The notes below the pieces were generated by a model. The model was given only the letters and a program-made list of their open reading frames with translations, was not told the DNA's origin and did no database searches. From Gracilinanus agilis (Eukaryota), in assembly GCF_016433145.1 (NCBI RefSeq), contig NC_058130.1, forward strand, positions 752,118,929 to 752,182,928: 64,000 bases of DNA, written 5' to 3'. The translations under genes were made by a program, and so were the position numbers. How positions within the stretch are numbered: the stretch's first letter is position 1; every line of letters starts with the position of its first letter. This document shows positions 1 to 64,000 of this stretch, piece by piece.

Positions 1-560
1 CGGAGCTGGGGGAGGGGGGTGCCGGGGATGCCGGGGCCGCCGCTGCCCGGAGAGGGGGGCGGCTTTTTTCACGGCGTCCCCCCCCCCATCGGCGGGCGAC
101 TCGGCGAGGGCCCCTGCCGGCGGCTTCGGGGAGCGGCTGGCGGCCGCTCCGCTGACCCGAGGGTACGGGTGCGGGTGCGTGTCTGGGGGGGCACGCCGCG
201 GTGGGGCCCGGGAGCGCCGCGAGCCGCCGGGCCGTGCAGAGCCCCGGCACTCGGGGCCGGAGCCGGAGGTGGGGGTGGGGGTGCCTAAGTAGAAGCAGCT
301 GGGCTGGGGCGAGGGGGCCCGAGTTTGGGAAGGGACGTGTGTGAGGGTGCTCGCATGTGCGTGTGCAAACAGCAACCGGCGAGCCCGGCACGGAAAAGTA
401 GACACAGTTAAAAAAAAAGCACGTGTGCAAAAGTGTGAGCGTGTGTCTGTGAGTGTGTGTTTGGGGGGTCCAGGAACACTCGTGTAGGAGTCGGTGGTCC
501 GGGAGAAAACCGGCGGAGAGGGGGTGTGATGGAAGGAGGATCCGTGTGTATGTGGGTGGA
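1..560. promoter_or_regulatory. CpG island, 3' part of the CDK2AP1 promoter / intron 1 island
   Basis: Very GC-rich with dense undepleted CpG (e.g. cggcgggcgactcggcg, gagcgccgcgagccgccgg). It lies upstream of CDK2AP1 exon 2; the MSYKPNL-type exon 1 was not found, so it is inferred to lie just before base 1. Confidence 0.75.
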
Positions 561-1895
561 GGAGCCGGCTCTGGGGTGCACGTGCTTTCTTAGGGGCTTT
601 GGGGAGAGACATTGCCCTGCTCTCCCTTCCCCGGGGTTGCAAGAAGAGGTTACATCTTGTCTCCCACGGATGAGGAACTGGCTCCATCATTTCCTGTGCA
701 GGGTTGGCCCACGGGTCTGGGGGAAGCGGGGAGGAGGGTGGGCAGGCACTAAAGTTTGGAAGATCCCCCCCAGTGGCCCCTTCTGGCTCCCCAGGTGGAT
801 CCGGGGGACCCTAGGCCAGAGAGGGCTCTGAAAAGGAGGGGGCGGTCTGAGGACCAGATACCCCCTTCATAGGGGGGCTTCTGCCTTTCTGGTGCCAGTG
901 TGAGAAGACTTCAGGTCTGGGGAGTAAGAATTGGGGAGGGGAAAGGGTGGAACCCAAGAAGCCTGGGTGTGAGTCAGCTGGGCTGGGGGCTCTCTCCAGG
1001 GTGGGGGGGGAGGCTGAGCTCCAGCCCTGCTCACTCCTCCCCCCCTGAACTCTTCCCCCTTCCTACACCCAGGCTGGAGTGGGGGTAGAATGCCGGGGTG
1101 GGAACCCCCTTGGGGGTGCGGAAGGAAAGAGCCCCAGATGGGGCCACGTCCTGTGGGGGTAGGGCGGCTGGCTCCCTGGGGATGACTTTGACAGGTGAGG
1201 GTGCTGCCCAGGTCAGCCCCCATGGTTCACCAGGTATGGGCATGTGGTTGAAGGACAAAGAGAAAGTGGCCACCATGTTCCCCTCTGTGAGCCCGTCACT
1301 AGCTCCTGCCTCCCCCTAGGAAGACAGAGGCAATTGAGCTTCCTTTCTTTGCTGACTCTCATTCAAGGTTTTTTTTGGGGGGGGAAGGGTAGCAGGACCT
1401 CTAGGATAATGGTCCCCAGTCCTGCCCGTGGTGCCCTGCAGAAGGCTCTGTGTGCAGAGGCCAGGAGGGTGGAGGAAGGGGCTTGGGGAGCTGCTGGACC
1501 CCAGGAGCTCCCCAATTCTGTGACTCTGTGACTTGCCCCATTTCCCTCCAGGACCTCATGTTTCCTTCTCCTGCCTCCCGTGTGGATGGCCAGAGGCCCC
1601 CAGCCCACAAACGACCCTTGTCCTTTTTGGGGGTGCCTCCTTCCTGCCCATCCCGGGGTCCCGCTCGGTCACAATCCCCATTCTTCTCCCCTGCCATCTG
1701 CATCCAAGATGGACTCTCTTTCCTCCTCCTCTCTCCTCTCTCCCTCTCCTGTCATTATCCCTCACACACCAGCCCTGCCTCCTGCTAGTAGGAATGCCAG
1801 CCCGTGGCCTAAGGCCAAGAGAGTTAGACAAAGCCCGAGTCCTCCGCTCGCACATCTCACACTCCCGGTGACGTGACTGCGGCTTCAGCTCAGCC

Positions 1896-1948
1896 CCCTT
1901 CCCTTCCCTTCCCTTCCCTTCCCTTCCTTCCCTCCCTGCCCTCCCTTC
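1896..1948. repeat. (CCCTT)n low-complexity tract
   Basis: ccccttcccttcccttcccttcccttcccttccttccctccc. Confidence 0.85.
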
Positions 1949-3194
1949 GCAGCTGCAGCAGCCACCTCCACAGGGGCTCTGCCCCCCTTTCTGGACACTG
2001 CCTCTGCCCTCCCCCCCGGGCTTGGCTGGGAGCGGACCTCCCTCTTGGGAGGCAGCCAGGACCCCAACTGGCCCTGTGGGGGTGGGTGGGAGGCCAGTCC
2101 TGGGGCTGGCTCTTTGTTTGGGCCCGAGGGGAAGGGGGGAGCAGGGGGCGGGCACAGCTCCCTCCTGCCCTGAAGATTTTCCTGTCCTTTGCCAACCCCT
2201 GTTTGGCTCCTGAGCCCTCCCAGAAATGCTGCGTCTGCCTCACACAGCGCTTCATTGTCTGGGATTTTCCAGAGAGGCTGACGTGGAGTTCAGGGATTTC
2301 TTGGTTTTCACTCTCTTCCCATCTTGACCCCCTCCCTGCCTCCCTGCGCCTCCCCCGCACATCCCTCGGGGTCATTCCCTTTCCTGGCCTTTCCTGGCCG
2401 CCGCTCATTGTTCTGAGGTCAGGGGCCCCCCAGGAGCCAGCCTCCATCCCCACGAGGACCAGGCACGAAGAAGCCAGCCTGTTCGCTGCTGCCCTTTCCC
2501 TGGGACAGAGGATTCCGGGCACTCCTGGTGGCAGGCCTGCCGAGAGCTCCGAGCTTCTCCCTGGCCACTGCCTGCCCACCCCGGCCTGGAAAGGGGGGCC
2601 ACAGGCCAGCGAGCGCCCGGCTGGGGCTTCCTTTGACAAATCCAGGTCCCCGCCTGGCCCCTGCCCCTGAGTGGGGAGCGGGGTGGGAGGAGGGAGAGGG
2701 TGGCCGGCTCTGTGGCCCTCAACTGCCCAGGGGCCACCCGGCCGCCATCCACAAGCCTGCTGTCAGGTTCACACGGCAGCGGCTGTTTCTCAAACTCCTA
2801 CTGTGTGCCAGGCGCTGTGCCCGCACACGTGGGGAGGAGGGAGCTGGGAGTTCCCAACTTTCCTCTCCCCTCAGTCCTGAGAGCCTGACAGGGGCTAAGA
2901 AGAAGGGAGGTGCAGGGACGGGGAGAAGAGAGGAAAAGAGGGCCGTCCAAAGACCCCCAGCCTCCTCTTCTCCCACGGAGCAGCCAAAAGGGAGTCGAGC
3001 CTCCCCACACCGGACCCTGTTCCTGGCCCTGGCCCTGCTCTCCCCCAGCAGTCTAGGGGAAGGAGACGGGGCCCAGCCCGCTCCCAGCCTTGGGGAATTC
3101 TCATTCCAGAGTCGAAAAGTTTGGCACTTTCAGGAACTTCCTTCATTCTGTCTCCTAGACCTCACCCCTTGCTTACCTGCACCCCCAGAGGCCT

Positions 3195-3435
3195 GCTGGC
3201 TTTCCTTCACGACCCCCCCCAACAGCTAACACTTATATGGCAGTTACATATACTATGAACCAGACTTTACATGATTATCTCATTTTATCCCCTACCAGAG
3301 GGGTGCCAGTATTCCCATTTTATAGATGAGGAAACCGAGGCAAACAAGTAAAGTGACTTGCCCGGGGTCACACAGCGAGTAAGGCTCTGAGGCTGGACTT
3401 GAACTCCAGCCCTAGTGCCTCCAGGCCCAGTGCTT
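3195..3435 (-). mobile_element. MIR/core-SINE
   Basis: Core motif cccattttatagatgaggaaaccgaggc...aagtgacttgcccggggtcacacagc. Confidence 0.8.
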
Positions 3436-3503
3436 TATCCACTGCCCCATCTACCCATACTCCTTCACCCGTAGTAGGTGCTTCGTGGATGCTTCTTGAA
3501 TGA

Positions 3504-3550
3504 ATGAATGGATGGATGGATGGATGGATGGATGGATGGATGGATGGATG
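3504..3550. repeat. (GGAT)n microsatellite
   Basis: gaatggatggatggat...ggatg. Confidence 0.95.
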
Positions 3551-6049
3551 CTTTCTTTCATAGTCTAAAGTTTGCCAGTTTTCCCCACAACAGTCTCACA
3601 AGGGAAGCTATGTAAGTAGTATTGTCTCCATTTTGCAGACGAGGACAGTGAAGCTTTCAGAGTTTCGGGATTTGTACATCTCTGAGGCTGGATTTGAACC
3701 CAGGTCTTTCCACCTGAGATGAATGTTTGAGATACCCTACCCTTGATGGCCACTTTTTTTTTTAAACCCTTGTTTTCTGTCCTAGTAACAACTCTTAAGA
3801 CAGAGGGCAGGGCCTAGGGACTGGGGCTGAGTGACTTGTCCAGGGTCACACAGTCAGGAAGTGCCTGAGGTCAGCTTTGAACCCAAGACTTCCAGGTCGG
3901 ACACTCTATCCCCTGAGCCTCCTCACTGTCCCTACAAAGGCCGCCTTGGGAGCTGAGAAGGGAAATTCTTTTCTCTTTCCATCGTAGGAGAGCCACCCTG
4001 CTAATAATGAGGCTGCCGTCCCCTCCCAGACGGGCACCGCTGGGCGGGGGGCTAGCAGGAAGCTGCAGCTGCTCAGGCTGGCCCTCTGGCCCGAGTGCCC
4101 CGAGAGGAGCCCACGGGGCTGCTTTGAGACCACCGAGCTGATGAGAAGGGAGATAGCGAGGCTCCTGTTCATTGGGCCGAATGCCAGCGGGCAGCTGACA
4201 CGTGGGAGCAGGAGAGGCAGCCTGGGGCCACGGAGAGAGAGCCTCGCTGTGGGCTCTCAGCAGCTCCCCTGCTGCCCCTCTGAGGCTTTGTGGGTTTAAG
4301 GAAAAAAAGAAAAGGGGGAAAGGGGGTTCCACTGGAACGTCTCCAGAACCCCATCCGATTCTCTGTACTCTCCCCATCTTGAACTTTGCTGCCTCCCCCC
4401 TCAACGCCCCCCTCCCCTTTCCCCCATGTTCTTCTCCGGGCCAGCACTAGCACTGGCACCGGCACCAGCCCAGGGCCGAGCCCAACTCTGCAGAGGCCGC
4501 TGGGTGTTGTCGGGAGCAGGTCTGTGGGTGGCTGCCCTGGCTTCTCCCCAGAGGAATAGGTGCATTCTCCATGGTTGCTGCTGCTTGTGATTCTGTAGGA
4601 CATCCCTCCCCGGCTGGCGGGGGCCCACTCACAGCTCCATTATGGGGGTCCCACAAAGGCTCCCTCCCTGGCCCATCCTGGAAAGGGGGCTCTGGAGGCT
4701 CAGGATGGGCTGTGGATGGGAGGCCTCGGTGGGGACCCACAGGGCTGAGCCAACCCGCTTTTAGTGGCCCTGCTGGGTGGGTCCCTTCTTGTTCTGGATA
4801 GTGGAAAGAGAGCTGGATCTGGAGTCAAAGGATCTGAGTTCAAATCCTGTCTTTGACACTTAACTACCGGTGTGCTCTTACAGCACTTCATTTCACATTT
4901 CGGGGGCCTCCGTTGCCTGATCTGTAAGCAGGGTGGTGTGTGTGTGGGGGTGTGGGATGTCGCTAAAGTCCCTTTTAGCTCTGAATGCCAGGATTCCCCA
5001 CGTTCCCCAGACTCTGCCTGTCAGCCTTCGCTTTCTTTAGGAGGAGATCCATCAGGGCTGATGAAGGCCAAGGGAGGTTCTGGACAGAAGCCCCAGGAGA
5101 GGTTCCGGAGAGGCCTCTTTCCCCAGGCAGGGCTTTCCTGGTGGCTCTTCCCAGTGCCTGGACCTTTCTGGGGCTGGGGGGGATCCTGGAAAATTGGTTC
5201 TGGCATGAAGGGGTTGGGGAGGAGGAGGCTGGAGGAGCCACAGGGCACAAAGGGTCCAGGGTCCTCTTTGATGTCTTTACCGGCTCTCTCCTGAGAATGG
5301 AAGTGACACCCCCACTTTTTTGTCACATTTTATCAAAGGGTTGTCAAAATAAATAGAATGCAATTTGGGGGGTGGGAAGGCATTCCCATGGAAGGGGTCC
5401 CGAAGAGCTTCCTAGAGGAGGTGCTTGCACTCAGCTGAGCTTTGAAAGAAGCTGGGGATTCTAAAGGAATAGAGAATTATGCAAAGGCTTGGAGGTGGGA
5501 GATGGAGTCTTGAATGGAATGGAGTCATTTTGGCTGTGCTGGGGGTGAGACAGGCCTCCCCTCTTCCATCCTCTCAGCTCAGCCTTTTTTTTTTAAACCT
5601 TTACCTTTTGTCTTAGAGTTGATATTATTGGTTCCAAGGTCAGATTTGAACCCAAGATCCCCTGTCTCCAGGCCTGGTTCTATCCACTGAGCCACCTGGC
5701 TGGCCCTTAGCCTCCTGCTTTGGCCCAGGGCCTGTGAACCAAGCTAGCGCTCCTTGGCTTGAGGAAGGCAATGGTGACCCTCCTGGAGAAGGAAACCTTG
5801 GGGCAGGAGGCCAGGTGTGGGAGGAGCTGGGACTCCCCAGGCCAGGAGCAATGCCTGCCCCTTCTCTCCGCCTCCCCACTGCCCAGATCAAATGGGCTTC
5901 TGTGCTCGCCACACAGGAGGGGCTTAATCAGCTCGTTTCCTCCCTCCTGCGGAATTTGGCTCTCTAGATCTGTCCTTGTAGGGCAAAGGAGGGCGCCCTG
6001 GATAGAGCGCCGAGATAGGAAGACGCATCTTCCTGACTTCATATCTGTG

Positions 6050-6195
6050 CCAGCCGTGTGACCCTGGGCAAGTCACTTCACTCTGCCTCAGTTTCCTCAT
6101 CTGTAAAATGAGCCGGAGAAGGAAATGGCCAGTGACTTTGGCAACAAAACCCCAAATGGGGTCAGGAAGAGTTGGACAGGGCTGAACAACAACAA
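6050..6195 (+). mobile_element. MAR1/MIR-type marsupial core-SINE fragment
   Basis: Core gtgtgaccctgggcaagtcactt...gtttcctcatctgtaaaatgag plus tail ctggagaaggaaatggc...gggtcaggaagagttggaca...ctgaacaacaac. Confidence 0.75.
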
Positions 6196-7622
6196 AATTT
6201 CTTTTCTCCTTCCTCCTCTTCTGTTGAGCCTTCTAGACACATTTCTGTTAAATACTCTCCAGTTTCCCAGTTTTTTCTTCATATACAACCTTCCATCTCT
6301 CACCTCCACTCCTTTGCACAGGCAGCCTCCAGACTCGCAATGCCCTCCCTCCTCAGCGCTACGTGTGTGCCATTTGAGGCTTTCTGCCACCTCTCTGTGG
6401 CACTTTGTAACCTTCCCAACATCTAACAGGCTGCCCCCTGCCACGACTCCGCCTCTGCTTCCCTGTGTGCCAGGCTGTTTGCTCCCCCAGAAGGTACACT
6501 CCGCACGGGGAGGGCCTGCTGGGTTTTACTGCGTGCCCAGCACGTGGGTGCCTCGGACGGATGTAGGAGGCACTTAACGGGCTGGCCGAAGGGCTAATCA
6601 GGATGAAGATAGTCCAGAGGAGCGAGGGGGCCGGGAGGCCATGGAGAGGGGCGCCCCTCGGCTTCTGGGGGGTCAGAGCTTTCTTTCCCCTTTCCCTTCT
6701 CTCTGAGAAGCCGGGGCAGAAGAGTGAAGAGGGCCAGGCCATGTGCTTCAGTGACTTGCCCAGGGTCACCTGCCAGGAAGGGTCTGAGGCCAGCTGGGAG
6801 CCTCCTGGTCTCCGGCCGGCTCTCTCCCCACCGAGCTGCCCCTGAAGTAGATCTTGGATGTTTTTGCTGGAGACGGCTGGCAGGGGAGGCCGAGAGGCCA
6901 AAGAGTCCGTGTCTTTGGGTCGACCCCAGGAAGCTTTTCTGACTCGTGTCCCTCTGGCGGAGGCCCAGGGAGAGGCCTCGAGGCTGCCAGGGGTGCTTGG
7001 GGGCTGGCGGGGGCTGGGAGCAGAGTCACCCCGACTTATTGGTGGGGGATTAGATGAAGCGCCTGAGAGAAGAGGGCCCCAGAGTGGGAGGACCTCTCCC
7101 GTCCAGCTGTGCCCAGGCCTGCCTCCCAGATAGAACCCCTGCTTTCTGTTAGGGTTCACCTCGGGGGCCACCTTCAGCAAAAGGCCTTTCCTGCTTCCTC
7201 CCTCCTCCGCAGTGTCCTTCCATAATTGTTTTCTTTTAGAGGCAGTGAGGTGGCTCAGTGTTTAGGGTTCTGGGACTTGAGTTCAAATCCTGCCTCAGAT
7301 AGTTACTAGCAGTGTGACGCTGGGCAATCACTTATCTTCTGTCTGCCTCAGTTTTCCTGTTTGTAAAATGGGGATCATAATAGAATCTCCTGCCTGGAGT
7401 TGCTGCAAAGATCAAATGAGAGAATATCACCCAGTTTCCAGAGTGCACCCTTAGGGCTGCATCCCCCCTCTAGGGGTAGACGCCTTGAAGGGAGGAACAA
7501 TTGTCCTTTTGTTTTTTAAACCCCCAGTTTTGAGCACAGTCCTGGGGCACATTCAGACATTGCTGTCTCATCCCATGTATCCATGACCCCATTTGGGGTT
7601 TTCTTGGCAGAGATACTGGAGT

Positions 7623-7883
7623 GGTTTGCCATTTCCTTCTCCAGCTCATTTGACATATGGGGAAACTGAGGCACACAGGGTGAAGGGTCTTGGCCAGGGT
7701 CACACAGCTGGTTTGCCATTTCCTTCTCCAGCTCATTTGACATATGGGGAAACTGAGGCACACAGGGTGAAGGGTCTTGGCCAGGGTCATACAGCTGGTT
7801 TGCCATTTTCTTCTCCAGCTCATTTGATAGATGGGAAAACTGAGGCAGACAGAGAGAAGGGACTTGGCCAGGGTCACACAGCT
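7623..7883 (-). repeat. Tandem triplication of an 87-bp core-SINE segment
   Basis: ggtttgccatttccttctccagctcatttgacatatggggaaactgaggcacacaggg... begins at 7623, 7710 and 7797; seen as a 29-aa repeat in the ORF track. Confidence 0.92.
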
Positions 7884-8103
7884 AGTGACTCTCTAATGGC
7901 CAGATTTGAACTCTGAGTGATGTCTTTCTGGCTTCAGGCCCCGTGTCCTCTCCAGCCACCCCTCTTGGTCTTTGGAGGTGCTTGTGTAGGCCTGTGAATT
8001 GAATAGTTGACAGAATGGCTGGCCATAGGCTTGGAGGCAGGAAATAGAAATGTTTATTCAGGAAGTAGAAAGTAGAGTGTAGGATGTGTGGTGGGAAGGA
8101 AGG

Positions 8104-8140
<37 letters not shown>
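8104..8140. repeat. (GCAA)n microsatellite
   Basis: aagcaagcaagcaagc...aagca. Confidence 0.95.
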
Positions 8141-8141
<1 letters not shown>

Positions 8142-8989
8142 TTCTCCAGGGCTCTGTGCTGGGCAGCCCGAGCAGGAGCTCCTTCCTGCCCTCCTAGGAG
8201 GGACCTGTTAGGGAAGGGAGGCCGGGGAGGCTATCTTGGCTGGAGGGGTGGCTGGTGCGGCGCCATTCCTAGGGAGTTTCCCAGACTGGTCTGAGAGGAA
8301 AGGGACGGAGCTGAGGCGCAGACTCACCTGGGCCAAAGACTCACCTGGGCAGGGCAGAAGCGGCAGAATGGGAGGGGAGGCCACTTGCATGGAGAGGAGG
8401 CCGAGGGACTCTGCAGAATGCCTGCTTTGAGGGCAAGAACTGTTTTCTGTCTCTAATGGCTCCCACGTATATCGTGCAGCTACTGTGCGCTGTAGAGTGA
8501 GCATTTCACTTGATCCTTAGTAGTCCCAGACTTCTGTTTTACAGATGAGGAAATGGAGGCAAACAGGTAAAGTGAGTTGCCCAGGGTCGCATGGCCAGTA
8601 AGGATCTGCAGTCAAATTTGAACTCGGGTCTTCCTGACTCCAGGCCGGGTGCTCTATCCGCTGTGCCACCTAGCTGACTCAGTAGCTCTGTACCAAGCGC
8701 AGTGTCTGGCATAGGGCAGGCATTTTGATACATGTTGTTGAATTGGATTCAATTGGCCCGATTCTTTAGGAGATAACCGGAGAACACTGACTTGGGGGCC
8801 GAGTGCTTCCCACCTCGCTTTCATTCAGGCTCCGGTTTCTCTTGCCCATTGAATGAGACCTTTTCTCATGACCTGATTTCACTCCCGGGTAACTAATCTA
8901 CTGTGGTTGCCTTTGGGGAAAAAAAATCAATCTTAACTTAAATACCAAAAAAATCATTTCCATACATGGAGCACAAGAGAAAATGGGGA

Positions 8990-11800
8990 CTCTCGAGAAA
9001 ATGGTGAATCTCCATTTCATACTGCTGACTTTTTTAATATAATATTTTATTTTTCCCAATTACATATCACAATCATTTTAAACATTCCTGTCCCAAGATT
9101 TCAAGTTCCAAATTCTGTCTTTCCCCCTCCCTAGTTTGCACATACGCGATCTCCGAAAACATATCTCCACGTTCAGACCACTTATATAGATTCTAAATTA
9201 CAACCTTTACTTTCAAAGCTGCCCTGCTTTACTGTGCTTCCTTCTTAATTTCCTTTGGCATCTGGGAATTTCAAAAATGGAACAATGGCCCTCTCTTTGT
9301 ATCACTACTATCACACCTCCTCCACATTTCCCCTATAAAACTGAGAAGGGAGGGGGAAAAAAGAACCTTTTAAAGCAAAACGGAGCAGTGGCCACGTTCC
9401 AAAATGTTTGTTCCCTTCTGCACATTGTGTCCACCCCTTCCCTCTCAGGGGGTGCGGAAAATGCTTCATTATGGGTCTCTCAAGTAATAATTGACCACGG
9501 CGTGGCTCAAAGTTCTTTGGTCTTCTCAAATTGGTTTTCCATCCTAGAAGAAATTGTTCTCCTGGTTCTACCCGCTTTACTCGGTGCCAGCTCACAATGC
9601 CCACAATTCCCAGAATTCTTCTCATTCATAATTTTTTTACATTGCACTTGGGTTCTGTTGCATTCATATGCTAGTTTGTTCTGTCATTTCCTAATTGTCT
9701 AAAAGGCAGTTTCTATGGCATTTTCCTTAGAGTCCGGTTATTTTCTTTATCCCAGCTCCCTATGGCTTTAAGTCAGCCCATAGAGGTCAGAAAGCTTCTT
9801 TTGCTTGTGACTATTCCCTCCCCAGGATCATCCTCCCTCTTAGCCATTCTCCTCTTTTTTTTTTTTTTTTTTTTTTTAAATTTATTAAACCCTTAACTTC
9901 TGTGTATTGGCTCCCAGGTGGAAGAGTGGTAAGGGTGGGCAATGGGGGTCAAGTGACTTGCCCAGGGTCACACAGCTGGGAAGTGTCTGAGGCCGGATTT
10001 GAACCCAGGACCTCCTGTCTCTGGGCCTGGCTCTCAATCCACTGAGCTACCCAGCTGCCCCCTCTCCTCTCTATCTTGGTTTATTTCCCTTTTAGGTTTG
10101 ATTATTTCCACCCCAAACTCTATGTGCATGTGTGTGATTGTGTGTGCATGTTTGATCTTCCTTTGTTCATCTTAGAAGACAGTGACATTCCTCTGACACT
10201 TGCTCTGACCTCATATTTAGATAACTTCTTTTCATGCGGTTATGGGAAACATAAGTTCCATTCCCTCTTTCCCTTATTAGCCTTTCTTCTCTTTTCCTCT
10301 TCAAACCCTCAGAATAGATACAATGAACTCCCAGGATCCCTTTTTTCTTTTTTCTTTCTTTTTTTTTTACCCTCCCGAATACCCTTTGAAGTTTCCCTTA
10401 AGGGATACTTGTTTCTTTTCTCTCTATTAGGAGGTTAGTGTGGTGTCACCATATTGTTCCTTCCAGTGACTCAAATACATTTACCTTTATAGATTTCTTT
10501 GGCCTCTTGTGTTTGTATTTCAGAATTCCTACTCAGTTCTAGTCTCTTCATCAGAAATGCTTGAATGGCCTCTATTCCATTAAAGATCCTTTAAGAAAAA
10601 ATCCTGAATGAGGATTCTCAGTTTTGTAGAGTCCATCATTCTAAGTTGTAAGCCTGTATCTTTTGCCTTTTGGATGATTATATCCAAGCTCTCCTCTCAT
10701 TGTTTGTTGAAGATGCCAGCTCTTGTGTGATACTGACTGCTTACTTGGTGCTTGAACTTTTTTCTGGATAATTGCAATATCTTTTCTTTGTTATAGGAAC
10801 TCTGGTTTTTGATCATGACATTCTTGTAACTCTTCCTTTTGGGGGGATTCTGTTCATAAGGTGATTTGGTGAATTCCTTCTATCTTCATTTTGTCCTAAC
10901 AGTTCTGATCACTTGTCATTTATGATTTCTTGAAATATTGTAAAAAGGGTTTAAAAAAAAAGAATTATTTTTTGGGAAGTACACTGATTCTTAAATTTTT
11001 TTTTCCTTGATCTGATTTCCAGTCTTTTGGGTTTATTCTAATAGTTCTTGCTCTCTCATGGAGTCAAGTCATTGATTTATGTTTGGCTTTTTCTAGTATT
11101 CAGAGATTCCATTTCCTGGATAGAGTTTACCACTTTGTCGTCTAGGTAGTTTATTCTGCTAGTCCATCTAGAACTTTTGAAAAATGTTAAATCTCTTGCT
11201 TCGTTTCTTCTAAGAATTTGTGTTATCCTCGTGGAAAATCTGCTTTTTCCTTTTAGTCTCTGCCTGAAGTTGTATTCGCTCCTTTTGGGAGATCTATATG
11301 TTTGTGATCATTTTTTATACTGGCTGGTGTTTCTTTGCTTTACTTATGTTTTTAGCTTTAGCTCCTGATTTTGAGCTTTTTGCCAGGGCCATAGTTCATT
11401 CCCTGCTCTGCTTTTGGGTGGGTTGCTTGGCCTTCTGTGGGTCCACCCCAGGTCCCTCGCACCCTTCTCTAATTCCCCAAGTCAGGGCCCTTGGATTGTT
11501 GAGCTTCAGCTGCTTCATGTTCAGGAACCTCCTCTAGAGTCTCAGCACAGAGTTTTAGGTGACTCCGAGCCCCTCGGATGTGAGCGCCACTCTGATCACT
11601 ACCGGCTACTGCTCCCCAGCAGCTTCCAAGGTGCCCAACCTGGGCCTTTTTCTGGGGAACCTTCTGCTCATGCTGTCTTTGGACTCAGCCACACAGACTA
11701 TGATGTGTGTCCTGTTTTTGGAGACGGGAGATGTTAACACTGGCCGTGTTGGAAGGGTCACTTTTCCTATTGCCCATGACCTTTTGGCTGATGTGTGATA
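8990..11800 (-). mobile_element. Old, fragmented LINE-1 (3'UTR/ORF2-end-like then ORF1-like sequence), interrupted by a SINE
   Basis: T-rich antisense L1 texture: ttttatttttcccaattacat...aagttccaaattctgtctttccc (L1 3' end) and ttttgccttttggatgattatatccaagctctcc (resembles marsupial L1 ORF1 antisense). Boundaries approximate. Confidence 0.55.
9856..10062 (-). mobile_element. SINE1_Mdo-like tRNA-derived SINE
   Basis: Poly-T then the reverse complement of the ggggcagctgggtagctcagtggattgagagcc...ggttcaaatc...acacagaagttaagggttt consensus; inserted into L1-like sequence. Confidence 0.9.
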
Positions 11801-12385
11801 GCAGAAACTCATAGGATATTTAAAAATCATTCCTTAATTGATTTAAAAAATAAACTCTTTACCTTTTCTGTCTTAGAATTGATACTGAGTATGGGCTCCA
11901 TGGCTAGAGGAGCCGTAAGAGCTAGGCAATGGGGGTTAAGTGACTTGCCTGGGGTCATACAACTATGAAGGGTCTGAGGCTCAATTTGAACCCAGGACCT
12001 CCTGTCTCTAGGCCTGTCTGTCCAGGAACCAATCCCAGAGAATAGAGGCGGTTTGTAGATTTCAGGTCCAAGAAGGAATTGAGCCTCAGTTTTTTCATCT
12101 GTAAAATGGAGCCTGTGATACTTGTAATTACTTTCTTGATGTGGTTGTTGTGAGGAAAGCCTTTTTTTTTTTTAAGATTGAATTTATAAGTTCATATAAG
12201 GAACCTTCAGTGAGGAAAATCCATCTGTCAGTGCCTATCAGCACTTCTGCAATTTCTAGTCTTAGAAGAGTTGCCTGAGGAATTAGGAGGTTGAGTGACT
12301 TGTCCAAGATGTGTCAGAGGTGGGGCTTAAACCTCCAAGGACTATGAGGCCTGCTTTTTGGTGTCTCCCAAAATGATCGATATTA

Positions 12386-12570
12386 GGGGCAGCTGGGTAG
12401 CTCAGTGGATTGAGAGCCAGGCCCAGAGACAGAAGGTCCTGGGTTCAAATCTGGCCTCAGACACTTCCTAGCTGGGCAAGTCACTTGATCCCCATTGCTC
12501 ACCCTTACCACTCTTCTACCACCAAGGAGCCAATACACAGAAGTTAAGGGTTAAAAAATATATTTTTAAA
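12386..12570 (+). mobile_element. SINE1_Mdo-like SINE with degenerate TSD
   Basis: Full head with A/B boxes; flanks aaaatgatcgatatta (12370-12385) and aaaatgattgagatta (12571-12586). Confidence 0.9.
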
Positions 12571-12684
12571 AAAATGATTGAGATTAGGCTAGAAATGGCG
12601 GGTAGGGTTGGTTGGAGGTAGTTGAAGGGAGGTCATGATTCCAGGCCTCTCATGATAATTCTTATGTTTCCCTTCCTTCCGAAG

Positions 12685-12782
12685 GTGGGAGTGTCCACTC
12701 TCCTTCCGCTAGCATGGCGGCATCTACCCAGTACCGACAGCTGATCAATGACTACGGACCCCCATCTCTAGGCTATACCCAG
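12685..12782 (+). CDS. CDK2AP1: CDK2AP1 coding exon 2 (98 bp)
   Basis: Acceptor ttccttccgaag|GT; reads (x)[32 protein letters not shown]; donor CAG|gtaagg. Matches recalled human CDK2AP1 [32 protein letters not shown]. Starts phase 1, ends phase 0. Confidence 0.96.
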
Positions 12783-13137
12783 GTAAGGCAGGGCTTTCCA
12801 TTTCTTCTCCTTTTGGGCCGCTTCCGGCCCGAGACATGGGAAGGAAGGGGGTGGAAGGGTCCGGTGGGACCCACTGGTGCTCTGTATAGCCTTCCAAAAA
12901 GGGGCGATGGAGGGGGAGAAAGAGGTGTCCAAGAAAGGGCATCCCTGCCCTCCCCTGAGGAAACTCACCGTCTAGGCAGAGAGGCCGGCTGCCTGGACAG
13001 TGGAAGGCACACAAGCCCTTCCCCACATCTAACCAACAAATTGGGTGCACCGTTTGGAGCTGACGTGTGACCAGAGCTGGACGGCCTTAAACAGGGAAAT
13101 CTTGGAGGGGAGAGTTTGGAGCAGGGCCACCAAAGGC

Positions 13138-13351
13138 TTTTTTTCTTTTTCTGAAAAACTCTTCTTACCTTCTGTTCTAGAATTGATAGTGAGTATTTGT
13201 TGCAAGGCAGAAGAGCAAAAAGAATGAAGCAACAGGGGTTAAATGACTTTTCCAGTCTCACTTGGCTAGAGAATGTCTGAGGCCAGATTTGAATCCAGGA
13301 CCTCCTATCTCTAGGCCTGACTCTCAATCCACTGAGCCACCCAGCTGCCCC
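13138..13351 (-). mobile_element. SINE1_Mdo-like SINE
   Basis: Reverse-complement head ...ctctcaatccactgagccacccagctgcccc and T-rich tail. Confidence 0.85.
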
Positions 13352-14123
13352 ACTCATGTTTTGGATTCCCTGGGGCTCCTGTGGGACCAAGAAAGGACTG
13401 GGTTGGAATTACCTGCTCCCAGATTCATGGGTTGGAATGGATGGGAAAGGGCTTATCTCCGTGTTGGCCAAGATGGCAGGAGAGAAAATAGGGCATGTTA
13501 GGCCTCGGTTCTGTGCTCTTCAGCAGACATTTATTAACAAAAGGCCAGAGGCTTTCCTTCCCCATCTGGCACGAGGCACCGTAGGCTTGAGAAATGACGC
13601 CAGGACAGACGTTTCCAGTTCATGCTAGAGTTCAGGGACTTGGAGAGAGCAGCAAGGACCAAGACAGAGCCGTCCAGCTGTCACTGTTCCTCTTGGATTG
13701 CCCGCCAAGGAGTCTCCCGAGTCAGTGGTGTTCCCTAGGAGTGCTAAGGCCTGGATGCCCACGTGTGTGGACCTTGAAGAGCTCTTGGTTCCTTTGGATA
13801 GAAGAAGACTGGCGACATCTTTGCCAGACTCACCCAGCAGGAAAGGTGGCCTTTGGGTCCCCACGTCTAGTACCTTCTTCCAAGAACAGGAGCCGGGTGT
13901 CTGGTAGCCCCTGCCGTTGGCTGGGCCTTGGGCTCCCCAGCTTGAGAAGATCTCGCCCCGCTCTGGGGGGCAGAACATGATTCCAGAGGCCGAGACACTG
14001 TTATGTGTCCAGGCCAAGAACCCAGCCATTCAGAGGTGGGGCCATTGTTCCTCGGAACATAGAAGCCCACGGGCTGGTGGGGTCAGGGCTGACCTCATGC
14101 CCCGCCAAGCCTTCCTGTCTCAG

Positions 14124-14555
14124 GAGGAGAAGCAGGCGAGAGTTAGAGAGCGGGACCGGCTTAAAAAGCGTCGCAAACGGGAGGACAGCCTGAAAAGGAG
14201 TCTGGAGAGGCAGAGGAATGCGGAGGCCATGAAACGCCGGCGGGAAGATGAGAAGGAGAGGGAGAAGGAACGCAGGAAGGACAGAGAGGCCAAGAGGAAG
14301 CGCAGGGAGAATGTGGAGGAGAGGCAGAAAGAGCGGGAGAAAGACCGTGAAGCCAAGAAGAGGCGGAGGAGGGAGAAGAAAGAAGAGAGGGAGAAAGCAC
14401 TGTCCGAGGATGTGGCTGCCCTGATGCCTCTATGGGACATGGAGGAGGAGGAGGAGGAAGAGGAAGAGGAGGAGGAGAGGGAAGGGAGAGACAAAGAACA
14501 AACGTCTGTGTTCCTGGGAACCCCAGCATCGCTGCTCTGGGTGCTTGCCTTGTGA
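14124..14555 (+). CDS. Putative alternative terminal exon of CDK2AP1 encoding 4x21-aa basic/acidic repeats plus poly-Glu (may start at 13941)
   Basis: Pyrimidine acceptor gccttcctgtctcag|GAG at 14123/14124 is phase 0, matching the exon-2 donor. Frame open from 13908 to TGA 14553-14555; AATAAA at 14629-14634. Protein-level 21-aa periodicity with mixed codons. No transcript evidence available. Confidence 0.55.
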   Translation, partial: EEKQARVRERDRLKKRRKREDSLKRSLERQRNAEAMKRRREDEKEREKERRKDREAKRKRRENVEERQKEREKDREAKKRRRREKKEEREKALSEDVAALMPLWDMEEEEEEEEEEEEREGRDKEQTSVFLGTPASLLWVLAL

Positions 14556-14628
14556 TACTCTTTGTAATTGTGGGGGGAAAAAAGGTTTATTTTTCAGAAG
14601 GGCATCATGGAGGGGCGGAGATGGGGCG

Positions 14629-14634
14629 AATAAA
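14629..14634 (+). terminator. Candidate intronic polyadenylation signal for the alternative CDK2AP1 terminal exon
   Basis: ggcgAATAAAaatgcc, 73 nt after the TGA, followed by GU/U-rich ttccattgtccgtctgtcgtcttt. Confidence 0.45.
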
Positions 14635-15370
14635 AATGCCTTCCATTGTCCGTCTGTCGTCTTTAAAAACAATTGTATGGCCATTTTTACAGCCTGCTCC
14701 TTCCCGCTCAGCTCTGGTCACGGGTCTCTAACGTGTGGGTGGGTGCCTTGCCCCAGCTCCTGGGTCCTCACTCGAGGGCGAGATCCCGCTCTTACTCCCT
14801 GTGGGAGATCGGAACTGTGCCCCTTGGCATCGTGGTAATGCCATTGATCTACCCTAGGGGAGATGTTAGCACAGAGCGGTTTGGAACTTGGCTCAGGGTC
14901 GCAGAGATCCCAAAGGGTAGCTAGGGTCACAGGCTCGTGGACGAGACCCGGAAGGGCACCTGGGAGGCCGTCTGGTCCAACCCTCTCATTTTTCAGATGA
15001 CAGAAGTGACTCGCCTAAGGTCACCCAAATAATAAATGACTGGGCCGGAACTCGAAGCTGCCTTCTTGACTCCCACCTCCTGGGCCAGTGTCTGGTTTCC
15101 CTTTGTGCCCTTCCCCGCAGCCCACCGAAAGCTCTGGAGGCCATCCCTGATGTCGTGTCAACCCAAGTGCTTCAGCCCCTGAGCCGCTGTTGGGGCTGGG
15201 GGCTTCCGGGGCTGGGATCAGGGTGCCCATCCCTCGCTACTGGACATCACCCTGCCTTTGGCAGCCGCCAGGGCACGATACCACCCAGCTGGTGGCCTCG
15301 GCTTGCCCCAAGAGAGGTGTCAAGCTCTGGATTTCTCCAGTCATTCTAATAAACTTCTCTCTGACTCTAG

Positions 15371-15497
15371 GGTACAGGGAGCAGCCAGGTACCCCAAAGC
15401 AAATATGCAGAACTTCTAGCTATCATCGAAGAACTAGGGAAAGAGATCAGACCCACATATGCAGGGAGCAAAAGCGCCATGGAGAGGCTGAAACGAG
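15371..15497 (+). CDS. CDK2AP1: CDK2AP1 coding exon 3 (127 bp)
   Basis: Acceptor ttctctctgactctag|GGT; [42 protein letters not shown]+G; donor G|gtaagt. Near-identical to recalled human sequence; phases 0/1 are consistent. Confidence 0.97.
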
Positions 15498-16024
15498 GTA
15501 AGTGGTGGGTGGGCTCCGGGCACAGGCTCAAACACTGCCATTTACTTGGGGGGCTTCAGAATCAAAATGTAAGAGCAGAAGGAATGTAGGATCAGATCTT
15601 CACAGCTACAAGGGACCCTTAGACCAACTCCCTTATTTTACAGATGAGGAAACTGAGGCACAAGGGTCACACGCATAGTGACAGAGCTGGGATTAAATCT
15701 CAGGTCCTCTGTTGTTATCTTTAGCATCATTGCTGGCCAAGGAGGAGGGGACCTGTTCTCCCATTAACCAGCGAGGAATTCCAGGTCCATAGTCTCAGAA
15801 CCGGAAGGGGCCTTAGAAGGGAGACCACATGACCTAGAGGGTACAGTGCCAGATTTGGATTTCAGAAGACCGAGGTTGAGATACCCGTTTCACTTGTTGT
15901 AGCCTCCATTTCCTCATCTGTAAAACGGGAATAATAAGGGCACCTACTTCTCTTTCCGGGATGTTGTGAGGTTGTGAGGATCAGATGAGATCATATTTGA
16001 AATGGGCTTTTTATTGTTGTTGTT

Positions 16025-16300
16025 GGGGCAGTGGATAGCATGCAGGGCCTGGAGTCAGGAAGACCTGAGTTCAAATCCAGCCTCAGACGCTTACTAGCTG
16101 GGTGATCCCGGGCAAGTCACTTCACCCTGTCTGCCTCAGTTTCCTCAACTGTCAAATGAGCTGGAGAAGGAAATAGTGAATCACTCCAGTATCTTTGCCA
16201 AGAAAATCCTGAATGGAATCACCAAGAGTCAGACCCAACTGAAGACAACCACCACCACCTGTCAGGTTTACTGTGGGGATCAGATGAGACGTGCTTGCAG
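16025..16300 (+). mobile_element. MAR1/MIR-type core-SINE
   Basis: ggggcagtggatagc...ggagtcaggaagacctgagttcaaatccagcctcagac...gagctggagaaggaaat...ccagtatctttgccaagaaaa. Confidence 0.8.
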
Positions 16301-17434
16301 AGGCCTTGGAGAGCTCTTACTGGCGCCCGTCAGCTCTAAGTGTGGAGGCCCCTCTCCCGTCGCAGACTGGCACTTGCTTTTAAAATGGTTTTCCTGAGGA
16401 GGCAGAGAAAGGGCCAGTGAGTTACCCAAGGTCTCTGAGGTAATAAAGAGCAGAACTGGGATTCAAACCCACTGTTGGCTCCAGATTGGAACGCAGAAGT
16501 CCCTGAGCAGGATGACTTGGAGAGCTACCTCCTAGCCTCACCGAAGGCTTGGGCATGCGTGGGCACGCAGTGCCAAGCTCTAGGCCTTTCTCCCCTGCAA
16601 AAAACTCACGTAAGGGGAATTTTTATGTTTCTCTGGAGCCCATCTGGTTCCTGCCGTGGAAGCTTAGCCCCAGCCTGCCTGTGGTTCATTTAGTCGACAT
16701 TGGTCCCAGCCCTGGAGCAGCGAGTGCCAAGTAAAACAGACCTCCCCTTGGAAACAAAGCCCTCATCTTGGCAGGGCGAGTGACCTCTTCCAAGTGGGCA
16801 GGCTAGCTTTCACCTGGAGTGGGCACAGCTTTCTCTCCCAAGGGGCCACATCCAGGGCAGCAGGCAGGAAGGGAGGGTGGCACCGAGGGTCTCCAGAGTG
16901 GTCCTTTGTGGCTGGGCTTCCTGAGGCCTAGGAACCTGGGGAAAGTGAGCCCAAGCGCGGGATAGGGGGCCAGAGAGCCTTTTGGGATTGTTTATCCTCA
17001 GAGAGGATTAGATGAAAGCAAGGCATGACTGAAGTGAAAATAAGACCTGGTGGTTGCCGCAGCAAGCTAAATAGGTTGCTACCTTATGTTAAAAAAAAAA
17101 AAAAAAAAAGGAAGGCAAAAACCTTTCTAATTTAAAAGGTGGCACTTGAGAGGAGCAAAGTGTGGGGCTTGGGGGCAGGGGCAGGATTCGGGGGTAGACT
17201 TTTAATAAGCTTACCTGTGCCTAAATCCCTAGAACAAAGAGGACGTGAGAATCTTAGAGAGGGTATCGGGTTGTCCCCTTTCTGCACACCCTACATTTTA
17301 CAGCTGGGCAAACTGAGGCCCAGAGAGGGCAAGTAAGCTCGTCCAAGCTTACCCAGGTTGTAAATGGCTGAGCCGGTACTTGAACCTAGTTCTCCTGACT
17401 CCAAATCCATGGCACCATTGTATCAGTAGATCAG

Positions 17435-17665
17435 TGGCAGCTAGCTGGGTCAGAAGTCAGGAAGACATCATCTTGAGTTCAAATCTGACGTCAGACTGCT
17501 TCTAGCTGTGTGACCTTGGACAAGTCACTTAACCCTTTCTGCCTCAGGTTTGTCATCTATAAAATGAGCTGGAGAAGAAAATGGCGAAGCACTCTAGGAT
17601 CTTTGCCAAGAAAACCCCCAAATAGCATCACAGAGAGTCAGACACAACTGAACAGCCACCACAGC
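17435..17665 (+). mobile_element. MAR1-type core-SINE
   Basis: Same head, core and tail as the 16025 copy. Confidence 0.75.
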
Positions 17666-18019
17666 CTCAGTAGTTGAAGGTTATGGGATTTCGATGCTGT
17701 GGGAAGCCTCTCCACCAACCATCCAGTAGGGAGAAATGTTCCAGATTTGCTGAAAGCTCAGGGAGACTGATTCGTCTGAGATCGTGTCAATAATGAGTAG
17801 AAGAGTCAAGATTTGCACCCAGCTCCTAGTATTCCAAATTTAGTGTTCTTTCCATGCATTGGAGCTTGTAAGAAGTAGGAGAAAGCAAGGAGATGTTCTT
17901 TGCTTCCAAAGGAGAACTGGGGAGAGTGTGCCTGCCCTTCTCCTTCCCCAACTCCCGCTCCTGGAGGGAGAGCTAATGGCCTAGGACCTTGACTGCTTTT
18001 TAAAAAATCCTCTGTCTCA

Positions 18020-18219
18020 GGGGCAGCTGGGTGGCTCAGTGGATTGAGAGTCAGGCCTAGAGATGGGAGGTCCTAGGTTCAAATCTAGTCTCAGACACTT
18101 CCTAGCTGTGTGACCCTGGGCAAGTCACTTGACCCCCATTATCTAGCCCTTACTGCTTTTCTGCCTTAGAACCAATATAAAGTATTAAATCTAAGATGGA
18201 AGGTAAAGGTTTAAAAAAA
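18020..18219 (+). mobile_element. SINE1_Mdo-like SINE
   Basis: ggggcagctgggtggctcagtggattgagagtcagg...atggaaggtaaaggtttaaaaaaa. Confidence 0.9.
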
Positions 18220-18821
18220 CCCCAAAATATCTCTATCTCTACCCAAAAAGTTCACCAAAGCAGCGTTGCCACTGGCCACAAAAGACTGGCAAGATAGATG
18301 TTTAAAGGGGACAGTGAGGGTGAAGAGAACACGAAGGAACTGCAAAGATCCCATCAGCTGGGCTCTTGAAGTGGGCAGGTATCACTGGCCTGCTTATATA
18401 TATAGCTTCTCAGGATGATCCGGGACCTGGAGAACCCCCGAAATCTGAGAAAAGGCCCAGAAAGTCAAAGCTTTATAACTGTAGACAGAACTAGTGGCCC
18501 ATTGCCTGGCCCAGCCAGACCCTATCCGGAGTATTAGGTGCCTTTCTGGGCACCCTGTTTTAGGATGGCACCTGATAAGTTGGAAGGCTATCAGGATGGG
18601 CAGAGAGGCCTCCCAGTGCTTGTCACATGGGGGATCAGTGAGAAGGAAATGGGGATGTTTAATCTGGGGAAAAGTTAGGGAGGGAAATGACTATTTTATC
18701 CAAGTATCTGAAAGGCTGTCATGTGGCTGAGAGATTAGATGATTTCTGGGGTGGAATAATACTAGCTAACATTTATATAGCACCTACTGTGCGCCAGGCA
18801 CTGTGCAAAGGGCTTTGCAAT

Positions 18822-19030
18822 TTAAAAAAAAAATTTTAAACCTTACCTTCCACCTTAGAATCAATACTAAGTAATGGTTCCAAGGCAGAAGAGCTGTAAG
18901 GGCTAAGGCAATGGGGGTCAAGTGACTTGCCCAGGGTCACACAGCTGGGAAGTGACTGAGGTCAAATTTGAACCCAGGACCTCTCATCTCCAGGCCTGGC
19001 TCTCAATCCACTGAGCTACCCAGCTGTCCC
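18822..19030 (-). mobile_element. SINE1_Mdo-like SINE inserted in an older MIR-type repeat
   Basis: Consensus match on -; ctttgcaatt repeated on both sides (TSD). Confidence 0.85.
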
Positions 19031-20779
19031 CTGGACTTTGCAATTATTGATTTCATCTTTATAACAACCCTGGCAAGTAATAAATAATAATTAACATCTG
19101 TATGGCACCTACTGTGCGCCAGGCACTATGTGATCACCAGGTGGAGTCAGGACTTTGGTTCAAATCTAACCTCTGATACTTTCTAGCTGTGTCACTTAAC
19201 CCCCAATGCCTCGCCTTTACCATTCTTCTGATGGCTAGTATCCATTCTAAGATAGAAGGTAATGGTTTAAAAAATATTGATTTGATCTTCATAATAGCCC
19301 AGGGCTGTACTACTAATAATAGCTAATATTTTTATACTGCCCAGTGGAGGAAACCGAGTCAAACAAGTGCCTTGCCCAGGGTCATACAGCTGGTTAGTGG
19401 ACCGAGGCCAGATTTGAATTCTGGCCTTCCCGCCTCCAGCTCCAGCATTCTACCCACCTCACCACCTAGCGGCCTCCGTGGAAAGCAGAGACAAAGGGAG
19501 GTTTGCCCTGAAAGTGCTCCAAAAGAGGATAGGCCGCAGGAGAAGGCAGGAGGTTCCCTCGTCACTGGGGCTGGCCGGGCACTTGGCAAGGAAGTCCCAG
19601 AAGGGCTTCTGGCTTTTTAGTTAGTCTGGTGGTGCCTGAAGCCCCTTCTAACCCTGGGGATTCTGAGGGCCTCCAGAGGTTGGTTGGAGGAGCTGAGAAG
19701 ACGACGGTAGACCGTATTCCGTAAGGAAGGGGTCATGAGGCTGTCCCCAAAGGGTAGTGCTCAGTGACTTTCTGAGAGAGGTGGGGGGAGAAGGGTGCGA
19801 GTAAATGGTTAGCAGTGGGTCCTCCAAGACCTCATGACCCAACAGTTTGATCTGCACTCTTTTCTCCGTCATGTTCTTAAATTTAGATCATCTAGAAAAC
19901 AATCGGGCTCAGATTGTGGCATTTGCAGGTCTTCTTGGGGTAAAGGCTCCCAGGGACAGTCGACTCTTGTCAGCGCCCCTGGGGGAGGGCATGGGATGTG
20001 TCGGTTTCATGGGGGGCTCATCCCTGGTATAATTTAACATCTCTGATTGGGCTGATGAAGAGACAGCCTCGCTCGCTGCTCAGTCACCTATTGAGATCTT
20101 CGGGAAATAAGAACAAGGATGTAATGAGGTTCACTGACACGTACGTGGCACTTACTGTGTGCTAAGCCCTTTCACCAGGATTATCTCATTTGATCCTCAC
20201 GACGACTCTTGAGAGGTAGGTGCTGTTATCACCCCCATTTTACAGAGAGGGAGACTGAGGCAGACCGAGGTTAAAGTGACTTGCCTGGAATCACACAGCC
20301 AGTAAGGTGAGATTTGAATGCAGGTTTTCCTGACTCCAGGAGGCCAAACTTAATTCACCGTGTTACCGAGCTGCCTTTTTATAAGTGAAGCTAAGTGGGT
20401 CATGGAGAACAGGGTCGGGGGAGGGGCCCGATGCAAACAAAAGACGAAAGCGGAGTCAAGGCCTCTTTTCATTCCAAGTGTGACAGAGAGAGGGTAGACC
20501 TCCCATAGTAGCCTCCTCCACCTCCTTCTGAAAGCCTTCCTGGGGTGTGCGCATGATCTTGGCTATTCAAGGCTATGCCCAGCCCTGTGGAAGGAAGGCC
20601 AGCCTGCCGAATCTTGAAGAGACTCCTCATCTGAAAGTTGGTCCAGTTTTTTTGGATGTAGCACATCAAAAAAGGATCCATATTAGTGGATAGGCTGGAC
20701 CCACTGACAGATCCTGGATCCTCCAAGTACAGTGAGGCCAGATGTGGCCCAGTGGAGAGAAGGCCCAGGTTCCAGTCTT

Positions 20780-21170
20780 GCCTCGGCCACTTTCCAGTTG
20801 TGTGACCCTGGCAAGTTATTTTACTTCTGTCTGCCTCCATTTCCTCATCTGTCAAATGGGGATGGGGCAGCTAGGTAGCACAATGGATAGAACACTGGGC
20901 CTGGAGTCAGGAAGACAATCCCACCTCAGACACTTTCTAGCTTGTGTGACCCTGGGCAAGTCACTTAACCCTGTTTGTCTCTGTTTCCTTTTCTGTCAAA
21001 TGAGCTGAGGAAGGAAATGCCAATAAAACCAAATGGAGTCATGAAGCGTCAGACATGGCTGAACAATAAATTGGGAATGATAATAGCCCCTACCTCCCAG
21101 GGCTTTTTGTGAGGATCAAATGAGATATTTGCAAAAGGCTTTACAAACTTTAAGGTGCTAAATATTATTT
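20780..21170 (+). mobile_element. Nested MIR and MAR1 core-SINEs
   Basis: MIR core interrupted by a ggggcagctaggtagcaca... element; MIR resumes at gggaatgataatagcccctacctcccaggg. Confidence 0.7.
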
Positions 21171-21252
21171 GCAAAAAGTTGCTGTCTTTGGGAGTGGAGA
21201 AAAGAAGTCTATTAGGCCTGCAGGAGTTGAGTACCTTTGAGACCATCTAGAG

Positions 21253-21463
21253 CAGTGATGGTGAACCTTTTAGAGACCGAGTGCCCACACTGCACCCTCA
21301 TGCCACATGTGAGCTGCTGCCTTACCCCAGATGGGAAGGAGGAAGCGTTCCCATTGGCTGTTGGATAGAGGGGCGGAGCATGGGAGGAATGTCCTCAGGT
21401 GTGTGTGGAGAAGGGAGGGAAGCAGCGCCTTCCAGCATTCATGCCATAGGTTTGCCATCACGG
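21253..21463. mobile_element. hAT-type MITE, copy 1
   Basis: TIRs CAGTGATGGTGAACCT / AGGTTTGCCATCACGG; flanks atctagag / ctctagac (imperfect 8-bp TSD with the TCTAGA target). Confidence 0.8.
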
Positions 21464-22277
21464 CTCTAGACCAACCCCCTCATTTTATAGCTGAAGGAAC
21501 TGATCCCCAGAGAGGGTAAATGAAGGATTTAGAGCTGGAAGGGACTTTAGAGGCCATCTAGGTTGAGGCTCACTTTATAGATAAGGAAACTGAGTCTGAG
21601 AGAGACTAGAACTTGCTGAAGGACACATAGGTCATCATTGCCAGCATCAGAATTTGAACGTGGGGCTTTTACTATACTATGCTATATCCTTAATTACTTC
21701 ATAATTAATTCAAATGCTTAAGTGCCTACTAGCTCTAGGGAGATGGCAACAGGTATTGCAAAAGCTGACCCTGCATTGAGGAGCTCCTGATCTGTTTCTC
21801 TTCCTGGGATTGGTGTTTCCCCCTTTGAAGCCTGTATTAGAGGGGCGGCTCATTGGAATGGGGCTTGGGGGCAACCCGGGCTTCTCAAAGATGACCACCT
21901 TCTTTTTTCAAACCTTTACCTTCCATCTTAGAATCAATACTAAGTGTTGGTTCCAAGAGAAAAGTGTGTTCATTTGGGTTCTCTCTAGCTGAAAGAATAT
22001 GAAGTTGACCAGTAGATGTGGTCAAGGGAGGGAGAAGTCCGGGTGTGTGTGGGGGGTGTTTAAGACTCTTTGTTAGTAAATGGCTGGGCCAGAATTTGAA
22101 CTCAGAGCCTTTGGTTTCAAATCCAGCAAGCTTGTACCACTCTATCAGAACATGATTCTTGTTTGGATGCTGAGGAGAAGGCAATCTTTTGCTGAAGATG
22201 CCCCAAACCAAGGGAGAACCTCCAGACTCTTAATTACTTTCCAAGCCTTCCAAGGTCAGACAAAGAAAAATAGGTTT

Positions 22278-22488
22278 GGGGCAGTTAAGTAGCTCAGTGG
22301 ATAGAGAGCCAGGCTTGGAGTCAGGAGGTCCTGGGTTCACATCTGGCCTCAGACACTTCCTAGCTGTGTGACCCTGGGCAAGTCACTTAACCCCCCCCCC
22401 CATTGCCTAGCCTTCATCACTCTCCTGCCTTGGAACCAATGCACAGTATTGATTCTAAGATGGAAGGTGAGGGTTTAAAAAGGAGAAA
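22278..22488 (+). mobile_element. SINE1_Mdo-like SINE with TSD
   Basis: Consensus match; aagaaaaatagg at 22263-22274 and 22489-22500. Confidence 0.88.
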
Positions 22489-22674
22489 AAGAAAAATAGG
22501 ATTGACAACCACCTGTTGGGGGAGTTGAGGCCCAGTCTTTTGGATGGGCCAGTTGACACCTTTAATTTCTTTCTAAGACTGGGGGTTCAAGGTAGGGCCT
22601 TAACATCCTCTCCTGTTTGTTTGAAATCCATCACATGAATCCACTCATTTCCATCTTCTTGCTTCCTCTTCCAG

Positions 22675-22742
22675 GCATCATTCATGCTCGAGGATTAGTC
22701 CGGGAATGCCTGGCAGAGACTGAACGGAATGCAAGATCCTAG
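22675..22742 (+). CDS. CDK2AP1: CDK2AP1 last coding exon (68 bp including stop)
   Basis: Acceptor cttcctcttccag|GC; (G)[21 protein letters not shown] with TAG at 22740-22742, identical to the recalled human C-terminus. Confidence 0.97.
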
Positions 22743-23498
22743 CCTCCCACTTCATTTCCAAAGTTTTCCATTTCTTTGTGAAGAAGAAAGAGTAACACTT
22801 ATTCCTCTGGTGACTTTCAAAACATTCATCTGAATCCCATATTTTGAATGTTCTAAAAGTTTCGGTTCTTTCCCCTTTTCTTCCTCCCATCCCCAAGACA
22901 CAGTCTAAGAATAGAAGAAAAGACAACTTTGCAGTCAAGATTTCCATTATAAGTAGTTAGAACAACCTAGGTTACTTTTTTTTTTTTTTTAAGCATTGAG
23001 ATCCAGAAAATGCATGTAGACAATTCTGCTTCTGTTCTTGCAAACTATAGTTTACTGCCCTGCTAACTTGTCCAAATCTTTGATTTTCTTCCTTTGCGTA
23101 CGCTTAAAACATCACACAAATTGTCGTTCTTTGCACCTTTTCCAGAATCTCCAATAACTCTTAAGGATTTTTTCATGAGTCAATGCCAACTGCTTGTTCT
23201 TCCTGACAGTTTGGTATCTCCTGGTTAGGGCTACACCGATTGAGACCCTGCTTTAAAAAAAAGAACTTTTTGTTTTTTGGTATGTGAGCATTTGCATGAT
23301 TGTTTGTGCTTTGAATTTAAATGCATGAGTTATAAATACAGAGGACTGAGCAGCCTACTGAAAAATTAAGAACCCAGATAGTTACTTTTCAGACAAAGAC
23401 TGTAGATTTCAGGTCTTGAGTTTGCCATAGAATGACTAAAAAAATCTGGATAAATGACTAAAACTGTTACGTGCATCTTTGTATTTATTACTTGATGT

Positions 23499-23504
23499 AA
23501 TAAA
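23499..23504 (+). terminator. CDK2AP1: Probable CDK2AP1 polyadenylation signal (3'UTR about 22743-23525)
   Basis: AATAAA in cttgatgtAATAAAgcttattttc at the end of an AT-rich, repeat-free 3'UTR, followed by U/GU-rich sequence. Confidence 0.7.
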
Positions 23505-24379
23505 GCTTATTTTCATTAACAATTTGTATCAAAATGATTGTAGGTCTGCTTTTATTTGGGAGGTGGTGTTGACACAACTCAACAAATTACTGGGTAGCAG
23601 GGCCAGAATCGAGGGGGTCTCACGGAAACCAGGGACACGGAGTGATGTGTTGGCGTGGCAAGACCTAGCTTGAAAAGCCTTGTGGGTCAGAGGTGGGAAC
23701 AGACAGCAGGCTTATCATGGGAGAATGACATCATGGTGTTTTGCATCAGTTACAAGAGCAGAGATGTGGTCGGTCTGGCAGGAAGGAGAGTAGGGGAGGA
23801 TGAGGTTTTTTTATAACTATTAAGTTATACTGATAGGACTGGATCTAGGGAGTGGGCTTTCTCAGTTCTGCCTACCCAGATTATGAATGCTGAAAAGTCT
23901 TGGCTGGGGCAGAATGGACAAGTAGTTCTATCAATTTTTTTTTTAATCCTTATTTTCTATCTTAGTAACTATCTTAGGGCCAGGCAATGAGAGTTAAGTG
24001 ACTTGCCCAGGGTCAAATAGCTAGGAAGTATCAAAGGATAGATTTGAACCTAGTTCCTTTGAATTCCAGGCCTGGTGCTCCCTAGTTTCTGGAAAAGTTA
24101 AGATGGCATAAATGATGACAATTAATGGTAAAGTGCAACCGTATTATTGTAGGAGTATACCATTAAACTGGTTCATAAATGAGTACCAACAGTACCCAAC
24201 GTTTTTGACAGATCCTACAGTTTGTTTTGGGGATGGAACTCGTCATTGTTTGGTTTGGCTCATACCCTAGTTTTGTGCTGTTCTAAGTTTCCATTTATGT
24301 AGCTATTCACCTAATAGCTTTCTTTTGGGTCCCTCCAACACCCCACGATACTTTATAAAGTATGAATATATAGAGTACA

Positions 24380-24760
24380 TTATTTCCCTGTTGTTCCTGA
24401 TGGCACGACAATATTCTGTTACCTTTGGATACCATGATTTGTTTGGGCATGCCTCAGTTGTGGGGTAGTTTTTTCCCCAACCTTTTTCCTATCACAAATA
24501 GCGCTGCTCTGAATATTTTTGTCCACATGATTTTATGTGGCTGGATATACTGGGGGCATACATTCAGTACTGGGATTACTAGGTTAAAGGGTGGTAGGAA
24601 CAATTTTGTCAAAATCTCTTGCCTAATTCCAAACTGTTTTTCCAAATGGTTAGACCAAATCACAGCCCCACCAGCTGGGAATAATTGTGCCTTGTTTTCC
24701 CACAACCCTGCCAACAATGAAGTTTTCCTTCCATCTTCACTGATCTGGGCGTGAGGTGAT
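24380..24760 (-). mobile_element. LINE-1 ORF2 C-terminal remnant
   Basis: Minus translation GGAVIWSNHLEKQF...PPFNLVIPVLNVCPQ...WTKIFRAALFVIGKRL resembles L1 ORF2p C-terminus (PFDPAIPLLG...TKIFIAALFVVAKNW). Confidence 0.7.
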
Positions 24761-25572
24761 GAGGTGGTAGTCAATCCAAAAAAGCCTTTAAATTGAGGTG
24801 TTCCAAGAAGAAACCAATTACGGTATAATCCCTGGAAGTTCATAAATGATTATTGAAAATATTATTCTGAACTTAACACCAAAAAAAGGAGAAGGAACAT
24901 TTCCAAAAGAGCAAAGGCAGATGACTGTGTGAAACTATGATTCTAATAAATGATTGTTACATTCATTTTAGTTCTAGACTTAAACCCACTGCCCAACTCT
25001 GACTGGTCTCAGCAGAGGGGCCTGCGTGATCTACTGAGTAAAGTAACAGGTTATTGCTCTCTCATGGATGTTCTTCTCTACGTTTGTGCATTATAACATG
25101 CTCTAATGAGCCAAGCCACTAACTTTGCCTAAAATGGAATTATAAGGTAGACATCTCCCTTGTTGGATAAATAATCCAGCCGGAGGGAGAAGAACCGAAC
25201 ATGTAACATTTGGTTACATGAACACATTGGGTTCACGACCTAATCGGTATGGATTGAGTGTGCAGCTATACACAATCGTATACACACTTTTTTGGGAAGC
25301 CGAAAAGTTACTTGGTGAGTTGTTACTATCTTTGATCCTGCTCGTCCTTCATTAGCTAAAAGAGTAAGTAAATGGGCAAGTCACACAAGAGCTCTCAAAA
25401 TCTCTCCTTGTCTCTTTTCCTCTTACTCTCTTAAGTTGGCACGGAGATAACCAACAACTGCGGCCCAGAGACACCTCCCAGCCGATGATGAGGTGACATC
25501 AAATGCCTTCAAAACATGTGACCCCAAACTCCAGCTCAGAACAAATTGGGACTTAGGAATTTGTCCAAATCA

Positions 25573-25578
25573 TTTATT
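25573..25578 (-). terminator. MTRFR: Candidate MTRFR polyadenylation signal
   Basis: tttatt on + (AATAAA on -), about 115 nt downstream of the MTRFR stop. Confidence 0.45.
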
Positions 25579-25693
25579 GAAGCTGCTAGGAGTGTGCTGG
25601 CAGCGGCAGAAGCTATCACACTTCATGGCTGAGCACATGTGCGAGTCACCTCCAGCTCCTGTGCTAGTTCCTCTTGCCCTCCGACGGGGTCAC

Positions 25694-25930
25694 TCATCTC
25701 TGGACAGAGGGGGCCTTGGGACTCGATTCTGTTAACATTAACTCCTTTAGCAGTCTCTTTTTCTCCAGTGTTTCCTTTGCCTTTTTTTTCCTTTCTCTCT
25801 TCTTTCTCTCTGCCTCCTTTCTGACTTGGTGAATGTGGCTGTCTTCGCCTCTGTAGAAGAGATCCACTTTTCCTTGCAGAATCTCTCTCGCTAGCTTTCG
25901 ATTTTGGTCAACTGATCTCGTCTGATGGCA
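25694..25930 (-). CDS. MTRFR: MTRFR last coding exon (237 bp including stop); protein 172 aa in total
   Basis: Acceptor ttttccag|TGC; hand translation [78 protein letters not shown], matching the recalled basic C-terminal tail of C12orf65. Confidence 0.95.
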
Positions 25931-26847
25931 CTGGAAAACAATGGTATTTTGTTAAGCGCTTATGGAAGGGCAGATCACTGGGCTCGTTTTACAAAATGAG
26001 ATACTAAGGCCCTGCTTGCCAGCTTTCATTCTCTGCTGAGACGGGGCTCTCTTCAGCCCATCATCACACAATGTAATGCTGTTAGGGTTTCCCCAAGTCA
26101 CAAAGTGTATGATGGGCCAGTGCAGGAGCTGAGATTAGGCAGGGCCTCAGGATCTCCATCTGCCCTCCTAGCAGTTGCAGTTACTTTTCTAAGGAGTTTG
26201 GCCAGTGTGCACAATGCAGGTGGGAAAGCCAGAGCTGAACAAAGGGCCTCCCCATCCGCCCTGAGTTGGTTCTGGGCAGTTGGTGCTTCCTGGGCAGCAG
26301 CCAAGCACAAGGGATGTGGGCTGGGTTTAATGGTGAAGGGCCTCTGTTGTTCTTTGGGGATCACTGGGCCCGGCAGCCCCTCACATGGGATGGGTTGCAG
26401 CGCCATCTAGTGGCACACAGGGAACAAGCCACAAAACGGGGAGCACAGCCTGCGTCTGCAGCCAAGAAATGGCTTCCCTGAAGGAGCAGCCCAGCCCATC
26501 TAAAGCATGCTTTAAAGCACAAAAACTCGGATAGCTTCTCTACAGCCCCGTGTGAACAGCCACAACTATATCTCATTTGACAGCCTTACAAGCCATTTTA
26601 AGAATCAAGACTAAGTATTAGTTCAGCAGGGTGACATGACTTACTGAGTCACTCAGCCAAAAAGTATCTGAGGCAAATTTGAACCCAGCACCTCTCATCT
26701 CTAGGTCCAGCTCTATCCACTAAGCCGCCAAGCTCCCCCTACAAGCTACTCTTTAGGGCACACTTTGGCAAACCAAGGTGAGGTTGGTGGGTGCCGGGGT
26801 AAGGAGGGAGTAATCTCATCTGGGGCAGTCCTTTCCCCTTCCCTCAC

Positions 26848-27129
26848 CTTGACCACGATGCCAGACGGGATGTGTTTCAGCACCACGCAGTTGTTCGTTT
26901 TGTTGGTGGCTTGGCCACCCGGACCGTGCCCTTTCACAAACTGCTCTTCTAAGTCCGTTTCATTCAGAGGAAGGAGGTTGCGGGAGTCCGTCTTGCCTGT
27001 CACCTGGGGCCCACACGTCCCCATCCTGGGAAGTAAGAAGACAGGCTTCTTCCACAGCCAGAGCCCCCATAGCCCTCTGCTAAATCTGCTCAGTGAGGCT
27101 GGAAGATAGGTGGAGCCCAAAGTGTTCAT
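26848..27129 (-). CDS. MTRFR: MTRFR (C12orf65) first coding exon, 282 bp of CDS, containing the GGQ motif
   Basis: [28 protein letters not shown]...[42 protein letters not shown] matches recalled C12orf65. Acceptor ctcttacag| just 5' of the ATG (exon starts 27137); donor AAG|gtgagg; GGQ codons at 26911-26919. Confidence 0.96.
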
Positions 27130-27344
27130 GAAGGAATCTGTAAGAGACCAGAGAACAGGGCCACACTTTGACAAGATTCACTTTGCAGGGAACAAAACCC
27201 CTAGCTACAGAGATCTTGGGTTCACAGTAGAGGGTATTCTGAACTTATAAACAGATGACATTTCTCTCTCTTTAAAAAAAATGTATTAGAAATTTAACAG
27301 GAATTTAGTGGCTAGCATTTATGTAGGACTTTTAAGACATGGCA

Positions 27345-27580
27345 AAGGTGGAACAGTGAATAGAGCACCGGACCTTGAGTCAGGAAGACTCACCTTTCTA
27401 AGTTAAAATCCAGCCTCAGACATTTCCTAGCCGTGTGACCTTGGGCAAGTCATTTAATCATGTTTCAGTTTCTCATGTGTAAAATGAGCTGGAGAAGGAA
27501 ATAGCAAACCATTCTAAGACTTTAACAAGAAAACCCTAAATGGGAAAACAAAGAGCTGGATGTGACTTGAACAAGCACTT
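27345..27580 (+). mobile_element. MAR1-type core-SINE
   Basis: Head, core and gagctggagaaggaaatagcaaacc tail. Confidence 0.7.
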
Positions 27581-29515
27581 ACGTAGGACTTCTAAAATGT
27601 ACAAAATATTGCATGGGCTATCTTATTTGATTGTCACAACAATAGTTTGAAGTGGGGACTGCCATCTCCATTTTATAGGTAAGGAAGCTGAGGTTGACAG
27701 GTTACCACAAAGTAAGTGATTGAGGCATGATCTGTTCTCAGTTTTTCATGACTCCAAGTCTGGCAAGATACCCACACTCTGCAACCAAGCATACACCATC
27801 AACACAAACAAATATACTTGCTTAATAAAGATATTTACATTTCTTTTTGAACGTTTGTTTGGAAATCTGTTATTTTTACTTCAGCTTCATTTTCAAATAT
27901 TTCCTTCCCCTTCTCAGAGAGCTGCTGCTTATCACAAAGAACAAGGTAAAAGGGGGCAGGGAGCAGTTTGGCAAAATCAGCTCATCAACTGAGTCTGACA
28001 GTAAGTATATACACAATTCTATATCTGATCTTCCCAAACAGGTGACATCTCTAACGTATTTTAAGGTCTACAAAGTATATTTTATATTCACATCACAACA
28101 ACCTTGAAAGCTAGAGACTATGGGGACTATTATTCCCATTTTACAGGTGAGGAAACGAAGGCAGAGAGAAGTTCTAAGTGCCTTTTCTGTGGTCATACCT
28201 CCAGTAAAGTCCTGGTCCAAGGTCCGAGGTCAGGTGGACTTTCTCTCAGACCACCTGGATTTCCTAACTGCAGGTCATAGACCATTTGGTTTAACAATTT
28301 TATTTTTGAATAAGAATCATTTTAGTGATCAGGTTAGTAATGAAGGGACTTGATCAGAGATGTCAAGGGATGTCCCAAGCCTGCTCTTAAGCTATAACCC
28401 TGCCTCCTGCAAAAAATGAAAACCTGAGATGAGGATTTCCCTAGCAAAGAACCAACACTCCCTCAAGGACTTGGGGATTTAAAAAAAATCAGATTAGATT
28501 GTGAACTTGGTGGGGACAGGGTCTGTGCTAACCCTGGTGCTTCCATAATAAGGACTTTATTGCTCGTTGACTCAAAACAGGGTCAAGTCTAAAACACCAA
28601 ACAAACAGAGCAGCAGATTTTTAGAGAATAAAAATGCAACCTTTTATACCAGACATGCAAATATCCCATAAACTCTATGTGCTCTCGAAGTGTGGGAAGC
28701 CACACTGAAACCTTGGCAAGCTCCAAGGCTAGAAGATTGCTTAAATTGAGAGGAGGCAGCTATGGTCTACTCTGTAGCTAATATCTTTATCAAGTCATAA
28801 CAGTCACCTAACTGTTACTTTTTAATCTTGCTGGTATCACAAGGTGGAATGTCATATATCTTTTCCCTCTAAAAACCTTGTAGGATGAGGCTATTTTAGG
28901 GATATTAAATCATAAATATTTTCTAAATAGCCATTATGTGCAAAGACACACACACGGGGCTTGTACTGCTTAGCAAAGACACAGCTTGTCTGTGTTCTCA
29001 CAGAGCTTACGGGCTTTTTGGGGCGATTATACAAACACTCACTAAAGAGATACATGCACTAAAAACGTAATTATATAGAATTACATTTCTATTTACACAT
29101 GCACACATACATATGTACAATACAATTATCTTTTAAATAAGCAAGAAGTTTTACTTCTCTCTGAGGAGGGGAACTCATGGACGATCCTTATGTCCCACTG
29201 TTCCCACTTCTGGTCCAGGCCTTGCAGCCCAAGGGAAACAGTTACTGTAGAGAAAGGGCCTACTTTCCTTGCTACCACTAACACCAGCTGCTAACCATGG
29301 GTCACTAATAAGTAGCTAGTTAGATCCATGGGCCTTGGGAATAGCAGGATCCCCCAGCCCAATGGTCTGCTTCCAGCCTCATCACTGGCATTAAAGATGT
29401 ATTACTGTCCGTTTTGCCCTCTGTTCCCTAAAGACCAAAGGACCTTTTCCATCTGACTTGCAGCAAAAACCTCTTCTGTTAGAATGTGAACTCCTTGAAA
29501 GGGGCTGTCTTGCTT

Positions 29516-29690
29516 TTTTTTCTTTTTAAAGCCTTACCTTCTATTTAGAATCAATACTGAGTATCAATTCCAAGGCAGAAGAGTGGTAAGGCCTAGGCGA
29601 CTGAGATTAAGTGACTTACCCAGAGTCACACAACTAGGAAGTGTCTGAAGTCAGATTTGAACCTAGGAGCTCCCAGGTCCAACTTACCCT
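29516..29690 (-). mobile_element. SINE1_Mdo-like SINE (5' truncated)
   Basis: ccttaccttctatttagaatcaatactga...gtgtctgaagtcagatttgaacctagg. Confidence 0.8.
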
Positions 29691-30384
29691 CTTTTCCTTC
29701 TTTTACTCATTCATCTTTGTTTTTATATCATCTTTATTCCCAAATATATGCCAGCCACTCCAATGAATCATTCTTTGTAATAACAAATTTAAGAGGGAAA
29801 AAATCCATACATTAGCCAAGTCTGACAGTATTTGCAGTATTCTAATCAGTTTGTACACCCATAAGATTGTAAGCTTCTTGAGGGCAGGGACTATCTTTTG
29901 CCTCTTTATCTCTGGCACTCAGTGCAGTCACTGGCACACAGTAGGTGCTTAATGTTTATTGATTGATTGTCTCTACCTTTACAAAGAAGGTAGGTGGTTT
30001 CTCTTGTCTTATTTGGAACCAAATTTGGTTATTATAATTGTAGAATTCAGGGCCTGTTTGTTTTTTGTACTTCCCCCTTACAACGACTGATGATTTAACT
30101 GGCAACAGAAGAGCTGCCAGGCTACTGTCTGGTCAGTGACTTAGGATGGAGAAGATGGAACTAGCAATAGTCTGAGGTTTGTACCTATCCCAAGCTCACC
30201 AGAGGTACAGAATAGTAAAAAGATTAAGCTTTTTCCATTCTATTTAAGTCTTTCCTTATGATCTCCTTTTATCAGATGGTGGACCTCCACAAAGTCTCCC
30301 CTTAATTCCTCCTTATGGGAAAGAGGTAATTGTTCTCAAGAACTGTGCCAGTTAGTTGACCAGCATTTTGTTAAATGGGTACTA

Positions 30385-30610
30385 GGTGGCAAAATGGATA
30401 GACTGCTGGGCCTGGAGTCAGGAAGACTTCAGTTCAAATCTGGTATCAGACACTAGCTTGGTGACCCTGGGAAGTTACTTCTCCCTGTTTGCCTCAGTTT
30501 CCTCATCTATAAAAAATGAGCTGGAGAAGGAAAAAGCAAGTCACTCCAGGATCTTTGTCAAGAAAACCCTAAAAGGGGTCACAGAGTCAGACATAGCTTA
30601 AAATGACTAA
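30385..30610 (+). mobile_element. MAR1-type core-SINE
   Basis: ggagtcaggaagacttcagttcaaatctgg...gagctggagaaggaaaaagcaagtcactccaggatctttg...ggggtcacagagtcagac. Confidence 0.75.
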
Positions 30611-33600
30611 ACCATAAGGTGCAAGGCATGGTGTTAATACAAGGAAAAGGAAAAGTCTCTGTTTGCCAATAACCATGTACAAATATGATACACACAGGAT
30701 TCACTGGGTGTAGTCTCAAGGGATTTGTCTGAGGAAGAGCCAGGAGGGAGGCCAGCATCACTGGGCTGGAGAGAGCAAGGAGTAAGAAGCCTGGAAGGGT
30801 AGGAAAGGGTCTCTGAACACTAAACTGAGCATACTGTATTTAATCTTTGTGGTGATAGGTGGCTGTTGGAGTTTACTGAGAGAGATGGCAGGAGGGTCAG
30901 ACTTGTACTTAAAGATGAATTAGAGTGGGCAAAGACTATTGTGGTAATCTGCTGGTGGGTCTCCCTACCATAAATCTCTCCCATGTAGTTTATCCAAATG
31001 ATTTTCCTAAAACATCGCTGTGACCACATCACTTCCTCGTCTATAAACTTCCTCTCCCCTCTGGAATCAAAAAGAAAATCCCCTTTGGCATTCAATGCTC
31101 TTCATATCTTGCCCACCCCACTTTCCAAGGCTTGCTCATGATCCAGTGGAACTTGCCTTCTTGCTTCTCCTTTTGCCAGACCTTCCATCTACAGTTCTAA
31201 TTCTGCGGCTTTCCACCAGTCTGGAAGGGTTCGCCCTCCTGACCCCCATCTCCTGAGTTGCTTCAAGGATCAACTTAAACCTCTCTCTGTGAGAGGTCTT
31301 TCTTCCTCCTCTTCCTCCCAGTATCTTGCTCCTTGCCTTTCCTCTGGCATTATCTCCCATTTACACTCTTTAGATCTTTCATGGATGCAATTTGTTTGCA
31401 TGTTGCATCCCGTATGAGAATGTGAGCTCCTTGAGGGACAGGGGCTGGGCTGTGGGCTCTTGCATTTCCACTGTTTTGTGTAGTGCCTGGCACATAGTTT
31501 GGTGATTGATTGAACTTGAAAAAAAATACACATAGAGATCCATTTTGAAATTCTTTAAAAATATATTTCATTAACTCATTCTTCAGTATGAAAACATAAA
31601 AGGCAATTATTTTTAATAGCAAATATATCTTGATTGTGTTTATTGCTTTGGACTAATTGCTCTGAAGACATCAATAAATGCTCGATGAATGACTGAACAA
31701 TGATTTGCAGTTGAGTATGTATGGCTCTCATATGCCAAAGTGAGGAATACGAGATGGATAAGTTCTTATAGCATTAAAAGATCTAAAGGAAGGCCTCTGG
31801 TGCATTGAGCCAATTCTCTGGAATGGTCAATCAACAAACATTTATTAAGGACCTACTATGTGCTAGGCTATGTGCTAAGGGCTGGGATTTGCAGAAAGCC
31901 ATGGATAAGAATTGCAACCAAGAAAGTACATTCGGATCTGAACCAGTGGTAGGAGTACCTACCCAACAAAAGCATACCAATACTTTTAAGTTTTGAGATA
32001 TATTTAACTCATTTCTCATTATGAAAACACACAAGGCAATTATTTTAATAACAAATACATTTGATTAAACTTATTACTATATATTAGACTATCTGCTCTG
32101 AAGACATCAGCCAATTGGAAGGCATCGGACAATCACAAATGTAACCAATTGCTTGTCAGATGCCATCTGGACTGATGCCCTGGGGTTCTCAGTTGAACTA
32201 CCACATCTACATTTTATAAATGGCTTCCTTTCGAACCTGAAATTTCCATTCTGTTCTGGTTTATGCCAACTGGTCTTAAACCCAGACTGAGGATGACTTT
32301 AACTCATGAAGCTAACGTCCCAGCTATTTATTGTTCCTCCAAACAAAATGGATTGTTTTTGGATCCTTGAGCAGTTCCAGCCTTTAGAATCTTAGTTTAG
32401 TCCTGAAAGGCAGCACTCACTGAAACCTTATCTCCTTTGTTTCCAGCACAGGGAAGGAAGGAAAAAAAAGAAACACTGAAGGGATGTTTTTGTTTCCTAG
32501 ATAAATATACAAATTTTAAGGTTTTCTAAACAGGTGCTCATTTAAAATCTTCTAATGTCATGTTTTGAATTAGGATAGTACTTCTGTTTTCACTCTTCAC
32601 TAAACAAACATAATTGAAAATGCTCTAAAGAACTTTTCAAGTATCATATCAGCATTGTACTAAAAAAAGTCTTCCCTTATCTTGTGACAAGGAAGTGATC
32701 CTGGCTTCTCAGAGAGGCAGCAGCATAGTAGATTGGACAGAATGCTGGTTTTAGGACTCTGGAAGCATTAGCTTTCCTCTGAAAGAAACTTAGTTATGCA
32801 TCCATGACAAGTCACTTAACCTGAATCTCTTATTTCCTTGCCTGTAAAATGGGAATGATGGACATCGAACCTATGTTTCACAGGAATTGTTGTGAAGCTA
32901 AAATGAGATAGCTGCAAAGCATTTTGCAAACTCTCAAGTGTTATGGAAATGTCAGTTACAATGATGAAGGTGCTATGCCAGCAGGGCCCAAGCTCTGATA
33001 GGCCCTACCAAATTGCAGGGTACCAAGGACAGGCCTGATAATAAGTGCTGGCTATCATCAAAGGCTCAACCAACCTACCAAATTTCAACTTATCATCAGA
33101 TTGGCTACAAAATAGTAATTTTTTTTGGCCAAAGCAATGAAAACCACCAACCAAGTTATGGAAGGGTTGCATCTCCATGGATGGAATGAGTTCTTGAAAT
33201 GATATAATCATGAATATATTAAGTATTTTAAGTGCCAGTGCTACTATTGAATAGAAAAGGAGGTGGGCTAGCTGATGACAGCTTGATAGCCCAGAGATAT
33301 CCAGTAAACAGTAAAGGATGGAGAGGAAAAGTTTCAGCATGTTTGGTTGGTTTTTGGTGGGGTGCTAATGGAAAGTCTTAGATATTAATCACATAGCATA
33401 CGAAGATGAGGCTGGGTTGCAACGTGCACTGGGGAGTATGTCCCCACATTGATTAAATAAAGAATCCAAAGCACAATGCTAAGATTTTATGTGGCTATTA
33501 TAATGGTCTGAACTGGTTTATTTTTAGTTGGGATACTAGTTAGGGTGTTTGAGGAAGTAATTGCATGCCTCTGAAAAAGTCCTTTGAGGCAAAGTATATT

Positions 33601-35057
33601 CCCACTACAGCCGAAGGAAAATGAAGATGACTCACCAGACTGAAAGCTAAATGAAAACCTGATGTCATGATTCTCTGGATCAAGTAGTCAGTGAGGTATT
33701 GTGGGTAGTACTAGTATTGCCATTTTCTAATTTTCACAAGAAAGACCAGTATCCACTATAAAAACCACATAAAGATGTGGATTAGATTTGTTTCTTATGT
33801 TAGAAGAATGCTGGATCCCACTCCCCGACCCCCCAGCTTATTTTGTACTGTCTTCTCCAAATAGTCCTCGTGTAACAAGGTTTCTTTGTGAAAACTGCTT
33901 GTCTCTGATTGAGGATGGATCTGGAACACAGGACTATTGATTTTTATGCAGCTTCTCTTCCGTTCCCCTTAGCAAATCTGAGCAGGCAAGACAGTGAACA
34001 GTCTAGGGCATTAACAAAGAGGGGAAACAACTCTGAAATAAAGCTGTGAAAGTGCCAGACAAAGGAGGGAGCTGAGAGGGCTTTATCAGCTGCTCATTAG
34101 ACTAACCCACTGTGTTTCTTCTTCAAACCTCCACCTTTTTGTCCTGGATCAGTGCTTTCAGATGCCCTGGAAAGACATCCGCCCAACTGGAGTTCAGGAA
34201 GGTCCCCAGTGTTCACTGACTGGTTGCTCTGTTTGGCAGCTAATTCTAGCAGCCAATCAGATTCTTCTAGACACTCCCAGTATCTTCTGGCCAGACTCCA
34301 AAGGCTGCTAAAAAATGACCAACCCGCCCATGGTTCCACTTCCCCAAGCCTAAAGAAGAATCCTGATTGGATCTTGGCTTTTGTGACACTCACAGAGGGA
34401 GCCCAGAGTCTTTAGGGAACAATAAAAACAGCTCAAATTTTGCTCTGAGTGACATTTAAAAGGGGAAAAAGAAGGAAAAGTTAAAAAGCAGCTCCAGTAA
34501 GAGGAAACCAACATCTATGGTAGCTCTGACCCACTTCCTACCTTCTGTGTGGGAAGAAAGCTTTAGTAGAGAGCTGGCTCTTTACCTGGATTTTCTCTGC
34601 CCTGCTTCTCCCTGCCTCCCCCCAATTCCATGAACACTTCTGCAGAAAACAGCTGAATTCAGCTTAGGTTAGGGGCCTCTCATATTTGGTAATCTTTTTT
34701 TAGAAAGTCTGGCAGAATTTGTCACTTTTTGCCTTGCCTTCTGGATCTATGGATAAAGAATGTTAGTTTCATTTCTCATGTTTACAAGCTGAAACGATCC
34801 ATTTAGTAAACTTATCTGCAAGGCTGCTTGGGAAAAATGAAAACAGGTCCTCAGTATGATATTATTCACTAGAAAACTGTTATTTGTTAGGAGAGAACCT
34901 ACCTTGAACCCCAACCAAGGATTCAAATGATGTCTGTAGCTTAGAACTGGGGTACTTGGCTAGACCACGCATCTGAACTGGCAACAGCAAGGCCTGTCCT
35001 TGGGTTAGGGACACAGGTAAGCAGGGAGGTGGTGTCATCATCCATTTAATTTTGGTG

Positions 35058-35265
35058 GTGTTTTTTTTTTTTAAACACTTACCTTCTGCCTTAGAATCAA
35101 TACTGTGTATTGGCTCCAAGGCAGAAGAGTGGTAAGGGCTAGGCAATGGGGGTTAAGTGACTTGCCCAGGGTCACACAGCTGGGAAGTGTCTGAGGCCAC
35201 ATTTGAACCCAGGACCTCCTGTCTCTAGGCCTGGCTCTCAATCCACTGAGCCACCCAACTGCCCC
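35058..35265 (-). mobile_element. SINE1_Mdo-like SINE
   Basis: Full-length reverse consensus with poly-T. Confidence 0.9.
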
Positions 35266-36233
35266 TAATTTTGGTGTTTTTGAAAGAGAGAAAGCTACAC
35301 AAGGTTGGAGTCTCCCTTTTCTCACTAGAGGCTGTCCCAAACATCTCTCTTGTAGCATTTAAAGCTCTTTGCAGGCTTGCCCCAACCTATTTTTCTAGCC
35401 TCCTTAGACACTGCTGCCATTCAGGGAGTCTTCTATCTAGCCTTCCTTTAACAACTCCATCTCCTGGTTGCCATGCTTGAAAATTCACTCCTCACCTGGC
35501 TTTCACAACCCCTCTTTCTCTTCAAAGCTTAGTTTAAGCACTGTCTCCTATCTACCCAGGCACTAGGGCCTTATTCCTTGTATTTATTTTGCAATGCTGC
35601 CTAATGGAAAGAGAGCTGACCTCAAAGACCTAATCAAATTTTTCCTCTGATACACCCTGGCTGTGGAACTCTTAACCTCTTAGTCCTGCATCTCCGTAAC
35701 TGTCAGTTGCTTCAGAATCAATACTATGTATTGGTTCCAAGGCAGAAGAGTGGTTTGGGCAGGAGAACCCAGTAGCTGGGTTGGGTATGAGTTGTTTGCT
35801 CATGTTTAATAAAAACAGCAGCTGAACTATGGATTATTTCTTAGAATGAATATCAGAAAGCTCTGCCATTGGCTGCAGCAGAAAGATTTCCCTTTTTTAA
35901 CAAACAAAAAACCCTTACTTTCTGTCTTAGCAAGGACTCTAAGTCAAAAGGGCAAGAGTTAGACAAACACACTTAAGTGATTTGTCCAGGATCACACAGC
36001 TAGCAAGTATCTGAGGCCAGATTTGCACCTGGGTCCTCCTCCAGGCCTAGCATTCTATTCACTGAGCAATGTGTGCCCTGAAAGATCTGCTTTTTTAAAG
36101 ATGTTCAGTTTTTTATGGTAAATTGTTACTGAAGGGATAGGGAGTAGACCTGGTATTTCACTGGTTAAATAAACTCCTTCTACCAATGCTAAGTCTGCAA
36201 TACCTCTATTTCTAGTTCTGAGAATTATATAGA

Positions 36234-36450
36234 ACAGGGTGTCAAACTCAAACAGAAACAATTGGGGGCCATTAAACTATATAAAGATCCTTGAAGGGGT
36301 ATACTGATTTCAAAAACTATGTATTAACATTATTTATATTTTCTGTGTTTTTATTTATTTTGTTAAATATTTTCCAACTTCATTTGAAATTGGTTCCAGC
36401 CTTAGAGGGTTGTGGGCTGCATGCCTCTAGGTTGTGTGTGTCTCTGACAG
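36234..36450. mobile_element. Probable hAT-type MITE related to 58186
   Basis: Starts cagggtgtcaaactc and shares the tattttgttaaatattt internal motif in the opposite orientation; right end degenerate. Confidence 0.5.
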
Positions 36451-37807
36451 CTCTGAGGTAGAATGAGGGAAGAAGGGATTTGCTCTGAGTATGAGAGAGG
36501 TGGAACCTGTTCTATTGGCTTTGAGGCTGGTTCTATACCCACTAAGCCATGCTGCTTTTTATGCTCCAAAAAGTTAAAAAAAGAAAAAAATTCAATAAAT
36601 TAATAAAGAGGAACTCATCAGGCAAGGCAGTATTGCAGTATTAAGAGGAAATAAAGTGACCAGCTGATGGCACCAACAGCCAAGTGATGAGAGAGAGACT
36701 TGATTTTCAGGAAAATGTTTAGCACTTCACATTTAGAGATCCACTTCATCACTTCCTACAAAGCTATACTGAAAATAACCATCTTGGTTCTTCCAAATCA
36801 AGGCAACCCCATAAAAGAGCAGTCATGGTATAGAGATTGCATCTGTAGCTTCCTTATATCTAAGGCCCATCAGTTTCAATGCACATGATTTTGAATTCTA
36901 GCCTATAAAAATAAAGCATTTCCCCCCCCAGAACTCAAAGTATTTGTAGAGGATTTTTGTTCCAAACAGGAAAAGCACAAAGGCCTAATCAGGAAATATG
37001 GAAGCTATTTTTTAATTTAACTGGATAAGAGGAAATAGGACTATTGTGGCTCTGCCCTAAACATTTCAGGCTTTTAACTTTGGTCTTCTGAAGTAGAAGG
37101 CAAAAAAGAACAATTTTTACAGAGTTTTAGCAATATTCTCCTCCTCTCCCTTCCAGAAAACATTCTGCTTTTAAGATCTAGATAGAAAGTGTGGATCTTT
37201 TTGAATTCCAAAGAAAGTGCTATAGTGATCTTGTCCTATTTAAAGCATCTAACAGTAGCCTTGTGACATATTTACTTAAGAATAAGTACAGAATCAACTA
37301 AAGGTCACTTCAAAACATGATACTATTTCAAACATCTTAGAAATACTAAAAAAAACACTTTATATTTCTCACACCATCTTTTTTTCTAAAGATCTCAAAG
37401 TATTTTTTACATCAGTTATCTCATTTCCTCTTGTAAATACAGGAACTGAGAGGCAGTTACATCATTTAGAATGGCTCTGGATATTCCATTTTTTATAACT
37501 AAATTCATCCTTCCTGAAGGACCTATAGCTAGCTAGTATTTAAATTCTAGCATAACTCAACATTTATTTAATGACTTCTTAGTGGCTAAATATGGTAGTT
37601 TTTTCTCAATCCTCTTCTTTCTTGACCTCCCTGCAGCTTTTGATGCTACTGATCACCTTTTTCTCTCTAAATTTTAGTGATGGTGGCTGGCTCTCTCTTG
37701 GTTATTTCCTACCTGTCTGACTGTTCCTTTTTAATCTCCTTCGCTGAATCTTCATCCAGACCCACCCAAGACTATTCTGGTCTCTCTTCCCTTCTCTCTC
37801 TCTATAC

Positions 37808-38024
37808 CAGTGATGGTGAACCTTTTAGAGACTGAGTGCCCAAACTGCAACCCTCATACCACATGTGAGCCCCCAACCTTATCTGAGACAGAGGAAAAAG
37901 GAAGCCCTCTCAGTGGGTTGCTGGGCAGAGGGACAGGTGATGAGAGAAATGTCCTCTGGCACACATGGAAAGGAGGAAGGGAGCAGGCCTCTCCTATATG
38001 CATGCTATAGATTTGCTCATATGG
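37808..38024. mobile_element. hAT-type MITE, copy 2 (same family as 21253)
   Basis: Starts cagtgatggtgaaccttttagagactgagtgccc like copy 1; perfect 8-bp TSD ctctatac at 37800-37807 and 38025-38032. Confidence 0.85.
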
Positions 38025-38665
38025 CTCTATACTATTTGTTTGGTGATCTTATCAGCTCCTATAGCTCAATGATCTATGAAGATGAATCTCAAATATTTTT
38101 ATCCAGTTATCATCTCTTTTAACTTCCAGTCTTACATGCCCAACTGTCTTTTGGGCTTCTTGAATGTCATGTCCTCTGGACATCTTAAACTCCATATTGC
38201 TAAAACCTCATTATCTTTTCCCCAAGCCTTCCTATCTTTCAAATTTCCTCTGGGCTAGAAACTAAGGTGTCATTCTTGATTCTTGACTGTTTTCTCAGTC
38301 CCTTTTTATTCACATCTTTCATTTTTATTCCTGAAAAATGAGGCACCATATTGGGTACCCATGTGAACTGGTGGAGGGAGTGACCTCAAAGAAATCAATG
38401 GGTATCGAAGTGCTCCAAAAACTACTTAAGACGATTATATTTGACCTTCACCTTAAAAAAAGGTTCATTGACATCTTTTATTCAGTAAGTTATCTAAATT
38501 TGTAAACATTTTTCTGATACAATCCTCTCACATAAAATACTCTCTTGAACAAAGAAAACTGAAGCAGAAACACTGACAATAACTGTACCCTTGGTTCTCT
38601 ACCTCTTCTACAAAGGGGAAAACTATATTTAACTAATTGTTCTCCTGGGCCAAGATTATTCCTTT

Positions 38666-38856
38666 GTTTTTTTTTTTTTTTAAACCCTTAACTTCTGTGT
38701 ATTGGCTCCTTGGTAGAAGAGTGGTAAGGGTGGGCAATGGGGGTCAAGTGACTTGCCCAGGGTCACACAGCTGGGAAGTGTCTGAGGCTGGATTTGAGCC
38801 TAGGACCTCCTGTCTCTAGGCCTAACTCTCAATCCACTGAGCTACCCAGCTGCCCC
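38666..38856 (-). mobile_element. SINE1_Mdo-like SINE
   Basis: Full-length reverse consensus with poly-T; near-identical to the 9856 and 52291 copies. Confidence 0.9.
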
Positions 38857-40844
38857 CTCCTTTGGTTTTTAAAAGAAGATAATGAAAATACTGGAGTAAA
38901 GAATTGTCTTCCTGTTTTTCATTTGCTTCAATCTTTGATGAGCTCACAATTCAATAATTATGAATTCAGTTGTCAAGGAGATAATTATGATATCAAATAT
39001 AAAGGTTCAGGCTTTCTCAAAGGATCACACAGGAAGATGAGACCACCAAGATCAGTGCTAATATAATGTTTAAAAAACTAATTATAAGACAAATAATGAC
39101 ATAAGAGATTACAGGATTCACTTATCCTGGAAATATCATCATTTTCTTCCATGCTTAAATTGTAGATTTCCATTTATAATGTTTTATTTTGGAGAAGAGC
39201 CCCTAAATGGTACAATTTAAATATTAAAGTTAACAAAACTTTAATAAGCATTTACCAAATAGCTGCCATGTGCATGGAATTGTGGATACAAAGAAAAAAC
39301 CTAAGTTCTTTCCTTTGATCTTATATTTTATTTGGGTACAGTATGCTGTAGTGGACAGTACACAGGCCTGGCTTTAGAGACCTGGGGTCAAATCTTGTCT
39401 CAGATACCAGTTGTGTCATCATGACAAATCACAACCTTGAAGTGTTTCCTCATCAGTAAAATGGATATAATAATCCTTTACTTCATCTTCCAGTTAACAT
39501 TTGCTCAGCCTCACAGAGTTGTGGGGAAAGCATTTTAAACACCCTAAAAAGTGCTTAATAAATAAGTTATAGACACTGGAGGCAGGTGTGTCATTTACTA
39601 CTCGAGCACAAAAAAGGGGGAAAGTCTAACTACAGTCTGGCTGGATAGCCTTGAGGAAAATATATGAAACAGATTTAAAAAAAAATACTCCGAAACTTCT
39701 AATCCCAACAACTTCTATTGGAGGGAGACTGGCTTTTCCATTGGCCAAAAATACAACACCTAAACAAACAGGTTTCATTGCTGGCAAAAATGTTTAAGAC
39801 TCCACCAGCTCACACATAATGCAAAGATCTGATTATAAAGCTTGATTATTTTGGTGCTTTATTGTGGCCATCAAACAAACCTATCTTCACATCTTATATA
39901 GTATTTAACTTAAAATAGAATAACTAAAAACTCAAGCTTTTCATCTTACATCAGCCCTGCTTCAGGTTTTCCACATGACTTTGCAAAAGTGTCTTCCTAT
40001 ATGACTCAGAATATGTAAAGTTCAGGCCAGTTCTGTGATCCCTTAGGATTCAGAGATCCATCAGTTACAAATCACTCCTTGATTAAAGCAGTTTTTTGAT
40101 CCAGACCTGTGATCCCATTAAAGTAGAGAATCCCAGGTGAGGAAACTCCTTCTGCTTCCCTCCACTAAGGCAGGTCAGTAACTATTCTGCAATCATAGTT
40201 TGAGAGTTGCCAGGGCTAGGAGATTAAAGTGACTTGCTCAAGGACACTCAGGCAGTGTGTGGCAGAGGCAGCATTAGTTCCCCCTATCAGGTATACTGGA
40301 CAGAGGCATTATGACTTGTTTAAAAAAAAAAAAAAGCCCGAGTAATAAACTATTTATACACATAATGTTAATCTCTTCCAGACAGAAACAGATATAGACA
40401 GATAGATGGATAGTCTCTCCTATTAGAATGTGGGTTCCTTAAGAGATGGGATCCTTATTTTTGTATTTGGATCCCCAATATTTAATAGTGCTTTGCACAC
40501 TGTATGTTTTTTTCATTCATTCCTTTTTCCAAGCTTGGAGTGGAAGAAAGAGGTTTCAAAACAGCAGGCAGAATAATTTTGATTAGACATTTGGGTTTAC
40601 ATGTATTATTTCCCTCTCCTATTTTTTCCACCTAAACTGACACCTGGCACATAGCAGGCACTTTAATAATACTTTATGAAAATGATTTGAGTGAGGGCTG
40701 CTAGGGGATATATGCTCCTTTAGGTTCAGGGTTATTTTTGGAATCTAGGAGGCATTTTATGAAGACTGAGGGGGAAGGTTTTGAAGTGGGAGGGGGGTGT
40801 TAAAGCCACCTGGAGGAGGTGGAGGCCGAGGTGGCCGGCTTCTA

Positions 40845-41030
40845 GGGGGAGGAGGGAGGGAGGAAGGAAGGAAGGAAGGGCTGAGAAAAAAGGATTAGGA
40901 AAGGGAAGAAAGTTGGGAAGGAAGAGAAGCAGGGAAAGAAGGAAAGAGGAAAGGAAGGAAGGAGAGGAGAAGGAAGAGAGAGAGGAAGGAGGAAAGGGAG
41001 GAGAAAAATAAAGAGGGAAGGAAGAATAAA
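40845..41030. repeat. Purine-only (GA-rich) low-complexity tract next to the promoter
   Basis: Near-continuous G/A run (ggaaggaagg, gagagaggaagg). Confidence 0.9.
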
Positions 41031-41314
41031 ATATCTTTTCTAGGCTAGGCCCCTATCAACTATGAGGTCCTGGGAAGGGCAGGCACGTCGGGGCATCCAG
41101 TGGAGCTCCCGGGGGAAGCCAAATCTCAGAGCCCGCGGCGGGGTCTCCTTCTCCTCCAGACCATGATAGACTCCTATTCACAGCTGAGGGAAATTGAGGC
41201 CCTCCGAGGTTCTGCTTCCCCGGCACGGCCGCGTGCGGGGTCCATGAGAGATAGACCTTGGCCGGAACGACGCAGAGGCAAGAGGATGGCCGCGCTCGCA
41301 CTGGTGTCTCTTAC

Positions 41315-41400
41315 CTGGGCCCAAGAAGGAGCAGCCAGGAACACTCTATAGGATAAGGAGACCAAACATCCACAGGCAGAGGAAAAAAAAAAAAAAAAGA
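41315..41400 (-). other. MTRFR: Putative non-coding exon 1 of MTRFR (5' end approximate)
   Basis: Strong minus-strand donor CAG|gtaaga (plus strand tcttac|ctg at 41314/41315) inside the CpG island. A non-coding first exon is required because the coding exon has an acceptor 8 nt before its ATG. Confidence 0.5.
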
Positions 41401-41639
41401 CCGGAAGAGCATGCGCCTACGCATGCGCTTTCCTTTCTCCGCCTCCCACCACCTTGACGTTTTTCTTTGGTACATTGCGCAAGGGAGCCGTTGTTAGTCC
41501 CGCCTACGTGATGGGAAAGAGTACGAGCAGGCCAATCAGAGAGGGCGGGAGGGGAGGAGCCCCGCCTCTCTCCGGCTGGGTTCTACACACCCCACAATCA
41601 ATCCGCCGTGAAGCGGGGAGTGGCACCTGCGCGGGCGCG

Positions 41640-41788
41640 CGCCTCCCCTCCGCCGTCCCTTCCCCCCCGCCCCTTTCCAACGCCCGAGCGGCCAATTGCC
41701 AGCGGGGCACGGGGTGCACGCACTCGGTTTTTAACGGTCGCGCTGGGCAGCTCGCCTTGCCCTTACCATCGGCTAGGGCGCTCCCCAG
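41640..41788 (+). other. MPHOSPH9: Putative non-coding exon 1 of MPHOSPH9 (5' end approximate)
   Basis: Donor CAG|gtatgg at 41788/41789 inside the island; the next exon has a clear acceptor at 43531/43532. An alternative donor (ct|gtgagt) near 42010 is also possible. Confidence 0.4.
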
Positions 41789-43697
41789 GTATGGGGGCCG
41801 TGAGCTCTAGGAGGTTGGGGACAGGGGGGCCGTTCCCCCAAGGGCACTTGAGATGGCTAAGAGTTGTCGAAGCCCCTGGCAGCTTGGGGAGACCCGCTAA
41901 GGGAGGGGGAGGGGGCGGGGGCAGGGCGGAGCGTTTGCTGCGGCAGTCCGGCCTCCAGTCTGCCACCTCATGACAGGGGTTGTGGGGGTGGGGAGGCGGG
42001 GCCTGTGCCTGTGAGTGACGTTTCTATGGCTCAATTGCAAGTCGACTTCCGAGGGCGGGGCTTGTTAAGGAACCTCCTGGAAGTTCCGTGTCTTGGCTGG
42101 CTGTTAGGTTCTTGGCTGCGGGGTCGAACGGGAGCTGTCAGTGGTTTGCCTGTACTCTTCATTCTTTTTCCCTTCCCTCCTCGTTCGGACTTGCTCCTGG
42201 CCGCGTCTCTTTTAGCTTTAGTAGCTAGCCGTCTCTAGCTCGGCCATCCATGATGGGTGACCCAGGCTGGTGGTGACAGTTGGGGCCATTCCATTCCCCC
42301 TTCCCACTTTGCGTCCGTGAACAGTCTGTGGGCCAGTAGGGGATGGCCTCAATTCCACCCTCCTCCCACCCCCAACCCCCATCCTTTTCGCCGAATGAGG
42401 CAAAAGCTGATTAACCCGTGTTCTGTGACTGAGAAAGGGGAAAACCCACACCAGTCCGCACCGAATCCCGGATTTATTTTGCAGTATCACGATTTCCAAT
42501 CGGGCTAATTTAGACAGATTCCACATTGAGAGCCTGGTGCTTCGGTTTAATTTATTTTTTTTCCTTTCTGACTAGAAAAGCGCTTTTGAATTTCAGCTTG
42601 GACCTACATCTCCATCCACTGCATCAGGATTACCTCACTGGGAAAGGAATAGCCTGAAATGCAAATCTGTCTTCTCAGGAAGCTTGTTTTCCAGATAGAA
42701 ATCCGACGCACAAGAGGCAAGCTGATTTGAATTCAGATTATTTTATTCTTTTGGCTAGTGTAGATGCTGTCTGGACTTTTTTTTTCCCCTTCTGTAACTA
42801 TGGTGTCATTCAGCTGGTGTGACTGCCGAAATCTCTGACGAGAGAAATCTACTCAGCTGGTTCTATTCCCCCTTTCATTCTTATATTTGTGTCTTTGGGA
42901 AATGTCCTTTTTATGGACTGGTGTTCTTAATCATGTCCCCTTTATGAATAGGTCTCGAGTTGGAAAATAGTAGAAAAAAAATTTGGGTAAAACGTGTAGG
43001 ATAAATTGCAATAATTTGCATTTTTAATCCTAGGTTTTAAATTTTGATATTTTCTGTTTGTGTGTGTTTTAAGGACCTGAGGTTATTTGAAGGAGGCTGA
43101 TTGTTTGAATTGTTTGAATATCAAGTAGAGTATTTATATGCTCTTGGGTATGTAGAACAAATAGCCTTTGATACAGAAATAGTTCTAAATCATAGAGCTT
43201 AATTAAAGAAACCAAATGAGTTACTAAACAAAAGTTATATTGGTGTTTTTGCAAACAAGTATCCATGTACAAAACCACAGACAGCAAAATGAGTTACTTT
43301 TCCATGTGTCCTGGTCCAGCTCATGTTAGTGTTTTTTGTTATGTAACAGAATTGTGTCTAGGAGATAGATTTTTTTTTTAGAAAATTCAGTAATATCACT
43401 AAAAAAGTGATGTCATTTTACAAGTCCATCTTTTGATATGTATTTATGTGCAAAAATTAAAATATTTCCAGTCATGGAAGAACAGGAGATATATTTAGTA
43501 GCTTTTAAGTGTTTTCCATTCATTTTTTCAGAATCTGTTGGAAGCTTAGGACTTTATGCTTCTGAATGTTAGGAACTGAAAATGTCCCTAGATGATGAAG
43601 TACCTGAAGATGAATCGGATTCAATTTCTTCAAAGAATGAAGTCAAGCTACTTTTTCAAATAAGAGAATGTAACCACATTCCTATTAGACATATACT

Positions 43698-43807
43698 ATG
43701 GAAGATTTGGACTTGGTGAAAACTATACAAGAAACCTTTCCATCTTCTATAGAATCTGATGTCAAAAATACTCACAATTCTGTTGGAAATAGCTTAATTA
43801 CTAACAG
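43698..43807 (+). CDS. MPHOSPH9: MPHOSPH9 first coding exon (CDS part; exon starts 43532)
   Basis: Acceptor cattttttcag| at 43531; ATG in strong context (actATGg) with an in-frame TAG just upstream; MEDLDLVKTIQETFPSSIESDVKNTHNSVGNSLITN+AG resembles recalled human MEEFDLVKTLHKTSSSVGSD; donor AG|gtaaca. Confidence 0.88.
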
Positions 43808-44139
43808 GTAACAATGGAAAAGTGAAAAAAATTTAAGCAGTTATATATGGTAATGCATATTAATTCCATCTAACAGTTCAATTCGACCCACAATTAAGCA
43901 TCTCAAACAATAGGTGCTATTTATTATGTATATTTGCATAGTACACAGATTCATGCTAAATCATATCCTTTTGAATTTTGAATTCTGTAGTTTCGTAGTG
44001 ATATTTATATAACCAGGAATTATTTAGGTGTAACTAATTAGTTTATGTACTATGTCAATCTGGCTTAACTTTCCCCCTTCATGTTGCTCACTTCTTTAAC
44101 ATATTTTAAAACTTTACTTTTCTCTGAGGAATAGATAAA

Positions 44140-44720
44140 TAGTAACTTGCTATTCTGTCTGTGGTCTTATACATGAGGTTTTGGGAGGGGTTTGGTGAAG
44201 AGGTCCTGCCCCTTCACAGATGTGGGTGGGTTCTAATCACCTAGTAAGGAAGCCAAGGACTGGAAAACATATGGGGAAAAAATGGGTTTAAGGTTGAGTG
44301 TAGAAGAGCATAGAGAAAATGAGAGACAAAAGACACGGAGAAAGATCCCATGGGATGTGTGTGTTGTGGGTCAGGGAGACAAGTCTGAGAGAGAGAGCAC
44401 ATGCTTGTCTCTGAGCCTGATTGGTTTATTATATGGTTAACACATTGGGGGTTGCTGGGTACCCTCAGACAAAGGAAGCAGCAAATGTTTTTACAGAAGA
44501 TTACAACTCCAATTACAAAGATAATGAAACAGGTGGTAATACATTTGTTCAGCCAGGTGGCCAGGAAGGAGTTACTTGCAAGTCCTTCCTGACTAGTGTA
44601 AACTTCTTTCTTCTCGGAACCCTGGCCAAAACTTTTTCTGATGGAAAGTTAGGACTTTGAGTTTCCAAAAGACCCTTTCAATCTGTCTGCCAGCAACTGC
44701 AGCTCTTCACAATCATAAAA
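44140..44720 (-). mobile_element. Possible solo LTR / ERV-derived insert
   Basis: GC-richer block in an AT-rich intron; on - it carries atatAATAAAcCAATCag followed by a CT-rich stretch, which is LTR-like. Termini not defined. Confidence 0.3.
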
Positions 44721-46861
44721 GCTTAATTTTTAAGTTCAACAATATTTTTACCCAATCCAATTTAAGGATTCAGTATAGACCAACCATGTGAAATATTAAT
44801 AATATATCCAGATAAGTCTGATCCCTGAACATATTGCTCATAGAATCAGCTTTTGAATACATCTTTAATATTTTCATGATTCATCATTTACTGAAACCTT
44901 TCATTAGAAATCACATTTCTTTGAGATCTTATATTGGGTCTCCTCAAAGATTATTTCCAATATTTGATCTTAAAGTTACAAAATTGGTGGTTTATAATAT
45001 ATTAATACCTTTCTTGTTTGGAACTACACCATTCAGCAATATCACTTATCTAAAATGAGGCTGACACCTAAAGAAATGAAAAAGGCCTTTGAACATCAAA
45101 AATATTTGTCACAAAGGCCACATAATTTGACTCATAAATCATTAGTTACTCATTTAGAGTATTTTACATAGAGTTCTGATCAGCTTAGTCAAATCCATAG
45201 CAAATTAAAAGTTGAGAGCAAGAGTTCTCTGGCAGACATATTAATAATGAGTGATAGTTGACATACTGATATCAAGGGCATAAAACTGGGAAAACACAGT
45301 AATACTAGTGCAAACCCCAAAAGTGTATAATTGGTCTTTAATGTAACATTGGGCAGCCCCTCATACCTCCAGGCACTAAGGATATTAATGTATTTACTCT
45401 ATCTCCTAACACAAATTACTTAAAGTATGTAAAATGTTTTAGAAATCTTTAAAAAGGGGGATGAAGTACATACACATCAGCTTTAATGATGTAGTTCATA
45501 ATGATTTTAACTGAGGCATCAAGAAAAGTTTAAATTCTTTTTGTTTAGAAAGGTGGGAATTATAAAATATTTTGGAAAGATTTCCATTTAATATGACCAA
45601 AATATTTTGGTACTTAAAAGGGATAAATCCTCAGCTTTCTGGAAAACTTGATTATCCAGAATAATTCATTTCTCAAGGGCTTATGATAGCCCTTGACATA
45701 TGTAAAAAAAACAACACCACCAAAACCCCATTATGATGAGGTTTTAGCCTACACTTGATATAGAAGAAAGATATACCTAACACATAACATAACGGATAAT
45801 ACATCTCAAAATATTATAAGTGTGTTGGTCTTTTAACTTAAAAAAATAATTCATACTTAAAATTATGCTATTGTATGCCATGTATAATAATTTAAAATTT
45901 GAAGCTATTTGATGGACTGGTGATTTCAATGATGTAGATTCTCCTTCATACCAAGGTGTATGGCAACTCTTTCACATCATTCCCATATAATTTTTGGCCA
46001 TATATTTCTATAAATCCTCTACAGAGGTTCTAATCTATCAATTAAAATCTTCATTTTTTTACTATTATGTGTATGTATGTGTATATGCATATATATAAAA
46101 CTACCACTATATATATATGCTTTATATATACATACACACATGATTAAAGATGGAAATTTATGTACATTTATATTTTGTGGGGGACATTGTTCATCTGTTG
46201 TCCCCCATTATTGCTGTATGACTGGCCATCTCCTTTTCTATTCAATACATATTTTTGAAAAATATCTCTCTTGTTGTAGCCTGTTTACTTTTACATACTT
46301 TTTGTTTTCTATTTTCCATTGGAATTGTCCTTTTGATTCTTTTGAAATTATGGCATTCTTTGATACACAGTCAGAGTGTCATATGGAAAATTTTGATCTT
46401 GAAGGGATGACTTTTTGAAAAACTTGAAAGAGATTGACCCAAGTACTGTGTGTGTGATTTCTCAAATGCAAATGCAATCTAGCCTGATCTAATATTGCAA
46501 TTTTGGGTCCAGTTCCTTGTTAGACAGTGACACACATATACATTGATGAACTAATTTGATTTGGCTTCCCCTTAATAGCTTTTGACTATCATCATTTGAG
46601 TAATGCTTTTTTTTTTTTTTTTAAACCCTTGCCTTCTGTCTTAGAATTGATAATTGACTAAGGCAGAAGAAACAGTAAGGAGCTAGGAAGTATCTCTGGT
46701 CAGATTTAGCAGTATACATTTTTTATCTGCATACTTTTTTTAACAATTAAAATTTATGGCTATAAATTTAAAATTGCCAAGGATAGTTCCAAATAGATTT
46801 TTTTTATATGAATCCCTTTTTGGCTTTATTCATATGTACTTAATTGTATTATGGATAGGCA

Positions 46862-47180
46862 TTTTATTTTTAAGTTTATTTAATTAATTTAGAATATTTT
46901 CCCATATTTACATGAATCCTGTTCTTTCCCTCCCCTCCTCCCAACCCCCTTCCCTAGCTATTCTACTGGGTTTTACATATGTCATTGATCAAGACCTATT
47001 TCCATATTATTAGTATTTGCACTAGCCTTGATCAAACTATGTGATCAAGCAGTTGTTTTTCTTCTGTATTTTTACTCCCACAGTTCTTTCTCCGGATGTG
47101 GCTAGTTTTCTTTCTCATAAGTCCCTCAGAACTGTCCTGGATCATTGCACTGCTGCTAGTAGAGAAGTCTATTATATTCG
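46862..47180 (-). mobile_element. Opossum-type LINE-1 3' end fragment
   Basis: tttatttaattaatttagaatattttccc...atcaagacctatttccatatt...actcccacagttctttctccggatgtgg...gtcctggatcattgcactgctgctagtagagaagtc, typical of the marsupial L1 3' end in antisense. Confidence 0.8.
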
Positions 47181-47857
47181 ATATCACCCACATTGTTTTT
47201 TGAAGTGTGAGGATGGTTAAGCAGATTTCCTTTTACTGAGAGGAGGCTTTGTAATGGTCTCTGGTTTGATTGATACAATTGAAAATCTGAAGCAAGTCAT
47301 CTTAAGTTTTAGACTATAGCACTATATTAAAAAAGTTGGGTTTTTTTTCCATAATAGCTTTTTAAACTACTATTAAATGGGCTAAATATTTTTTGTTTAC
47401 AATTTTAATTTGCTTAGCACTTCCATTCATGGATAAATTTCATTCAAATATAGTTATATCAAGTTAGTGAATTCTAGTTGAAGTTTCACTGTAATTCTCA
47501 AAGATATGGTATAAATTTAGTAATCATCAGTGAAAAGATTCTCATGATGTTTTAGGTGTGAGAAACTTGAAGTTTTGACATACAGTTGCATTAATTTTTT
47601 TTATTTTTTCTTTTTCATTTTCAGGAAAGCTGATACCTTTGGAGAAATATTGAATTTTTTTTGTGTTTTTTAAAATAAAGAGCTATCACTATTTCTTTCT
47701 CTTTTATTATTATATGTAATCCTCTGATCAGATTTTCAGCAAGTGAGATCTCATTAAGTAGAATTAAATACCTGTGGTTTTGTGTTGATTTGCTAGTGAA
47801 TTATTTAGCAGTTCAGGAGAATGAAGAAAACCCTTTGCATTATTTATGTTTCCACAG

Positions 47858-48017
47858 AAGCAGAAACCCTCTCCTCCCAAGTACAAATGGGTTGTCCTCT
47901 TTCTCAGGGAAGACCAGAATCTCTGTAATTCGGAGTGCAGTTGAATTCCTAACCACTTTTATGCAAGATCTACAAAACTCTGGCCAGGCGGATTCTGAAA
48001 TTTGGAGGAAGTGTGAG
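47858..48017 (+). CDS. MPHOSPH9: MPHOSPH9 coding exon 2 (160 bp)
   Basis: Acceptor tttccacag|; ...PSTNGLSSFSGKTRISVIRSAVEFLTTFMQDLQNSGQADSEIWRKCE; donor GAG|gtagct; phases 2/0 consistent. Confidence 0.93.
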
Positions 48018-49895
48018 GTAGCTATCAGAAGCCCATAGAATTATTCTTGGAAAAGAGAGAAATTTGACTTCATTCCTTGGTTAATTCTCTTTCCCTCCCT
48101 CTCTCACTTCTTTCTCTCTTACCCTTTCTTTCCCTCTTTATCCTTCCCCACCTTTTCTCTTATTCTCTCTTCCTCTCCTTAGATACCATGCTCAAATATG
48201 CAATTTATTAAATATTTAGAGAGTAAAAGATAACCAAAATGCTTGTCTTTTCAACATCTACTTAAGTGCAGTAGCACAATAAGTAGATATATTTTGCAAT
48301 ACTAATTTGTTCTTGTTCTGAGTTTGTACTTGTACCAGATTCACCTTCAGAGTAGCATAAAAGTTCTTAAAATTTGAACAAATTGAATAATTTGAAAAAA
48401 ATCATAGATATACACTTCATATTTTAATAATTTGAAAAAAATACCCAAAGCCTGCTTTGAAGTAAAATTTTCAAAAGTAATTCTAAACCAAAGTTTCTAT
48501 TTAGTCCCATATCACATTTGCCATTTGTAGGAAATTCTTATTATAATGAAAGATAAAATAGAGAAAATATGGGATAAATTAAAAAAATATTCCTGAAAGC
48601 TATCTCTAGGAGTTGTATTATCTGTAATTATTGAAATTTTGCCAGTGAAACATGTTACAAAGATTAAAAGTCAATAGTTTTCAAAATTTTTATATAAGGA
48701 TAATAGAAGTTTTTTGTTTGTTTTTCCTTGAGTTCAAATTCATTCTCAAGACACTTTCTAGTTGTGTGACTCTTGGCAAGTCTTAACTTCTGTTTGCCTC
48801 AGTTTCCTTGTCTATAAAATGGAGATCTTAATAGCAGCTACCTTCCCAGGATTGATGTGAGGATCAAATGAGTTAATTACAAAGTGTTTAGCACAGTGCC
48901 TGGCAGATAGTAAGCTCTTCGTGAAAGTTAGCTATGGTTACATTGTTGTTATAATTATTCCTTATTAGGAATAATTTTTTATTTTTTGCTACAGTAAGGC
49001 TAAGGTAAAGGCTTTTAATTTACCATTAAAGATATAAAGCAAACACACTTTTCATTTTCTTGGAATAAGAAGATATTTATTTACATGACTTAATGTAGAT
49101 AAAAGGGTTTTATTAATTTTAATGAACTCACACTTGTTTAACTAGTAACTGCAACTTTTCATTTGTTTTCTGTGAATAACTCAAAACAGCAACTGAATTT
49201 GGAAATTCTAAGTTCTAAGGAAGCATCCAAATTTACCCATCATGTCAGTATCCATATTGTTTTTCCTTTTTTCTCAGTTTAGTTAAAAACAAAACAAAAA
49301 CAAAAGGTGGTGGCATAAGTAATAAGCACCACATCATTATCAAAATTTTGGAATTTGCATGATTCACCAATTCAGTGAAGAATTGTTTAAAATTTTGTAC
49401 TTTTTAACATGAATTTGGAGGAAGCAGATCATAGTTAAGATCCACTTCTGGTTTGAATTGGAGCCTTATCACAATGTTGAATGAGTTATTAATCCTCTGG
49501 GCTTCAGCTTCCTTATCAACCCTAAAACCATGATTCAATCATATTCTTTTCATCTATTTGAGTGATATTTTGAGAAGGCAGTTAATATTTCTATTCCTCT
49601 TTGTGCAAATAATTGATACAAAGGATAAAGGGCTTCTTTTTTTCTTTTTGGCAATATGATATGATGCAAAAGATCTTAGATAAGGCGGAAATTTAGTTCA
49701 AAGTAAAATAGTTGAAAATAAAGCATAATTTGAGAGTACCAAGTAATTGTGCACATCATGCAAATGTATGTAAAATGAAGATAATATTAAGATTAACCAC
49801 AAATAAATGACAGGCCTTTTAAGAATTAAAAAATAGCCATTATTTATATTTTTATGTTATCATTTAATTAAATCTACCTCTTTACATGCTTTTAT

Positions 49896-50085
49896 TTATT
49901 TTTAAAACCCTTACCTTAATACATAGTATTGGTTCCAAGGCAGAAGAGTGGTAAGGGTTAGGCAATGGGGGTCAGTTGACTTGCCCAGGGTCACACAGCT
50001 GGGAAGTGTCTGAGGCCACATTTGAACTTAGGACCTCCTGTCTCTAGGCCTGGCTCTCAATCCACTGAGCCACCCAGATGCCCCC
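49896..50085 (-). mobile_element. SINE1_Mdo-like SINE
   Basis: Reverse consensus ending ...tccactgagccacccagatgcccc. Confidence 0.88.
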
Positions 50086-51019
50086 TCTTTATATGCTTTT
50101 AATAGCAAGTTTTATATAAACTATTTAATGTAGAGAATATATCTGTACTTTATGTATTTCTGAGATATTTCAGATCAAATACAATCTGATAGAAAACCAT
50201 TATCTTCTCAATGGCCTATATACCAAAGTAATAAAAATAGAGTAACTATATAGTGACATGGCAAGTATATACAAATAATTTTGATTTGGATATACTGTAA
50301 TAAAAATTTATGGCAGTGTTTTCAGAAGTACAGAGTACTTTATAAAGGTATGTTATCCCAATTAAGCTAATGAACTACAGATATTATCTCTATTTTACAA
50401 GTGTAGAAACTAGCTCTAGGGAGATGAAATGACTTACTCATGGACACACAGTCACCAAGCATTTACTAAGTGCCTACTGTGTGCCAGGCACCAGAGATAC
50501 AAAGAAAGGCCAAACCATTGTCCTTTACTTCATGGAACTCCCATTTTGATGGGGCAGATAACATATATGTACAAAATGTATACAGCATGGATGGAAGGTA
50601 TTAGAGGTAGGATCTGTATCTGTGGACCTTCTTGTTCCTAAGGTCAGCATTGTTGTGTTCTACGCTCTACTGCTTTTGTGACTTATTCCTTCAGGCCTAG
50701 TAAAATATTCCAGCTTTGATTTAGTTTAAATTCAGTGAATTTCAATAAATATTAATAAATTTTGCATTTTCATTTTCAGAAACTTTGAATATCTTATGGT
50801 ATAATCTAGATTTTAGTCTCATTCAAAAAGTCAAGATTTAACTTATCCTACATACCCTGCTCCAAAGTTACATGATTTAGGAGAAATACTTAATATCTTA
50901 TTTAAATAAGATAATTTTATTTCCCCCTAAGTGGGCTATCTTCTCATGTTTTATTGTCAATTTAACTTAGAAAAATTATTCCTCAGATTGGGAAGGAGGA
51001 GGAGAATTGGGAAAGAAGC

Positions 51020-51390
51020 ATTTTTTTTTAAAACTCTTGCCTTCTAAGATGGAAATCTTAGAATAAATACTGTGTGTTGGTTCCAAGGCAGAAGAATGGT
51101 ATGGGCTAGGCAATTGGGGTTAAGTTATTTGCCCAGGACCCTACAGCTAGGGTAGTATCTGAGGCCAGTTATAGGAAAGAAGCTTTTTAACTTTTTTTTT
51201 TTTTTTTTTAATTTTAAACCCTTAACTTCTGTGTATTGACTCATTAGGTGGAAGAGTGGTAAGGGTAGGCAATGGGGGTCAAGTGACTTGCCCAGGGTCA
51301 CATAGCTGGGAAGTATCTGAGGCCGATTTGAACCTAGGACCAACCGTCTCTAGGCCTGGCTCTCAATCCATTGAGCTACCCAGCTGTCCC
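51020..51390 (-). mobile_element. Two adjacent SINE1_Mdo-like copies (about 51020-51170 partial; 51191-51390 full)
   Basis: Two reverse consensus matches; the second is flanked by agcttttt(t)aactttt repeats. Confidence 0.8.
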
Positions 51391-52002
51391 CAGCTTTTTA
51401 ACTTTTAAATGTGTTGTAGAAGAGTTTTGTCAGATATTGGCTGAAATAGAATGGCCTCTGAGATCTTTTTCAATTCTGACACTTTCATTCTATTTGATAT
51501 TTTCTTTCAAAGTGATGTGTATATCATTCCTTAGGATTATATTGCATAGATCTAAAATATGTAATAATCTATTTAGACTTTTGTTGAAACCATAGCAGTC
51601 TTAGACATAGACCATCCAGACAACTGAATTTTTAATTTTCTGTTTTCCACTTTGGTCCACTGGGGACATACTCATTAAATTGTTCGTCCCAGTTATAACA
51701 AGAAGTGATGGACTTATAGAAAAATTTAAAGCTCCTTGAGGCAGTAACCATTTATTATTTAATATTCTTTGTAGTTTTAGTACCTCAGACATAGTAGGTG
51801 CTTAATAAAGATTTGTTGAGTTCAATGGAAAGATCTAAAGAAAGCTGCAAGGGAGCTACCTATCATTATAACTTAAGATCTTGTATGGCAGGGATTATAT
51901 TTCAGAAGGTCCATGAGCCTGGATAGGAAAAAAATTACATCCTTAATTATTACTAATCTCTGGCTTTCTTTATAATCCTATGCATTTCCAAATATTTAAG
52001 AT

Positions 52003-52203
52003 AGGGAAAGGTAGATGGCTCAGTAGGAGACCTGGGAATTGGAGATTCTGAGTTCAAATTTGGCCTCAGATACGTCCTAGTTGTGTGACCCTAGGCAAAT
52101 CACTTAACCCCAATTGCCTACCTCTTTCCCCATGTTCATGTTGCTTCTGCCTTGGAACTGATACTTGTTGATTCTAAGACAGATGGTAAGGGTCTAAAAA
52201 AAA
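52003..52203 (+). mobile_element. Diverged SINE1_Mdo-like SINE
   Basis: ggtagatggctcagt...gagttcaaatttggcctcagatac...gatggtaagggtctaaaaaaaa. Confidence 0.8.
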
Positions 52204-52290
52204 GAATAATATTAAATATAGTCTGAGAAGAGGTCAAAGGATATCTGTTATTAGGATCCCTTGATATATAGCTTATTCATTTGATATAAC

Positions 52291-52487
52291 TTTTTTTTTT
52301 TTTTACATTTTTAAACCCTTGACTTTTGTGTATTGGCTCCTTGGTGGAAGAGTGGTAAGGGTGGGCAATGGGGGTCAAGTGACTTGCCCAGGGTCACACA
52401 GCTGGGAAGTGTCTGAGGCTGGATTTGAACCTAGGACCTCCTGTCTCTAGGCCTGGCTCTCAATCCACTGAGCTACCCAGCTGCCCC
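52291..52487 (-). mobile_element. Young SINE1_Mdo-like SINE with TSD
   Basis: Full reverse consensus; gatataactt on both flanks (from 52283 and 52488). Confidence 0.92.
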
Positions 52488-53020
52488 GATATAACTTCTT
52501 TTTACTTTAAAAACAAAAAAAACCCAAACTTTGTGTATGACTATCAACTCAAGGACAGATAAGATAAATACAATTTGGAGTAATTATTCATAGCATAGAA
52601 GAATTCTTTGGCTTTATGGTGTAAGATTTCTTTCACTAGGAGCATTTAAATATTTCAGAAATTAATAACTGCTTGATGTCGGTGGGGTAAGGAGAAAGAA
52701 ACTTGAGGAAAACTTGAGATCAAAGTATTAAGACCCTCTGAAAATTGAAGAGCCACCAGAAGTAGAACATTTCACATGATATTGAAGGTCATTTCAAAGA
52801 TAACATTCTTAATAATTTTTCCAAAACTCTAGTTAAAGGATTAGACTAGTTTCAAAGGCGTTCTGTATTGTCATCTTTACTTTTAGAAAATTTTTATTGT
52901 AGTCTATTCAGTGACAACATATTTTGTTTAGACGCATATATATCCATTGCTGTCATATTGTGCTTTCAGATGACTAAAACAGTTTTCTCTTTTGAATTAT
53001 TCTTTTTAAAAATTTACTAG

Positions 53021-53110
53021 GCTAAGTGGTTACAGCTATTCAGTTTGGTGGAAGACCATCGACAAAAGCAGATCATTGTGCAGCAAGAAAAATTCAGTAA
53101 CCAGATCAAA
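53021..53110 (+). CDS. MPHOSPH9: MPHOSPH9 coding exon 3 (90 bp)
   Basis: Acceptor tttactag|; AKWLQLFSLVEDHRQKQIIVQQEKFSNQIK (recalled human TRWLQLFNLVEKQCQEQIVAQQEQFHNQIQ); donor AAA|gtgaga. Confidence 0.92.
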
Positions 53111-53360
53111 GTGAGAACTTGTTTGCATGTTCAGCTCTCCTTTGCCTTTGTGTATTTTCAATTTGATGTCCCTCTGAGTTAGATTGACTTATATAATATG
53201 CCTGGTATTAGTATGTGAGTGTCCTAGAATAACTATTTCAGGTAGAGAATATTTTATCACAATTTGTAAAAATATATATGATTTTATCAATATGTTCAGG
53301 TGACATTGTTTAATGTGCTTTCTTATTTTTCTTACACATTTCACTGCATTTTATTTTCAG

Positions 53361-53899
53361 CGTATTCAGGAGGAGTTAAGAAATTTAGTTAAGTTACAGA
53401 AGAATAATGCTTCATGGCCTTCTAATAACAGACATTCCCCTGAAAAACAGACAAGCAATTTTTCTACATTAGAAAGTCAAATGGGGTTGTGTTCTGAAAG
53501 CTGTGAAAGAAATGAGTATGTTGTCAATTATCCTAAACTTAAAGAATCTGAAATTCGGCCCAAAACATTTTCTTCACATCAAGACAGCAGTATGGAAAGT
53601 ATTTCAACGAATAATGGTGGGTATGGTAATTTTTATATCTCAGAACGAAATCCTTACAAACCTAAAGATTCAAAAGAATTCAAGGAGCACAAAGACATTT
53701 CCAAAGGCAAACATATCAACCCTATGCCCCAGAAAGATTCTTTTGTAAGTGATGTCAAGAACAAGAACTTGTGTATCCAATCTCCAGAAGAGTATGCCTC
53801 ATCACTCAAAGAAGATGTCTCTATTTTTCCTGGTGAATATGAACATAGTTTTACCAGTGAAAATAAAATTTCTGAAGCACATTGTGGAAAAACAAATAG
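53361..53899 (+). CDS. MPHOSPH9: MPHOSPH9 coding exon 4 (539 bp)
   Basis: Acceptor ttattttcag|; RIQEELRNLVKLQ...SLKEDVSIFPGEYEHSFTSENKISEAHCGKTN+AG; donor AG|gtgagt; open throughout (track ORF 53313-53903). Confidence 0.95.
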
Positions 53900-55047
53900 G
53901 TGAGTGCTTATTTTTCATGCTTTGAAGACAATCTTATTTGTTCATTTGTTAAGTTGAGCGTAATTTATAAATTACAGTTGGCATGATGTTGAAGAGTGAT
54001 GACTAGATACTTGAAATATTTATTAGATAGGACTTTCCAAAGCAGATGTGCTAGTTGGTAGATTGTAGGTTGGGTTGAAGTTAAATTATTTTAATGCTTC
54101 AGAGATTTCTGATTTCATAGTCATGGTTGCTCCCTTCCAAGATGCTAATGATAATCTTGTAAAAATTTAAGTTTAATGGTCTTGGAGGTGGATGTGGCCA
54201 GAAAAATTCTTCCCATTGATGTCAGTTTGGCAGGAGCCCTCCCAACTTAATAAGACTGGTTTCTAGGTGACATAAATACCTAGAGAAAGATAGACACATA
54301 TGCCATATGTTCCTTGATGACATATATATTTATAACTAACTTCTACCTAAAGCTTTTGCAGCTTGGTGGATAGGACCTACCAGATCTGGCTCTTGGTGTG
54401 CTTTGTTGCCTAGCCTGTGAGAACCCCAGGATCCCTTTGTTACTATTAGATAGAAGAGACAATTATAACAATTCAAATTTTGATTTCCCAAACTGTATTC
54501 TTATCTCATGCTTCATCTTAAGCTTTGTTTTCTCAAATTTCTCAAACAGTATACCAGTAAGTTTATTATGTTTGTAATTTTGCTTAAAGTAATTTCACTT
54601 GTCACTTCCCTGCTGGACCACATAATATCATTTATTAGATTGATAAAAAAGCAACATTCTCATTTGGAATACTGTTTCTTTTGAGTCTGTAATAACAATT
54701 CTGCCTTAGTTTTAAGTTATATAATCCTGACTTTCAGGTTTTCTACTCTTTAGTAGAAACAATCAGTCAGATTACTCTTAAATATCCCTAGCACCCAGAG
54801 AGAGCTAACATAGTAACTGGCTCTTGTAGTGTAATGAATGCTTGTTGACATAATTTTTTAAAATGCGCCTTTATCAAATCTGAATTCCTAGGTTGTTACA
54901 AGCTGTTATCTGAAATTAGGAATAACTAGAAAGTCCCCACTGTATTTTTCAGTTACTTGACACCATTAGAAAACAGATTTCTACATTTTCTCAAAAGTGG
55001 GAATTTTGTTATGTATGCATTTGAAGTAGATAAATAAACATATAAAG

Positions 55048-55239
55048 CAGTGATTCTCAAAGTGGGAGCCACTGCTCCCTGGTGGGTGCTGCAGTAATCC
55101 AGGGAAGTGGTGATGGCCACAGGTACATTTGGGGGTGGTGAATAACTGTAAGGGAGTGGTGATAGTATGTGACAGGGGGCGCTAAGTAATATTTTTTCTG
55201 GAAAGGGGGCGGTAGGCCAAAAATGTTTGGGAACCACTG
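55048..55239. mobile_element. hAT/Charlie-type MITE
   Basis: TIRs cagtgattctcaaa / tttgggaaccactg; perfect 8-bp TSD atataaag at 55040-55047 and 55240-55247. Confidence 0.88.
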
Positions 55240-55825
55240 ATATAAAGTATACTCTCCTTTATATGTTTGATGTATTAACAAAACATTTTAACTATAATTT
55301 TTGTAAATTAAATTATATTCAGTTTCTCCAATGAGTTCATTATTTAGTAAAGGAAATTTATGGAGAATCTGTTTTGGTTTTCTTAGAACAATTTTTAAAA
55401 AAACATGAAATTCCTATCCAGCTGATTTTTTTTACATAATTTATACATAAATGTGTTGTGTATTTGCATACAAACATACATCTAAATTTGATGTTACATA
55501 TACATACATGCATATTTATAGTTCACTATATTATATATGTTTATACCTATACACACACATATATACATAACTGGCAAGCAGTTCTGGGCTCTGCTTGTAA
55601 AGACTGGAAATAATAAGTTGCTTATATTAACAATTGTTCTGTAGGAAGTTGCCAGTGAAAACTAGGAGGTAAATATATTAATTTTTCATTCATACACATA
55701 TACATATACACACATATTTGTTTGTGTGGATGTATGTACATACACATATAATTTTCTTAAAGCAAAATATATGAACACAGGCCCCTTCTACTGTTTATTA
55801 TAATAATTTTAAAGACATTGTTGGG

Positions 55826-56030
55826 GAGGGGAAAGCTAGGTGGCTTAGTGGATTGAGAGTCAGGCCTAGAGATAGGAGGTCCTGGGTTCAAATGTGGTCT
55901 CAGACACTTCCTAGCTATGTGACCCTGGGCAAGTCACTTAACCCCCATTGCCTAGCCCTTATCTTCTGCCCTGGAACCTATATACAATATTGATTCTAAG
56001 ATGGAAGGTGAGGGTTAAAGCAAATAAACA
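55826..56030 (+). mobile_element. SINE1_Mdo-like SINE with TSD
   Basis: Consensus match; aaagacatt(g/a)ttggg on both flanks. Confidence 0.87.
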
Positions 56031-56371
56031 AAAAGACATTATTGGGCAGTGACAAAATGTCAAACATTGGCCTGATTGGGCCAATTAGTTATGTTCTATT
56101 CCATAGCCACAAAATGGATAGTCATCACTTGCTAGTGTGTTTTTATGCCAAGAGAGAATATACAAAAAGCTACATATAGATAAATGCAAGTTAATGATAT
56201 GACAACACCACTGTTGGGGGGAAGAACTGAGTTCAAAGAGTGAGAGAGGCACACATAACATGGAGTGTCTTTTTTTCCCTCTCTCTCTTCTAGGAGGTGA
56301 AGTCTCTTTTTCTCTGTGCAAGATTTCTCTGTGTATGAAGGAGCTAATTTTTGTTCTTTCCTTTTTAATAG

Positions 56372-56495
56372 CAAATCTTTAACATCATGGGCACAAAAAT
56401 TGAAACAAAATCAACCAAAAAGAGCACATATTGAAGAAGGATATATCAAATCTGCACAAGGAAATGAACAAAGAAAAAAAGCAACAATTGAGAAT
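56372..56495 (+). CDS. MPHOSPH9: MPHOSPH9 coding exon 5 (124 bp)
   Basis: Acceptor ctttttaatag|C; KSLTSWAQKLKQNQPKRAHIEEGYIKSAQGNEQRKKATIEN, with TSWAQKLKQNQPKRAH identical to recalled human; donor AAT|gtaggt. Confidence 0.94.
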
Positions 56496-57429
56496 GTAGG
56501 TGATAACTTCAAGCTGTCACATTTCTACACTAATAATCATATTGGGATAGTGCTATGTGATCTTTATTGTATTTCTCCTATTTTATTATTACTTTGCTCC
56601 ATTGACAAGTATTCTTCTGGGCTCTTTGTAAAGATTGGAAATGAGTTGCTATAAACATTTGTTCTGTAGGAGGCTGCCAGTAAAAACTAAGGGGTGAGGA
56701 TATTATTTTTAAAAATCATTTTTGAAGTCATTGCCATTCCTTGTGTTACAAGTGTTGACATCTAACAATATAATAAAATTTATAGTAAAATTTTAAACTT
56801 AAGTAAAAAGTTTTGATTGGCAGTTACATTTATTTAACCAATACATTAAAAAATAACCTCTTGTGTTAAGTAATTTAAAATTACTGTGTAAACAAACTTA
56901 ACAAAATTTTGGAAATACTAAAATTGTTGGAAATTATCTGCCCCTATTTCTTACCCCAATAATTGCTCTCTTGAAGGGTATAGCTAATAAGGGCTTAGAA
57001 AATAGAAATTCTAAAGTACCTTTTCATTTAGTATTCCTTGGGCTCTATTGTTACACTTATCCTGGCATTTGGCTTTCTGTGTATTTCATTTAAAGATAAA
57101 GTTCCTTTTGGCCTCAGTTGTCATAAAAGTTTCAATTTTTAGTGAATACCTATATAAATTACAAAGTTTTGTTTCTTTGTAAACTTTTTGAAAATACTTT
57201 AGTTATTTTTACATATCTCTCCTTTGCCATCCCTAACAGTGTTTTTCATATAGTCTTTGTAGCAATGTACCAGGAAGAAGGAATCAAAAAGGGCATTCAC
57301 TCTTCATAAATAAGGCACTATTTACTCTCTTTCTCTTTAATAATTTATCTCTTCAGTCTATAAAGATTTGCTAGGTCTTGGTTTCTTAACATTCTGTCAG
57401 CCTTATCCAGATTTTTTTAAGGGATTAGA

Positions 57430-58390
57430 AATCAATATGAATCCTCCTTTCAGAGGTAAGACAAAATGATACATGGTCAGAAAAATTCTTTAATATATTG
57501 GTGGTTCCACTTACATGATGTGGGGTGAACACATTTTCTGTCATCTGAAGAGAATTTAGCCAAATTAAGAGAACAGCAAAAATAAAAATGTTCCTACTCT
57601 CTTAGTGGTTACCTTTTATTTGTCTCCAGCTTTTGATGGAGAATTCTCTGCTTCTGGTAAACTTGTAAATTAAACCTGTTTTGTTGTTCTGCAATTCAAC
57701 AGAATGACTGGATTTTCTTGTTTGTTTCTTGCTGAGTATATATCCTAGCATGTATTGGACTGTACAGCAGTCTAATGTTCTTTGGTTTGATGTAATGTAG
57801 ATGAGATATTACTTAAGCAGAGTCGTCATACCTATCAGACCAACGAATTTTCTGGCCAGATTCTGACATTTCTGGGAACTCCAAGGTAATCAATGTGAGC
57901 TTTTACTGAGGGAATGATTGACCATTTGAAAGGCTATGGATGGACAAGTGATTTGGCTTGGCCCCAGAGAGTAGAACTAGGAGATAATGCATAAGTTACA
58001 TTTGGGCTTGATAGATGAAAATATTTCCTTTATTGTGATTAAATGTAGGCAAAATTAGAGTGAATATACCTGTCTAGGGAATGGATTCCTATTCCATGGA
58101 GAAGAATCCCAAGAGGCTTGGAAGCAATGCTATAAAAGGCATTTGGCTTTCTGTGTATCTTGGTGACTTAGAAGTTGGACTAGATCAGAGGTGTCAAACT
58201 CCCTGTCCACAGATAAGAATTAGACTAGAATGTCATTGGGAAATATTTAACAAAATAAATAAAAATACAGTACAACATAGATACTGTTAATTTGTGGTTT
58301 TCTAAGCCAATATGTTACCTATAGGAACCCAATTTCAATTTGAGGTTTTGGGGCACTGGACTAGATGACCTGATGTCAGTTCTGGCTCTG
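57430..58390 (+). mobile_element. Ancient CR1/L3 LINE 3' remnant, interrupted by a MITE
   Basis: Degenerate CR1 3' motifs (cacattttctgtcatctgaagagaatttagccaaatt..., ttggactagatgacc). Highly diverged. Confidence 0.45.
58186..58358. mobile_element. hAT-type MITE (cagaggtgtcaaactc end)
   Basis: Perfect 8-bp TSD gactagat at 58178-58185 and 58359-58366; CAG...CTG termini. Confidence 0.8.
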
Positions 58391-59427
58391 AGGTCCTGTG
58401 GTTCTAAGGGCTTCTTTAGTATTTTAATGAGTTCAAAGGGGCAGGTTTTAGTTTCTGACCCAAACTCCTTAATATAAAAGCATACTTTGTGTTGAAACTA
58501 TTCTGAAACCCATTTTTTAAAATGTAGTTTAGCTTAAGGATTTTGGATAGGTTGCCTTTGTTTGTAATTGCTCTTGTGGGATAAGCTTTTGAAGGTTCTT
58601 CATCTTATTAGATGAAGGATTTCAAATCTTTGTGTTTTTTTTTCTTTTAGACACTATTATTAAGGCTAAGTAAGGGTTTTTATATGTAGATTGTAATGCT
58701 CCATGGACTAGAAGGGATGACCTTTCAAAAAGGGCTGTTTATTATTCAACATTTTTATTTCTCATTAAAAGCCAGATCTTTTTTTCTTCAGTGGATTAAC
58801 TACTTTATGCCAACTGAACCAGAATTATTTTCTTACTTCAGATTAGTCTTTTCCCTGATTTATTTTTTCTGACTTTTTTGAGTTGTTGAATCTTTATGGT
58901 AATTAGAAAGGAGACTTGGAAAGAGGCAAAAGAGATCGCCAATTTTCTTGACTGATGGAAAAGGGAGTAAGTAGTGCCTTATATAGCCGAGGTATATTAA
59001 TTCTCCTTCCTAGCAGGTATAGAGTTTTATTAATTCAACATAATAAATTCTGCTTCTAGGACTAAAGTTTTAAGAAAATCATCTTTTGTAGTAAATAGGA
59101 AAACTATATGGAAAAGATTTGAGGGAGAAATCTGCATTGATAAGGCCTACTGAGATTTTTAACCAATTTTCTTTTAAAGTTTCATTGTAAGTATTTTTCC
59201 ATATAGGCTTTGGCATTGGTTATTTATTATTTTCATGATTTTTAAACTTAATTTTATTTGCTATTATACATTTGGGAAAACGGCTTAAATGTTCTTCATA
59301 TGACTTTGTTGCTGAACTAACTAGTTCTGAATTTGTTAAATGATAATTGACTCACTTCTTAACCAGCTTCATTGAGTTGAGTACTAATCAAACACTGATG
59401 TAGACTTCATGCAGAATTAATCAGAGA

Positions 59428-59626
59428 GGGGGCAGCTGGGTAGCTCAGTGGATTGAGAGCCAGGCCTAGAGACGGGAGGTCCTGGGTTCAAATCTGGTCT
59501 CAGACACTCCCAGCTGTGTGACCCTGGGCAAGTCACTTGACCCCCATTGCCTACCCTTACCACTCTTCTGCCTTGGAGCCAATACACAGTATTGACTCCA
59601 AGATGGAAGGTAAGGGTTTAAAAAAA
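59428..59626 (+). mobile_element. Very young SINE1_Mdo-like SINE with perfect 15-bp TSD
   Basis: Consensus-like body; agaattaatcagaga at 59413-59427 and 59627-59641. Confidence 0.95.
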
Positions 59627-59845
59627 AGAATTAATCAGAGAATGTTAGAGATGAATGTCTTCCATTTTTATTCCTTTCCTATTACAGCTTTTTGTAGCTG
59701 TTATGAGTGAAACTATACCTTTTTAGTCTTTGGCTAACATTTTGGGGGCTTTCCTATGTTACTCCAGTGGGCTGGAGAATTGGGCTCATCAATAAGTTTT
59801 AGCTTGACTTTATAGTAATATTTTGTTTTTGTTTTTTAATTGTAG

Positions 59846-59933
59846 TCTGACTTCAGTGCTGCTACATGTCCTCATACTTTTTACCTTAATAAACAAAATG
59901 AGGCCCCAAGTTCTTGGGCTTCTGATGGAACAG
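59846..59933 (+). CDS. MPHOSPH9: MPHOSPH9 coding exon 6 (88 bp)
   Basis: Acceptor ttaattgtag|; SDFSAATCPHTFYLNKQNEAPSSWASDGT+G (recalled human SDFAAATHPRAFYLSKPDETPNAWMSDSGT); donor G|gtatgc. Confidence 0.92.
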
Positions 59934-61417
59934 GTATGCTATCTTTCTAATTTATTATTTTTAAACTTTTGTAAATTCTTTCTTAGTTAGGGACTTGCCC
60001 TTTTAAGTTCTTATTCTGCTTGGATGCCCATTTATAAATGCTGAGGAGCTTCATTCAACTCAATATTACAAATTATCTTGTAAAAATAAAAGGAAGTAAT
60101 ACTTTAGGAGTTATTTAAAGCAAAATGGAAAGGGTTCTAGCATCATCATTTTTTATCTTTTCCCTAAAAGAATTTTGAAAATTTGACAATTCTGCTTGCT
60201 AAACATTTGTTATTATTTATAAGGCTCTCAAAAATCTCTTCAGTGTAACTAGTTTTTTTCATTGATTTAATGAAAAAATCTTCATTTATAATTCATTTGA
60301 ACAAACATTTACTAAGCACCTACTATATGCAAGGCAATGTTCTAAATTTCTCCTCTACAAAATGCTATCTGTGAATTTATATCTCTAACATTTAATTTGC
60401 TTTTAAGTAATAAACATTTCACCTTGTGGACATTTGAATCTCATTTCTGGGCTTTTATTAACTTGTGTTCTATATTACTCTTTTCTCACTAAAATTCTAT
60501 TTATTACATCAAAATAATTCATGTAATCATTTTCTAGACATGTAAACTCCTATATTTTTTATTGATTTTTTTTAAAAAAGAAAAGACATATTGCCCACTT
60601 CATATATTTATTATCGAATGCAGTGGTCCATTTTGCTTTTCCCTACACTTGACCATATCTGATGTGGCTGCTCCTATTCCCAGAATGCACTCTCTTCTCA
60701 CTCACTTCAGCCTCTTAGAATTGCTAGTTTCTTTCTTAGCCCAGCTCAAAATCAAACTTCTTCATGAGGCCTTTCTTGCTCATTCCCCCTCACTGCCTTT
60801 CCACTGAAATTTCCTTGTATAATATTTTGTCTCTGTTTATGTCTGCATGTTGTTTCTCCCTGGTAGAATGTAGGTCAGGTACTATTTCCTTTTTATCTTT
60901 AGGTCCACAGGTAGTAGCAGAGTGCCTGATGCATAGGGGCTTAATAAATGTTTGCTGGTTATTTGATTGATAGTCTTGTAGAATTTTATATCTGGAAAGG
61001 ATCGCAGAGATCCTCTTGTCTACCCTTTCATTTAACAGAGAGGTCAAAATACAACTTGATATGAGGGGAAGGAGCATTCTTAAGGTTAGACAGGGAGTTA
61101 GTGACAAAGAGAGTTTTATTTAGCTATGATTATCCAGCATGTGCACATCAGTGTGTGGCACACAGGAGACACTTGACCAGTGCATGTTGACTAAGTGAAA
61201 ATAAGTTACAGAACATAGTGGTTACATAACTTACAAAATAAGTTACAGAACCACATAGTGGTTCCTATACTAAGAAAAATCATAACCTAGGAACTATTTT
61301 CATACTCTTCTCACCATACCTTATTTTTCTTTTTCTTATACATATTCCTTCTCCTCATCTTGCTTCTCCTTTACTGTTATCCTTCGCTTTTTTACTCATC
61401 TTTCTTTTACCTGTTAG

Positions 61418-61524
61418 GAATGAATTATTGGAAACTAGAAGACAAGGACATGTATGACTCTTTGCCTGAGACTTTGGAAAAATCATTTTTAAATATCAGC
61501 CCCAAGAAAGTGTTATCAAATCAG
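61418..61524 (+). CDS. MPHOSPH9: MPHOSPH9 coding exon 7 (107 bp); gene continues beyond the window
   Basis: Acceptor ttttacctgttag|GA; (G)MNYWKLEDKDMYDSLPETLEKSFLNISPKKVLSNQ (recalled human GLTYWKLEEKDMHHSLPETLEKTF); donor CAG|gtattt. Confidence 0.93.
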
Positions 61525-63844
61525 GTATTTTTTTGTTCACATTTTTAAATGTTTTATAACAATTCAAATATTGATTTCCCAAACTATACTCTTATCTCAT
61601 TGGTTCATCCTGCTTTTTAATCTTTTATCAATTTCATTTACTTAAGCTTTGTTATCATGTCAAAGGAAGATTGGAACATGAATATTGCTAATATGTTTAT
61701 TATGGTTATATTTTTGCTTAAAATCTCACTTGTCACTTCCCTGCTAAGCCACATAAATCACTTATTAGATCAATAAAAATGGCAATACTCTCATTAGAAT
61801 ACTATTTCTTTTGGGTCTATAATAACAATTCTGCATTAGCTTTAAATCATATAATCCTGACTCACAGGTGTTGTAATCATAGGCCTTTAGTTGAAAGAAC
61901 TAATTGGTCTCCTATTGATGAGGAAACCTTCCACCTGGACACCGAATTAGTTATTCAACAAATATTGGATAGTACCTAGTGTGCTAGAAGGTGGCAGTAC
62001 AAAGAAGAAAATGAAAGGACTTTTCCTCAAAGTGCTTTATCTCCTTGGTGGGGGCAGACTAATGTAGAAACTACTAATGAAACAACACATCTAAAAATAT
62101 GACTAAATAAGAGTGGAGTTATGAAGAAAGGGAAGGGCTAGATAGGGAGAGAGGAAGTAAAGGAAAAGTGGAAAGGGAAAGAAGGAAGAGAGAGAGAAAC
62201 AGAAGGGAGGGAAAGAGAGAAATACGGAGATATGGTAATGTACATGGAGACCCAGAGAGGAACCAGTATACCTGTCTGCAGAGGAGTGCAAAAGACTAGA
62301 CAGCCAAACTAAGGGATAATAGCAGTGAGGGATGGAGAAAGAGGAGCTGATGTTTTATTAGGTCTTAAAGTAATTGTATCCATTTTGTATTGTGATCCTC
62401 GTTTTAGCTATTAGCATTGAAACGATTTGTTGCATATAAGCCAGCTAACTCTAAATAGAATAGTGATTGCAAACACTAGGAGTATCAAGACTTGGCCTTC
62501 CTGAGAGTTACAGGCTCTAGATATTGTTGTTGAATCTATATGAATGCCTGCTGCAACATCTCCAATAACTGGTTGGAAAAACTTTGATGGTTTTCAGTGA
62601 TGGGGAAACCACCTTTTACTTACTTCGCTGCTGTTGAGTTTCTTGAGTATTAGAAACTAAATCTGTCCTATATCTGCATATTTGCAGCTTTTGCCCAGTG
62701 CTCTTAGTTCTTTCCCCTTAAGGCTTAATTGGCCTAATTCCTGAAATGCCAAATTTCACATACCAAAAGACAGTTAACATGACTGCTAAGTCTTATAGGG
62801 ACATTCCTTAAACCAGTTGTCCTTTAGCATGTTCTCCAGTTTTCTCACTGTTCTCACCTCTTTTGGACATTGCTTCTAACTTATCTGTTTTTCCTAAAAC
62901 AAGGTTCCCAAAAGTGAACACTGTATTACATGTATGGCCTGACTAAGGCAGAATTTAGCATTTTTTGATTGCTATATTGTACTCAGTCCACTAAAATTCC
63001 TAAGTTATTCTTACATGAACCTCTTCATTAACCATTCCTTTACTGTATATTGGTGAAGTTGATTTTTGAACCCATTTTGACTCACTGTCTTATTCCTTAT
63101 GCTGACTGTTCCAAACATTGCTTCTCTAACTCCAGCTCCATAACCTCACACATTTTTAGCAGATAAAATAACTTGCTAATGCATCAAGGGGACTGTGGGA
63201 CCATCAAAAGAGTTCTCAGAGGTTCTCCTCTCCAGCCTTTATAACTTCTTAATATCATCAATATCAACTAATATCATAAATTTGTTTGTGCCTTTGATCC
63301 CATTCAGGATTGGGAGGAACTTCAGTGGCCATCTAGTCTGATGACACACCTTAAAACTAATATTCCAGTGACAGTATAAGCCAAGCAGTGTGCTACTTGA
63401 TAAGTGGTAATACAATCTTTCCTTGAAGATCTTTTAGAGACCATTAATCCTCAAGTTAACTTTCATCCATTTTTAGATTAACTACTAGGAAATTGTTGTC
63501 TAAATTCGTTTCTCTCTGACTTCCATGCCTAATCATTTTCCTCCATAGGCTAAATGGAGTAAATCCAATCCCAATCCCTTTTTAGAACATATTCCCTTTC
63601 TCTTAATTGTCATTTTGTCTGCTGGTTTTTTTGCTGATTCCTACAAACATGCCCAACTCAGCACTATTCTTTTTTTTAATCATTTAATGTTTATTTTATT
63701 TTATAATCCTAATTCTACTTAACATACTTTAGGAACCTGTTGTTGAATATATTAAATATTTATCTACCCAGGGGAGTACTATTTCCCCCTCTACTCATAA
63801 AGCCCTTTTTAGTTGATGGCTTTGTCAAGGACTTCATTAAAGAC

Positions 63845-64000
63845 TTTTTTTAAACCTTTACTTAAAATTGATAAGGCAGAAGAGTGGTAAGGGCTAAGCA
63901 ATGGGGGTTAAGTGACTTGCCCAGGGTCACACAGCTAGGAAGTGTCTGAGACCAGATTTGAACTTAGGACCTACTGCCCTACTGTCTCTGGGCCTGATTC
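63845..64000 (-). mobile_element. SINE1_Mdo-like SINE cut by the window edge
   Basis: ggcagaagagtggtaagggctaagcaatgggggttaagtgacttgcccagggtcacacagc. Confidence 0.85.

Follow-up and report, generated by a model that had tools for sequence, protein, structure and literature searches.

A probable alternative 5' coding exon encoding a basic helical repeat module in intron 2 of CDK2AP1

CDK2AP1, also known as DOC1, is the least understood among the subunits of NuRD. In the marsupial Gracilinanus agilis the second intron of its gene contains a long open reading frame, which raises the question of whether a coding exon is hidden there and to which protein it would contribute. We addressed this question in a window of 64,000 nucleotides, the whole stretch of contig NC_058130.1 that was analyzed. 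A sequence-only reading had proposed a terminal exon closed by intronic polyadenylation, whose product would carry tandem repeats and lack the conserved C-terminal domain of CDK2AP1, or else a nested mini-gene with its own start codon. Several of the elements on which this proposal was built are present in the sequence: a frame open from 13908 to a TGA (215 codons), two acceptors in phase 0, an exon 2 ending in the same phase, and an AATAAA hexamer (Table 1). In the window, the intronic exon (hereafter exon X) ends at 14540, between exon 2 (to 12782) and exon 3 (from 15371), and this order is the same in the CDK2AP1 loci of rat, Peromyscus, platypus and echidna.

Table 1. Exon X, its signals and the neighboring canonical CDK2AP1 exons in the window (a slash marks a splice junction).
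Feature	Position	Strand	Details	Basis
Canonical exon 2	12685..12782	+	phase-0 end, donor CAG/GTAAGG	tblastn of CDK2AP1 models, sequence
First base after upstream acceptor	13941	+	phase-0 CAG acceptor (ggctccccag/)	sequence
Stretch 5' of start codon	14013..14096	+		alignment with rodents, frames compared by hand with hamster-like ORF P0011
Exon X, coding part	14097..14540	+	148 codons, MPRQAFLSQEEK...TPASLLW	sequence, gene models, alignment
Four 21-aa basic repeats	14121..14372	+	motif ER-x-[KR]-[ND]-x-E-A-x-[KR]-x-R-R-E-[DN]	periodicity test, AF2 helix
First base after second acceptor	14124	+	phase-0 acceptor ccttcctgtctcag/, codons AFLSQ	sequence, models, alignment
GGA/GAG trinucleotide run	14441..14477	+	poly-Glu tract	TRF, alignment
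Splice donor	14541..14549	+	GTGCTTGCC after ...CTC TGG, phase 0	gene models, conservation in rodents
Stop codon TGA	14553..14555	+	met only with donor 14540/14541 unused; read-through tail VLAL-stop	sequence
AATAAA hexamer	14629..14634	+	89 nt 3' of donor	sequence
Canonical exon 3	15371..15497	+	acceptor ctctgactctag/, donor GAG/GTAAGT	tblastn of CDK2AP1 models, sequence
Canonical exon 4	22675..22742	+	stop TAG	tblastn of CDK2AP1 models, sequence

The best database matches of the exon-X peptide were RefSeq models named CDK2AP1 isoform X1, in which it is fused to exons 3 and 4. These models occur in koala (XP_020825896.1; 78% identical to the window peptide, E 2e-51), tammar wallaby (XP_072456744.1; 71%, E 6e-61), platypus (XP_007665088.1), echidna, armadillo, rabbit, marmoset, rat (XP_038945523.1), hamsters (among them the golden hamster and Phodopus), two Peromyscus and Mastomys; all are computed by Gnomon/RefSeq and may be partly ab initio. 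Besides the position between exons 2 and 3 they share with the window the MPRQ start, the exon end ...[LI]W/GT and the downstream exons. Most of them, including those of koala, armadillo and six muroid rodents, begin at the MPRQ that corresponds to the window ATG; the wallaby model starts at an ATG further upstream, which is not conserved in the window. These homologies indicated that the hidden coding exon proposed from the sequence is genuine, and they answered the question, left open at that time, of whether automated isoform models already cover it: in many mammals they do.

Mapped onto the window, the models leave exon X after 14540 and continue into exons 3 and 4. The junction with exon 3 used in the koala and wallaby models corresponds to a GT donor (CTCTGG/GTGCTTGCC) located 12 nt 5' of the stop codon, where the sequence-only reading had seen no strong donor. 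The site is weak compared with the consensus, as it lacks the A at +4 and the G at +5, and it is nearly base-for-base conserved in rat, Peromyscus, hamster-like and mouse-like genomes. From marsupial to rodents, TCTGG/GTGCTTGC is kept while the coding DNA just 5' of it is not. All of the orthologous models (12 or more) splice exon X to exons 3 and 4 and keep the CDK2AP domain (PF09806), so that the loss of the C-terminal domain claimed earlier is found in none of the models retrieved. The acceptor before 13941 is used by none of them either.

The peptide of exon X is dominated by four 21-residue units, beginning with Q-E, D-S, D-E and N-V, which contain several classical NLS-like K/R clusters. 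In a periodicity test, lag 21 gave a mean BLOSUM62 score of 2.3, and lag 42 was the second best; in shuffled sequences the maximum over all lags was 1.42 +/- 0.14, and 0 of 1000 shuffles reached the real value. TRF found no 63-bp DNA repeat in the window, and the units are only 38-48% identical in DNA, with the exception of units 3 and 4 (71%). Therefore, the 21-residue period is a feature of the protein level, as the sequence-only reading had held. Exon X is purine-rich and T-poor, and the length of its poly-Glu tract differs among marsupials. AF2 predicted one alpha-helix spanning residues 9-139 (mean pLDDT 86); such a long, uninterrupted, E/K/R-rich helix might be stable as a monomer of the single alpha-helix (SAH) type, or might instead form a coiled coil or fold upon DNA. 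Pfam scans of the frame and its relatives returned only noise (Transformer, Piezo and ALMT, all at E>3), and a feature search of the ESM Atlas was uninformative, with unnamed clusters and a best score of 0.82.

A resemblance of the units to the STPR repeats of FMBP-1 and ZNF821 had also been suggested. The two have in common units of roughly 20 residues that stand in tandem, are rich in Arg and Lys and form helices, but an STPR unit always measures 23 residues and conserves Glu1, Thr/Ser2 and Arg9 (PMC4856987), while those of exon X have a period of 21 and no such signature. The frame did not match the Pfam STPRs family at E<=10, and a profile search of the PDB with the module retrieved 0 sequences at E<=10, although the crystal structures of the FMBP-1 STPR (PMC4856987) should be among its chains. 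Membership in the STPR family was rejected.

Comparison across mammals and birds showed conservation at the start and at the acceptor before 14124. In 16 mammalian and bird sequences, 21 columns among the first 41 residues are invariant: the initial Met-Pro-Arg and 18 further residues. This conservation makes the ATG at 14097, one of the start codons considered earlier, a plausible one. The pyrimidine tract and CAG of the acceptor before 14124 are conserved in mammals and birds, and the L-S-Q they encode is invariant. Over the first 50 codons, dN ranged from 0.17 to 0.21 from marsupial to rodent to bird paralogue with saturated dS (window versus rat, dN 0.17). The frame is intact from the Met to the donor in three marsupials; the repeat cores of the window and the wallaby can be aligned, most changes being conservative ones of the K/R type and all indels in-frame. 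In muroid rodents exon X forms a gap-free island of 87-97% identity, flanked by gappy intron sequence of 40-80%, and the island ends at the donor. There, dN/dS calculated by NG86 was 0.11-0.16 in the frame of exon X, and both other frames gave values of 1 or higher. The dN/dS check proposed with the original reading indicated purifying selection in these rodents and none between platypus and echidna, where dN/dS was 1.4 on 13 differences, with no protein-level constraint visible, and where the Met is lost. Many other eutherian copies are decayed, with Arg replaced by Trp, Gln or Cys. The monotreme ratio and the decayed eutherian copies together indicate that the constraint on exon X depends on the lineage.

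Based on these results, 14097-14540 probably represents the coding sequence of an ancient alternative 5' exon, which most likely exchanges the N-terminus of CDK2AP1 for the basic helical repeat and leaves its conserved C-terminal domain in place. Transcription would start a short distance 5' of exon X, translation would begin at the conserved Met-Pro-Arg-Gln, and in G. agilis the weak conserved donor would be spliced onto exon 3, again in phase 0. The predicted product, of about 212 residues, would have the N-terminus encoded by exons 1-2 (about 58 residues) replaced by a 148-residue module, formed by the four Lys/Arg/Glu-rich repeats, a variable linker and the poly-Glu tract and predicted to fold as one long helix, followed by the CDK2AP domain encoded by exons 3-4. 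The stretch 14013-14096 can be aligned in part with rodents, but the rodent in-frame ORF runs in another reading frame, and we read this stretch as non-coding, either 5'UTR or promoter; its CpG o/e of 0.4-0.5 is not that of a CpG island, and no obvious promoter was seen 5' of exon X. For a protein that would still dock into CHD4/NuRD, the module would likely serve as a signal for the nucleus or nucleolus, or as an arm that binds nucleic acids or chromatin. If real, this isoform, with a basic helical module of about 150 residues in place of the N-terminus of exons 1-2, would represent a regulator of CHD4/NuRD targeting that has so far escaped study. Its exon is conserved from monotremes through to eutherians, and in rodents purifying selection on it is strong.

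Several observations weigh against an exon with its own start. The donor is weak, neither a CpG island nor a promoter is apparent, and the models on the other side may be partly ab initio. Rodent Logan contigs (L001/L002, L012-L018) match the genome without interruption between exons 2 and 3; being unspliced, they say nothing on splicing. Moreover, three models join exon X to exon 2 instead. In Myotis davidii (P0014) and Myodes glareolus (P0044) the junction falls exactly at the site equivalent to 14124 (LSQ/EEK), and in Cricetulus a few codons 5' of it. In this alternative, exon X would be a cassette running from the 14123/14124 acceptor to 14540, both of whose junctions are in phase 0, that inserts about 139 basic or acidic residues between the parts encoded by exons 1-2 and by exons 3-4; such a cassette and the own-start form may exist side by side. 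The conserved acceptor and its invariant L-S-Q would fit such an exon, but if the exon were only internal there would be no need for an invariant Met-Pro-Arg 5' of the acceptor. Since most RefSeq models begin at MPRQ and those supporting the cassette come from pipelines prone to ab initio prediction, we regard the cassette as unlikely. The terminal exon put forward originally would instead be cleaved after the AATAAA and encode a protein ending in ...LLWVLAL without the CDK2AP domain, preceded by exons 1-2 or expressed as a nested mini-gene. The weak donor, the in-frame stop 4 codons beyond it and the nearby hexamer agree with this structure, and so do many unspliced rodent Logan contigs that hold the read-through frame, although these are possibly mere genomic DNA. 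However, no orthologous model stops within exon X, and the DNA separating exon X from exon 3 contains neither AATAAA nor ATTAAA in rat, Peromyscus, the hamster-like and the mouse-like genome or platypus; echidna has an AATAAA at about +136. Rodent conservation stops at the donor, and the read-through tails beyond it vary in length (4, 9, 9, 9 and 20 codons) and in sequence. A terminal exon with intronic polyadenylation is accordingly highly improbable.

Exon X could also be a non-functional relic, an old insertion or exonized fragment whose purine-rich, T-poor frame stays open by chance and which is picked up by noise splicing and by gene predictors. The monotreme ratio with its lost start codon, the decayed eutherian copies and the absence of any Pfam domain speak for it, and no experimental description of such an isoform was found in the searchable literature. 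A relic would not be expected to show frame-specific selection with sharp conservation edges as in rodents, the conservation of the first 50 codons as far as the bird paralogue, a conserved donor and a frame that stays open between Met and donor in three marsupials, and we consider this explanation very unlikely. An origin as a retrocopy was rejected, as no parent gene was found among 1.84 billion protein representatives and mammals of all three subclasses carry the exon in the same intron.

That isoforms of CDK2AP1 matter is already known from another N-terminal variant, deltaN, which mouse embryos cannot do without during preimplantation development. Its expression is driven by an MT2B2 retrotransposon or other promoters, exon 1 being skipped by splicing into canonical exon 2, where the ATG is located (bioRxiv 10.1101/2021.03.24.436683). 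Both isoforms would combine an alternative promoter and an altered N-terminus with the retained C-terminal domain, but the intron-2 exon is not involved in deltaN, which was set aside as a separate event.

A homologous module was found at the N-terminus of bird ADNP isoforms, where it is spliced in mRNA (Logan mRNA cluster P0096, 880 members). ADNP is a partner of CHD4 in the ChAHP complex. The extension of ADNP X1/X2, present for example in Calidris pugnax and Pithys albifrons (MMPRKAFLSQKEKQARARERDMLKKRRRRQDYLKRS...), is about 46% identical overall to exon X, and its first 45 or so residues are nearly invariant. It starts at the same Met and likewise serves as a 5' coding exon that has a donor of its own, but this donor, GAG/GTAAGG, is strong, lies at codon 97 and is in phase 1. 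Furthermore, the repeat spacing is less regular, and the module extends the N-terminus of ADNP whereas exon X would replace that of CDK2AP1. Homology between the window and the bird copy is confined to the open frame. For both CDK2AP1 and ADNP, the part of CHD4 that is engaged is its C-terminal half (PMC9545347). A shared module in the two genes points either to a single remodeler as the target of exon shuffling or of the capture of a transposon domain, or to a striking coincidence. A third bird copy (L019) is decayed, and neither of the two genes has an exon within 13 kb of it.

Two decayed copies without an assigned locus aside, the only other matches among the 1.84 billion proteins were the N-terminal repeats of 21-22 residues of Helitron-like (DUF6570) proteins. 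Two of these (P0071 and P0070) were the only long proteins outside the loci to be matched (hmmsearch E 1.7e-4, three stretches). P0071 has a strict 21-residue period from its N-terminus and shares the motif ER-x-[KR]-N-x-E-[AI]-x-R-x-x-R-E-D. The profile match scored 47 bits, the best of 300 unit-wise permutations 13.5, and 0 of 300 composition shuffles or unit permutations reached the real score, giving some statistical support to a link with Helitron N-terminal repeats that had been listed for checking; the hhalign probability between the module and these repeats was only 6.9%. DUF6570 is a marker of HLE2 (PMC11417382), and the window frame, which has no Pfam domain, differs from the RepHel proteins of HLE2/Helentron in lacking DUF6570, Rep and helicase. 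A host-transposase fusion preprint by Cosby et al. makes no mention of CDK2AP1, ADNP or Helitron. Helitrons also capture host fragments, and transfer may therefore have gone in either direction. Tentatively, the module might be an exapted N-terminal basic-repeat region, probably nucleic-acid-binding, of a Helitron-like (HLE2/Helentron) transposase. Two or more captures in amniotes would then have turned its start codon and repeats into an alternative 5' coding exon, of CDK2AP1 in the mammalian stem lineage and of ADNP in birds, and the NuRD and ChAHP remodeling complexes would have gained an additional, lineage-specific arm for targeting.

The frame at 13908-14555 of the forward strand is free of stops over 215 codons when the window is translated, terminating at the TGA at 14553, and the coordinates of the CDK2AP1 exons place it within intron 2. 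The sequence-only reading had found no strong GT donor inside this frame, which was incorrect: a donor, CTC TGG|GTGCTTGCC, is present at 14540|14541, 12 nt 5' of the stop. Two stretches of the window are GC-rich, 1-8000 (GC 0.51-0.66) and 41001-42000 (0.62); exon 1 and the promoter of CDK2AP1 probably lie in the former.

Coordinates of CDK2AP1 exons in the window and of the bird module
Feature	Location	Strand	Donor	Basis
CDK2AP1 exon 2	12685-12782	+	CAG|GTAAGG, phase 0	tblastn with retrieved CDK2AP1 proteins and sequence reading
CDK2AP1 exon 3	15371-15497	+		tblastn with retrieved CDK2AP1 proteins and sequence reading
CDK2AP1 exon 4	22675-22742	+		tblastn with retrieved CDK2AP1 proteins and sequence reading
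Bird module with ADNP	L008:3755-4240, 7421-10555; L003:7475-7930; L007:174-575

Among 5.8 billion proteins, the best matches to the window peptide were automated "CDK2AP1 isoform X1" models, with those of tammar wallaby (E 6e-61, 71% identity) and koala (E 2e-51, 78% identity) among them. Cluster records and an exhaustive search with a profile yielded further isoform X1 models, from rodents (rat XP_038945523.1, also in UniProt TrEMBL, golden hamster, Phodopus, two Peromyscus and Mastomys) and from armadillo, rabbit, marmoset, platypus (XP_007665088.1) and echidna. In every listed model GTG[SN]..., which corresponds to exons 3-4, comes immediately after a Lys/Arg/Glu-rich peptide, and the Pfam CDK2AP domain PF09806 is on record for most of them. 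Alignment blocks of the models on the window (tblastn) run to 14540 and then cover 15371-15499 and 22674-22739. The koala, armadillo and muroid rodent models begin with MPRQ, corresponding to ATG 14097 of the window; the coding part of this alternative exon (exon X) is 14097-14540. A cassette form, in which exon 2 is joined in frame to exon X, was found in three models (Myotis davidii, Myodes glareolus and Cricetulus), two of which use exactly the LSQ|EEK acceptor at 14124 flagged by the earlier reading. That reading had asked whether isoform X models include the exon; since the automated annotation of sister species does, its existence is not new.

Exon X had been proposed to be terminal and, through intronic polyadenylation, to give a CDK2AP1 lacking the conserved C-terminal domain. 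The signals invoked are present in the window, namely CAG acceptors before 13941 and 14124, both in phase 0, and an AATAAA at 14629. All retrieved models run on into exons 3-4 and none from a relative ends in exon X; therefore, exon X is terminal in no relative, and the terminal-exon reading is unsupported. The domain-loss mechanism was also unsupported, since relatives' models keep exons 3-4 and neither AATAAA nor ATTAAA occurs between exon X and exon 3 in four rodent genomes and in platypus. The read-through tails are unequal across genomes (4, 9, 9, 9 and 20 codons). As judged from the gene models, exon X most likely replaces the N-terminus of CDK2AP1, with the conserved C-terminal domain kept. 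The known CDK2AP1 deltaN isoform was considered and rejected as a different event, and a literature search found no paper on the exon X isoform.

Constraint was analyzed in rodents using the genomic loci of rat, Peromyscus and a hamster-like genome. In the three-way alignment, exon X forms a gap-free block of 87-97% identity from about 67 nt upstream of the ATG to the donor, and the flanking intron shows 40-80% identity with many gaps. NG86 gave a dN/dS of 0.11-0.16 for the annotated frame and values of 1 or more for both other frames. Between the window and rat, the first 50 codons gave a dN of 0.17 with saturated dS, and off-frame ratios of 1.2-2.5. The donor TCTGG|GTGCTTGC is kept between the marsupial window and rodents, the coding DNA just 5' of it being unalignable, and ATGCCCCG and the codons after it are conserved across mammals and birds. 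The window and wallaby peptides share 71% identity over 178 residues; conservation is highest in the repeat core, changes are mostly of K/R type and all indels are in frame. About 85-100 nt upstream of the ATG (14013-14096) are partly alignable between the window and rodents, and the in-frame ORFs upstream of the ATG differ in frame (hand reading of the window-rodent alignment A2 against the hamster-like ORF P0011). We read this stretch, which contains no CpG island, as non-coding and as a candidate 5'UTR or core promoter.

Constraint on exon X is not universal among mammals. Exon X of platypus and echidna lies in the corresponding intron and has a strong donor, but it has lost the start Met, and dN/dS for the pair is 1.4 on 13 differences. 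Platypus-echidna DNA identity is nevertheless 93-100% in exon X versus 82-91% in the flanking intron (L021:17865-18260; L022:26590-26985), which suggests, on small numbers, that constraint in monotremes acts on the nucleotide sequence or RNA rather than on the protein. In many other eutherian copies, Arg positions have undergone CpG-type decay.

The four 21-aa units described earlier in the peptide proved genuine: the mean BLOSUM62 self-score at lag 21 was 2.3, reached by 0 of 1000 composition-preserving shuffles (maximum over all lags averaging 1.42 +/- 0.14), and lag 42 ranked second in the ORF peptide. TRF detected no 63-bp DNA repeat in the window; DNA identity between units is 38-48%, but 71% for units 3 versus 4. 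Rat exon X lacks 21-aa periodicity in the same test. AlphaFold2, using 16 mammalian and bird module sequences, predicted one unbroken helix over residues 9-139 (mean pLDDT 86), and several classical-NLS-type K/R clusters were read in the module. We infer that it could be a nuclear/nucleolar targeting arm, or a nucleic-acid/chromatin-binding arm, on a protein retaining the domain used by NuRD. STPR repeats have a strict length of 23 aa and carry Glu1, Thr/Ser2 and Arg9 (PMC4856987), whereas the period of the exon X module is 21 aa. Pfam, which has an STPRs model (PMC11417382), gave no match to the module at E<=10, and no PDB chain, among which FMBP-1 STPR structures were expected, was matched in a profile search; membership of the STPR family was thus rejected.

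A second match group, in birds (MMPRKAFLSQKEKQARARERDMLKKRRRRQDYLKRS...), shows ~46% identity overall, its first ~45 residues being nearly invariant. On genomic contig L008, 3.2 kb separate the bird module from the large ADNP exon downstream, and the ADNP of this contig shares 96-98% identity with that of passerines and shorebirds. The module is spliced in frame to the exon with the ADNP start codon, and in the RefSeq bird "ADNP isoform X1/X2" models it extends the N-terminus in frame (...RENER-ET-MFQLPV). Support from mRNA is good: the module-ADNP junction is seen in transcript-like contig L007, and the mRNA cluster P0096 (880 Logan members) includes a 4977-nt contig encoding 1218 aa that must be spliced mRNA, since the genomic span is ~6.8 kb. 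In birds the donor is GAG|GTAAGG at codon 97, in phase 1, unlike that of mammalian exon X, and dN/dS of the bird module is 0.17 on 9 differences. CDK2AP1 and ADNP either took up the module independently or each modified it. The CHD4 C-terminal half is engaged by both CDK2AP1 (NuRD) and ADNP-N (ChAHP) (PMC9545347).

When 1.84 billion representatives were searched exhaustively with HMMER, only 23 matches were obtained, of which just two, the proteins P0071 and P0070, fall outside these loci. The N-terminus of P0071 consists of ten strict 21-aa repeats, N[LV]EITRALREDPEYAEQER[MI]K, and DUF6570 comes after them; the repeats of P0070 are of ~22 aa, and its truncated end matches DUF6570 weakly. This domain is part of the RepHel ORF and is a marker of HLE2 (Helentron-type) Helitron-like elements (PMC11417382). 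The module profile scored 47 bits on P0071, versus -17 +/- 3 for shuffles and a maximum of 13.5 bits in 300 permutations preserving the 21-aa periodicity, but hhalign of the module against the Helitron-like repeats gave a probability of 6.9%; we therefore regard a transposon origin as a lead rather than a result. Three observations appear undescribed in the searchable literature: the pan-mammalian age of exon X, its strong constraint in rodents, and, taken jointly, its homology to the N-terminal extension of bird ADNP and its similarity to Helitron-like repeats.

Two other copies were observed. A third bird copy (L019:4354-4690, same run as L003) has two in-frame stops (…ELKRRRK*QHNLKRSLEQQKNMEAMR*RE…) and is decayed; its 13-kb contig contains no CDK2AP1 or ADNP exon. 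The environmental eukaryotic contig L020 (JGI 3300042601) carries at 1116-1578 MPRPRQLSQKERERRGKERDRVKK... and then 5.2 tandem copies of a 63-bp (21-aa) unit, broken by stops, and this module adjoins a mariner-like transposase remnant on the opposite strand at 2497-3268.
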